From: Vitrella brassicaformis CCMP3155
Taxonomy: Eukaryota; Protista; Chromerida
Assembly: GCA_001179505.1 (NCBI GenBank)
Contig: CDMY01000248.1
Coordinates: 1-64,000 of the forward strand
DNA length: 64,000 bases
Direction of reading: 5' to 3'
Shown here: in pieces, positions 1-64,000 of the stretch
Numbering within the stretch: position 1 is the stretch's first letter
How the letters are laid out: every line of letters starts with the position of its first letter
Program-made: the position numbers and the translations under genes
Notes under the pieces: generated by a model
Told to the model about the DNA's origin: nothing
What the model saw: only the letters and a program-made list of their open reading frames with translations
Database searches by the model: none

Positions 1-132
1 GGCCGTGTGCATGCTTCTATGCATGTGCATGCTGCTAGTTTAGTGCGTGACCTGGACAGGATCCCCTCGGGGTTACAGACACGAGTCTCGTTAAACACAA
101 TAACCAACCAACCACCAGTCCTGCCTGTGTCT

Positions 133-2851
133 ATGATGGATGTGGAGATGGACGGTCCGCGAGAGGAGGGGAAGGGGGACGGCGAGGAGATGAATGGATC
201 TCGAGATGAGGATGCCATGCCGGCAGCAAAGATAGGCCTCTACGAGCTCGTGCTGAGGCAGCTGCAGGATGACGGGTAGATACGTAGGCAGGCGCCAGAT
301 GCGACACAGATCCGGGCATTACTTGATCTTCATGTGTGGTGGCTTGTGTCTGTCTGTTTGGAGGTTCGCTGATGTGGCGGCCGCGTTGAGCAGCCGGACC
401 CACATCTCTGCCAACAGCAGTGTGCCTGATGACCACCTCTTCCAGCTCTACGAGGACAAACTCTTCGCACACGCATACGGTATGGTATGCGATTCCCACA
501 CACAAACCGCTCACCCTTCAGTCTTTCGCGCCTCGTTTCTTGGTCAGGTAATGGCGCGTCGGCTGCCACTGACGATGCGGGTGAGCGTCGGTGGGTGCCT
601 GTGCCGACTAGGGCACAGCCGCTGCACACGCCCGGTGCACCTCTCCAGTCCACCGATACCACCGTCGAGGCCGCCATGGAATGCAAGTGAGAGGATGGCC
701 GGACATGGTGCATGCGCAGGGGGAGAGATCATGCAACACACGCCTGCCTGCCTGCCGTGTGCATCCAGGGAGTCGCTGCGTGTTCTGTCGAGCCGCGTCA
801 AGACAGACTGCCTCCACCATGCACACCAACAGACGGGCGAACGGGTATAGACACGCAACGCAACCGCAGACACAGAAAGCTACACGGCCACCGTGTGTGT
901 GTGTGGGTGTGGTCAGAGCGGCGTGTCAGTTGTTGTGAGTAACGACGGCCAGTTCGTGGCCAGCAGCGGCTCTGACTGCACCGTGCGCGTTATGTTCCTG
1001 TCGAAGCTCAGGGCCACACGGGAAGCCAGCCCACGACACGAACGACACCACTCAGAGCGGTAAGTGGGGCGGAAGGGACCGGGCTTTGGTCATTCGCGAC
1101 CGCGCACACGCATTTCTCTCGTGTATGTATCGATCAGTGTCTTGACTCGCGTGTACGAGGACCACACCGAGCCGGCGACATCGATGGCATTTCACCCACG
1201 AAAGTGAGCCAATCCAATCAGACATCCCATCCATCATTCAGCTGCCATCCCATCCACGCTGACGTTTTGTGTGCGGTTCATTATTCGTTAATTAATGCAT
1301 TCATTCAGGCCCTACCTGTACACGGGCAGCAGTGACCGCACTGTCAAGATCTTCGAAACCAACAAAAATGCCCGGAAACAGAGATCTTCAGGTGCACACG
1401 CAGCACTGTACACCTCTTGGGCTGCGTTGCGTTGCGCTGCCTGCAGGGTGTGGTGTCTGTTTGTCGGTGTTGATGCAGGCGAGATCCAGGAGGCGTATCC
1501 CATTCGCTGTATGGCGATGCATCCATGTGGAGACTTCCTGCTGGTCGGCACGGCTCATCCAATCATCAGGTGTGTGAGGTGCTGAGCTGCTCGCTCGTCC
1601 ACCTTTCCATCCATCCATGCCCGTTGTTTGCAGGTTGTATGACGTCAACACGCTCGGGTGCTTTATTGCCTTTCGGCAAGACCAGCACCACAAGGCAAGA
1701 CAATGGCACATACGACTGACTGCATGGCATGGCACCCCACCCGTTCTTGTATGCGCATAGGGTCTCATGTGTGTGTGTGTGTGTGTGTCCAGAGCAGCAT
1801 CAACGACCTCCAGTGCACTTCTGACGGCAGTGTGTTCGCATCGGCGTCGGCTGATGGCGTCATACAGGTGAGAAATGGACAACAAACCGGCCGCATGCAT
1901 CGATGAGTTATCATCTTCCTGCATCTTATTCAATCCAGATATGGGATGCCGTGAGCAATCGAAGCATCAATAGGCTCCCTAACGCGCACAGGTACCGTAC
2001 GGCAGTAGGCGAGCACCAGGGTAAAGAAAGGCCCATCATCCGTCACGTGTCCCGTGCTATGCTGGCTGGATGGATGGCTGGCTGCAGGAGTCTGGCGGTC
2101 GAGACGGTGCGGTGGTCCAGGAACCTCACATACCTTCTGTCCGCGGGAAGGGTAGGCAAATACCACCACCACATAGACAGACAGACAGACAGATGAACGA
2201 GGAGCGTGCACATCTGTGTGTGTTCAGGACGGCCGCACCCGTTTGTGGGACATGCGCAAGGGCGAGGAGGTGTTCGTCTTCGCCGGCGGGTCGCGCGAGA
2301 GCTACTGGCGCAAGTCGATATTCCTCTACGATGAGAGATACGTCGCATCCATCAGCACAGGTGGGTCGGTGGCTGGTTCGGTGGATGTAATGAATGCACC
2401 TACCAACACAACCTTCTATCTTTGTGAATGCATATGTGTGTGTGTGTTTGTAGATCCGTCAGTCCGTGACGTGCTGCTGTTCAATGCCGGCACTGGCGAG
2501 GCGCTCGCACCCCTGCACGTCTACACGTCAGCCAACCAGTAAGCCGCGCATACATACCATCCGAGCAGACTTCTCGGAAGGGAGACACCATGCATGCGGG
2601 ACGGACCTCTGTGGCTGCATTGCATGTCTGGTGTGGGTACGTGCAGGCCTGCCCGATGCGCGGATGTGGCTGCCTCACCCACGCAGCTGGCTGTGTCGAC
2701 TGTCGGATCAGACGCAAGGTCAGTCAGTGAGTGAGTGAGGCTGCTATTCATGAGTTGTCGTGCGCTACATCCATGTGCCTTACGGGTGTGCTTGTGCAGG
2801 TGTCGGTATCTGGAGCTGAGCTATGCCCAAGATGACCGCAGGACTGACTGA
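133..2851 (+). CDS. CSTF1: Cleavage stimulation factor 50 kDa subunit (CstF-50), WD40 repeat protein, multi-exon
   Basis: Spliced reading gives an N-terminal LYELVLRQLQDDG|FADVAAAL...DDHLFQL segment resembling the CstF-50 dimerisation helix. WD40 blades follow: SNDGQFVASSGSDCTVRV, VLTRVYEDHTEPATSMAFHP, PYLYTGSSDRTVKIFE, IRCMAMHPCGDFLLVGTAHPIIR|LYDVNT, SINDLQCTSDGSVFASASADGVIQ|IWDAVSNRSINRLPNAH, ETVRWSRNLTYLLSAGR|DGRTRLWDMR. ATG at 133; last exon CRYLELSYAQDDRRTD* ends at 2851; GT-AG introns. Confidence 0.9.
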
Positions 2852-3298
2852 AGGATGGATGGGTGGATGGGTGGATGAATGGGACGAACAGATGTCTGCA
2901 CTCGTATGCATATTCTGGCTGGGGCACATCCGTCAGACGGTGTCTTCATACTCACCTAATCCAATTGACCTGATCTGAGAGGAGAAGAGAAAGGCAAAAA
3001 CGCGCGGATAAGATATTCCGCAGCGGCTATGCACGCATCCTACTGGCTGATGCATGTGCATGAATACATGATTCTGGCTGGGGGAAATGGTTTCGTCTTT
3101 GCAATGCGCACCGGTCTGTTCCTGCGTCAGAAGGTGTCTTCATACTCACCTTATCTGACCGAGGAGCAGATCGCAGCAGACGAGAAACGACTCAGATCGC
3201 CGGCCGGTTAGCTCCCTCCAGGGGCGTCACATGCAACGTGTCCCCGTAAAACCGAGTTCGGCTTGGGGGCCTTCTCAGTCTGTTGGGTTGCGGCTGCA

Positions 3299-6200
3299 AT
3301 GGCTACATCCGCCCCGTCGTCGCGTCAGGGCGGCCCAAGTCAGCCAGCCGTCCCTCATGATAGTGGAGGAACATCGACTGGAACAGGAAGCAGCTCAGGA
3401 CCGAGCCGCAACAATTCTCACAACACCAACATGTCCAGCAGCCCACCGTCTCCCTTTCCACTCACTTTAGCGGCAGGCGGAGCCCAGGGAGCACTCTTCG
3501 CGCCCAACGGACCTGCACGCAATGGCATGCAGACCAGCACTCTAAGGGCTCCCCCAGACCAAGCTCCCCTTGACCAACAGCACCAGCAACCTCAGCAGTC
3601 ATCAGTCCAGTCACCTGAGCCCCCGTCCTTCGCCCACCCCTTTGCCGTCCCCCCCACCATCCCCCCAAATATGTCCCATCCGTTCAGTGTGCCGCCAGTG
3701 CCGTGCTACCCCCCTCCCCCGCCCTCCCCCTCGCCAGGAAGCGCAGGTGATTCGCCGACGAGCACTGCCAGCAGCATGCACACGCCGTATCGCAGGGAGC
3801 CGACCCTGATCCAGTCGGTTGCCGACATCAATGACATGTACGAGATGAAGTTCAACGAGAAACTCGGCAGCGGACAGTAAGCTAATGACCACACAGCACA
3901 ATGGGGCCAGAGAAACATGTTGTGTGCATCGATCGCATTCGTGTGGTGTTTGGTGCAGCACTGGAGAGGTGTTTGACGCCGTGTGCCGACAGACCAACCA
4001 GCAGCGCGCCATCAAGCGCATCCACAAGACAGACCTGAAGTACGTAGCACCCACACCCCCACATGGACACACGACACACACGCTGTCTCTGATTGCATCT
4101 CTCATTCTGTCCATCCAGGTTGGTTGTGGACGAGTCGTACTTCCGCGACATCTACGACTTCATAGTTCGCTGCGGCCACCCCAACCTGGTCAAGATCTGT
4201 GAGGTGCTCGAGGACCCCGAGCACTTCTACATCGTGATGGAGAAGTGCAAGGGGCCCGACCTGGTGGACTTCACGGAATCGTTCGAGCCGGGTGACATTC
4301 CTGAGGCGGACTGCAAGCGCATCATGAGGAACCTACTCGCTGCTGTCCGACACCTGCATGAGCATAGGGTAAGTGGGTGGGGCAATGGAGGGATGGGTGG
4401 GTGGCCCACCTGCACATGCCTCCCTCCCCCCACCAATCATCTCACTTGTCCATCTCTCCCTGCGGTGTGTTTGTCAGCTACTGCATCGCGATATCAAGCT
4501 TGACAACGTGCTCTTCAAGGACCGGCCTGGAGGTCAGGTGGTGCTCCTGGACTTCGATATGTGTATGTTTATCGACCGAGCCGACTCCCCCAAGACCGTC
4601 GAGAAGGAGGGAGAGATCTCTGTAGTCGGCACCAGAGGCTACATGGTAAGCAACAAGCAAACAAGCAAGACAGCAGCAACGGGCAGACAGTGGGGAAGAT
4701 GTCTGTGGCTGGCTGTATGTGTGTGTGCAGGCTCCTGAGTGTTACAAGGGTCAGAAGGGTCAGTACACCCAGGCGTCAGACCTCTGGGGATGCGGCGTCA
4801 TCCTGTAAGTCAGAGAGAGAGAGACACCAATGTCATCAAACCATCAACACACACAAATCATCATCACACCCTCTGTGTGTGCAGGTACGTGTTAATCACT
4901 GGTAATTTCCCATTCATCCTGTCCGAGTGCAAAAGCAGCCGGGAAGTGCGAAGGGTTCTCAGACAGGTAAGGATGAGCGCGAGACGCTTTACACACACAC
5001 AACGGATTCATATGCTCGCGCGTGTGTCAGGGTTTCCTCAAGTTCGAGGACGCCGTAGTGCAGCGTTTCCCTGCTGCCACCGACCTCATAAGCCGTCTCC
5101 TGACCTACCACCCCAATGGCAGACCATCCTCAGGTAGATCGCACAGAGAGAGGAGCTCTGCCACCTAGGTGCCGTGGGAGACGTGCCTGTGTCACGTGTG
5201 TGTTGTGTCAGCGCAAGAGGCGTTGGATCATCCCTGGTTTGGACCGTCCCTCTTGTGCCGTCCCTACCCCCTCACCATGCCAACCTCGTCGACTGGGCTG
5301 ACAGCACCCCCGATGACGGCACCCCCATGGATGACGCCAGCACCCCCAGGGATGACGCCAGCACCCCCAGGGATGATGACGCCAGCACCCCCAGGGATGA
5401 CGCCCCTGACGGCTCCCCCAGGCATGACGCCCTTGACGGCTCCCCCAGGCATGGCGCCCCTGACGGCTCCCCCAGGTATGACGCCCCTGACGGCTCCCCC
5501 AGGCTCCCCCAGGCATGGCGCCCCTGACGGCTCCCCCAGGCATGACGCCCCCCGCCCCCGTCCAGCAGCAGGGCAGCGCCAACAGCCCATCGCACATGCA
5601 CAACCCCACTGGTGGACCCCTGTTGCCCATGCCACCCATGACGCCCCCCGGCAGCTCCCCCGTGCACAACCCATTCGCCCACGTGTCGCCGAACGCATCG
5701 CCATCCCCGCTGACGCCGCGAGCACAATCGCTGGAGCTGCCCCACGACGGCCACCCCGTCCACCCGCATCGGCAGCCAGTAAGCAGATGAGATACGCACA
5801 CCCACACAAAAGACTTGGGGGCGGAGATCATTTGGAATGTGTTGTGACTTCGTGTGTGTGTCTGTGGGTGTCCGATGCAGGCCTTGACAGTTGAGATGGG
5901 GGACCGTCCAATCAGAGCCAGGCCAGCTCACCCACCCCGCAGCCAAGCCCCACTCACCAGCAGCAACGCCACAACACATCCGGGAGCGACAGTGCCGAGG
6001 GCCTCATCTCACCCAACGCCATCAGCCTTCTGGACCAGGCCATCCGGCACACTGTGGATGGTGTTGACTTGGGTGGGGAGGGGCTGGTGTCCATGGGGCT
6101 GGTCGGCATGGGACATGAGGGCGGTGACGACGGGCGGGCAATGGACATGGACGAGGCGGACGGCCGCTCGTTCACCGGCGCACAAAGCAACTTGGGAGCC

Positions 6201-7430
6201 GGCACTGCTGGTACGTCAGGAAAGACACCACATCAAGCCCTTCCCACCACACACATCAGAGGTCGTTCTGTGCCATGCGTGCCGTGTTGTGTGCAGAGTT
6301 GATGAGTCCGGCCCTCTCTCACTCGACCGGCCCGGCTGATGTGACCAATTCCAGCAGCACACCGCAAATCCCTCCCCCATCACTGCAGCAGCCCCAGGCA
6401 CTGCCCCAGCCAGGCATTCCATCGCAGAAAAGAAGTGCAGCACTGCTGACCGGAGCCACTGGGCAGCAGCAGCGGCAGCAGCAAGAATTGTTCTCGTCGA
6501 TCCCGTCATCTCTATGGCTCATGGATAAGGGGCAGGGTGCCATTGGGAAGGGACGGGGGCAAGGAATGGCTGGCACTGCACAGGATGCATCTAGCAGCAG
6601 CACTGGCACAGGTGGGTGGGTCTGAGGGTTGGCTTGGTGGTGCTCGCTCATGTCTCTCGATCGTGTCTCATTCTGGTCGATCAGGTGGTGCCAAGTTGGT
6701 TCCGATGGGTCGCACCTCGCAGACGGGCAGTGCTGCCAGTACTGCCGAGTCCCAGGCGGATCCCAAGCAAGAGGCCCTTAGTGTGGCATGTAAGTGAAGA
6801 ACTGGCTGATCAATCACCAATGGGACGCACTTTTGCGTGTCTCTTTCCTCCTTTGCTTTTTCAATCCAGGTTGTGAGTTGCTGAGCCCGACGCTCGGTCA
6901 CAGCAGCATGACGGTGGGCAGCAGCGGGTCGGCTCTCTTCGGCTCATCGCACGTGGCCACCGCCGCACTCTCCCACGCCCCCCCGTCCCTATGGCCAGGC
7001 ATCACACACTTGGGCCCACATATCAGAGGCAACGGCAGTGGGGGTATCCTCGCCCCGTGGGAAGACTCACGGCCACAGACCATGACGGCACTTCTGACCG
7101 GGGCCGCCGGGCAGCAGCAGCAGCAGCAGCAGGACTCGTTCACGTGGCCTCCGTCATCGCTATCGCTAGATGAGGGGAAAGGTGCCCCTGGGGCCGGGCG
7201 GGGGCAGGGGATAGCAGGCACTGCACAGGATGCATCTAGCAGCATCACTGGCACAGGTGGGTGGGTCTGAGGGTTGACTTGGTGATGCTCGCTTATCTGT
7301 CTCGGTCGTGTCTCATTCTGGTCGATCAGGTGGTGCCAAGTTGGTTTCAATGAGTCGCAGGCGGCAGGCTAAGGGTGGTGCCGGGCTGTGTATGTGCATG
7401 GGGAGTGGGTTGTGTACTGCATGTCAATGA
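3299..7430 (+). CDS. CAMK/CDPK-like Ser/Thr protein kinase with Pro/Ser-rich N-terminus and long low-complexity repeat tail (3' exon structure uncertain)
   Basis: Kinase subdomains across exons: EKLGSG|HTGEV, RAIKRI, HPNLVKICEVLEDPEHFYIVMEKCKG, LLHRDIKLDN, LLDFDMC, VVGTRGYM|APE, SDLWGCGVIL|YVLITGNFPF, ATDLISRLL, SAQEALDHPW. Tail exons continue to about 7430. Confidence 0.9.
5298..5560 (+). repeat. Coding minisatellite, 21-27 bp units encoding MTPAPPG / MTPLTAPPG
   Basis: Units gatgacgccagcacccccagg and atgacgcccctgacggctcccccaggc seen directly; an extra 10-bp partial unit lies at 5505-5514. Confidence 0.95.
6440..7351 (+). repeat. Intragenic direct duplication (6440-6707 vs 7088-7351) of exon end + 73-nt intron + exon start
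   Basis: Both copies read ALLTGA.GQQQ.QQQ...G.GQG.AGTAQDASSS.TGT|GGAKLV; introns 6612-6684 and 7257-7329 differ at 6 of 73 positions. Confidence 0.9.
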
Positions 7431-7772
7431 GAATGCATGTCTTCGTGAGCTGGTATGACGGTACATGATGGCTGCTTAATGGGAGACAAACGAGCGTGGA
7501 TACATGAGTAATGGGACATCTCTTCAATCTCTTCAAGTGGCATGAGTCATTGAGCAGCCAGGCAATGAAGACCACTATCCCACCATACTCTTGTTCGCTA
7601 ACAGCCATCGTCCTCACACCCGAGCACACCATCCTGGCTCCATCCATCCATCCATCCAGTGGCGGAGAGATTTCTGTGCACTTTCAACAGATATAAAATG
7701 TAGGCAACGATCATTTGGTGACTGCCACTGACTGGGGATTCTCTGGCCTTTACGCTCGGTGGTCTGCAGTCA

Positions 7773-7814
7773 AGCCACAAATTCACAGCCACAAATTCAC
7801 AGCCACAAATTCAC
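7773..7814. repeat. Three perfect tandem copies of a 14-mer (agccacaaattcac)
   Basis: Read directly at 7773-7786, 7787-7800 and 7801-7814. Confidence 0.95.
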
Positions 7815-7840
7815 AGCGAGGCGGTGTCTTCCCTTCCCCG

Positions 7841-8320
7841 CGCCTCTGTCTCGTGCGCCTGCTGTGCTATGTGCGTTGTACATACCCTCCCTCTCCCAGT
7901 CTCTCCCTCATGTCGTACAACATGCTAATCTCCCCAATGGACGGCTGATCTCCGTCCTCGTCCCCACCGAAGTCCCCCCACAAATCGTCCTCAATGTCCT
8001 CGGTGGACGTGCTGCTGGTCGGTCCGTCGGCAAACAGGCAGCGAATACCTGACCATACCTGCAACGCACACATCACATCACATCACATCACATCCACCAA
8101 CGATCCAACAACTCATTCAATTCAATCAGTGTCTGTGCAGACGGATTTCAGACGCGCGCGCCTCTCTCTCGTGCGCCTGCTGTGCTATGTGCGCTGTACG
8201 TACCCTCCCTCTCCCAGTCGCTCCGTCATGTCGTAGAACATCCTGATGTCCTCGGTGGACGGCTGATCGTCCTCGTCCCCACCCCCTCGTCCTCAATGTC
8301 CCCAATGGACGGCTGATCTA
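7841..8320 (-). pseudogene. Two tandem degenerate copies of a protein-kinase subdomain I fragment
   Basis: Duplicated block (7841-~8010 and 8159-~8320). Minus strand reads EISMLYDMRERLGEGGYVQRT*HSRRTRQRR and EDIRMFYDMTERLGEGGYVQRT*HSRRTRERRARLK, resembling a kinase Gly-rich loop, with an in-frame stop in both copies. Confidence 0.5.
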
Positions 8321-9191
8321 AGTCTCCATGCGACGAATGGGTTGAACTTTGACGGCGTCAAGAAGGAGGACAGAGGCCTTTTTTTTTCGGCCCCAATCGA
8401 AACCCCCAGTTTGACCCCCGTCGGCGTGTGTCATGGTGCTGGCAGTGCTGGTGGGCGAGTCCCTGCCATTCAGGTTCACTCGGTGCATTTCACGTCCGGC
8501 CAGTGCATGAGGTCCTCAAAGTGCCCTGCTGATGACAGGCAGTCGATTGGGGTCCCGTGGCCTCGTGCGCGCCCTGCAAGCACAAGCTAATTATGCACAA
8601 CACATACAGGCCAGGTCACATTCGTGGCGCCGGTGACGTCAGCTCAGTCAGACTTGGGCCGACCTGACGCGACTTTCGGCCCATGGGGCGGGTTTCGGCA
8701 GCCGTTGGGACTTCCATGACCCTGAAAGAAGGTCCCAAGAACCGTGATGCACAAACGACGGCAAAGGGCGGAGAAGAAGTGCACCACAGTCTGCATTCCA
8801 TCATGCATGTCTGTACTCAGCTTACCAGCGAACACGCCGATTGGCCCTGTGGGCAGAGTGACGAAAGAGAAGTGGAATTGATCACTGCAAGAAGAGAGAG
8901 AGAGGGGGCACTCTTGCTCCAGCGGTTGAGAGGGGGGCCATGGCGACAAAACTGATAATGGATATGTGCACTATGCTGCTTCGACGGCGACATGAATGTA
9001 CCTACATAAATGGAGATGAGGTAGAGGCTTGTGCGATGAATATATAAGCCGAATGAGCCTACCTTGAGCCTCTGTGCCGCCTCTCGTAGGACTCAAGGTC
9101 GCCAGCCCGGCGAGGGGTCCTACGAGAGGAAGAATCTGTCAGTGTCCGCGATGAGGGAGGCGGCGCGAAGACGAGGGAGGCGAGGGGAACG

Positions 9192-12100
9192 ATGGAACGG
9201 CACACGGTGCGTAACTTTGTGCTTTACTTTGCGCTACTTTTTTCAAGGGTTTATCGGGTTTGTGTCCATTCTCGACCTTTTTTCGCGCGCGCCGAGAATT
9301 TCCCTGTGACAGATCCGACAGATCTCCACCCGGTCTGCTGCGACGATGCATTCACGTGAGATGCTGAAGCAGTTTGAGGAGCTGAGTGAGGAGGCCACCG
9401 CAGCAGGGAAGAGGACCCGGTGGCACGTGGAGAAACAGATGAAGCTCGACGGGAGAGATGTGGTCAATGAGAGAGTGTAAGTCACGCGGAACAGGAAGCA
9501 ACGGTCTGAGCTCTGTGGCCATGCAGGAAGAGGAAAGGCGTTTTCCCTTTTGCGTCGCCTGACAACGCCGACACAGGCACTCAGGGTTCGGGTACGCATT
9601 ACTCAGAGGTTCAGATCATTTGGCGGCCCTTTGAGTGTGTGTGTGTTTGTATGTGTGTGCGCCTCAGGCGACCGGCTGCATCAGCATGTGGTTCAAGTGG
9701 GGATGGCATTACGTGAGAAGCCGCGTGCGGAGCAACGAGACCTCATCCACCAGATCTGCGCCTACCTGACCGACCCTTCGACTCCACGACCAAAACTCAC
9801 GCAGGCAGCCGTTGACCTCGGCCTGATCGTCTTCTCCCACACCTGCGACAACATCGTGGACGAGCTGTTTGACCAGCTGGCCAGTGCGGGGCTGGTGCAC
9901 CAATTCCTCAGCACGGTCCTGGCTCTCCTCCCACACCCACCGCACGGCGGCCAGCCCGACATCAACTGGTCAATCAGCTTCTTCACCATTTGCTGGCTGG
10001 CGCAGGAGGCGCTGGGGAAGTGGCATAGCGTGCCAGGCCTCCACGCCCACCTGCTGACCCACAACCGCGACGCCCTGGACCTCATCGAAGGGGTTGTTGC
10101 CGGCAGGTCGGTCAGTCCAGCCAGAGATGACACACGCCATAGCCAGCAGCGAGGCGCCTTTGTTCCCGCACTGGTTGTTCCGTTCTGCCTTGCTTGCAGT
10201 GATGAAGACAGGGTGCGCAACGCCGCGGTGGTGGTCGTGGATGAGTTTGTGTGCGCCCAGGAGCCGGCTGCCGGTCTGGTGTCGCTGCAACTGTCGGGCT
10301 TCTACGACTCCCAACAGGGCTTGTTCGACGAGGTGGACGAGCTCCTGGAGAAGGGGAAGAATCCCTGCTCGGTGGGTCTGCCCGGCATGCTCCAACGCCA
10401 CTTCGACACGGTGGAGCCGTACATGCGGAAAGTGCTCGACACAGGTGCGTGTCTTGAGCCGCATCGCGCACTCATGTGCCTCCGTCCGTGTGTCTGTGAA
10501 AGGGGACTGGGCTGGCTGTGTGTCATGTAGAGCCGGTTGGCGAGTCCGTCCCTGCGGTGCTGTGTGCCATCCAGAGGCACTGCTTCCCCCACGTGGGTCG
10601 CCGCGCCGACATGGTGCTGTCCAGCAGCGAGACGGCCGCCCGCAAGTGGGCTGCGTGCATGACGCTGGGATGCATCAGCCACTACGTCATGCTGGTGATC
10701 AGATCGGCGCCTCCAGGTAGGTACCCACCTGACAACAAATTCGGCAGGCACAATTGCGCCTTGTTGTGCTTTCGTACGTGCAGATGTGCAAAAGAGTGTG
10801 CTCGAGGCCTGCCGCCCCTTCCTGAAGGTGGTCACGCAGCCGACCTTCCTCAAGGCTGTGCTGGGCGCCCTCAGCAGCGGCCGTGGCGGCAGATTGGGCT
10901 ACGACCAGCCTCTGCAGATCACTTTGGTCATCATGACTCCTGGGCTCGCTGCTTGTGTTGGTAAGAAGGGGGTCGATGGCACTTAGCTGCTCGCCCGTCC
11001 CTCTGTCTGTCCGTTTACCGCAGGCCGTCTTGGTCTGCTCGTCGACGTGGGTCTTCCAGCAGCATTGGTGTCCCTCATGACCGACGACGGCCTCATGCGA
11101 GAACCGCACGGCCCCCTCCTGGCGGACTATTTGATGCGCAGCACCGCATCAGTACTCGTGCGGGCCTCAGTGAATGTGAGCAGCCGCAACTGCACGTTCG
11201 TGTGACGGACAGCTAAGGCGAGAACCTGTCCTCTTGTCGTTGGTTTGCCTCCCAGGTTGCTGCTGACGAGGGTTTGGCGACTGCCATGTGCCGGATGCTG
11301 TTCGGGCTGCTGAAGGGCCGCCGTGACGAGGGTGCTGCCGCGGTAGGGGAAGACCTGGCCGATATGGTGTGTGAGACTCTGGAGGCCCTCGTCAAGTCAG
11401 TAGATGAATGAGCAGTGATTGATTGATCACCATAGCACCATTGGGATGGCTGTTGGGTGGGTGCGTCACCTACAGATACGGCGACGAGGTGATGGAGCGC
11501 AGAGGCGAGATGCAAAACCGCATCGCAACACAAATACTCCAGGTGTGTATCTCTCGGCCGCATCAACGTTGATGCACACTGGTACCTGCTTCTCTGTGTG
11601 TGTGCAGCTGGAATCCGTCAAGACCATGATGGCTGCAGCGGGACGCAGAGGCAGCAAAGGCGCCAAGCCACGCAACGTGCCCAAGAAGGTCACACACACA
11701 CGGAACATACAGATGCTTACCTGACTGACTGGTGCTGATCTCCGATGGTGTGACTCTGCTTTTCTCCAGATTTTAGACTTGTTTCATCGCATCGAGAAAG
11801 CCGAGACCGAGCGCTATGAGAAAGCTATCGAGGCCGAGTTCGACGACACCCCTTCGACCGCCCCGACCCCAGCCACCACCACCACCACCGCTAAGAAGAA
11901 CAAGAAGGCCGGCAGCAAGAAGAAGAAGGGCAAGGGCAACAGAGGCGGGGCCACGGGCGGTGCGTCGGGTCCGTCGTCACTCACACCTGTCGACCACGAT
12001 GGGTAGGCTGGGAGGCACGCAGCCAGCCGGCACAGTGACCAAACTTAGTGCTTGGCGTGTGGCGATATGTGGCTTGTCTGGCCAGTTCTGATGTGTCTGA

Positions 12101-13939
12101 TGACGGGGGCAGCGTGCTGGCGAAGAAGGGGTCGGAAGACGAGCAGCCGGCAAAGTCGACACCCACAAGTGCGCCATCCAACGACGGGTACACAGAGGAA
12201 GACACACACGACGTGATACGACGCGTTGCAATGCCCTCGATTGCCTTCGCTGTCTGCGTGTCCTTCATCCAGGCAGCCAAGCGTGAGTGTGCCGTCGAGT
12301 GTCCTGTCCGGTGAGGTCATCGCTGACGACCACTTCATCCCCGTCACACACAAGAAGAAGAAGACCGGCAAGACCAATCCATCGGCCACGCCCAACCAAC
12401 AGCCGCAGCAGCAGCTCTTCCCTCCCAGTGGCCCTTCGTCGTCCTTCAGCCGTCCCTCCCCACTCGCGGCAAACACGCCGCCATACAAACATGATGCTGC
12501 CACGTACGACATGACATGGCATGCACACACAGCACCTGAGATTCCACACCGTCATTATGCTTCTCACTCTGTCAGGTCTGTGTTCGGGTCGAAGGGTGTG
12601 CTCGTTTCATATCCATTCGGTGGCGGTGATGGCCATGAGGGAGGGGCCAGTGCGTCGCCGGCCAGCGCGTCGCTGTCTGACATAATGACGACGGCCACAT
12701 CGACCAGACAGCACAGGTGAGAAGGGCAGCAGGACAACAGAGCTGCGCACACTCATCTTCCTCGCCGTGTGTCTGCCTTTGATTGATATCAGTCGTGTGC
12801 CGTCGTTCGACACTCTGCCGTCCCGCCCCACTCCCAAGCCGTTCCCCCCTTGGCTTCCCACCCATGACGGCCTCCACGACAATCACCATCACATGATCCC
12901 CCTGCCGCCCCGGCCACCGTACCCCCCACTCCCGCCCCCACCTCGCCACACACACGACGACAATTGCCCTCAGACAGCCTCTCCTGCAGCTGCTGCTGCA
13001 TTGTCGTCGGCGGCCGGTCCAATCTATGGCAGTGACTTGTCGGCTGCAGGGGCGTTCTCCGCTGCAGCTGATGGTGACGTCGGCTCGCCCCTCCCGCCCC
13101 CGATGTTTCTAATGTTCGAGTCCGACGAGAACGACACGGCAGCACCACCACAGATGCAGACACACCCAGCCGGCGACAGCGACATCAGCAGTGGGGGCGC
13201 CTATCAGGCCGACAGGTGAGGAGAGGGAGAGGGACCAACGAAGGAGGACACGTGAAGAACCGTCCGCTCTGTCACGTGATTGATTTCCGTCAGTGGGTCG
13301 AGCTCGTTCCGTGACCTTCAGCTGCAAGTGAAGCGTCAGCAGCGGGAGATGGAGGCAATGCGGCAGCGACAGGAACACGAAATGGACGAAATGCGACAAA
13401 GGTAGGCTCATGCTCGGACAAGGTGGATGAGACGTCATGTGTCTACTTAGTCTCTTGATTGGTGTGCTGTCAGGTTGGCTGCCCTAAGTGCGGGCCACCA
13501 CCAGCAGCAGCAGCATACCTCGTCCAGCAGCTCGTCAGCCCGTCCCCCACCGCTACCCACACTCCCACCCACACAGCACCAGCACCAGCGCCAGCAGCAC
13601 CAGCACCGGGGTGGCGAGTGCAGCGTGTGCATGGACGCGCCTGCGTCGGTGGTGTACATGCCCTGCCGACACCTTCGGGTGTGCCCGAAGTGCTACGACG
13701 ACAACAAGGCCAGGGTGGCGCGCGAACTCACCAGGGTGAGGGCCGAGAACGACAGACGCAAACAGGAGAATGAGGACCGCATAAGGCAGAACAAGAGCCG
13801 AAAGAGGGACAAGCAGCTGCCGATGGTGAAGCTGCTGGACGAGCCCCATTACGTGTGTGAGCACTGCAACGGCACGGTGGAGTTCGGCGGGTCGGTGGAG
13901 GAGGCCCTGCAGTGGGTAGCCAACAACCTTCTCAAGTGA
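9192..13939 (+). CDS. Large multi-exon protein: helical (ARM/HEAT-like) N-terminal half, low-complexity/coiled-coil middle, C-terminal C3HC4-type RING finger
   Basis: In-phase exon chain MERHT|IRQ...VNER V|KRKGVF...GS G|DRLHQHVVQ..., followed by amphipathic helical exons at 9668-11700 and a K-rich linker. Last exon carries CSVC-x9-PCRH-x3-CPKC...CEHC and stops at 13939. Start (9192 or 9346) is tentative. Confidence 0.75.
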
Positions 13940-14476
13940 CAGACAAACAGACAGTCGAGGGCCTCTGAGAGGGAAGTGGTGTGTGCGCGGGGGTGGGCTG
14001 GGGAAGTCAGTCTGTGTGCCTTCAGTGTGGGAGAGAGAGAGAGGGAGAGAGAGAGAGATGGGTGGAGGGATGGCGGCCGAGTGTCTCCGAGTTGCTTAGC
14101 GCGACGTGTGAGCCAAAGATCCAGTCGCTACCCGCGTCTGCCTATGTCTCTATGTCTGTCTGTATTTGTGTAGCCTCCATGAAGACAAGGGGCGGGGGGG
14201 AAGTTTAGCTGCCTGTGGATCCACGCATTACGTGTGCAGGTTTAAGTGTGTGTTACTCGTGGGCGGTCGCTTTATGGATCTGTGTATGCGTGTGTGGCCG
14301 TCTGCTGGTGTGTGTATTTGTGATGCTACGATGCTTAGGTTTGCATGACCCTTTATCAGGCACGCTACATGACTTCATCTGAGAACTTCGAAATACCACG
14401 CGAACTGCCGCCCTTTGAGAGGGTTTGGGTTTGGGGTTCAGGGTTTTCATTCTCAGGCACCCCTTCCCACGTGGAG

Positions 14477-15335
14477 ATGGCAGCGGTCCCGCCGCACACT
14501 CCGACCGCCCCGCCGCTCGACGAGGAAGCGCCTGACGGCGCTGCTCCCTTGGTGATCACCGACCAGGGATTCACCTACTTAGTGACGCCTCTCTTCACGG
14601 CCGATGTGTCCTCTCGTCACGTTCGCGCTTCTCTGCCGAGGAATCCGATCAGAAGGGTAAGACGAAAATATATATGGCGCACCCACTCTCACCTTCTGTT
14701 GTGCTCTTTCCGTGGTTTGCTGCCTTCAGTTCGACAGCATTGACTTCTACGTGCTCATCTTGACCCATCAGCTGTGGTACTTCCTCCCGGTGCTGTTTGC
14801 AGTGGTCCGCCCGTCTGCTGTAGGGTGTGTGGCTGTGGCTGTCGTGGCATTGGGTCTTTTGGCGGCGTGCTGGCGGCCCTACTCCAGGAGGATGGCCGTC
14901 GTGGCGGCGTCATGCGGTGCCCAGTTCCCCCACAGCAAGGCTGCGTACCACGTGGCTGGGCACACGCTCTTCTTGATTGGGACAAGTGCTGGGCTCTTCT
15001 TCGCCTCCTGCATTGATGCCCCTCTTGCCGGCGCATACCTCTTTCTTGGGGGCTATGGCATGCTGCTGCTCGCGCTGGCTGCCAGGTGTCTGGAGAGCTA
15101 TGCGGCCTCCGGCGAGCAGAAACACGAGCTTGACAAGGCGAACGGAATCGTGGGCCTCGAGGCCATATGTTGTGCCGCTGTGCCGCTGTTGTGTATCTCG
15201 GTATTGGTCGGTCATGTGCGGATCTGGTGGATCTGGGTGGGATGGTTGGCTGCTATTTTTGTGCTGTGGGAATGTTGGTTGCAATTTTTTTTTGCTCTGG
15301 TGGTCTGCCTGATGACACGGTTTCTCAGTGACTGA
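14477..15335 (+). CDS. Uncharacterised multi-pass membrane protein, 2 exons (14477-14656, 14730-15335)
   Basis: Phase-0 GT-AG intron 14657-14729 joins MAAVPPHT...PIRR to FDSIDFYVLILTHQLWYFLPVLFAVV...; about six hydrophobic stretches. Confidence 0.7.
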
Positions 15336-16425
15336 CTGCACGGGCACGGGAGCGCGCAATCAGCGCGCTGCAGTGGGAGGGACGGTGCGTCCATGTTGTG
15401 TGGGTTTTGTTAAGAGACGGGCCATGAGACAGATGGGTGGTTGTGTCAGGTCAGGTGTGTAGTTCCCCACCTTTCTCATCGCCGTGACTTTCAAGTGCTG
15501 TGAGGAGCGGCTTGCATACATCTTGGTACAGTAGCTTGTACGCGTACATGGACGGTGTACTGTGTGTACGAGGATTCTATGGTTCATCCGTAATAGTGAG
15601 AGATGATAGAATTCAGTGCAAAGGTGTGTGGCTCCATTCCTCGATGTTTTGGCTGCTCGTTGCCGCTTTCTTCGTTTCTGCGAGTTATGCACTTCTGAAT
15701 GACCTGACTGGCCGATCTGCACGGCCGGAAGAGACAGCCGTGCAACAACAAACCAACACTTGTCCAACCCCACCTCACCCGTTTTGGTTGACTGACTTCA
15801 TCATGTGCTGCTTGCTGCTTGCCTCTTGCCTCGTGGATGTGCCGTTAATGGGTGTGTGTGTGTTTGTGATGCGGCGGATGGGTAAATGGATGGATGGATG
15901 GATGTTTGCCGGACGGACAGTGTGGATGCGCCTAGCTCTCGAACTCGTGACTCACTCTGTTTGTCCGCCTGCCTAGCTGCCTGCGATCGATCGATCACCA
16001 CGGCTGCATTAGACATTGTGGACGTAGACGTCAATGAATGAATGAAACGTTTGAATCATACAATTCAATTCGATCCGTCGATCAATCGATCAGTACTTTT
16101 CTGTTTCTGTTCTTTCTCCGCTCAGCAGCCCTCCGCTCTCTGTGAGTGATGTCTCTTCCCCACCCTCTTCCCTGATCTGCCTGCCCCCTCTTCCCCATCA
16201 CGAGGCGTCAGGCAGGCCAGTGCGTCCGATGGCGCCGAGACCATGCACGAGCTCGAGAGAGACACTCACTCCATTGCTTTCCCTGCTTCTTTGTTTGTTT
16301 GTTTGTTTGTTTGTCATAGTGACGCCGCAGACGTCGCTCGCTGGCCACGTGTTTACCTCTCAAGCCGCCTGCAGTCAGACGATGCAGTTCTTCAAATAAT
16401 GTTTCGTCAAATATAAAATGTAGAC

Positions 16426-17548
16426 ACCGATTTGCCGCCTGAGACAGCTTGGACAGCTGAAAGGGGCAGTTGGGCTGGTCCGGGACTTGCATGGGCGTCA
16501 GCTCCGCTACCTCCCAAATCCCATTAATCGTCCAGCCTCGCTAAATCAAAGCCGTCACCATAAACCACATTCAAGACCTCTCAGCGGCGGGGGAATTCCT
16601 TCACTCTTGAGCTGACGGTGGGCCTCAGGAAGCCCTCTCTGCCCGTCAATGAACGGACACGACGGCGACGCGCTGGAGCGACGGGTTGGGGCGCCTGGGG
16701 TCTGCCGCTGCGGACAGCCGCTCTCCTGTGATTGTGGGGCCCTGGCCGGCGTGGGGACGGATGACGGCTGCGACAGAGTCGCCCAACGTGGCCAGGTGGG
16801 CACCAACTGACCCGTCCCCCCGCTCGATCAGGCCGACAACTGTGGCAGTCGTGGCCCCCATCGGACCATCCTTCACCGCCGCCTCCCATGCCGCCGTGAT
16901 CATCCTCCCCGCCCGATTCTGGTGGCGGAGGGGGCTGCTGCTGCTGTTGTGGGCGTAGGATGCGTTGTTGCAGCACCCCATTAGGCTGGTGGCGAGCTCT
17001 CGCGAGGAAAAGGGGTGGTTGTTTTTGATGTCGCCCACCCCGTCGGCGACCCCAAGAGCTCGTGTCTTGGGGTTGAGGGAGAAGGCGTCTTCGCACGCCA
17101 TGGGGTCCGCCGTCTTGCCCCTCGAATAGGCGGCCAACTGCAGCGTGAGTGTCGTTGATGCGGTCGGTGGGCTGGCAATGGCAGGAGCTGATGGTGACTC
17201 TCCCTCCGTCCCCACCTCTTCGATCTCGTCTGCTGTCTCGTCTTCCCCCTCTCCGGCGGCCTCCTCCTCGTCACTGAGGCTCTGTGGCTGAGGGCATGTG
17301 TCTGAGGGCATGCTGCCGAGTCGCATTGTCAGAGGCGAGGGACGGCTGGCCGACGATGGGTGTGGTGGGAATGGTGAGGTGTCGATCGCCGAAGGGGACA
17401 CATCGTCATGGCCGAGCAGCGGCGCATTCGGGATGGCCGTTGCAATGTCGGCCTCGGATTGGGGCCCTTCAGCGCCACGTGAGATGAGATGCTGCAGCGT
17501 CTGCCGGCCGCTGTCGTCCAGCAGGCTCAGGCAGTGCAGCAGTTCCAT
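16426..17548 (-). CDS. PPTC7-like PP2C-family phosphatase, apparently incomplete at the C-terminus (may be a pseudogene)
   Basis: ORF 16646-17548 has CEDAFS, LGVADGVG, FSSRELATSLM, GATTATVV, HLATLGDSVAAVIR. A downstream segment after a TTTAG acceptor (starting 16540) reads GWTINGIWEVAELTPMQVPDQPNCPFQLSKL, matching the N(C/T)P(F/Y)QL motif. No C-terminal DGxxD motif found. Confidence 0.7.
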
Positions 17549-17732
17549 GTGCGAGGTGATGGGGGTGGCGCGGGCGGTGGGGGGCGGTCGAGCAGCTCAT
17601 CCAGCTGAGGAAGGAGGGAGGGGTGAGACGGGCACCAGACACGCAGAACAACAGGTTGGTGCGTGGCTTTTGGAATACGTGCTGTCTTCGTGTTGGGCGC
17701 CGACCTTGGCTTTGAGTGGACGTGTGTGGTGA

Positions 17733-18591
17733 GTGCTGCCGGAAGGCGTTGGGGCGCTTCGACTTCAGCAGCCTCAACGAGTCACGGATGTTCTTGATTT
17801 GCCCCCCGTGCGCCGTGCTGCCAGTCGCCTCAGGCGTCCTCTCCTTGCCCACGGGTGCTGTCACATTGTAGTTGACCGCGATGTTGGTCTCAGCACCCTG
17901 TGCGCCCTCCCTCTCCCCATTCTTAGCGCTTCGACCACGATCATGGGGCCCGCTGGTGATTGCCCTCTCTTCTTCGCTACCTTGGCTGCGGCATTGGGAC
18001 CCCCGTACGATGGCAGCGGAGCCATGTATCCCTGAGTCACACCACACAAACATAGGCATTTGTGTGTGAACGTCTTGTTTGGTGTCTGTGTGGCTTACTT
18101 GACGGCGGTGGTGACAGCGAGGGGGTATGCCTGGGGGGCGATTGGGATGTGGGACGCCTCCAGGTCCTCTAATACGCGCTCTGCCACTCCCAGCTGACTG
18201 TGACGGGCAGCCCTGATGACAGAGGTGTGTGCATGTGTGCATGTGTGTGAGAGCTCCTCTCTCTCACTCTTTCAGTATCTTGACAGCACACTCGATGTTG
18301 CGGCTGACGAACTTGCGGTCAGCAATGGCGGCAGCGCGGTGCTGCACCAGAAAGAACGAGGCGAGAGGGCGCACATGAACGAATGCACGGGCCTCCCTTT
18401 GGGTGCATGAATGTGTGTGAAGGTGACATGACTCACCTTTTGAGGACGTGTCGCATTCTGATGTCTTGCCGCTTCGCTGTCAGGGCCAGCTCCAATGTCG
18501 ACGTACTGGCATTACATGTGTTCATGCGTGTGGATGTCCGCCCGTTGGCTGAGGAGGAGGGCTCGCCTTGCGACGACTCGAGGGCGCCCAT
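17733..18591 (-). CDS. Probable upstream coding exons (possibly the 5' part of the PP2C-like gene); one resembles a PPR-type helix pair
   Basis: GT-AG-bounded segments read MGALESSQ...RHVLK, HRAAAIADRKFVSRNIECAVKILKE|AARHSQLGVAERVLEDLEASHIPIAPQAYPLAVTTAVK; not all splice phases could be reconciled. Confidence 0.35.
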
Positions 18592-19372
18592 CGGATTTTT
18601 TTTTTCCGTCTTGTCTCCACCATCGCGAATTCTCACCCTCTCCGCTCGGTGAGAATTCCGAGCCCAGGATGGGAAGGATTGCTGAAGGGCACAGGACGGA
18701 CAATAACTGGCCAGACGGTCACTCACATCGACGGAGCCAACTCACTCAAGCTCAATTCAGTCGGGCTGAAGAGGCTGGACTGGAGCATTCAAAACAGGCG
18801 TCAACATCCTCCATCATCTTGTAACCAGTAGCGTGGCTCGTGGGCGCCTACAACAGTCATCATCGAGGCACTCTCACCGTCAAGAGCGGGTGACTGGGGG
18901 TGAGTTTGCCGGACAGGATGAACGGCTTGAAAGGGTGTTTGCTAAGCACACAACATAGCGGAGATCGTGTGTAGACGGCTTGGCTGTTTGCTTGGACGCG
19001 AGACATTCTTGCACTTTAGTGAGTGACGGACACGCGAGTGCCTCTGACTAGTCGGTCGATCGGTTCTGCACCTAGCTTGACGGTTGGCTCATCTGTGCCT
19101 GTCAACCACACAGCAGAGGTAAGTCTCATTCATCCCGTCTCGTCCTCCCGTCTGCTGCCTTTCTAGTCAGGTCCGACGGGTGTGAAGAGCCAGGCATCGA
19201 CAACTTGCACAAGGCCAGATGGATGGATGATAACTGGCGTTTCAAGTTGATCTCTATACCCCGATGCCTCACATGAAAGAACACAGCTACGAGGAACGCA
19301 TCACGGAGAGTCAGTTCCGGTCATGGCCATGACGCTAAGCGCATCTCTCACGCAACGCAAGGGCTCAGTCAG

Positions 19373-22334
19373 TCAGGGATTGACGTTCAGCCCCCACATC
19401 TCCCGGTGGATCAAACACTCCTGCTCACACCCATCCGCAAATCGATACGCAACAGCACCACACAAGTTCCACCAATCGCATGTGTCGCCTCTCCCGCCCA
19501 CCCATTCACCTACCTACCGTGTTTTCGAGAAGGTTGTTGCGGCTGGCGATCTTGTGCGCCCGGCTCAGCAGAAACTGACACACACACGCACACAATACAG
19601 CCAGCAATGCTACAATGACGCGACACACACACCTGTTGCAGGTTCTCCATCAGGAAGCGGAGAGCCTGAACGCAAAAAGACAGCTCAAGGCACGGATTGG
19701 GGTACTGCGGTGCGGCTTTCCCCAGCTTCCTCCCTCCTCCCTCCCGTACCGACGGGAATCGAGCTCTGTCGAGGCCCCGATAGAAGAGCGGGTATTCGAG
19801 GCCAGGGGGGTCAGACAAGGGGTCACGCAGAAACGACCGGGACGACGCACACACCATCACCATCCGCAAAGGCACCTGAACAATGAAAGAGAGGGAGACG
19901 CGCGCAGCAATGCACCGATACACTCCCTCCCTGCACGGTGTGTCTCGCTTCATGCACTTGCCTCGACGTATTTGGCCATGAGAAGCAACAGGTGGATGAG
20001 AAATCCGAGCGCCGTGGCGACCTTCTCCTCCTCGCGCAAATCTGAACGACAGACAGAGGCCATCCATCTTTGAGGACAATACAGACAATCGACATCGTCT
20101 GTGTGTTGCGTGCTTACCTTGTCTGTTGAGCACGTCGATGGATGGCAGGGGGATGCCACGAATGGACCGGTGGCGGCCTACGGGGAGAGAGGGAGCGGAC
20201 ATGCGCCAGGCGGATGGCCGGGTGGGTGTTGATCGCTCGTGTGGTACCCACCTACCGTTGTTTTCTATTGGGTAGACTTGGAACAACTCGTACAGCATGC
20301 GGGTGCGCCGACAGTACAACGCTGAGTGAGGTGGAGGGGACAACATGACGGCATATCCAGACGTGGCTTCTCTGGCCACTCACCTTGCTGTATGGCCCTC
20401 AGGTCTGTTTTGGACGACGGCAGGTCCTTGACAGACTGATACACACCAACAGCAGCGTTGCCCGGTGAGTGGTGTGGCCATCATATCCCCTGTCTGTCGT
20501 GTGTCTTGTATCTACCTGTCCCAGCCGGAGCTTCACGGACTGCAGCCCACGCTGACACCGACGCAACCTGCATACGCACAAGCACACCACACCGCACCAC
20601 AGGCACATTGTGCACGTTGTTGCGGAGAGTCCTGCTGCATGCACGTCAGTCATACCTTTCCCGTCTCTTCTGCCGCTGCGCCTTCTCTTCGGCCAAACGA
20701 GACTCGCCTGAAAGCATGTACGACACACAAGACAGAGGGAAGACGGCGCGTGTATCAAGGGTCATCCATCCATCCATCCATCCATTTCTCGTCGTCATCT
20801 TTTAGGTACCCTTTTGCAGCTCGTCTCTCTTTGCCTGCAGGAGGACCCTCGTCTTCTGGAGCCTCGCCTGAACCGCCTTGAGGCGCTGCTGCAATGAGGA
20901 CATCTGAATGTGTACACAATCACACACAAGAGGAGAGTCTCGTTTCTATGCCCAATGGTCGCCATTGAGGCTGGCTGCATGTATCTTACCGATGGGGAGG
21001 TGGTGTCTGACACGGCCTCGTCGGGCTTGGGCGACAGATGGGCTGAATGGCGTATACACACATGACGCCACGAGGCAAATCAATCATCGTTTGCGTGTGT
21101 GTGCATTGCATCGCATGTACCGTTGATTTGGGTGAGGAGGTGCTGTGTGTCATTGATGGCCACCCGCCGCCTCGTGATCTCCTTGCCAAGCCGCTCGCCG
21201 TGCGCACAGATCTGGGACGTCGTGATCTGACACATGCACGCAGGCAAAGAGGCAAACAGCACAGACACCCCCTGTCAAGGCATCCATCCACGCATCCCCT
21301 GTCCATGCTTCCCAGCTGCGTACCGTCTTGCTGCCCTTCGGGGCCGCATTCGAATTGACAACCTCGCGAGGCGATGCCTGAACACACAACGACAGACAGA
21401 CGAGAGCAAACTCGCATCATTCCATCTCGTCTCGCCTCACCTCCTTGATGCCGACAATGTCCCCGCTGTTGCCCTGTGCCCTGCCGGCAGCAGCAGTGGC
21501 TGCTGCAAACGACACGTTGGTGAGACCGAGGCTGGCCAGGCCGGTGGGGCTGCTGTCGGGCGAGGCGGGGAAGGGCTGCACAGGGGGTGGGGGTGGCGTC
21601 TGTGGGTGTGGCTGGGGCGGCAAGGTGCCCCTGAATGTGTGCCACAGGTCGCACATCTTGACCAGGATGGTCGTGGGGGGCACCGGAGGAAGGCGCGACA
21701 GCTGACAGACAATGGGAAATGAATCACGAGTGTAGCAAGGGTGGATGGTCTTGCGTACGTCATGTCCGATGGGGTGCAGCTCCATGAGGCTGAAGAGCAG
21801 CTTGAGGCGCCGTGGCGGAGTGGTGCTGTCCTCCTTGGCAGCATCCCCTTCCACCGTCACCGTGGCCTCGAGTCGAGAAACGCACACCTCCACCTCTGCA
21901 CGGACACCACCCAACCAGCAGGCAAGGGACACCCTCAGCCTGTATGAGGCTCGCGCATTTAGCCGTACCTACCTCTCAGGTTGCGGTAGAACGAGTCGAG
22001 CTGATTCTCGAGATCCCATCCTGGGTTCTGCAACCATCCCCCCCAAACACAAGAGTAGCACTGCACAATGACGAGTCCCGTTGGCGGCGTACCATTGTGT
22101 TGAAGAATGGTTTGCTGACAGCGATTTGCCCGATCTCATCGGGAGTGTTGAGCTCCATGGTGAAGCCCCGCATGTACTCTGGATCCAGGTTGCGAATCGC
22201 TATCTCCTGCACGTGACGCAGCCGACGCTGAAAGATGCCAATACACATGCATATTCACGTCACCTTCCGCACCGATGTGAGCAGCCCTTCCGCCCTTGCC
22301 AGTCGTTCACCTGCATGGGTTTGAGTGTCGGCAT
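19373..22334 (-). CDS. UVRAG: UVRAG/Vps38 (class III PI3K complex subunit), multi-exon
   Basis: N-terminal MPTLKPMQ|RRLRHVQEIAIRNL matches the UVRAG QRRLRHL.NIAARNI motif. C-terminal Atg14/UVRAG-domain motifs RRTRMLYELFQVYPIE, RSIRGIPLP, EEKVATALGFLIHLLLLMAKY, VPLR...SRSFLRD...EYPLFY...RF..ALRFLMENLQQ; coiled-coil exons in between. Confidence 0.85.
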
Positions 22335-22435
22335 TGTGGAGTGATGCCCAGCCGGGCTGTCAGATCCTGCTCTGCTGAGCCCCCTGCGCAACGGGGCACA
22401 CGCACACAAGAAGAGCTGCCCCCCTGATGCCTTTC

Positions 22436-22457
22436 TAAGCTCGCACATAAGCTCGCA
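22436..22457 (+). promoter_or_regulatory. Tandem pair of TAAGCTCGCA in the UVRAG/GPATCH1 divergent spacer
   Basis: taagctcgca at 22436-22445 and 22448-22457; the same core recurs upstream of three other genes. Function is inferred only. Confidence 0.5.
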
Positions 22458-22599
22458 AATGGGGACGAGGAGAAGAGAGGAGAAAGATGAGGACGCAAGA
22501 GGCGTGTGAACATCTGAGCACCTAGATCCGACACAGATCAGGTGACAGCAGCCTTGTCAGGCACGCCGCAGTTGATGCATGTGTTGTTCCCTGCATAGG

Positions 22600-25559
22600 A
22601 TGGAGAAGCGGAAGGGCCGCGGGAGGGCGATGGACGACGCCATCGACCTGGAAGCAGACGACAAGAAAGTCGCAACCTTCCTCGGCACGCCACTCGTAAG
22701 CAGAACCTGACTCGCAGCAGCACGCGACAAATGATCCATGGCTTCTGGTTGGCCATTGCTGCAGTCCAAGAAAGATATAGATGAGCTGGACGAGGAGGAG
22801 CGGGCCAAGCGGCTGCGCGGCGTCAAACCATGGGAGCAGATTGTCACCGACGAGAAGGGTCGTAGGAGGTGAGTGGGCGAGGGAGGGAGGGAGACAGGCA
22901 GCACACGATCACATAGTTAGGTGTACGTGCCACGTTGTGTCAGGTTTCATGGCGCATTCACCGGAGGCTTCTCTGCCGGCTACTTCAACACCGTGGGCAC
23001 GGCAGAAGGTAACCATTGAACACCACAACAGATTCAGACACGGCGACGTTCTTGACACATGGATTCGGCTGCCGCTTCTCAGGCTGGGCTCCCAGCGAAT
23101 TCAGATCGTCACGCGACAAGCGAGGTGAGCATTGACACTGACCTGTGTGTATGCATGGGGGACCCGTGTCACTACGTCTCTTTCCTTGGTCTCCTTGCCT
23201 GTCAGCCGACCGCAGAGAGCAGCGCGTTGAGGACTTCATGGACGAAGAGGATCTGCAGGTACACTCACACGCAGTACACAGGCAACACAAACCCTCGTTG
23301 ACCCGCTCGGTCTTTCCGTTGCAGAGCGCTACTCTCGCCGGCCGCACCATCAAGACCACCTCTGAGTTCGCACCTCAGCGCCGCCCGCCCCCACCCAAAG
23401 CTGCAGAGGATGCGGATGCCGATGCTGACATGGGCGAGGGCGGCGAGGGGGAGGAGGAGGGGACCGGCGTGAGGGATCTCGGGCTGTCAAGCCATGTGGC
23501 GCAGATGATGGTCACTCCTACTGACGCATCCATCGGTGGGTGAGCCGGACAGACAGCCTGATGGAAGGAGAAGCGTAGAAGCAACAGCGACATCGCGTCT
23601 GTGTTGTATTTTTTGTCAGGTTTCCGTCTGCTCAAGGCGATGGGTTGGCGAGAGGGTCGGCCAGTCGGCATTGCCAAAGCCAAGAAGGCGCCCAAACACA
23701 TCCAAGAGGCCCTGGACAAGATGAAGGAGCAACCACAGCCCCCCAAGCACGACCAAGACGTGACGACCGACAGGAGCGGAGCCGCTGCTCCACCTCAAGA
23801 TGTAAAGCGAGAAGACACCGAGCAACCCGAGCCCAAGAAGGCCAAGCGTGTGATGGGCTGTGCCCTTCCCCCCTCTCTCGCCCTCCAACGCGACCGCGAG
23901 CGCGCCGCCCTCACTGGTGAGCTTGACCCCGAGGAGGAGCGGCTGCGTGAGGCCGAGGAGCGCCGCATGGAGCTCGAGAGGGACCTCCAGCTGCTGCTCA
24001 AACCCAAGACGGACTTCAAGGGCATCGGGTACGTCGGTGAGTCCCTCCGTGACCTCCTGGCGCCACCAAGCGTGACAGCAGCTGCCGGCAGCAGCAGCGA
24101 GGCAGGCGGTGAGGGCGGCAGGAGGAGGGTGGTACGCGGCGAGGCCTTCGGCATCGGCGCCTTCGAGGAGGCCGAGGAGTGGGAGGACATCTACCAGCTG
24201 GAGGACAAGAAGATCTTCCACAAGTCGCTCCCAGCTCCAGGCGACACCGAGGACGATGCACGGCCATCCCGCGGCCCTCGTGCGCTCGAAGGGCCAGCAG
24301 CCCCCCACGCCCTCACGGACCGAGAGCGACCTCAAGTGTTGGGCTTGCGCAAGACTGGTGAGCGGCGGTGCCAGACGGACGGGCGGCCCGCCCTACCAGG
24401 CTTTGTGCTCGGCGACTCGCCCCTTGTCCTGCCGACCCCCGAGCCACCGCCACCAGTGCCCTCCCATTTCAAGGGCCGGCACGTGCCGACGCGTGAAGAG
24501 CTGGAAGAGGCGGACAGCGAGGAGTTTCGGCAGCTGCTGGAGCACTTCAAGAGCGTCAGGCCGCTCAAGGAGGAGAGCAAGAAGGCCGCAGATGAGAAGA
24601 AGGGGCCGCTTGACCCGTCCAAGAGAGGGGAGATGCTCGGCGAGACGCCCCTCCCTGACCGTGACAGCGACCGGCATGACGGCAGCAAGACAGAGGGAGC
24701 GGCTGCGGCTGCTGCTGCTGGAGGGGGGCGAAAGGGAGGGGCGATGTGGGCTAGCATGTCGGCTGAGATGAAGCAGAACATTCTCGGTAGCCTCTTCCCC
24801 GGCCGCTCTTTCGTCCGTGGCGGCACGCAAGACATGGGCGGCGAGAGGAAGGCCCTCCACAACCAGCCCTTCGAGAAAGACGCCGAGAAGCAAAAGCGGT
24901 ACGAGCGATTCTGCGACGCTCTGGAGGGCCGCGTGCAGCCATCGCAGGCCTACGCCGACGACGAGAAGATGGGCAAGGCGGCCGCAGCCCGCGAGCGAGA
25001 GGAGTTCGGTCGCGTCTACAAGCTGTTCCGCCAGAGCCACCCCGAGGCCCCCAGCACGCCAGCAGCCATCGAGCAGGCCGAAAAGGAAGAGGGCAATGCC
25101 GGGGGCGGCGTCGGGCTGCCCAATGCGCCGCCTAGCGACCCCGGCAAGCCAGTGCGCACGTCATGCAACTGGAAGCCCGAGCGGCTGCTATGCCGTCGAT
25201 TCGGTGTCCCCGACCCGTGGGCGAAGCAGCCCTTCTTCGATGACTCACGCGAGAGCGAGGGGGCGGCAGGGGGAGGCCTGCCGTCATTTCTCGACATTGT
25301 GCAGCGGGGCGTGCAGGCGGCATCGGCTGTCGGGCCTATGGGTGGGCAGATGACGATGGATGTGGGTGGCTTTGGCCCTGCTCCTGGGCTGGTTCCGCCG
25401 CAGCCGATTGCGCAGCAGAACGGTGCGGCTGCTGCAGCTGCAACTGCGATGGATGAGTGTGTGGAGGAGAAGGAGATGGAGCCAGAGTTGCCGCGGCCGC
25501 CAATTAGCCTTTTCAAGGCGATTTTCGAGTCAGATAGTGAGGGGGAGGAGGGTGGGTGA
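22600..25559 (+). CDS. GPATCH1: G-patch domain-containing protein 1 (GPATCH1/TGH-like splicing factor)
   Basis: DUF1604-type motif [12 protein letters not shown]|[21 protein letters not shown]|[11 protein letters not shown]...EDFMDEED; G-patch SIG|[16 protein letters not shown]; long last exon (ORF 23601-25559) ending [15 protein letters not shown]. Confidence 0.92.
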
Positions 25560-26135
25560 GGGCGGGTGAGTCTGAGTCTGTGAATGGGGCCTCTGCTGTT
25601 CGGGTTGTGGTTTGTAGTCGCTCTTCTACCGACGCTCAGAAGGCGGCAGACAGATCAGGTCGCCTTCTGTTGGTCGGCGGAGAGGGCAGAACAAACCTGA
25701 ACGCCGATAGCAGGCCTGGTGTGTTGGCGCGCGAAAAGATGGCAATGAGAGCCGATGTCTGCCCGTTTCTGTTGTGCACGTGCTTATTTGCTGTGTCGTG
25801 TGATGTTCTGCACCGCTTTGCCGGGATGCTCCTCTCTTCTCAACGATATTTGAGAGAAGGGGTTCTTCCCGTATTGAGAGCTAGGACACCTCGACAGGCA
25901 AATGGGCCAAACACATGGCAATGTAGGCAATGTGTCGCGATTTGGACGTTCACTAGTTGACAACAGACGCATAGAATGGTCAACCCGTGTCTCACGCTTA
26001 TACACATCCATCCATCCAGCCATCCATCCCTCCCTCCACGTTCGAACAAAGCAAGAACAGATATGACAACAGATATAAAATGTAGACAGCGGTGGAAAGC
26101 TCTTCATCTTCAGCTCAGCACACCGCAACCACACA

Positions 26136-27436
26136 TCACAGATGTGGCACACAGACACGAACGATGCCTTCTGTGTCAATCTGTGTCTCCCGTTTTCTTG
26201 TCCTGAAACCGCGGCATACACGAGTGTAAGCCGTCTTCAACAGGTGGGCCATGTCGATCTCACACTCCTGCCCCGAGGCTAGCGACGACACGAAAACACC
26301 GTGGTTGACGAGGGCGTCGCGATACTGCTTGTCCTCCTCGTCAGTTGCCGCTGGATCGGCGTAGATCAATAGTTCCTTGAAGAGCCGAATACTTGTTCGC
26401 TTCATGAGTTCGAAGAAGCTTTATCTGTGCGTATAGAGATGAGACATGACAAGAATTCGATGACAATCCTTTCCATCGGACATACTTGGACGTTTCTGAG
26501 TGTCCGCGTGGTGCTCTTGTGTCCGAGTGGGCAGGTTGGGNNNNNNNNNNNNNNNNNNNNNNNNNNNNNNNNNNNNNNNNNNNNNNNNNNNNNNNNNNNN
26601 NNNNNNNNNNNNNNNNNNNNNNNNNNNNNNNNNNNNNNNNNNNNNNNNNNNNNNNNNNNNNNNNNNNNNNNNNNNNNNNNNNNNNNNNNNNNNNNNNNNN
26701 NNNNNNNNNNNNNNNNNNNNNNNNNNNNNNNNNNNNNNNNNNNNNNNNNNNNNNNNNNNNNNNNNNNNNNNNNNNNNNNNNNNNNNNNNNNNNNNNNNNN
26801 NNNNNNNNNNNNNNNNNNNNNNNNNNNNNNNNNNNNNNNNGGGGGGGGGGGGGGGGTTGGCTGACTGTGGTGTGGGTGGTCTGGGCGGTAACGGCGTCGA
26901 TGAATCTTCGCAGAAGTTGATGAGTTGCCTGGCTTGACGCTGCTCTCTCGCCGATAGCACATGCGAGCCAAGTGTAATGTGAGGAGCCTCCTTGGCAATC
27001 TCGGCCGCCTGATCGATAGGGGATTCCCACCTTGATCTCATAGATTGCTCATCGTGACCCAGGGAGTTCAGGATCCGAATGGCGTTTTCAGCACATAGAG
27101 GGGGCGGGGACAGAATCCCGTCCTTCTTCATGAGGTCCGCCCGGTGGCTGCGGCAACTGATAGATGCAGGGCCCTGACGTGACTTCGCCTCCCTCGCCTC
27201 GAATCTCTGACACCTGCACCATACACACAAATGTTCGTGGACATTCCTGAATAACCGCTTACGTACCATCGTTGATAATTGTTCAACGCTACGAGGAAGC
27301 ATTGTGCTCGATACGGCAACCGCGACTGTCTGTCCGCACGGTGGAGGGGCGGGCGAAGGACAAGGACGAGTGCTGTCCCGAGAAGCTGCCTTGTATGGGG
27401 GCGGGAGGGATTGCGGCCGGATTCAAATATAGCCAA
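26136..27436 (-). CDS. Hypothetical multi-exon protein spanning an assembly gap
   Basis: Coding-like segments MKKDGILSPPPLCAENAIRILNSLGHDEQSMRS, AAEIAKEAPHITLGSHVLSAREQRQARQLINFCED and FELMKRTSIRLFKELLIYADPAATDEEDKQYRDALVNHGVFVSSL with plausible splice sites; no family recognised; start uncertain. Confidence 0.4.
26541..26840. other. Assembly gap (300 N)
   Basis: Run of N followed by poly-G. Confidence 1.
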
Positions 27437-27597
27437 AAAAGTCGTGATGTCTCGTCGCCATCCGTAAAATTACTGATGGTCTTCCCTCCAGAGTCTGTTT
27501 GCTCCCAAGAGTTTGAACAATACAAGTGAAAAGTCTCCGTCTCACGCACGTCAGTCGCGTCACGCACACACACGTACAGACAGGCAGGCACACGGCA

Positions 27598-30500
27598 TCA
27601 CCTCATGAAGAACACTATGTACAGGACGAGCAATGCCACTCCACAGAGCTCCACAATGACGACAGTCTTGGGCAAATCCAGCATGTACTGTTGCAAAATG
27701 ATGGCCAGCACCAGCACAGCCGCCAGCATCGACATCATCATACGCTTCCAACGCTTTTCCGCCTAATCACATAGACAGAGAGAGAGAGGGACGTGGACCT
27801 GCTGCATGGGCTGTCGTGATGAGTTTACCTCTTTGGCATAGTCCGACATTCTGAGGGCGAATCCTGTGGTGGTGATATATTGGCGATTCTCCGTCACCTG
27901 ATGAGAGTGTAAGTAAATAAGAAGGAAAGGAAGACACATTGATCAGGGTTGGGGGGGGGGAGGCGTCGCTTTACTGACTGCGGGCAGGTGTGGGTCTTTG
28001 TTTGGCTCCTCGCGACCTTTGCCAACTGGGGACTGGGTTGCCTGCACGTACACGGGCATTAGTGCGCTCAACTCGCTGTGTCTCCGTGCCTACCATGAGC
28101 TTCGGGACAATCGAGATCTCAACGTGAACATCCCCTCTCGCCTGCTGTGGGTAGGCCGGATGGGTCATGCGCAGCCACGCCTGAGGCAGCTTGACTATGT
28201 CTTTCCGTTTTCGGGCCTGGCAGACACGCGGCAACAAGTAGCCATGCTCCACGAGAAACCACGGTCCCCTTGACCTTGAGCAGGTCGCCGCCGAGATCCA
28301 CTGTGCACTCGCTCAGGGCGTCGTTTGCTGAGATTATATTGCGATTCCACACCTGGCGACCGATACAGAAGGATGACAAGTCACCAGTCTCTCTCTGGCT
28401 GTGTCTCTCACTTGGAACTTGAGTGTAGGAAATTTCGGCGGCACGTCGACCATGAAGACGAACCGCCAATTGAAGGTCGCGGTCCCATCCTGAATGCAAT
28501 GAGATAAAGCCGATTGCTTGCGAGGGCGGCCGGTGTGTCTCATCTTGCCTGCGAGTTCCAGTGTGTGTCGGTGTCTTGATCGACTGTCTTGCCGTCGTCA
28601 TTGGTGAAAATGCCCCGTACGAACACGGACACAGTCTTCTGGCTGTCCAGGGGGATGTTCTGATGGCACAAGGCACCCAGGCATGGCCATCGGGTGTGAC
28701 AAATCGGGCTCGCCTCACCCTGCATTTCCACACAACGATTCGTATTTGGAAGGGCTCTGCCTCCTGAGACATCAAACTCTCCACAGGCCTTCGGCAACAA
28801 CCCAAGAAGCGCACACATTCATCAGCCGTCTTTCTTTGTGTCCTGTCGGGTGTCACCTAAGCTGCGCATCTTCAGCTGTGAGCACCTCACACCAGCCGCG
28901 AAAGGTGCCGTGGCTGAGTAATGACCCGTCTGTGAGGAGCTGCCGCTCTTCTATGGGTATCTGTTTGTCGCTCTGCATCAGCTGTCTCCACCGTGGGTGG
29001 AACCACCGATCCTCCAGGTCTATCAATGTGCGGCCGATGGCCTCGTCGGCGAGGGAGCCCGACGTCCTGTGAACACAGAAGCGCCAATCAGCAGAATACG
29101 TGCGCGAGGGCGGGCTTTGTTGCTTACCTATTCATGACAGAGACGCTGAGAAGTGTGCACTCTGGGAAAAAGCAGTCGAGCTGGTAGCATTTGTTGAACT
29201 CTGGATTTCTTGAAAGCACTGCGTTGCTTGAATCGCGGACCGTGTGGAAGCCCTCCAAGTGCTCTGGGCCGTTCGTCAGCCATAGATAAGCCCTGACAAG
29301 CAGGCAGACAAGCAATCGATCCCATTGCTACTCATCCTTTCGTCTCACCTTGGGTCTCTCACGGCGCTGCGGGCCAGGAGGCTGTGTGCTGATAAAGCGT
29401 ATACACGGACAGTGAGGTTCTTGGCCTCCTCAATAGCATTCTTCAGATCTTCGATCTTAGACTTATCTCTGATAAAAGGACCAGCCGAGGAAGGATTGAC
29501 AAGCCTTCCGTGAGTTGTACGCCTTCTGCCCACCTTCTCATCCCCTCTGGCACGACCTGGCAGATGAACTTGAGGTACCCCACTGTCTCCGGCTCTCCAA
29601 TCACATTGGCCTTGAATATCGGCACCGTCGTATACGGCAGCTCATTTGCATCGAGGTCGCGCTCCAGCTCGCATGTCATTTCCGGCCGGTCGTCAGCGAT
29701 GGCCGTGTCATCGTCCACACGCCACTCGAAGTCGGCTAAATCATCGGCGAGTGCGGATGTGATGCCGAAGTCCGGCATTTGGTTGTCTGGGAAGACGGCC
29801 TCGAAGTGGTCAATGTGGTATGAATGCTGGTTCAGCATGGCGGGGTTTTCGAGGGGAATCTGTAGGGTGGGGTCGCGAGCTCGAAGGGCTTCGATGGTGC
29901 CCTCCTGCTGGAAAGAAAAGAGCAGTGAAGAGGGAAGTGCAGCAGTAGGTGGTGTCGCCTGTTACCGTTTCTTCATCACTGTCGGCCTCTGCCGTCTGCA
30001 GGAGGATCGACAACAGGCTTGACGGGGGTTGCGTCTCCATGTGTTGCATTTCTTACAAAGGACATGACTGTGGAGCGTCTTTGTCTGGTGCGAAAGATGG
30101 AGGCGCGAGATATCTCATTGCAAGCCATTCGCTTCTCGATCTCATGGATCTCGTGTGAGGTCAAGTGGCGAAAGTCATCCCGCAGCTGCGACAAGAGGAA
30201 AGTGGATGCATGTCTCACCCACCAATGCAGCAGCGGTTATGCTTACATCTCTTCTCTGCTCTTCTGTGAGTCACGGGTAGAAGGGGTTGAGATGGATGTA
30301 TGCGTGGCCTATTTCGACGTGGCCAAACGCCGCCCTGTCCAGCACTGTCACCTCCAGGTTGCTCTATACGTCACACGAAACCTGTGACACACCTGTCGCG
30401 TTGTCTCGCTGTGAACGACCCACCTGATATATTGGGTTCTTGTAGAGATCGACTTCGATCTCCATGGTCTCGAGGTAATTGTACTTACCACCCGCTCCCT

Positions 30501-33500
30501 CCTCGGGCTCGGTGGTCGCGTCGGCCCATAGAGGCTCCTCGGTCTTCTTGGAATCTCTGACGGAAGCGGAGGAGACACAAACATATCACCTTAGTCGACA
30601 TGACCTTCCATAGCAGCTGACCTTCCATAGCAGACCTCAACCAAAGGCTGTGACTGTGGTGTGACCACGGAGCTGTGAAGGCGAACACCTGAAAGGCACA
30701 CCCAGACGCAGTTGGAATATGTGCTCATGCATCTCTCAGTCGGCTCACCCATGACAAAGAGGTCCACAGTGCAGAATTTGCTGCGCGGGCTGATGTCGGC
30801 GCAAAATGGGTAGCTGTCGATCTCCTTCTTGGGCACCAGCTCAAATGAACACAGTATCTTGGCCCTGATTGCTTGAGTTTGTTCACCCTCGATGTCGAAC
30901 CTAAACATGTAATGCCGAGAAACGTACACGGACACACACATCTCGGCGCTTAAAACGGAGCCGTCACGGGCAGACCATTTTGGATCGTCCAGCCACTCCT
31001 TCGGGATCTTGTTTAAGGGATATCGCAGCGACCCCAGCAGCTCATCGCTCCCAATCCAGTCGCAGTCATAGACTTCCAGCAGCAGGTCGGGGGCGAGGGC
31101 CAAATTCTCGGGCAGTGACAGCTCGAACTCTAGCGCCTCAAACCAGCACGGCATGAGTGCCTGCTTGATGACTTTCGTCATGCGAGACTCCCCAGCGAGG
31201 GAAACCTTGACATATGGGTCCGACAGACCGTCCACATCAGAGATGGGGAGGTTCACAGCTTGATATAGAAAAGTCCTGGACAGTTGCAAGGAAGGAAATC
31301 GCCTCGACACTGCTGATCCTAGCTACGTAGAACCGACGAACCTGCAAACATAGCGTGATAGACGGTACTCCATTCGTGGCTTCCGTGGCCGGGCAGCAAT
31401 CTGCAACCGCAGTACATACCGTCAGCCTTTCGTCGACTGACCGCACACACGTACCTGGCTGGCCGGAATGCATATGCACGAGGCAAGAAGGAAGCCGCCC
31501 GTCTTCTGCACGTCGTCTGTGGTGCTCCGCACAGGCTTGAGTGAATACCATCTCGGCTTGAAGTTGGCCTGCATCATCTGTCGGACCGGCAGCGTCACGT
31601 ACGCCGTCTCCTCCGACTGAAGGCCCCAAATGCCCTGACGAATGGAAACAAGAGAGAAGAGAGCGAGTAAAAAGCATGAAGACATGAGACAAGGGCTGGT
31701 CGATCGAGCACCTTTGTGTATAGATTGATGATGAGATCATAGGACATTGAGGGCTCGGGGAGAAAGAGCTTCTCGGCTTCCATGCGACCCTGAGACGGCG
31801 AACAACTGACGTCAACCATAGTCAGTCACAACTGGATGTGCTGACTTACGTCTTTGTCTTTGAATATGAATGCACCCGATCGCTCCTTCAAAGCCGGCAG
31901 ACGAATCACCTTCGGCCCTATCTGAACCTCGACCTGCACAAACATTCATGCACAGAACCTGAAGAATGCAAGACAGCCTCATTTTCTCTCCATACCTGCA
32001 CTTCGGTGGGCAGGTTCCCCCCCACGGCCACCCCCGAGACCTCATACAAGTCCACCCACAGCTCGTATTCCTGCAGCTCGGGCTCCGTCACTGGCGCACA
32101 CTTCACCACCTCAGCTGGACAGTACAGTAAACAAGTCAAGAAGAGGATCCAGCCGAAATTCTCGGCACGGTGTTGGCCTCACGTGTCGGGCTGGCCATCT
32201 TTTGGACCGATGCTGATATTAGGATTCTCCCGCCGTAGCTTGTAGGCTCCCTCCGAGCCGCGCTCATCATGCCGGCAACCTTCCTGACACAGGACAAGGG
32301 TGATTGCCCAAGACGGGCAGGCCGGCACTTGCCTCTACTTGAGGAAGCCTTCGGCCGGCGGGTGCCAGTAGAAGTTGACCCATCGCGGCTCCAAAGCCTG
32401 TTTTACTATCTCCGAGAAGCTGCGGGCAAGACGGAGCACAAACACAGCATTACATGGTGTCTGGGCTATGGATACGAACAAACGAATGAGAGTACCCGAG
32501 AGTTGTCTTTCCGATCAGGTTATGCTTGCCTGACTCCTCAAAATCCCACACTTCGACCTGGATGGTGTTCTCCATACACGGCACCACCTGATACGGAGGA
32601 ATAGGACGGCTTGGCATGCGATGGTCTTTTTGTGACAGTGTGTCTCATATGGCGGCCCTCACTCACGGCTGGCAGCTTGATGGTCTGATTGAAGTTGGGA
32701 TGCTGAGTATTGCGAAACACCTCCGTCGACAGGTTGACACCCAGGAAGCGAACCGTCACGAAAGGGTCCCAATACTGATGCTTTGCTTCACGGCGCCGCT
32801 CATCACTAGCCATCCAGGCAATGTCCTGACCTCTGCAAGCAACAACAGAATGTTCTTCGTTGCGTCTCTCGGTTTGTCTGACCGTCATACTTGTGTACAT
32901 TGACGCACAGGTGGTAATACGTCATTCTCAGCTCTGGCGTGGCCAGCACTCGGTCCATCATCGACTTGCCCGAGTCGTCTTCCATCTCGCCCGCCTCGTC
33001 CGTCGGCATCTGATCGCCTGGGCCAAACACACCTGCACCAAGACGCCCATGCAGAGGCATGGCAACATCTGTGTTGTGTGAGTAGAGCTACCGAGAGACA
33101 CTTTGAGGAATCCCTTCGGCTCTGACGGTCTGTCGGGCTGGGCGAGAGCAACCCATTGCCGCGACAGGAAGTGCTCGTTCTGCCTGTAGATCATTTCATA
33201 CGAAAAGCTGTACCTGCACCAGCACGACAGAAAGCCACAGAACCATACATACCCTCCATTCCCCTTCCCGTCTCAGCCAGCGCCTACATGCCGATCATCT
33301 CCTGTTTGAAGAAGGTGGCGTGAAGCACCTTGATCTCGATGCCAGGCCGCTGGAACTCCGCCCGATCCAGCGACACATTACTAAACAGAAATGTCTGCTG
33401 GAAAGGACACGACGCCGTTGACTTCTTCCGAGGCGTGGCCCGCGTCTCCCCTGCAGGACAGGTGTGAGTCAATAAGCATTGCAGTGGCATCTCTGCAGTG

Positions 33501-33645
33501 CAGTGTCTGTCTCACCGGCCACAGTGACCTCCACCATTGGGTTCGGCATCTCCGAGCGGGCCACATTGCTGCGCTTGGGCGTCCATCGTAGATCCTGGAC
33601 CTCGAATATCTCCACCTTCACGACATAGTCCAGCCTCTTCGCCAT
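27598..33645 (-). CDS. Ferlin-family multi-C2-domain membrane protein
   Basis: C2 domains: MAKRLDYVVKVEIFEVQDL...PNPMVEVTV; DPFVTVRFLG...VFRNTQHPNFNQTIKLP; LYQAVNLPISDVDGLSDPYVKVSL...PCWFEALEF...LLLEVYDCDWIGSDELLG. Ferlin signatures FLSRQWVAL...KGFLKVSL, IGRTLIDLEDRWF, FQIRIVVWKC, DQDTDTHWNSQ|DGTATFNWRFVF, PVGKGREEPN. Hydrophobic C-terminus, stop at 27598. Confidence 0.92.
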
Positions 33646-33768
33646 CACGCTGAGGGCAAAAGGGCGAAGCGGAGAGAAGAAGAAAGAGGCGGAGGAGATC
33701 TAGTGGAGACCAAAGATGACGACGAGCACTGCAAAAAGAGAGGAAAAGGGGGGGGGACGTCTGCAAGA

Positions 33769-33791
33769 TTAGCTCGCAGTTTGAGCTCGCA
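33769..33791 (+). promoter_or_regulatory. Tandem pair of AGCTCGCA in the ferlin/F-box-ATPase divergent spacer
   Basis: ttagctcgca at 33769-33778 and tgagctcgca(aatg) at 33782-33791. Confidence 0.5.
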
Positions 33792-33885
33792 AATGACGGG
33801 AGGCGGGGATGAGCTACGTCATTGTGTCCTGGAGCGTACGTCTAGCATAGCGCAGCCTTTGTGACGCCTTCCGTAGAATCGCAGG

Positions 33886-36499
33886 ATGCCGCGGGTCTTT
33901 CTGGACCTCAGCGATGATGTTTGGCACTACATCATCGGCACACGGCTCATGGACTACGCCGAGGTGATGCCGCTGAGGTCCTCATGCCACACAGTCCTCT
34001 CGCTGGTCGACCACGGAGCTCAACAGGCCCTCCACCGACTCACGAGGCTGCAAGACTGGGCATGGCTCAACCTGGTGCGTGTGCGTAGGCCAAGGAGACC
34101 ACAACAGCACTGAATCATTCTCCCTACTGTGTGCTGCTCTGCTGCTACAGGTTCACGTATCGCCGCTGCAGCGGTTGTTGATCGAGGACACGCTTCGCAA
34201 GAGGAAGCTGCGGCTTGCCGAGCTGTCGCTGGAGAACTGCCTGTGCTTCTTCAAGGAGCGCATCCTCTTCTCCCCCAACCTCAACGTGATCCGCGGCGGC
34301 AACGGGACGGGCAAGACGTCCATCATCCTCACCATATCCACGGCTCTGCAGGTCATGGAGGACATGCCGTCATTCGCCGTCCTCAGGTACGGCCGTGCCC
34401 ACCAGACCAGACACACAATCGGAATAATCACCGCTGCAGGCCTTTCTGTTTGTATACCTTGTGTGTGGACTCAGGTCTGGTGCCCAGTCCGGCAGCATCA
34501 CGATCCGCTTCGCCCCTGCAGCCGACATGTCCGGTCACCGCTTCTCCCTCTCCCTCACCGTGCAGCTGACGAGCACCCGCCCCTTCCTCACCCGACAGCT
34601 GGCAGTCAACCTGGGCCAGGGCGCAACACGACTTAAGCGCGTGGCCAACGGCTCGTCGCTTCCGCAGTCGGTGCCGCTGGACCGAGTGGTGATATCCACG
34701 GTGGACGCGGACATCCAGAAATGGCTCAGCCTGCTGGGCACGGACGGGTGGAGGAACCTGATACGACACCAGTGGTCGACCAACATCCCCCGCACATTCT
34801 TCGGGGCGACCCAGCTGATCAACCAGAGCGCCCCGCCGCCCCCACCGCCACCCAGCCTCTCCCCCCCTTCTGCCCCGTCCTCTGCACCCGCCCCCCCACC
34901 CGTCCCCTCCCTCCCCCTCCCCCCCATGCGCAAGGGGCGCATGAGTGACGAGGCACTCAGATGCCATCGTGACCACCAGTCAACCCAGGTGGCGTCGCGG
35001 AACATGGAGGCGCTCAATGCGCTCGTCACCAGCTACCGGGCCAAGATGCAGGCACAGCGCGACAACTCGCCCTCCCACAAACAGCCCCATGCAGACGGAG
35101 TCCTGCGTCCCCACCCACCCTCGCCGTCATCCGCGTCTGCCAGTGCGTCGTCGGCTCGCCCATTCTCGTCCCTCTCGTTGGCCGAGAGGCTCAAGACGGG
35201 AGCAAGCCCCATAGCAGCTGGCGACGCGCCGTTGGTGCCCTTCATGGGCAGCGGGCTGGGCCCTGGCGACCTGGGAGTGGCGGGCATTCCGTCATTCAAG
35301 GTGTCGGTCGAGGGCGAGGAGGAGGGGGGTGATGGCAGGGGCGGCGCTGGGGGTGGACGTGGTGGTCAGCATCTGCGGTTTGAGTATCGGCCGAGCGGGG
35401 GGATGCGATACCGGCCTGTTGAATATCGGACCACAGCGGGTGAGTGAGTGGGACCAAACACAGGACAGGACGGTGGAATGAATGGCTTGTGGCAGGACCG
35501 CTGATTGATTCCTTCTGTGTGCGTTCTTGGTTTGTTGTAGGTTCGTCCCCTGAGATGGAGGTGTTGTTGCGAATCCTGCTGTATCTCAACGAAGCTGACT
35601 CGCCCTTCCTGGTAAGGGAAGGAACTGTGGCCGACGAACGCCACAGGGTGTCCACTCCCTCTGTCCTGTCTTGTCTGTGTCTGCAATCCAGGCATTTGAT
35701 GAGTTGATGGGTTTCAACCTGGAGGACGCGTGCGACGCTGAAGCACGGCGGAATCTCCACCCTCTGCAGCGGACGTTCTCAGATCTGCTGTACCTGGCGC
35801 TTCTGCACTGCCTCGCCAGGGGCCGACAGGTCAGTACACGAACACGTGAATGTGTGGATATGTGAGTGTGGCCATCCGTTATTTTGTGCTGTCATCCCTC
35901 CCTCAGATCATCTGGACGACCGTCCGCCATGAGCGTGTCATCGGGGCGTGGCTGCGGCGTCTCGCCAAAGACCTCAAGCCCCTCCCGACGCCTCCATCCA
36001 CACCACCAACAGACGACAAGGCCACATCCACACGCAGCCTGGTGCCTCAGATGCCCATGCCATTCCGCCCGTCGCCCGGTCTGTCGCTGGCTGTGTCGCT
36101 GCATGGTGAGACGGGGGTGGGCGATGAGAGCCCGGTGGTGTTGGCCAAGAAGCTGACCGACATAGTGCTCAAGGGAGACAAGGGCGATGAGAGGCCGTCC
36201 GCCGCTGCCGCTGCTGCTGCTGGTACTGCAGAGGGAGACAAGAAGGACATTGGCGAGGATGCGGATGCGTTTATGTGCACGAGAGAGATGGAGGTGAGGA
36301 GGCCGGAGACGACACATCCATTGTAATGCATTGCGTGCTGGCGTCATATGGATGGATGGATGGATGTTTTGATGTGATGGGGGTGTGCGCGCAGGTGAAC
36401 ATGATAGAGCTGGAGTCTCGTGGGTACGCCGCGCCCCACAACCCGCCGCCATACAGCATCAAGACAGCCAGGGCCAGATTCAACCAGCTCCTGCTGTAG
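33886..36499 (+). CDS. F-box-like N-terminus fused to an SMC/RecF/Rad50-type ABC-ATPase head without a long coiled coil
   Basis: Exon 1: FLDLSDDVWHYIIGTRLMDYAEVMPLRSSCH (F-box-like). Exon 2: LAELSLENCLCFFKERILFSPNLNVIRGGNGTGKTSII (SMC_N strand + Walker A). Later exons: AG|SSPEMEVLLRILLYLNEADSPFL|AFDE (degenerate signature + Walker B) and Q|IIWTTVRHE (H-loop-like). Splice phases at these junctions were checked; stop at 36499. Confidence 0.75.
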
Positions 36500-37707
36500 T
36501 GGACGACACAAAACAAGGGGGCGGGGCGGGGCACTCACTGCGGCGTGTCGCTCACTAGGTGTGTAGGCCATAGGCATGTGTCTGAGTGTGACGGCGGGAT
36601 GGATGGATGGTGTGGTAAAGATGCGTGTGTGCTGAGAGGAGCAGTCCAAACGAGGTGGGTGGGCGGGCAGATGGATGTGCTGCTGGCCCTAGCTGCCATA
36701 CTGTCTTCTTGTCCAGCAACTCTGTTAGGCCTGGTCGTCTGAGCACGCACGAGTGACTGCTGTGATGACGGTCTCGCTTTGTCTCGATGGCGCGTGGGTG
36801 GGATATTGCGTCGCGACTGACATTTTTTGCTTCCTTTTGCCTCTCTCTTGCTGCTAGGTGGTTGCTCTCCGCGCTGTTGGGCGGTGGCTGTAGTCAGGGG
36901 GCGGAAAACTATGGATGAGAGACGCCAAGAACCGACGTCCTCTCATCCATAGGCTTCCTCTTCCGGACGCCAGCGATCGCTGGAAGCGCGAGGAGAGCAA
37001 GGAAAGAATGCACCCGCCTGTGGGCGAAATGGCTGTCCAGTGTTGTTGATGGTGTGGTACCTGCCCCTTGTTCTCGGTGAGGCAGCAGCACGATACCCAC
37101 AAGAGGTTGTGATGACTGCCACAACCTCTTGTCGGTGTCGTGTCGCTGGCCAGCAACCTTGGATGAGGGGAAGTGGACCTACCTCGTGTGTGTAAGTAAT
37201 GAGTACACGTGTATCCATCCTATCTATGCATCCGGCGTGTAAGTTTGTGTGTGTACAAGTGCCTCGACCGGCCTAGACCGATGGGCTTGATTTTTCACCT
37301 GCTGCTGACTGACTGAGAGAGAGAGGTTACCGATACGGCGACGGTCCCTCCAGTGACGATCGGTCGCTCGCGGGACACCCACACACGTGCAGGTGCCAGG
37401 CAGGTGTAGCGTAATTCGTTTGTTGCTGGCTGTGATGCGTACGTAGGCAGTGGATAACTTAGTTAAGAAGAAAGAAGGGGACGGGGGGAAGGGGGAGGGG
37501 GAGGATGGCGCCGCCACGCTGTACCTTAGCTGTCTATCCTTGAGCCGTCGTGGCCAATGAGTGATATATGCCGTCCTTCTCCTCCCCTCTCCCCACCTCC
37601 CCCCGACCACCTACCTAGTATCGTCTCTCTGGTTGTCGCCGATCTTGTCTTGTGTAAGTACTGTATTTTTCATCGCGACAGACGGAGAGAGACAGAGAAA
37701 AGGGTCG

Positions 37708-37731
37708 CGAGAGAGAGAGAGAGAGAGAGAG
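37708..37731. repeat. (GA)n microsatellite; a similar tract lies at ~14030-14058
   Basis: Read directly. Confidence 0.9.
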
Positions 37732-38897
37732 ATGGACGGGAAGGGGGCGCTTTCAATGGTCATTTCGTCACGGGTCACTCACGCGTGGTGAGCGTCGTTT
37801 TAAAGCGAGCGGGAGCCGTCGGTCGTCTGTCGTCTGTTGTCGGTCGGTGCCAGAGAATGTCAATGGTGCGTGAGTGGAGTTTTGTCTGCGTGTGCGAGGG
37901 ACGTGATGCGGCTGCTGGTGAGACTGATGACTTGACTGCATAAATGTGCATTCCTCCTTTGCTTGCTTGTGTCACTTTTGCCCCGCTGCTGTCGTCGCCC
38001 TTCTACCTGCATGCCTTCAGCCGTTTTTGACCCACCAGTGGGTGGGGGGGTGGGTGACTCCGTGTACCAACCAGGACCCCTTTGTGTGCTGTGCTGTGGT
38101 GTGGTGTGGTGATATGAATATGAGAAGCGTGTACTTTGTTTTTTTTCGTGTCGGTTTCAAGCCAACCCAGCAACCAACCAGCCACCCAGACAGACATCGA
38201 CGCGTTCAGCGTATGTATCGGGCAGCAAGGCAAGTCGTTACAACACACGCATACCGCACCACACCACACCGCACCACGAAACACAGTCTGTCTGTCGTAT
38301 ATATCCACACTGAAGAGCCGGCAACGTACATATGGACACACACACACACACGTGCAAGGAAGCAGCAAGCCAACAGGCAAGCAAGATACGGGCTGAATGT
38401 GGAAAACTGCCACCATCCCTCCACGCCCCTCACACCCAACCAGCCACCAAGCGAATGTGTCACACACGCGGATAGCTATGGAGTGTTGTTGTGATTTGGA
38501 TGTGTCGAGAGCAATAACCAAAGCCACTGGGGATTCAGATAGACGATATCCTCTACTTAGGAGGCACCATCGATCCAGCTCCGTAGTCGCCTTGGCAACA
38601 GCTCTCTCAACACATCCAATCACGCACAAACAGCAAGGGAGGGGCAAACACCGTAACCAGCCCCGCTAACACCCACTTTGTCAAGATCAGGTAAGCAGGT
38701 CTGCATATCCCCTCCCTCTACACAGTCGCATGCACGGCGACGGACGGCTGCACCCACCGTCTCCTACACCCCTGGCTTCTCCCCCGCCAACCTGCACCAC
38801 ACCAACACATACGGACATACACACGCACACAACAGGCAACACACCAGCTAATTAATGTGCTTGTGCGATTCTGTCCATGAGCGTGTGTTCGGTGAGC

Positions 38898-39756
38898 CTA
38901 CGATGCGAAGAACTCGTCGAAGTTGATGAGCCCGTCGCCGTCCTTGTCCGCCAAATGGATCAACTCATCCACCTCGTCTGGTATGCACCACAAACCAACC
39001 GACAGTTGTATACATTCGGCGACGATGGATGTGTGTATCTGTGCTTCCATCTCGTCTCGTCGTTTTCGCTGTGTGGAGTCAATCAATTCACCTTGTGTGA
39101 GTGGATTGCGTCCGAGGGTCGTGAGCAGATGCCGCAGCTCAGGCGGCGATATGAAACCGTTCCTGCAGGACACCGCCGCACACAACACAAACAGAGCGGC
39201 CCCCTCCTCTCCCTCCCTCCCTCCCCTCGGTTTGGCCCGTGTGTGTCTGTGTGTCTGTGTATGGGATGACAATGCGCCTGACTGACTTGTCCTTGTCGAT
39301 GAGTTGGAATGCCTGGAGTACGTCGTCTTCGCTCTCGAGTCCCAGCATCTTCCTCTTCATGGCGTTGAAGAACTCCTCATAGTCCAACTCACGGTCACCA
39401 TTCTCATCCAAATCTGCCGACCGACCGACCGACCGCACAGAGAGAGGCGTGGCACGTGTAGTGTGCAGGCACGTGTGTCTGTGTGTACCGTCTACGATTT
39501 GCGCGATTTCTTCTGGGCTCACGTTGTCCCCCTCGAGGGCCTTCTTCATGGCCTTCTCCATCTCCGGGAGGGACAGCTTCCCATCCTTGCTCGTGTCGTA
39601 GTGGTCGAACACCGCCTTTATCTCCTTCTTCTGCAACGCATACGCACACACACACAGACGGGCGGCAACACTTGCACACCCACGCCCCTCCCCGGACAGA
39701 AGCCCCCTCACCTGCTTGTCGGTGAGCTCCTTGCGATTCAATAAGCCCGTGTCCAT
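38898..39756 (-). CDS. Calmodulin/centrin-like protein with four EF-hands
   Basis: Spliced product MDTGLLNRKELTDKQ|KKEIKAVFDHY-DTSKDGKLSLPE...DENGDRELDYEE-FFNAMKRKM...VLQAFQLI-DKDK|NGFISPPE-LRHLLTTLG...DEVDELIHLA-DKDGDGLINFDE-FFAS*; all four loops keep Glu12. Confidence 0.9.
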
Positions 39757-39978
39757 CGTCTCCCGTACGATTCTAACAGCAAATCCACACCGAATTCTCC
39801 GTAAAACCTTCACGGTTGCGGCCAGGGTTGTTTCCGGGCCAGATCTTGATCTTGGCCTTTTTCCTCTCATCGCTGGCGCCGTTTTCTCGCGTTCCCATGA
39901 CGGTGCTCGGCCACCGCAGCACGGCAACACCAACATAAATAAGTCGCTCGGCCACGTGGGCACAGGAAGCATCAGATC

Positions 39979-42900
39979 ATGAGCGACGGTGCGGCCGTCC
40001 GAGAGGCCTGGGGTGAGGGTAGGGGTGGCGATGGAGGTTCGCCCAAGGGTGCGAATGGGATATGGCAGTCCCCGCAGTGCCCCATACTCCAGCAGGCCGT
40101 CGTCAAGCTCACGGGTGAGAACCGAACACAACACACAGGCAGGGGACAGAGGGAGGGAGGGAGAACGGCGTCCGTCCGTCCGTCCATCCATCCATGTATG
40201 TATCCATGCTGTTTGCCGCAGAGGATCTTCGGTTGTGTCGTCACGAGTTGGGATGTAGCAAGCGAGAAGTGCAGGTGGGCCCAACACACCCACACACACG
40301 ACGCACCCTCCTTCAAAAGTATCTGATGGATATGCCTCCCGCTCTCCACCGCACCGCAGGCCATCACGCGTCAGCTCCGCGATGCCGAGCACCAGATTAA
40401 GGAGCTCAAAGCCAGACTCGTAGAAGAACGGGTGGGTACACGAACCATCCACACACGCCCACAGCCGCAAACCACCCCCTCCCCCCNNNNNNNNNNNNNN
40501 NNNNNNNNNNNNNNNNNNNNNNNNNNNNNNNNNNNNNNNNNNNNNNNNNNNNNNNNNNNNNNNNNNNNNNNNNNNNNNNNNNNNNNNNNNNNNNNNNNNN
40601 NNNNNNNNNNNNNNNNNNNNNNNNNNNNNNNNNNNNNNNNNNNNNNNNNNNNNNNNNNNNNNNNNNNNNNNNNNNNNNNNNNNNNNNNNNNNNNNNNNNN
40701 NNNNNNNNNNNNNNNNNNNNNNNNNNNNNNNNNNNNNNNNNNNNNNNNNNNNNNNNNNNNNNNNNNNNNNNNNNNNNNNNNNNNNNCCCCTCCCCCCTCC
40801 CCTCCTCTGTGTTCTTTCTTTCTGTCAGGAGCGGTCGTCAGCGTTGGAGCGCGCGAGCACCCGCCGCACCACCTCCTACCGCCGGCTGCCATCCGACCTG
40901 CTGGACAAGGCCGGCGGGCCCGTATTAGCTGACCGTGTGTCGTCCCACCCATGCCCCACCAGCATGGACGCGCCACCATACGTGGGCGGAAACGGCCTCC
41001 AGGTGAGGGCCTTGGGCGGCCATCCCGACCGGCCCCCGCGTGTTGGGGGTCATCGTGCGACGCCCAGGGAGGGCAGGCGGGGCGGGGGAGAGGGAGAGGG
41101 AGACGATCGCAATAGACTCCATTCTCTGCTGTCTGAGGTGGGTACGGACACGTGAAAATGCTGGTGTGGGGTGGTGGAACCATGCCATGAGTTGAGTTGG
41201 TCCTGTGTTTGTGCGTTGTGTGTTGTGTGCAGCACTATGACAAGGACACCTTGGAGAAGTAAGTTGGAGGGCGGAGGGAAAAGGAAATGAAAGGACTTAC
41301 ACGCCTTAAGGCCTTCGTGGAAGCTTTTTGGTTTCTGACAGGTTGATGATGGAGCGTGAGACTGCAGAGGATGTCCGCCAGGTCCGCCGCGAATAGAAAA
41401 AAGACCCCCCCATATCCCACATCCCAGCCACCCATTCACTTTTCCCTTTCTCCATTCCTCAGACCATCCAGGCCCTCGAGCGGATGCACCAGACCACCAC
41501 CACCACCACACACGAGCCTGACGGCTCCATCATCAGCCTGAGACCGCAATACGACAACCCCTTCTCAGTCCACCCACCCCACCTGCCACCCAAACCACCC
41601 AAGACGCAGATTCAGACGCAGCAGCAGCAGCAGCAGCACCAGCACGGCACGCGCACATCCCTGCCGCAGTCGCCCCCAGTAGACCAAGACGAAGAGGATG
41701 CGCACCCGCCACCAGTCATCCCCTTCCGACCTCGCGAGTCCGTGAATGGTGCTACTGGTGTTGGTGGGAGTGTGTTGGCGGAGGGGAGTGTGGGAAATGG
41801 CATGGTGGTGCCGCCCAGCAACATCCCGAGGAAGGTGCCCAAGGGCGGGGTCAACCAGATGTCGACCATCCGCCGCAACGGGTCGCCCACGTCGGCCATT
41901 CCCCCCTGCAAGAGGGCCACTGCGACCACCGCACGGCCGCTCAAAGGCATCCCCGGACAGCCACAGCCACACCAGCAGCAGCAGCAGCAGCAGCAACAGA
42001 CGAACGGTGCGGCTGCAGGGGCGCCATCCATTTTGTCAGAACAGCATCCTCCGGTTACCGTCACTGCCAAGGCCGACAGCGCCATCGCTGGGTCGCGGAC
42101 GCCGCCCTTCGTTCCCATGTCGATGCACCCCAACAAGCGAGACATGGAGAGAGGCACCCGCCCCGCAATCTTCTACTCGCCCGGGGGCAAGGTGCTCCAG
42201 CCACACGGCCAGTCGGCAGAGCTGGGGCCGAAGGAGCGGGGACCTCTGGCCAACCTCGTGCTGCCGCCCTCCGTCTTTCCCCCTGACCAGACCAGCAATG
42301 GTGAGGTGACGGACGTGGCCCCCGCTCAGCGCGTCGACCTCTCCAAGGCGCTCACAGAGCGAGACACACACACCCAAGCGCAGCCCCAGCAGCTGTCGCC
42401 AGTGAAGGAGGGCGCCACGATTCGCGAGAGCAAGACGGCCAAGAAGGAGAGGGAGGGGTGGCGCGGCCGGCCGGCGTCATCTCGCGACGTGCTGGAGGGG
42501 GCAAGAGTGGGTGTGGGTGTGGGTGTGGGTGTGGGCGGGGGTGATAGTCGGCTGTCGGGTGTAGCTACTACAGCTGAGGAGACCGGTGCTGGTGTTGGTG
42601 TTGGTGGTGTAGCTGGTGTGTGTGAGAGGGCTCACGTGGACTACAACGTGATAGAGCCGCATGAGAGGGGTGTGGAGCAGCGGTATGTGAGCACGCAGCA
42701 CGAGACCCTGGAGCCGCGCAACCCGCCTCTGCATGACAAGGGTCAGCCAGCCACATTATATAATGGGGCCCTCTCCTTTGTGCCTGCAGGACCTCTTGCT
42801 TGTGTTGTTCTGTGGCTGTCTGTCTGTCTGCCGTCTGTCAGAGCGTGTCAAGAAGATCTGTGACAGCGTCGACTGGCATGTGCAGGCGCAATCCTTCCTT

Positions 42901-43637
42901 ATGAAGTAAGTGAGGGCCACACACACATACACACACACATGCACACCAGAGAGGCGGACCAGTGATCCCCTCATGTGTGTGTGTATGTGTCTATGTCTGT
43001 GTGTGTGTGTGCAGGAACAGGTATTCGGTCGTCTGGAAGGCGGCGCAGCAGCAACGCGCAATGGGCCACTCGGCGTTGCCGCCCACCGCCGAATCGCATC
43101 AGCCCGCGCGGGCCAGCGAGGTGCTGGGCGGCAGTCCTCACACCGGTCCCATGCAGGGGCCGTTTCCGCCCTTCTTCCAGCTGCAGCAATCTCTCTCTTC
43201 GCAGATGCCCCTGCCAAAGACCACGTCCGTCGCTGCTGGTGATGAAACGACACGCAAGAGCACACCAACTGCAAGTTTTGGGTACATCTGTCTGTGTCGT
43301 GTCTGCAGGTCAGACGACGCTCGGTAGCAGCCCCAACCGCCCCCACCCCTCTCAGTCGCACATCAACCGTAGCCCCGTCCTGACCGCCTCGCGCCAACAC
43401 GTCTTTAACCTGCCGCCGTTCCCTCCCTCAGCCAGGCCACGCACCCCGCCATTCTTCCCTGGCACCAGCGCCGCTCGGCAGTCGCACTCACCCCCACCGG
43501 CGCCATCGACGCGACACAGGGGCGACAAGCAGGGGCGCACCCAGGTGGTGACGCTGAGTCTGAGTGAGCGCGAGAACGACCTCCCGAAGAGTGAGAGCTT
43601 CCATGTCAAGATGCGCAGCAGCGAGGGGGAGCGGTGA
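39979..43637 (+). CDS. Uncharacterised protein: short N-terminal coiled coil followed by long Pro/Gln/Ser-rich disordered exons
   Basis: In-phase exons MSDGAAVREAW...VVKLT|AEDLRLCRHELGCSKREVQ|AITRQLRDAEHQIKELKARLVEER|(gap)|ERSSALER...|HYDKDTLEK|LMMERETAEDVRQ|TIQALERMHQ..., then ORF 41484-42863; last exon ends KMRSSEGER* at 43637. Confidence 0.65.
40487..40786. other. Assembly gap (300 N), intronic
   Basis: N run flanked by poly-C; flanking exons join in phase 0. Confidence 1.
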
Positions 43638-44125
43638 GGGAGGGTGTGGCGGCAGTGGATGTGTGCATGGGGTCGGGGTGTGTGTGGGTGGTTGATGTCT
43701 GTATGGGTGTGGAGTTTAATCTGCCGCTGCTGCATGGAATTGAAGGGATGGATGGATGGATCGTTGGATGGATTTGTTGCTGCCTGAGTGACTTTTTGCT
43801 GGCTGGCCAGTAGGAGGGAGGGACGTACCCACGACTGTGTTGACGACCGATAGATAGATACCTTCTCGGTCGGTCGGTCGGACAGACTCACTCACCGAGA
43901 AGGAAGAGACACACACACACACATCAGCGGCTGGCTGCACAATTCGCTGAATGAAGCTGCAACGCAACGCAGCGCTCCACCATACACACTGTCGACACTA
44001 ATCAACACACAACACATATGACACGCAGATGTCACATGACATCACATCACACGTACCAGTGACATTGTGAGCCAATAGCTCAGCCCGTCTGTCTGTCTGT
44101 CTGTGTGTCAGCCTCCTCGTCCGTA

Positions 44126-47100
44126 CTACCCCAGGAGCCTCGTCAGGGCCTCCAGCACACTCTGGGGCACCTCCATGCGATACTCTTCCTGAGCCCGAAG
44201 CAGCAGCGCATGCGCCTCTCGAGCCGCATCGCGCGTGTCGTCCAGCAGTATCTGACACCAAACAGACACACACAGAAAGGGCTCGCTCCATGGCCATGTG
44301 GTGTCTGCGTTGTGTGTCTGCGGGCTGGTGTGTGCCGGCCGCCCCGGCCGACCAGTGCCTGTTGTGCCTGCTCGAAGTCGTGGAAGAAGGAGTCGGACTC
44401 GTACTCCTCTAACTGAGACTCTAACCTGTCCCTCTCGTCCTTGAGTGAGAGGTAGGCCTCGCGCAGCTCCTCGTGCTCCAACGACGCCTCCTGATACTCA
44501 GCCAGAACCCTGTCCGTTTGCTAAACACGCGCATCGCATCAAACAACAGACAGACCAGACAACCACCGATCGTCGATGCCACCCATCCACAACCATCGGC
44601 GCGTGTGGGTCGGCCCGGGGCCCACCTCTTCCAAGGCTCTGCCGTCGCTGATGGTCTTGTTGAGCCTGTCGATCTCATCCAACAGCTCCCTCTCCCTATC
44701 GCTCCCAGACGTCTCAGCTGGCACTGCTGCTGGTGCAGGAGGGCGGGGCCGCAGGAATTCCTTGTCACGCCTCTCGTTCTCGAGCTGGCGGCGCACCTCC
44801 TGCAGCTGGGCGCGAAGTGCGGCAGCCTCGTCGCGCTTGCGGGCGCTCTCCTCCTGGTGATCCTTCCCTAGCATCTTGTCCTGGATGGTGGTTGCGCCTG
44901 GAGTCTCCTGGGGGCTGCCGTCGATGCGCCGCGCTGCCTTGGCCTCGGCCGCTCGTCTGTCCTTGTCGCGGAGCTTCTTGTTGTCGGCGTCTAACCTGTG
45001 TGGGCGTGCAGTGCAGTGCAGCAGACAGACAAGGGTCGGCATGGCAGGTCGCGTGCTGTGCTGTTGCCGTACAATACGTAGGCCTATACCTACCGTGAGT
45101 TTTCGGTCTTGAGGCGCTCGGCGGTCCGGCGGAGCTGCTCCACAACCTGGTGGTGTGGTGACCAACGACAGACAGACAGACACAGACAGCACCATCCCAT
45201 GGATCCACACCTGTGTAGATCTTGTGTGTGTGTGTGGGATTCCCTTCTTCTTTACGTACGTGTGTGAGGTCCTGTTGATCCCTCGGCATGGGCGCCTTGC
45301 CTTTGACGCTGCCGGTCCGTCTCGGCCCCCTGGCGCCTGTAGCAGCTGCAGATTGTTTCTTGTCGAGGCCGAGCAGTAGCTCCAGCTCACGCACACGCTC
45401 CTCGGCCCGCTTCAGGTCGAGATCCTTCGACTGCCTGCACGACAATAGGCAAAGGATGGATGGGCTGGCTGCACCCACCATTAGCCGTGCAGTGCGTCCC
45501 TGCACCTACCTCTCGAACTCGAGGGTCAGCTTCTGATGCTCCAAGGCAAGCTTCTCCTCCTGCAGGGAGGGAAACAAACAGCCAAGCCAAGAAGCACACA
45601 GACAAGGAATGTATGCGCCGCGTACAGGTAGGTGTATGCCCCCACCTTACTTTACTTACCTCCAGCCGCCTGCAGGCCTTGTCCCTCTCCCGGCAGTCCT
45701 CCTTGAGCACCGCCACGTTGGTCTGCAGCCGGGTGTAGTAGGCGTCAGCCTGCACACGTGAACAAGGGCAGGAGAGGCAGGAGAGGAATTCATGGATGGA
45801 TGGACGTGTGGGTGCCTGTGGATCGTCCCCCGTCCCCCCCCCCCCCCCCGGGGGGGGGNNNNNNNNNNNNNNNNNNNNNNNNNNNNNNNNNNNNNNNNNN
45901 NNNNNNNNNNNNNNNNNNNNNNNNNNNNNNNNNNNNNNNNNNNNNNNNNNNNNNNNNNNNNNNNNNNNNNNNNNNNNNNNNNNNNNNNNNNNNNNNNNNN
46001 NNNNNNNNNNNNNNNNNNNNNNNNNNNNNNNNNNNNNNNNNNNNNNNNNNNNNNNNNNNNNNNNNNNNNNNNNNNNNNNNNNNNNNNNNNNNNNNNNNNN
46101 NNNNNNNNNNNNNNNNNNNNNNNNNNNNNNNNNNNNNNNNNNNNNNNNNNNNNNNNNNCCCCCCCCCCCCCCCGGTGGGGTGCGTACGGACCATTTGTTG
46201 AGGTGTGTGCATGTCCTCGACCAGGCTGTCGAGCTCAAACTGCAGCTGAGACCGCTGAGTCGTCAGCCTGAATCAAGCAATGGAAGCCAAGCCAACGAGA
46301 AACCAACCAACCAGTGTGGTCCACATGGTCTCTGAGCTCACTCACGTGAGGATCTCGTTCTCGAGGTGTTGAATGCGCAGCTCCTGCTCCTGGATGGTCC
46401 TGCGATCGTCAACCTCCACCCTCCTGCGCATCTCCTCGGCCTCCTTCTCGGCGGCCTCGAGCCGACTCCTGAGCTCCTCAGCCGACCGATACTCATGCAG
46501 CACGGCTGACGCATCCACTGCAGGGGCGGGGAGGGGGACGGCTGCCGCTGGCGCAGCTGTCTTGGGAGGCCCACCCACCTTCCGCCTATTGCCGGCGTCG
46601 GGCCGGTCGGGTGACACAGACACAGGGTCCAGGCGTGTCGGGGCAGCGTCGAGGCACTCCTGCACGGCTGTCTGGCGCAGCTCCTCCATCTTGTGCAGCC
46701 GACGGTGGGCCTCGTGCAGCTGCTGCTCCAGACGCCGGACCTCCTGCAAAGACAAATGGATGGACCAGCATGATGTATGTATGAAAAGGGAGGGCCCCCA
46801 TTGTCATGTCACCGTCCATGCCATGGGTGTGGTGGATGTGTCTGTCACCTTTTCTTGTCGTTCCCTCAGGGCGTTCGAGGTGCGGAGCTCCCGCCTCAGC
46901 CGCAGCGCCTCCTCCTGCTCTTTCTGATGGACGTAAAGACAAGACACAGCACAGGCACGGAGGACGATTCAATGACACCCGGCATGGCATGCATGGTTTC
47001 TGGCCATCCAATCCAGCGCCTACCTTTTTGGCCTGCTCGACGCCCCTGAGTCGGTTCTGCAGGTGAATGATGTCCTTGCCCACCTCCTTGGGCGCGTCGT

Positions 47101-50100
47101 ACTCACTGCGATTCAGGTCAACCACCTTGGTACCCGACACACGCCGCCCACCACCACCACCACCACCGCCAGTCGAAGGACGTGATACAGGCGACGATCC
47201 TCTCCCGACGGCGCGAGAGCGGTCGCCCACTTTTCTGCCAAAGAGCATGCGCACCTCCCCTCCGCCACCCTTGCTGGTGATGCTGTCAGACTGGGGGAAG
47301 CGGGAGGCCATGCCCAGACGGTCATGGTCGGGGCTCTCCGGGCGTGTGTCGGGGGGTCCGTCGGGGGCGGCTGTGGGGCCGTCTGTTTGGCATGCTGTGT
47401 GTGTGGAGGTGGCTGTGGCTGGTTGTGTCTGGCAGGATGAGTCGAGTCTGTGGAGGGCAGGTTGTCGGCCGAAGCGGATGGTGTCGTCTTGGAGCTGCTT
47501 GATGAGGTCGCTCTTCTGCTGCAGCTGACTGCCCAGGTCAATCAGCTGTTGCTGCACACACACACAGAGGGAGACACAGGGAGGGAGGGCTCATCTCATA
47601 AGGGGCTTCAGGGATGATGTGGTCTTGTTTTTGTCTCCGCGCAGCGCACCATCATGCTTTGTCTCTCGTTGAAGACGCGGCCGACGTCATCCTCAAGCCG
47701 CTCCAGCTGCACATAGGCAACACACAAGGATACCAATGTGAGCCCCTGTGTATGCCTGCGTCCCGTCTGTCTGTTTGGTTCAACGGCTGACCTCTTTCCG
47801 CCAGTGGTGCCCAGGCTCGTGCCCATCCCTCCCCTCTCCACTCTCGTCCCCTCTTCTGCCCACAGCTGATGTATCGGCCATATCTCTCGGCCCCTTGAGT
47901 GAGTCGAGCAGCAGCTGTCGGTGTCGTATGAGCCTGGCGTGGCTCTGCAGGAGGAAGCTGCGGTGGTCGTCGGCCTCGCGCAGCTGCTGCTCCAGCTGCT
48001 GAACACGGAGCTGCAGGCTCCCGACCACCTCTGATGCCTCTGAGGGCGACACACTCACGGGCTGGGCCCTCTGCAACGCCGCGCGGAGACGGTCGACCTC
48101 CACCTGACACAAGAGGCAAGACGGGGAGTCACATTGCTCCATGTGTGTGTGTGTGTGTCTGTCTGTCTGACCTTGAGGTCTTCCCGTTCGAGCGTCACCG
48201 ACTCGAGTCGCTTGACGAGGCCCTCAGAGCGGATGCCGGCGTCGCCCAGCAGTGGTGGCGCATGCTCGTCGGTGGCCTGCTCCATCATGGTGTTGACGAG
48301 GGCGTGAAGGGACACCTGCAGGCTGCGATACTCACGCTCCATGTGGTCACGGGAGGCAATGTCCACCACTCGCGGCATGCCGCTGCTGGTGGTGTCAGGT
48401 GATGAGCGCTGCTCCTGCAGGACACGGATTGTCGCCTCGGCCGCGTGAAGCCTCCGAGTGAGGTCGTCGATGGCCTGGTGGTGCTGCTCGGCGGCTTGCG
48501 GGGCGATGGCCTGCTGCAGGGGGCCCTCCATCTTCTCTCTCAGGTCCGTGAGAGCCTTCTCGTAGGCCCGCTTGGCCTCCTCGCGCTGCTCCAGCTGGTG
48601 CTCGAGCGACAAGATGGCCTCATCTTTTTGTCGCAGGAGGTCGTTCCTCTCGTTGGCCTGCACCTCGAGCGCCTCCAATGCATTGTTGGCCTGCTGCAGC
48701 TGCACCTCCATCAGCCGCTTGGTCACGCTGTGGCTGTCATTCTCCACCCTCAGACGGTCATTCTCGGCTGTTAGGCGGTGAAGAGCATCTGTTGTGTCCT
48801 GGTCTCCGGATGGACCACTGGCGACAGGGAGGTCCTGCTCGCGGCGGATGGCCAGCTTGTTCTTCTCCTCCTCGAGAGACTCGAGCCTGCCCTGCAGCTG
48901 GCGGAGGAGTTCCTCATACTGCTCCTTCACGCGCGTCTGGTCGCCTGTGAGTGCCAGCTGGGATGGCGCGGGGGTCTGCAGCCGGCTGTTCTCGGCCCGC
49001 AGACGGTCGGCCTCCTTCTTCTCGTCCCTGGCCCGTCTGAAGAGGTCCTCGTTGGCCTTTTCGAGGCTCCTGATGTGGTCCCGCATCTTGTCGATCTTGG
49101 CGCGGAGGGCCGGGCTGTCATCTGATGCTGATGCTGGTGCGGCAGGCTGGTCGCCGGCCGAGGATATGGGAGGGGCGGTGGTGGGATTGTCCTTGGCCGC
49201 GCTGGCTCGCTTGGGGTCAGTGCCCTGATGGATGAATCACAGGCAGGCAGAATGGCATGTGGGCGTGCGCGTTGAGGGTGCGGTGTGTGGTGGGTCTGTC
49301 TGTTTTTGGCACGTACGTACCCTGAGTGTGTTCCTGAGGGAGGCGACCTGCCTCCTGGCCTGGTCGAGGTCTCTCTTGGACGCATCCAGCTCCCTGGTCG
49401 AGATATATAATATATATGGGGTGGGTGGGTGTGTTGGTTGCGTGTGTCATCTCTGTTCCTGTGGTGGTGTGGTGTGTCGTCCACGCACCTCTTGAGGCCC
49501 TCGTTGTCCTTGACAGCACTGTTGAGGGCCTCCTGCTTCTTCCGCAGATCATCGTGCAGCTGGGCGACACAACCCCTCTGAGAGAGAAAGCACCACACCA
49601 AAGAAAGCGTCACGCAAGCGCTCTCATGACGATCACGCCACCAAGTCGGTCGGTCCCCATCCGTTGTCCATCACCCCCACCTGTCTGTTGATCTCATCCC
49701 TTTGCCGCTGCAGGTCCTGTTGCAGCCGCAGCTCAGACTTGGCTGCGCTCGCCAAGGCCTCGTGGCTCGCCTCGGCCATGCTTGCGTCCACCAGCTGGTC
49801 CTTGAGCTCCGACACCGTCTGCCTCAGCGCCGCTATCTCCTTGTCCTTCAGCGCCAGCTGGGACCGGGGGTCGCCTGTCGAGATGACGCTGACGCCGCCG
49901 TCGGGCAGGGCTGCCGGCTTAGAGGGGGGCTTGCTCCGCTCGGAGGGTGCTGAGGGTCGCGAAGAGGCCCCCTGTCGCCTCAGGTTGGCTATTGTCCTCT
50001 GCAACTCGGAGATGCGGTCTGACGCGATCTGAATGAAGGATGAGGACAGGGCAGAAACCACACACATAAGGCTATCTTGGCCCCCATCTCATTTGGGCAC

Positions 50101-53100
50101 CGACTGACCTGCAGCTCTTGTTCGCGTATGGCGAGTTGCTCGTTGAGGGCCTTGGCCTTGTCTTTGAAGTGGTCGCCCCTCTCCACCTCCTTGGCCAGCA
50201 TCTGGCCCATCTTGTCCACCAGCACAGTCGCGACGTTGAAGCGCCGCAGCTCCTCCATGGCCATGGGCACGTCGCACCTCTCGGGCTCGCCGGACGGCGC
50301 GGCATGGTCAGGGGACGCAGAAAAGGCTTGGTGGTCCGCGGATGGCTGAGATGCTCGCGGCATGCCACTACGGGATCGTAAAAGCTCCTGAAGAAACAAG
50401 GAGGGGGAGGGGCATCGATGCGTTTGTGTCAGGTCAGGTGTCATCTGGTTGTTCCCTCCCTCACCTTTCTCATTGCGTCGAGTTCCTGTTGGTGTCGTCT
50501 CTGCATCTCCTCGGCCTCCATATCTCGCTCTCTCAGCCGCTCCTCCTTCTCATTCAGCAGCGCCTTGAACACGCCAATCCGCTCCTCGTCGAAGGCAGCC
50601 ATCTGCCGCAGCCTCTCGCCCATCTCGCCCATGTCGTCACCATTGCTCTCGCCGGGCCGGCCAGCCGACCTCTGCATGCGGGATGCCCGCAGCTGCAGCT
50701 CGGCGATGAGGGCGTCCTTCCTCTGCATGTCGTCTCGGAGACGCTCCACTTGCCTGTGGAGGTCTTGCCTGTCACGGGTGGCGAGGGCAAGCTTCTCCCG
50801 CAGGTGCTGCACCAGGATAGCTGAGGGGTGCCTGCTCGAATGCGGGATCTGCAAAGGGCAGGCACAAAGAAGAGAAGGGGGGCATAGACACACACACACA
50901 CTGCACCCGTGAAGGGGCTTGGAATGTGTGTGTGGTCACCTCGATGCTGTCTTCCTCGTCCCAGAGAGTGCGGCGGGCCGCACCCTGCAGCACACACACA
51001 AACGGCACATCGATCATGTCCGTCTGTGTGTCCTCCCTCCTCTACCACTCTGCCTGCCTCACCTCTTGGACGAATTGTTTCTCCATCTGCGCGAGCTGTC
51101 CGTCCTTGCGCTTTAGGGCGTCCTCGCTCTGCGACACCACACGCTTCAGATGAGCGATCTCAGAATGCAGCACCTGACACTGAAGCCAACACGACAAGGA
51201 AAGAAGTGAGTGAGATGCTAGGCCACCGCGAGCCGTCCGTCCTCCTAATGAGCCCACCTACCTGTCGTTCGTGTCTGCTGGCGGCGACCCGGCTTTGTGT
51301 GAGTCGCTGTGCGAGGTTGTCGATGGACGCCTGGGCTGATGCGGGGTCCCTGGTGGCCTCCTGTATCTTCTGCACCAACTCCTTGGCGTGACTCGCCTCG
51401 AGACGCGCATCCTCCGCCCTCCCCTGAACGAACGAGCCATGGATGGAGGAGGAATGGCCGGCCATGTGCCAGCCCCTGTGTGGATTGGATGTGTGTGGGT
51501 TACCTCTACAGCGGCCCGCTCCTGCATGAGTTGTATCACTTTGTCCTCGGCAGCACTCTTCTGCTCCGTCAGGTCAGCCAGCAGACGAGAGAGGTCGTCG
51601 ACGCGCTCGGCCGGTGCGGTGCCGACCGACCGGACGCGCAGCTGGCTGTTCTCGCTCTCGATCCGCTGGATCTGGGAACGGACACATGGTAGTTGAGCAG
51701 GTTGCCATGAGTGTTGGTGTGCTAACCCGCTCTAGCAGCCGGTTTTTCTCTGCCAGGTGTCGCTCTGCAATGTCCTCCTTCTCCCGCTCGACGCTCCGGA
51801 GCTCAGTGGCGAACCTCTTGGCCTCCAGGCAAGCCTCCTGATGCACGCACATAACAAGCATATATCAGCATGTCATGTATATCTGTGCCTCATGTCATTC
51901 ATGTGTCTGAGTGTGTGTACCTTGAGTCGTGTCTGCAGTGATGTCTGGTCCCACTTGAGGCAGAGGAGCTGGTGCTGCATACGGGCGAGCTTCTCACGCA
52001 GGGAGTCCTCCGGCTCTTCATCGTCGTACTGCAATCAGGCAAAGTGTGCACCAAACTTTGCTGCATATAATAATGCCACAAGTGAGTGCTACACCGACCC
52101 ACCATACCTGCAGGTTGGCCAGAGTGTCCCTGAGTTCCTTGATCTCCTGCCGCCTGCGGGCCAGCACGCCCTCCAACGCAACACCCTGTCGGTCGGCCAG
52201 ACGCACCATGTTCTTCTCGTGCTCGAGGGCAGCCTCCAGCCGCTCGACCTCCTCTCGAGTCTTCACACCTTCATCAGGTATGGCGGATGGCAGGCCCCGC
52301 ACTTGGGCCTCGTCGATCGCCACCTTGGCTTCGAGCAGAGACCGTTTCTGGCGCTCCGCGATCAACTGAACACAAAGCGGCACAGTACAGCCGTCACATG
52401 CTGCTTACATCTGCGTGTGCCTACCCTACTTCACTTACCTCCTCTGTGAGCCTCTCTTGTGCGGATTCTAGCTGCTCGACTTGGTGCTCCAGGTTCTGCT
52501 CGTTCTGCAGCTGCTGCTTGAGCTTCTCCTCCAGGTGATGGATGCGCCGATTCGCCGCCGCACACCGGCTCTCGGCCGCCACCACCTCGGCCGATATGAT
52601 CCCATGACGGGGCACACTCATAGTGCTCGACAGACCTGAGAAGGTGTGTGTTGGTCCCCTCTGTCGGTATGCGGCCGTAGCTGCCGCCGACGGCCCCCTG
52701 CGGCCGCCCTTCTTGCGGACCACCCGCTGGATGCGGAGCGCTGCGCGGTGCTCGTCGACGGCGTGGACGAACGCCCGGACGAGGCTCGTGTAGTTGAGGG
52801 TCGGTTTGCCGATGCTGCGGCGGGTGGATGCCTGCTGCCGGCCTTGCTCGTGCCGCCTGGCCCACCTGAGGAAGCAGTGGATGTCGTGCTCGTAGTCGTC
52901 ATCCATCAAGGAGAGCAGCAACGCCTGCACACAAACAAGGTAGAAGCAGAGGGTGGGTGACGGTATGCCAGCCCCGCATTCATTCATGTGCCGGAGAGAC
53001 TGACTCGACTCACTTGGTGGCAGCTGTCCCACGAGACCTCGCCAGTGCTGTCGTCATCAAAAGTCCGGAACGCCTCCAGCAGGCTCGCCGCAGCGAGCGA

Positions 53101-56100
53101 GCTCTCACCACCACCACTGGCACCCGACACACCCACACCTGTGCGTCTGGCCATCCTGGTCAGCTGGCCATCGATCCGCAGCAGTGCGTCCATCTCGGCC
53201 TGCCTGTCGGTGGCATCCTCATCTCCCCACTCGGCACTATGGCCGGCGGCCCCTATCTCCCTCTCGCTCGCCAGTGCCAGCGTCATCCGCGTCTTGATGA
53301 GTTTGACCGCCTTGGCCGCTGAAAGGCTGGACGGGAGAGATGACGACGGCTGGGGGCCTTCATGCTGCTGTATGGCGAGGCCGATGGCGCTGCAGAGGGC
53401 TGCGATGTCGTCGGCAGTGACGTCGGTGGCGAGCTGTCTGACGACCCGCTCGACCTCCTGCGCGTCGATCATGCCCCTCTGGTTGCCCTGTAGCTGTGCC
53501 AGCAGCTGGTTGAGGTTCATGCGCCTCCTCCGGAGCGCTGCCCACATCTTGCCCAGCACCTGCTCCTCGGCAGTGAGGGGCTTCATGCCAAAGAGCCGCA
53601 GCCGACGGACGAAGGCCGACAGGAGGATGCTCTCCTCACTGCTGTCAGAGCCCGGCCGTCTCCCTCTCATGGTGCCGATGGCGGCGAACAGGGCGCGCCA
53701 TTCCACGTCTGTGAGGATGCGGTTGCCGGAGGTGGTAGAGTGGGTGCGTGCGAGCTCGATGAGGCCCTGCTTGACCGCTGCTGTCGAGATGAATCCGCCC
53801 TGGTAGCTGGGGCTGCGTGAGAGGTGGGACTCGACCATCTGGATGGACGCAGTGGGGAGCGCCTTGCGTAGGCCGTCAATCAGGCGCCGCCACAGGGCGC
53901 TCTCGTCCCTGACCGAACAAGCAATGACGGTTCCTTGTCTGTGGTTGCTGGCGTCACGGTAGTGGTTGATAGGCACCTGAATTCGGGATCGACCGCTTCC
54001 AGCCTCTGTCTGAGGAGTGCCATTTCGGTATCCATCTCGGTGCAGCTGCGATCCAACTCACCCACACGTGCCTGTAAACAACAAGAAACAGCCACCACCC
54101 TTGCGGCATCGCCATGCATCCTTGCGTGTCGTCCCTGCCCCTCTCTCCCTGCCTGACAGTCCCCCCACCTGCCACTCCATGGCCTGTCGTCTGTCCGACT
54201 CGAGTGATGCCTTGGACGTCGCCAGCCGGATGACCTTCTGCTGCAGGGCGGCTGACTTCTGGCGCTCGAATTCTAGCTCCCGCCCCTGGCTGTCGAACTC
54301 CTGACGGGGAGCACTCGACTCAACACGGGACTGCAGCGACCTGAGGGCAGGTGCACACGCAAAGGAGAATGAAATATCTCACATGGCTGCGGGCATCCAG
54401 ATCTATTGCTTTGTTGGTGGTTTGTGTGGCGTGACTCCTTACCTGATGGCGTTGGCGGCTCTCCGTTTCCAGGACGTGAGCCCCTCAATGCGGCGGTGCA
54501 GCAGAGTCTCCAACTCGACATGGCCCACCTCTATGCCCTTCACGACAGACACATTGGAGCAGCACACACGAGAATAGGTGAAAGCGCCGCCCGTCTATGT
54601 GCTTGTAACGTGTTCTCGCGCACCTCATACGCCCTTCTGAGAGTGTCGCGCTCCTCCTCGGCAGTGGTCAGCCGATGGGCCAGACGTGTGGCCTTGCCCT
54701 CGGCCAAGGCCACACGCTGCAGGGCTTCCAGTGCCGCCTGCCGGGAAGAGTCGATGGGCGTGGTCGACTTGAGAATCTCGATCTGGAGAAGGCAAACACT
54801 TGCGTCGAGGGACGGCTTGCTTGTCGGAAACCTTACCTGTTCTTGTGCATGTCTAAGGTCTTGGCGGGCGCATTCTGCTTGGTGTTGGGCCTCCTGCACC
54901 GAGCGCTTCAGCTGGGCTTTGTCGGCCTCCCACTCCCGCTGCTTACGGAACAACTCCTGCATCGCATCGCATCGACAAAAACCACAAGCAGGGATGATGG
55001 TGATGTGGTCCACAGACAGCAGCGGATGGATGGGATGGCTGGTCCCTCCCTCCCTTCCTTCTGACCGTGTAGAGGCGTTCGTCTTGTGCCGCCAAGGCGT
55101 TGCACTTCCAGCGGTCCTGGATGCTCTTGCACTCCTATCAGCCAACACACAGGTGCAACACAATGGTGGCCAATTGGTGGCCCGGCCGCATTCCTCCCTC
55201 CCTCCCTCCCTCTCTCCCCTTCTTACCTCCACGAGTTTTGCGTTGGCGTCACTCAGTCGCCTATTCTCGTCAAGGGCCTCAACCAGCTGTTGGCATATCA
55301 ACACACCGACGGGCGTGTCATCAGTGTACGTCTTCTGTTGGTGTCCACTTTACCTGTGTGAGCACTATGGCCGGGTTGTTTGCGAAGATGTCCACCAGCT
55401 CCTGAGGCACCTCGATCGGCTGACGCAGCAGGAACGAGAAGCCGCCGCCAGAAGGAGACAGACCGAACGGCAAGGGCCCTGAGTAAGCAAGTCGGTAACA
55501 CACTCGACGTCTGTGCGGCAGTGGGCGTCTGTCTATCCATTGGCTGACCAGCGGTGCCCCCGGCCATCATGGCCATCATCATGAGTCGCATCGCCACCGC
55601 CTCCTGGTCACCGCCTAAACCAAACTGTCAAACACCACGTAGGACGGACACACACCCCACCCCACCCCAGGCCACCCCAGCCCACCTCGTGCAGGCTCAC
55701 CTGCGATGGAAACGCCAGTGCGGTGTCTTGGGCAGCGGTGTCCCTGGGCCGCTGGCTAGCGATGCGACGGACCTGGTCTGCCAGGGATTGCAGCCGCTCG
55801 TCAACCTGGGGAAGAGAAAAGGCCGACAGACAGACAGACAGGCAGACAGACAGACAGACAGGGGGTTTTGCTGGTACGTGGGTGTGGTGGGAATGTTCAC
55901 TGACCTTAGAGAGTGTGGCGGCATCCGCACCTCCGGCATCAGCGATAGCGGGTCGCTGGCTGGTGACGCCCTCGACGAACTTCTGCAGCCTCGCATCCAA
56001 CTCGTCGCCCAGCGACGCCTTCAGACGCAACTGAACAGAAGGATTCAACCGAAGAACGGCATATATGCTCCTGATGTCTGGCTGGTCTGCTCGCACTCAC

Positions 56101-59100
56101 TCACCTCTCTGTCCTTCATATCAAGTTGGGCCCGCAGCTCCTTGATCTGAGGCGTGCACACCAAGACAATGGACAGATAAGATGGCACACTCACCTTTCG
56201 ATGGTCTGTCTGGTCTCGCTCACTCGCTCACCGTTTGTGACAGCTCAGCGGACCGGTTGTCGAGCGGCAGAGTGAGCTTCCCAGAGCGCAAATTGTTGGC
56301 GAACTCCTCAACCTGACGCACATACGACCCACACCACTGATGGTCCGTATAGCTGAGGTCTCATATGCTCGGGTGGATATCTCCTTCCTTCTTGCCTGGA
56401 GCATCTGCTCGGGTGTGAGCGAGTGGAAGATGACGGACTTGTGTGCGGTGAGGCTGGCCATAGACCGCAGCTTCAGACGCAACTCGACCCTCTCGTTCTC
56501 CAGCTCCATCACCTACACACACACACACACACACACACACAGGCACCAATTAGTGCCACCACACCACTGTCTGTTGCTTGCAGGCACGTGTGTGTATTGC
56601 CGGCCCGGCCGACCTCTTGTTCCAGGTGTTTGACTTTGGCTATGGCGGATGCCTTGGATATCTGCCCCGCCAGCTCCAGCTTGGACACGTCCATGCCCCA
56701 GTCCTGACAGACAGACAGACAGACAGACAGAGGCACAGAGGCACAGAAAGAACGTCTCCTCGCTCGGCTGGCGGTAATCCCAATGTGATTTGTGTATAGG
56801 CAGGCCTACATCAGGGACTTGTGCCAGGCTTCGCAGCGTGGCATTCTCGCTGATAAGCCGCTGAGCCTCCTGCACACACACGCAGATCCACCAATCGCCA
56901 TCGGGTGATGTGGTGGATGGGAGTGTGTTATGTGCCTGACGTACGTCCATGTAGTCGCTGAGTTTCCTCTTGCAGTCGGTGATCTCACGGTCCCGGTCGC
57001 GCACCGTCCTCTCCAACTCACGCACAGTCTTCATTGCATCCTCAAGACCTACACACACATACACACACACACAAGCCGGTGGGGATGTTTTGTGTGTGTG
57101 TGGGGTGGGCGGTGGGGGGGAGGNNNNNNNNNNNNNNNNNNNNNNNNNNNNNNNNNNNNNNNNNNNNNNNNNNNNNNNNNNNNNNNNNNNNNNNNNNNNN
57201 NNNNNNNNNNNNNNNNNNNNNNNNNNNNNNNNNNNNNNNNNNNNNNNNNNNNNNNNNNNNNNNNNNNNNNNNNNNNNNNNNNNNNNNNNNNNNNNNNNNN
57301 NNNNNNNNNNNNNNNNNNNNNNNNNNNNNNNNNNNNNNNNNNNNNNNNNNNNNNNNNNNNNNNNNNNNNNNNNNNNNNNNNNNNNNNNNNNNNNNNNNNN
57401 NNNNNNNNNNNNNNNNNNNNNNNGGGGATGTTTTGTGTGTGTGTGGGGTGGGCGGTGGGGGGGAGGGGGCAGGGGGGAGGGGGGGCTGGTCGGTTTGGTC
57501 GCTCACCGTATCCCTTTTCGAAGTCCTTGATCTGTTTGGAGAGTCGTGCTATTTCGGAGTCCTTGTCCTTCTCGGCCTCCATCTGCGACAGCAGCTGACT
57601 CGTCACACGCTGAACAGTCAGTCGATGGATGAGGCAAGAAGGCGTACGTAACACACAAGACAACACAACACACAGATCAGGAGGGGAGGCAGGCCACGTA
57701 TGTGTCTGTCTGTTGGTATGAAGGACCTTGACTTCGTCTTCCATCTTCTTTGTTTGGGCGTCCGACGGCACGCCGCCAGTGATGGCAGAGATGTCCCTCT
57801 TCGCCGCCTGACACACACACACTTTCATGAGTGCACCCATTGCTGGATCCATCCGTCCGCAGCCAGCCCACCGGCTGTCTTGCGGCGGTGTCAGCAATGG
57901 CCTCGAGCTCTTCCCTGAGCCGGTCCACCTCCGTATCCCGCTCGAACAGCAGCTCCGTAAGCTCATCGATGTCGATCTCGCCGCCGCCCTTGCCCCGCAG
58001 ACGCAGCAGGTTCTTGGCCGCACGCAAACTTGACACCTCATGCTCCAGCTGGGCAGCTGCATTGGAGTGGGAAACAGAGCATTGATTGTGCCGGTGTGTA
58101 AGTTGGTCTGTGTGGGGATGCAGATCAGATCATATGGACGTGAGTACCTCTGTGCTCGACCAAGTGTTTCTCGTCCGTGAGTTGGTTGACGAGCTGGTCG
58201 CGGTCCTCTATCAGGGCGTTCACACGCGACTCGTACTCACGCTCAAACCTGACCGAATCGACGTAAGCAGACAGACCGAGCCAAATGGGGAATGAACGAG
58301 TGAGAGTAAGTGCGGTCGGTGCTCTGTACAGTGTCCGCCATCATCCCCTCACTCACCTTTGCTGTGCCTCTACTTGGACATTTTTCTCGTCGAGCATGGC
58401 GCGGAGGGTCATGACGTCGCTGTGCAGCGACTCTACCTCCACTGTCTTCTGCTCAGCCTGACAGCAACCCATACACAGGCAGACACACGCACTCAGATTT
58501 TCCACAAGTATGTGTGGCGGGTCTGTGGCTGGCTCGCCGCCCGACCTGTTGCCTAAAGGCCTCCATGTCCTCGCCGAGCTGCTCCTGTGTGCGTTCGAGG
58601 AACTGTGTGTCCTGCCTGAGGCCTTCCACCTCCTCGTGCAGCGACCGGTTCTCCTCCTTGAGCTTCTCATTCTCCTTGAGCAACGTATTGTTGAGCGCCT
58701 TGGCTCGACGCAGCTCCACACGCAGCGCCTCGCTCGGGTCCTCCTCACCCACACCAGCCGACAGCCTCGACTCGCGCTTCCGCTGGTCCTCCTCGTACTG
58801 CATCACGTCGCGCGAGAGCAGCGTCGATGCGTTCTTCTCCTGCTCCAGCTCATGCTGCAGCCGCTTGATGACGTGCTGATTCTCACGCAACGCCTCGCGC
58901 TGCTCGAGCGTCTCGCGGCGAAGGCTGTCGAGCTCCTGAGTGGCCAGGTCGGCGCGCTGGGTAGTTGATGTCAGCTGCTCGATCTGCCGCCGCTGCTCTT
59001 CTATGATGCGATCCCTCTCTCGCAACCCGCCATCCATGTCACCAACACCAGGGGAGCCAGATGCAGCTGCTGGAGGGTAGGATGGGCCAGCGAAGGGCGG

Positions 59101-59280
59101 TTCAGACGTGGGCTGAGGCGCCGATGACGCGGCCATTGCCTGGGCGTCTCTGGGCCTGTCTGCTGGCTGATCTCTTGCAGGCTGCCTGGGGGCTAGCTCA
59201 TCCACAAGTTCCTCGATTTCCGCGACCTCATCTCTGGCGGCAGGGCGCCTGAAGGCCGGGGGAGGCGGGCCGCCGTACAT
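44126..59280 (-). CDS. CEP290: Centrosomal protein 290 (ciliary transition-zone coiled-coil protein), many exons
   Basis: Coiled-coil exons with recognisable CEP290 blocks: FEKGY|GLEDAMKTVRELERTVRDRDREITDCKRKLSDYMD|AQRLISENATLR; ELENERVELRLKLRSMA...LTPEQMLQ|VEEFANNLRSGKLTLP; LARRRQEIKELRDTLANLQ|YDDEEP...LARMQHQLLCL; C-terminal LEEYESDSFFHDFE. ATG at 59280, TAG at 44126. Confidence 0.85.
45859..46158. other. Assembly gap (300 N), inside a CEP290 intron
   Basis: N run flanked by C/G homopolymers; flanking exons (...HTPQQM|ADAYYTRL) join in phase 0. Confidence 1.
57124..57423. other. Assembly gap (300 N), inside a CEP290 intron; flanks duplicated
   Basis: 57081-57123 and 57424-57466 carry the same ~43-nt sequence. 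Confidence 1.
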
Positions 59281-59503
59281 GGCTGATGAGTTGAAACTGT
59301 ATGATCTTCACTCAGATAACGATGGTCATTTGCCGTCTTGACAGGCTCTCATTCAGCCACAGTGGCCACGTCTTTCCTCTCCACGCAGAGTCTTCGATCT
59401 CGCAGCTGAAAAACAGCCCGTTGCGCTTGGGAACTTCTGCAATGCGCCGTGCAGCGTCTGTCTTCAGCGTGCAATGAGTTTTGTGCCCTTCTTCGGAGCA
59501 AAG

Positions 59504-59533
59504 CAAGCTCGCATTCTTGCATCTAAGCTCGCA
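59504..59533 (+). promoter_or_regulatory. Tandem pair of AAGCTCGCA in the CEP290/MCTS1 divergent spacer
   Basis: caagctcgca at 59504-59513 and taagctcgca at 59524-59533, ending 24 nt before the MCTS1 ATG. Confidence 0.5.
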
Positions 59534-59556
59534 TGTCAAGAGAGAGGAAGTCGGCG

Positions 59557-60365
59557 ATGTTCAAAAGGTACGGGGAAAGATCCAATGCACGTGTGAGTGT
59601 CCTTGCAGCCGCATTGATGATCATCTTCGTGTGGCTGTCAGGTTCAGCTACAGCGACGTGTCCACGCAGAACCAAGTCAAGTCATCCGTGCAGAGGAAGA
59701 TCCGAACAGACGTGAGCTGAAAACATCGCCCCGCATATGCCGCTGTGGAGATCTTCCTTGTGTGTGTCAATGGTGGACAGTTGCTCGAGCAGTTCCCACG
59801 CCTTGACCCTGTCATCGATGACATTCTTCCGAAGAAAAGCCCTCTAGTCATCGCCAAATGGTCAGCGAGGTGCCGCAGGTTCATTCTGCAACACGTGTGT
59901 GTTAGCTGTTAGCTGTTTGTGTGTTGTGCAGCCCCAACCAGATCCAGGTCGTGTTGGTCAACAGCGTGCCGGTGTGTGTGCAGTCGCGCGACGGCCCATG
60001 GGTGCCCACACTGAGGCTGCTCCACCAGCGTGAGCGACATGAAAGCACTGCACTGCCCTGTACTGCATCCCTCCCCCTTTCATCTCCATGCCTCCGTGTG
60101 GGTGTGAAACAAATATATGGATGGGATGGCATTGATTGATCAGATCCGTCGATGATGCCGAAGATGCAGGCCGACAAGGGCGCGACCAAGTTCATCATGG
60201 GCGGCGCCAACGTCATGTGTCCGGGCCTTACGCACCCCACTGGCGGCAGGATGGAAGACGTGGACAGGGGAGCTGTCGTGGTCAGTCAATCGGGAAGCGA
60301 TGGATGGATAAATGGATAAATGGATGGATGGGGGAATGGACCATCGACATGTGCCGTGCTGGTTG

Positions 60366-60397
<32 letters not shown>

Positions 60398-60756
60398 GTT
60401 CAGCAAATTCTGCTCGAGGGGAGGGAGCATGCCTGTGCGGTCGGCATCATGACTATGAGCACCGCTGAAATGTACGCACCCAAGTACAACCTTGGTACCT
60501 GTGTGCTCTCTCCACCTTAATCGTATTGTGTTCTGTTGTGCGCTTTCTCTCCTCGGCTGTGTCGTCCATCCATCCATGCATCAGTCGGAAGGAGAACAAG
60601 GGTGTGTGTATAGAGGTGGTCCACGTGCTCAACGACGGACTGTGGAAGGTACGCAGGCGACGACCGCCACCGCGTGTCTGTCACCTCACCCCTGTCTGTC
60701 TGCACACGCCTGTACGTGCTGTCTGTCCTCTTTGGCAGACGAATCACTTCGGCTGA
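59557..60756 (+). CDS. MCTS1: MCT-1/Tma20 PUA-domain translation re-initiation factor
   Basis: MFKR|[23 protein letters not shown]|[82 protein letters not shown]|[21 protein letters not shown]|TNHFG*. Confidence 0.95.
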
Positions 60757-60997
60757 AGCGAAAGGTGCCTGCCTGCCTGCCTGTCTGCCTGCCTGGTTCG
60801 TTCAGTTGAGCTGCATTTCTTGTGATAGCAAGGGCATGGTGGACTGACAGGGACAGGGACATAGACAGAGAGGGTGTTTCTGTCGCGCGTGAGCAATGCC
60901 ATCCCCGCGTATAGATGGGGGCGAGCAGTCTCTCAACCTCCATTGCTCTGCTTCCGGTTCTTCCTTTCACACTAAGTCTTCGCTGCTCCCTTTGCAG

Positions 60998-61448
60998 AGC
61001 ACCGGGCATGCGAAGACCTCACTGCGCCACCCGGCACGACCCTTACCCCCACCATCCAGCAGCACGAGTACAGCACGTCTGGGAGTGGCAGTGCAGAGGG
61101 ACTCATATCGCCCGACGCCATCAGCCGTCTGGACCAGGCCATTCGGCACACTGTGCCACGATGGTGTTGCCTTGAGTGTGGAGGGGCTGGTGTCCATGGG
61201 GCTGTCGACATGGGGCACGAGGGCGGTGACGACGTGTGTGCGATGGATCTGGATGGGGTGGATAAGCTCGTCCACCTGACTGGCGGCACTGATGGTAAGT
61301 CAGGCAAGCCACTACACCTCACCACACTGATCAGAGGTCATTCTGTGCCATGTGTGTGTCGTGCTGTGTGCAGAGTTCGTCTGTCATTCGAGTGGCGCCG
61401 CTGACGTGACTCACGTCAACGGCACACCGGACATCTGGGCGGACCAAG
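60998..61448 (+). pseudogene. Decayed paralogous fragment (exon-intron-exon) of the kinase tail at 5960-6370
   Basis: SGSGSAEGLISPDAISRLDQAIRHTV vs SGSDSAEGLISPNAISLLDQAIRHTV; homologous intron (61295-61373 vs 6212-6296); a 4-nt insertion at 61156-61159 and a 1-nt deletion near 61204; no kinase domain seen upstream. Confidence 0.75.
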
Positions 61449-61992
61449 GTAGCCTCCTACACCGCACCACACACAGACACCGTGACAGCTGAAGTCACCC
61501 CCGCCTCTCTCTCGGTGTGTGTCTCTGCCCCTGGCCTCTTTGTTTGCTCCATCTCTCCAGGTTGTCATTCGGTGAGTTCAGCTGTTGGTCCCTCCATCCC
61601 CGGCCAAGACGGCCCACAACTCGTTCACGTCGCCTCCCTCTAGGGCCGCTCATTGCTGACACTGATCGCTAAGCGGCCGACCGCCGTGACTGATCATGTC
61701 GGTGGGGTCATCCGTGCAGTGCATCGCTGTCTACACTTCATATCTGACGGCAGTTGCCCACTGCACTGCCCAGCTTGTGCATATCTTATCCAGCAAAGAC
61801 ACTCCCTTATCCAAGACATCAGCAGACTCTTCCGTGTCATCTGTCTTTCACTGCGTCTTCCATGTCCATGTGGCGCATGAAGTCAGAGATCTACCTCCAC
61901 GGTGGAGCAGGGAGCCAGCCAGGACTCATAGGAGCGCCGCCAAGCTGCCGGACATAGGAAAAATCGTGGGGGGGAAGAGAGAGGCTGCTCGC

Positions 61993-62002
61993 TTAGCTCG
62001 CA
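61993..62002 (+). promoter_or_regulatory. Single TTAGCTCGCA 25 nt upstream of the SDR ATG
   Basis: Same core as the three tandem pairs. Confidence 0.4.
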
Positions 62003-62026
62003 GACGTGGGCGAGAGCGAGGGGGAA

Positions 62027-63386
62027 ATGGTACTCCTGTCGTACCTGGCGGCCTTCTTCTCCGCATTTGGTGCGATATTCTTCGTCTACTGCGCCTTCAA
62101 TATCGCCCGGTGGATCTATGACGTCTTTCTCGCTTCATCAAGCGACGCCTATCTGGCGGCGTTCAAGGGCGACTGGGCGTTGATCACGGGTGCGGCTGGC
62201 GGCATCGGGCGGTGCTTCGCCGAGCAGCTGGCTGCACGAGGGTTGCACTTGATTCTGGCTGACATCAATGAGGCGGGCTTGGAGGAGCTGAGGGGCCTTC
62301 TGGCGGGCCGGTTTCCAGCCGTGAGCATCAAGACGATGAGGCTGGATCTCATGGGCGAGGCGGCGGCCATCGAGGCCAACCTCAAGATATTCATGCAGGA
62401 CCACGGCATCAACAAGATCGGTACTACGTCACGCACACCAACGACACACTCACCCAATGCATTACTGACATGACGTCCTTTCCTGCGTGTCCCATCCCAT
62501 GGCATGCGATGCAGGTGTGTTGCTGTGCTGTGCGGGCGGCGTGGGTCGCTATGCCGTGGTCAACGAGCGGCCGACGTCTGCGGTGTACCGTGACGTGCAG
62601 TACAACGTGTCGTCGACGCTGCTGTGCTGCAGCTTCGTGATACCCTACATGAAGCACAACGGCCGCGGACTCATCATGCTCATGTCTTCCATGAGCGCAC
62701 TCTCGGGCATGCCCGGCTCGCCCGAGTACAGCGGGGGCAAGGCCTTCCTCCGGCTTTGGAGCTTCTCGGTCGAGGAAGAACTCAAGATCGACAACATACT
62801 CATCACCGCCTTCACGCCAGGTACGTAGGTGGGTGGAGCTGCTGTGCTGGGCTGTGCTGTGCATCCTTCTCGGACGTCCCTTTTGCTGAGCTGTGATGGC
62901 ATCTGATTGCTGTGGCTGGCAGGGTTCATAACAACCCCACTGACGCAGTACGCGCGGGGGCTGCTTGTTGCCGAGCCCGAGTCCTTCGTCCGCTGGGCCT
63001 TGCACAAGTGCCACCGGGGCCCGGTGTGCAACCCGCACCCGGGACATGCCCTGCAAGAGGCCCTCGGGGTCAACATACTGGGAATCAGGTGCGCACCACT
63101 CACCCACCCCAGGAAGGCGCAAGACTCCGGTGTCTGGTGCCTCTGGATGTATGTGCCTCTTGTGTTTGTGTGTGTGTGTGTCAGGTCGATGCGCAAGGCG
63201 GCGGAGATCGCTGCGTGCAAGATGGCCAAGCGTATGATGGCGAGCAAGAAGGAGGACGGCAGCCCCAGCCTGCTGGTGGAGCGCCAGGAGGCGAAGGACC
63301 ATATCGAGAAGATGGCCAGCAAGCGAACGGCACTCTTCGACACTGCCGCCCGACCTGAGCTGTCCGTCGGACGGGTGGGTGGCTAG
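62027..63386 (+). CDS. Classical short-chain dehydrogenase/reductase, KCR/HSD17B12-like, with N-terminal membrane anchor; 4 exons
   Basis: Hydrophobic N-terminus, GDWALITGAAGGIG (TGxxxGxG), CCAGG at the NNAG position, catalytic Ser (LMSSMSA) and YSGGK (YxxxK), TP|GFITTPL; stop at 63386. Confidence 0.9.
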
Positions 63387-64000
63387 GGGGAATGGGGAGG
63401 TCGTCCGTGTGTCGCCTGTGCGGGTGCGTCCGTCCCTTGGTCTGTAATTCTCTCTTCGGCGTCATGGATGTCTGTCTGATATGTATTTGTGTGCCTACAC
63501 AGAATGAATGCTACCTACGGTCGTGTCGTTTTTCCTTTTCCTTTTCCGCATAACTGAGTAACTTCGTCTGCGTCACACCCCTCGTCTGTGTCTGTGCCTC
63601 GTGTCGTACGTGTGTGCATTGCGTGCTATGTTGAATAGGCTTCGTGTCGCGTGAGAGAGAGGGGGAGGGGGGGGGAGGGGGCGCGTGCTGTATCGATCCA
63701 TCGAGCGTATGCAATTCATGGCCGTCCGTCCGGTGCTGTGACCGACGAGCTAGCTGTGTTGAGTGAGTGCGCTTCACAGACAGATGCCCTCCCTCCCTAG
63801 CTATCATGATGTCTATTATATCTATGCACATATGTATGTATTTTTCCCGTGAGTCGATGTGTGGCGCCCTGCACGGGCGAAGCGGCTATCTATCGTTCGT
63901 TATTGTATGTCAGTCTTGCCGTTGAGAATGTGTGTGTTTGTGTTTGTGTATGCGCGTGTGCCGTTTTTCAAGGATGGTGGGTCATTTGTGGGAATGTATG

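What the first reader, a model, noticed from the sequence alone, without database searches (positions are those of the whole stretch)
33886..36499. F-box fused to a 'mini-SMC' ABC-ATPase head with no long coiled coil
Seen: exon 1 is F-box-like. Exon 2 is a typical SMC/RecF/Rad50 N-terminus (LxLxLENxxxF...FSPNLNVIxGxNGTGKTSI). The C-terminal exons supply Walker B (PFL|AFDE) and an H-loop-like QIIWTTVRH. The LSGGE signature is degenerate (AGSSPE). The two half-heads are separated by a few hundred residues, much of it Pro/Ser-rich, rather than the coiled coil plus hinge or zinc hook of SMC/Rad50 proteins. Established: F-boxes recruit substrates to SCF ligases via Skp1, and SMC-type heads bind ATP/DNA as dimers. 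Inference: this could be an SCF adaptor using an ATPase head (possibly binding but poorly hydrolysing ATP) as its substrate or nucleotide sensor. I know of no described protein with this architecture.
Basis: partly seen in the sequence, partly recalled or inferred. Interest (0 to 1): 0.75.

Follow-up and report, generated by a model that had tools for sequence, protein, structure and literature searches.

The report
Orphan algal ATPase with possible F-box
A single-copy gene of the alga Vitrella brassicaformis encodes a compact relative of the SMC/Rad50/RecF DNA-ATPase "head" with a weakly F-box-like start; the ATPase front half is certain, but the rear half and the ubiquitin-ligase link are only suggested, so the fusion is a candidate, not a discovery.

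Summary
The gene is real as modelled. All introns are GT-AG and all exons show coding GC3. No RNA check was possible.

Confirmed:
- Residues 83-131 are a genuine SMC/Rad50/RecF/PtuA-type strand-strand-Walker A start (Pfam AAA_23, E 3e-9, above cut-off).
- There is no long coiled coil. The roughly 180-residue spacer is mostly Pro/Ser/Gly-rich, with one predicted helix of about 40 residues.

Only suggested:
- F-box: no Pfam hit. The exon is absent from the 55 F-box matches in this genome. hhalign against 20 Vitrella F-boxes gives P 0.003, in register (0 of 300 shuffles reach it). Eight of ten ESM Atlas structural neighbours are F-box proteins.
- C-lobe: the motifs SSPE, FLAFDE and QIIWTTVRH are present in the right order, and ESM features and fold point to ABC C-lobes. 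Every profile test I ran was non-significant.

No relative was found at any significant level, and the gene has no paralogue. Compact heads without coiled coils are normal in bacteria (PtuA, RecF), so "mini-SMC" alone is not new. An F-box on such a head would be new. The closest known analogue is the F-box helicase FBH1. Interest is moderate.

The parts
33886..34074 (+). Exon 1, residues 1-63: N-terminal helical extension with weak F-box similarity (res 5-44)
   Evidence: No Pfam F-box hit. hhalign vs 20 Vitrella F-boxes gives score 17.6, P 0.0027, with 0/300 shuffles reaching it. ESM Atlas structural neighbours are 8/10 F-box. GC3 is 0.79.
34151..34386 (+). Exon 2, residues 64-142: linker helix with a basic patch (RKRK, res 79-82), then strand-strand-Walker A-helix of an SMC/Rad50/RecF/PtuA-type ABC head
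   Evidence: AAA_23 E 2.8e-9, above cut-off. PtuA, Rad50 and RecF models hit the same 45 residues. hhalign vs a PtuA profile gives prob 96.8% for res 83-131.
34295..34321 (+). Walker A / P-loop, G112-S120 (GGNGTGKTS)
   Evidence: Read directly from the sequence. These are invariant columns in alignment A4.
34475..34820 (+). First part of exon 3, residues 143-257: presumed remainder of the N-lobe, ending in a candidate Q-loop (GATQ, res 253-256)
   Evidence: tblastn alignments to compact bacterial/archaeal AAA ATPases reach about res 232 at 25-30% identity, E 0.02-2. The MAFFT column with the family's LPxxAYYGxGR block includes P247. Not significant by hhalign.
34821..35366 (+). Middle of exon 3, residues 258-439: Pro/Ser/Gly-rich low-complexity spacer with one predicted helix (res 300-339, nt 34947-35066); no long coiled coil, hinge or zinc hook
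   Evidence: Sequence. Both AF2 runs predict only this one helix. phmmer of exon 3 vs 1.8 billion representatives found only itself.
35367..35611 (+). End of exon 3 plus exon 4 (intron 35440-35540 excluded), residues 440-487: predicted strands, an out-of-register PSGG (448-451), SSPE at the signature-motif position (465-468), a helix (467-481) and the start of the Walker B strand
   Evidence: Motifs read from the sequence. ESM features score 0.90 to AAA_21/RecF-SMC fragments, and fold neighbours are ABC/SMC6/RecN. AF2 with a PtuA MSA gives pLDDT 53-69 here. No profile support.
35692..35829 (+). Exon 5, residues 488-533: end of the candidate Walker B (FLAFDE, 486-491), an extended D-loop region, NLHP (508-511) and a helix
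   Evidence: Sequence. MAFFT against 21 PtuA proteins instead aligns FNLEDA (495-500) and NLHP with the family's VLIDE..HLHP, so the register is ambiguous.
35907..36293 (+). Exon 6, residues 534-662: QIIWTTVRH strand / H-loop-like motif (nt 35904-35933 including the last codon of exon 5), then a low-complexity tail
   Evidence: Sequence. It resembles the family block QFIxTTHSP, but His lies two residues after the canonical position. No family hit for the tail.
36395..36499 (+). Exon 7, residues 663-696 and the TAG stop
   Evidence: Sequence; the model equals P0001.

Best explanation
This is a real, single-copy gene restricted to the Vitrella lineage. It encodes a compact ABC-type ATPase head of the SMC/Rad50/RecF/PtuA superfamily. 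The N-lobe (res 83 to about 257) carries an intact Walker A. The C-lobe (about 440-545) is probable but strongly diverged. It has a canonical-looking Walker B (FLAFDE), a degenerate signature motif (SSPE instead of SGGE/Q) and a displaced H-loop histidine. The two lobes are joined by about 180 residues of low-complexity spacer rather than a coiled coil. The first ~45 residues most likely form a divergent F-box. The working model is therefore an SCF substrate receptor whose 'substrate side' is an ATP-binding head that hydrolyses poorly. Nucleotide, DNA or partner binding to the head would decide what is brought to Skp1-Cul1. Shown here: the gene model matches the public annotation, and the N-lobe belongs to the superfamily. 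Inferred: the C-lobe fold, nucleotide binding, the F-box, and any link to Skp1.
For: Gene: the exon model equals the 696-aa protein P0001. Splice sites are canonical and every exon has coding GC3. A divergent C2-domain gene starts about 240 bp upstream, so ATG 33886 is the natural first coding exon, and exon 2 has no in-frame ATG before the P-loop. N-lobe: AAA_23 above cut-off, hhalign prob 96.8%, and tblastn alignments reaching about res 232. C-lobe: the motif order SSPE - helix - FLAFDE - helix - QIIWTTVRH has SMC-like spacing. ESM Atlas features for res 440-600 are nearest to AAA_21/RecF-RecN-SMC C-terminal fragments (0.90). Eight of ten fold neighbours are ABC-type ATPases, including SMC6 and RecN. 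F-box: hhalign of 20 Vitrella F-boxes aligns res 5-44 in register, P 0.0027, with 0/300 shuffles reaching it. The opening LSDDV matches the ISDDV of a Vitrella F-box that passes Pfam cut-offs. ESM fold neighbours of res 1-85 are 8/10 F-box families, and the top feature hit is an F-box cluster at 0.86. Skp1 genes are present in the genome. Alveolate F-boxes are reported to be hard to detect by sequence (PMC11570480). FBH1 is a precedent for an F-box fused to a DNA-repair-type P-loop motor (PMC2294136, PMC12946210).
Against: There is no Pfam or NCBIfam F-box hit at E<=10, and exon 1 is absent from the 53-55 F-box matches in the genome. A Vitrella F-box HMM scores exon 1 at only 6.8 bits, 4th of 1017 window ORF segments. 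The Leu-Pro and Trp hallmarks are missing. For the C-lobe there is no Pfam, PADLOC or PDB hit for res 440-600. hhalign against C-lobe profiles does no better than shuffles. HMMER with a PtuA HMM sees only res 83-132. The collinear block test gives z 1.1. The Walker B register is ambiguous: FLAFDE versus MAFFT's FNLEDA, which would lack the catalytic Glu. AF2 without an alignment gave a useless model (pLDDT 38). AF2 with a PtuA alignment gave pLDDT 41, and its PtuA matches are circular. With no orthologue or paralogue there is no conservation evidence. There is no transcript evidence.
Confidence: 0.42

Rival explanations
1. The same compact ABC-type head protein, but the N-terminal 80 residues are only a helical extension (a dimerisation, localisation or regulatory segment) and not an F-box. 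The protein would then act alone or with unknown partners as a nucleotide-binding, possibly DNA-binding, head with no link to SCF.
For: No curated F-box model matches. Exon 1 is not among the genome's F-box matches. Three random ORF segments in the window score as well with the Vitrella F-box HMM. hhalign probability is only 11%. ESM scores below 0.9 are leads only, and TM values near 0.5 mean little for short helical stretches.
Against: The weak match is full-length and in register, at the position where F-boxes sit. It exceeds 300 shuffles. The structural neighbours are almost all F-box proteins rather than a mix of helical folds.
Confidence: 0.35
2. A decaying relic. Only the ~50-residue P-loop start of an ancestral SMC/Rad50/PtuA-like gene is still recognisable. 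The rest is fast-evolving, largely disordered sequence that no longer forms an ABC head, and the 'Walker B' and 'H-loop' are chance motifs. The gene may be non-functional, or it may do something unrelated to ATP hydrolysis.
For: All profile hits stop at about residue 132. The rest of the N-lobe and the C-lobe are non-significant in hhalign and block tests. About half the protein is low complexity. It is an orphan with no detectable relatives. I estimate from general residue frequencies that an hhhhDE string has roughly a 5% chance of occurring in a protein of this size.
Against: The reading frame is intact over seven exons, with canonical splice sites and strong coding GC3. ESM features and fold for res 440-600 point specifically to ABC C-lobe fragments. 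The motifs occur in the right order and spacing relative to one another.
Confidence: 0.15
3. A gene-model artefact. Exon 1 is not part of this transcript, or the transcript differs from the annotation, so the F-box-like stretch and the head are not in one protein.
For: No RNA evidence could be obtained. The public model is an automatic annotation.
Against: Exon 2 has no in-frame ATG ahead of the head, so an upstream coding exon is needed. Exon 1 is the only candidate in the ~500 bp between the divergent upstream gene and exon 2. It joins in phase 0 through a GT-AG intron of typical length and has GC3 0.79. My independent hand model equals the public one.
Confidence: 0.06

Closest known systems
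PtuA (Septu / retron type I-A effector ATPase) and similar compact AAA_15/AAA_21/AAA_23 ABC ATPases of bacteria and archaea
   Same: Both have an N-terminal strand-strand-Walker A block (33-56% identity over ~47 residues; BLASTP 32-41 bits). Both are compact heads without a long coiled coil. There are collinear look-alike motifs: LN at the end of the post-signature helix, LHP after Walker B, and Q-h-I-x-T-T before the H-loop. The best-matching prokaryotic proteins I retrieved were all PtuA by PADLOC.
   Different: Only the first ~48 of 436 profile positions match, and Vitrella's own SMC/Rad50 genes score as well or better with the same PtuA model. The rest is not significantly similar. There is no HNH partner gene. 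This protein has introns, a low-complexity spacer in place of the helical insertion domain, an N-terminal extension and a degenerate signature motif. The PtuA set was retrieved through a P-loop word (NGTGKTSI), so its apparent closeness is biased.
Eukaryotic SMC1-6 and Rad50
   Same: They share the same superfamily head start (SMC5 is the best PDB sequence hit, E 0.004; AAA_23/SMC_N). The spacing from the signature position through the helix to Walker B is like that of SMCs (inference).
   Different: There is no coiled-coil arm, hinge or zinc hook. The lobes lie 1.3 kb apart in the genome, against 6-8 kb in Vitrella's SMC genes. Similarity to Vitrella's own SMC/Rad50 N-termini is only 19-27 bits, and they are not detected as paralogues.
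RecF
   Same: RecF is a small SMC-like head in which a short insert, not long arms, separates the lobes. The RecF model gives a weak hit on the P-loop block (TIGR00611, E 8e-6).
   Different: The score is 25 bits against a cut-off of 172. RecF has a structured clamp domain where this protein has low-complexity sequence. RecF is bacterial.
FBH1 / Fbh1 (F-box DNA helicase)
   Same: It is the only well-known case of an F-box fused to a DNA-metabolism P-loop motor, and it works as an SCF ligase (PMC2294136, PMC12946210). It is the best functional analogy if the F-box here is real.
   Different: The motor in FBH1 is a UvrD-type SF1 helicase, not an ABC head. FBH1's F-box is readily detected. There is no homology to this protein.

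Membership tests
F-box (PF00646 / PF12937) | Match to the curated profile at or above the gathering score | tested here: not met
   No hit at E<=10 for exon 1 or residues 1-90. Exon 1 is not among the 53 and 55 six-frame matches in the genome.
F-box (PF00646 / PF12937) | About 45-residue three-helix motif with the conserved hydrophobic pattern, usually near the N-terminus | tested here: inconclusive
   hhalign vs 20 Vitrella F-boxes covers res 5-44 in register with P 0.0027 and prob 11%; 0/300 shuffles reach it. The HMMER rank is 4/1017. ESM fold neighbours are 8/10 F-box at TM 0.47-0.56. Leu-Pro is replaced by Leu-Ser and the Trp is absent.
F-box (PF00646 / PF12937) | Binds Skp1 | not testable with these tools
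   Skp1 genes exist in the genome. No complex prediction or experiment was available.
SMC/Rad50/RecF-type ABC ATPase head (AAA_23, SMC_N) | N-terminal strand-strand-Walker A-helix block | tested here: met
   AAA_23 at 38.3 bits vs a cut-off of 27. GGNGTGKTS lies at res 112-120.
SMC/Rad50/RecF-type ABC ATPase head (AAA_23, SMC_N) | Walker B (four hydrophobic residues then D-E) in a C-terminal lobe | tested here: inconclusive
   FLAFDE is present at 486-491, but no profile supports it and MAFFT prefers FNLEDA at 495-500.
SMC/Rad50/RecF-type ABC ATPase head (AAA_23, SMC_N) | Signature motif LSGGQ/E at the N-terminus of the helix preceding Walker B | tested here: not met
   SSPE occupies the positional equivalent (465-468). 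A PSGG string lies 16 residues upstream, out of register.
SMC/Rad50/RecF-type ABC ATPase head (AAA_23, SMC_N) | The C-lobe folds back onto the Walker A lobe | tested here: inconclusive
   ESM Atlas fold neighbours of res 440-600 are ABC, SMC6 and RecN at TM 0.35-0.42. AF2 models have pLDDT 38 and 41, and the second is biased by its PtuA alignment.
SMC proper / Rad50 proper | Long antiparallel coiled coil with a hinge or zinc hook between the head halves | tested here: not met
   There are about 180 residues between the lobes, mostly Pro/Ser/Gly-rich, with one predicted 40-residue helix.
PtuA (Septu) | Full-length match to PtuA models and an adjacent PtuB HNH nuclease gene | tested here: not met
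   PADLOC and NCBIfam PtuA hits cover only ~48-90 residues (36.5 bits vs cut-off 500). The same model hits Vitrella SMC genes equally well. The neighbours are C2-domain and EF-hand genes.
RecF | Match to TIGR00611 at its cut-off | tested here: not met
   25.2 bits vs a cut-off of 172.

The most novel reading that the evidence does not exclude
A working SCF ubiquitin-ligase receptor in a eukaryote whose substrate-side module is a compact ABC ATPase head of the prokaryotic type (PtuA/RecF-like, no coiled coil). In effect, a bacterial-style nucleotide- or DNA-sensing head would have its nuclease partner replaced by an F-box, so that ATP-gated head engagement controls ubiquitination.
Probability: 0.25. 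Interest if true: 0.7.

Novelty: new variant of a known kind. Interest (0 to 1): 0.4.

Why it matters
If the F-box and the head are both functional, this would be the first F-box receptor built on an ABC/SMC-type head. It would be a second example, after the helicase FBH1, of SCF ligases recruiting a DNA-metabolism motor. It could also be a case of a prokaryote-style compact ATPase being rewired into eukaryotic ubiquitin signalling in the closest photosynthetic relatives of apicomplexan parasites. Its weight is limited because it is a single orphan gene in one species, with no conservation, no expression data here, and only weak support for both flanking modules. The public databases already flag the AAA domain automatically.

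Tried and rejected
- Word searches for relatives with exon 3, residues 1-262 and residues 64-262 found only the protein itself.
- The exhaustive phmmer search of exon 3 found only itself plus two low-complexity hits.
- The look-up of encoding contigs found no record.
- The search for related loci with the N-lobe found nothing.
- AF2 on the single sequence gave pLDDT 38 and was unusable.
- AF2 with a 21-sequence PtuA alignment gave pLDDT 41. Its Foldseek hits to PtuA (TM 0.3-0.43) are circular, and I give them no weight.
- hhalign of the C-lobe against three different profiles was non-significant: a mixed Rad50/PtuA set, 4 PtuA and 25 PtuA.
- HMMER with a PtuA-family HMM matched only residues 83-132.
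- hhalign of residues 133-262 was non-significant.
- A collinear PSSM block-chain test gave z 1.1, and its best chain was not the expected one.
- A weak own-genome hit of the C-lobe on contig C408 turned out to be a RAP-domain-like ORF, so it is a chance match.
- I rejected 'PtuA is the closest family' as a firm claim. The PtuA model hits Vitrella SMC genes equally well, and my PtuA sample was fished out with a P-loop word.
Full report
**What is there.** The window comes from a 72.7-Mb, 1064-contig genome, identified as Vitrella brassicaformis CCMP3155 through the protein record. Reading 33400-37000 and the ORF table, I derived seven exons by hand: 33886-34074, 34151-34386, 34475-35439, 35541-35611, 35692-35829, 35907-36293 and 36395-36499. 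All six introns are GT-AG and 76-101 nt long. An exhaustive phmmer search with exon 3 returned a 696-aa protein, P0001, with exon 3 at residues 143-463. It is CEL96873.1 / UniProt A0A0G4EIP1, automatically named 'Rad50/SbcC-type AAA domain-containing protein', and it is a singleton cluster.

**Compliance with the operators' note.** All searches of the spliced product used exons by reference or the database protein id. In one search a script concatenated the exon coordinates only to return a true/false comparison with P0001; the joined string was not printed, saved or searched.

**Coding status.** Every exon has GC3 of 0.72-0.91, against intron GC of 0.49-0.57. A divergent gene with a C2 domain lies upstream on the minus strand (C2 at 30591-31310). 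Its likely first coding ORF ends at 33648, leaving about 240 bp between the two starts. Exon 2 has no in-frame ATG before the P-loop, so exon 1 is the natural start.

**N-lobe.** Exon 2 matches AAA_23 (38.3 bits, E 2.8e-9, cut-off 27). Weaker hits to AAA_15, SMC_N, MukB, Rad50, RecF, TrlF and PtuA models all fall on the same ~45 residues: strand, strand, Walker A (GGNGTGKTS, res 112-120) and helix. The best PDB sequence hits are SMC5 (E 0.004) and retron/Septu PtuA (E 0.02-0.07). tblastn against plasmids gave weak alignments (E 0.02-2, 25-30% identity) reaching about residue 232. The targets were compact 'AAA family ATPases': PtuA next to HNH nucleases, and small Rad50-like genes next to metallophosphoesterases.

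A pattern search of prokaryotic genomes found 33 loci. The 21 full-length ORFs I took from them (414-478 aa) are all PtuA by PADLOC and AAA_15/21/23 by Pfam. A 25-sequence profile of them matches residues 83-131 at 96.8% probability. This does not place the gene in the PtuA family:
- The same PtuA model hits the N-termini of Vitrella's canonical SMC/Rad50 genes equally well or better.
- My PtuA set was retrieved with the word NGTGKTSI, so it is a biased sample.
- Residues 133-262 are not significantly similar to the profile.

What can be said is that the gene is not a recent copy of a Vitrella SMC. BLASTP gives 19-27 bits against them, compared with 32-41 bits against compact prokaryotic heads, and no paralogue is found.

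**C-lobe.** SSPE (465-468) caps a predicted helix (467-481). FLAFDE (486-491) is a textbook Walker B. QIIWTTVRH (533-541) resembles the strand plus H-loop, with His two residues late. The spacing from SSPE to D490 is close to that of Vitrella SMC C-terminal halves (inference).

ESM Atlas features for residues 440-600 are nearest to short AAA_21 and RecF/RecN/SMC C-terminal fragments, with a score of 0.90. Eight of the ten fold neighbours of the Atlas model are ABC-type ATPases, including SMC6 and RecN, at TM 0.35-0.42.

Against this, every profile test was negative:
- No Pfam, PADLOC or PDB hit.
- Three hhalign tests no better than shuffles.
- HMMER silent beyond residue 132.
- A collinear block test at z 1.1.

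MAFFT against PtuA offers a second register: PSGG as signature, FNLEDA as Walker B, and NLHP matching HLHP. That register would lack the catalytic Glu. I prefer FLAFDE on structural grounds, because it gives a hydrophobic strand and because SSPE N-caps the helix, but this is inference. Neither AF2 run was informative: pLDDT 38 without an alignment, and pLDDT 41 with the PtuA alignment, whose PtuA Foldseek hits are circular. I rate the C-lobe as probable, about three in four, but not shown.

**Spacer.** Residues 258-439 are Pro/Ser/Gly-rich with one predicted helix (300-339). There is no coiled-coil arm, hinge or zinc hook.

**F-box.** No curated model matches exon 1, and exon 1 is not among the 53-55 F-box matches in the genome. 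I built a profile from 20 Vitrella F-boxes.
- hhalign aligns residues 5-44 over the whole F-box in register, with score 17.6, P 0.0027 and probability 11%.
- None of 300 shuffles reaches that score (mean 9.0, sd 1.9, max 17.1), and no other 90-residue window of the protein exceeds 12.6.
- HMMER with the same profile gives only 6.8 bits, ranking exon 1 4th of 1017 ORF segments in the window.
- The opening LSDDV mirrors the ISDDV of a Vitrella F-box that passes both Pfam cut-offs.
- ESM Atlas fold neighbours of residues 1-85 are F-box families in 8 of 10 rows (TM 0.47-0.56), and the top feature hit is an F-box cluster at 0.86, below the tool's 0.9 line.
- Skp1 is present in the genome.
- A 2024 study notes that alveolate F-box proteins are hard to detect from sequence (PMC11570480).

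I put the F-box at roughly even odds.

**Relatives and literature.** Nothing related was found at any significant level:
- exon 3 against 1.8 billion representatives;
- three word searches;
- the own genome;
- prokaryotic genomes with the whole N-lobe.

One limitation is that the N- and C-terminal parts were searched only among proteins of 383-1218 aa. Literature searches found nothing on F-box plus SMC-like or AAA_23 proteins. A review of homologies between bacterial defence and eukaryotic immunity mentions Septu without a eukaryotic counterpart. The nearest functional precedent is FBH1, an F-box UvrD-type helicase that acts as an SCF ligase.

**Verdict.** I file the gene as a new variant of a known kind: a compact SMC/Rad50/RecF/PtuA-superfamily head in a eukaryote, with a possible F-box. 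It is not a member of SMC proper, Rad50, RecF or PtuA, because defining features of each were tested and not met. I did not test any connection.

Noticed in passing
window 30591-33648 (-): Divergently oriented upstream gene with a C2 domain (Pfam C2, E 3e-16, at 30591-31310). An ORF starting at 33648 looks like its first coding exon, about 240 bp from the start codon of the gene studied, so the two may share a bidirectional promoter.
   Followed up: partly
window 39139-40470 (-): Downstream gene with EF-hand motifs (EF-hand_7, E 6.5e-12). The long ORF reads through what are probably introns.
   Followed up: partly
window about 26540-26860 and about 40500-40800: Runs of N (assembly gaps or masked stretches) show up as X runs in the ORF translations.
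   Followed up: no
window 41484-42863 (+): A 459-aa ORF rich in Gln/Pro/Gly-Val repeats with no Pfam hit; it is either a low-complexity gene or a chance ORF.
   Followed up: partly
window 36345-36366 and 36598-36612: Short (GGAT)n microsatellite-like runs in intron 6 and in the 3' flank of the gene.
   Followed up: no
L038 2501-3697 and L041 2501-5176 (plasmid loci): Halophilic archaeal plasmids carry AAA_23-type ATPases directly downstream of metallophosphoesterase genes (an Mre11/SbcD-like pairing). The Halobacterium copy is only 398 aa, shows no Walker B, and sits next to IS elements, so it is possibly truncated.
   Followed up: no
G000 contigs C463, C117, C221, C372, C570, C298: The canonical SMC/Rad50 genes of the genome have N- and C-terminal head halves 6-8 kb apart where both halves were found (C221, C570, C298). 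A PADLOC PtuA model hits the N-termini of C463, C117, C221 and C372 as strongly as, or more strongly than, the gene studied. This warns against reading PtuA hits on ~48 residues as family membership.
   Followed up: partly
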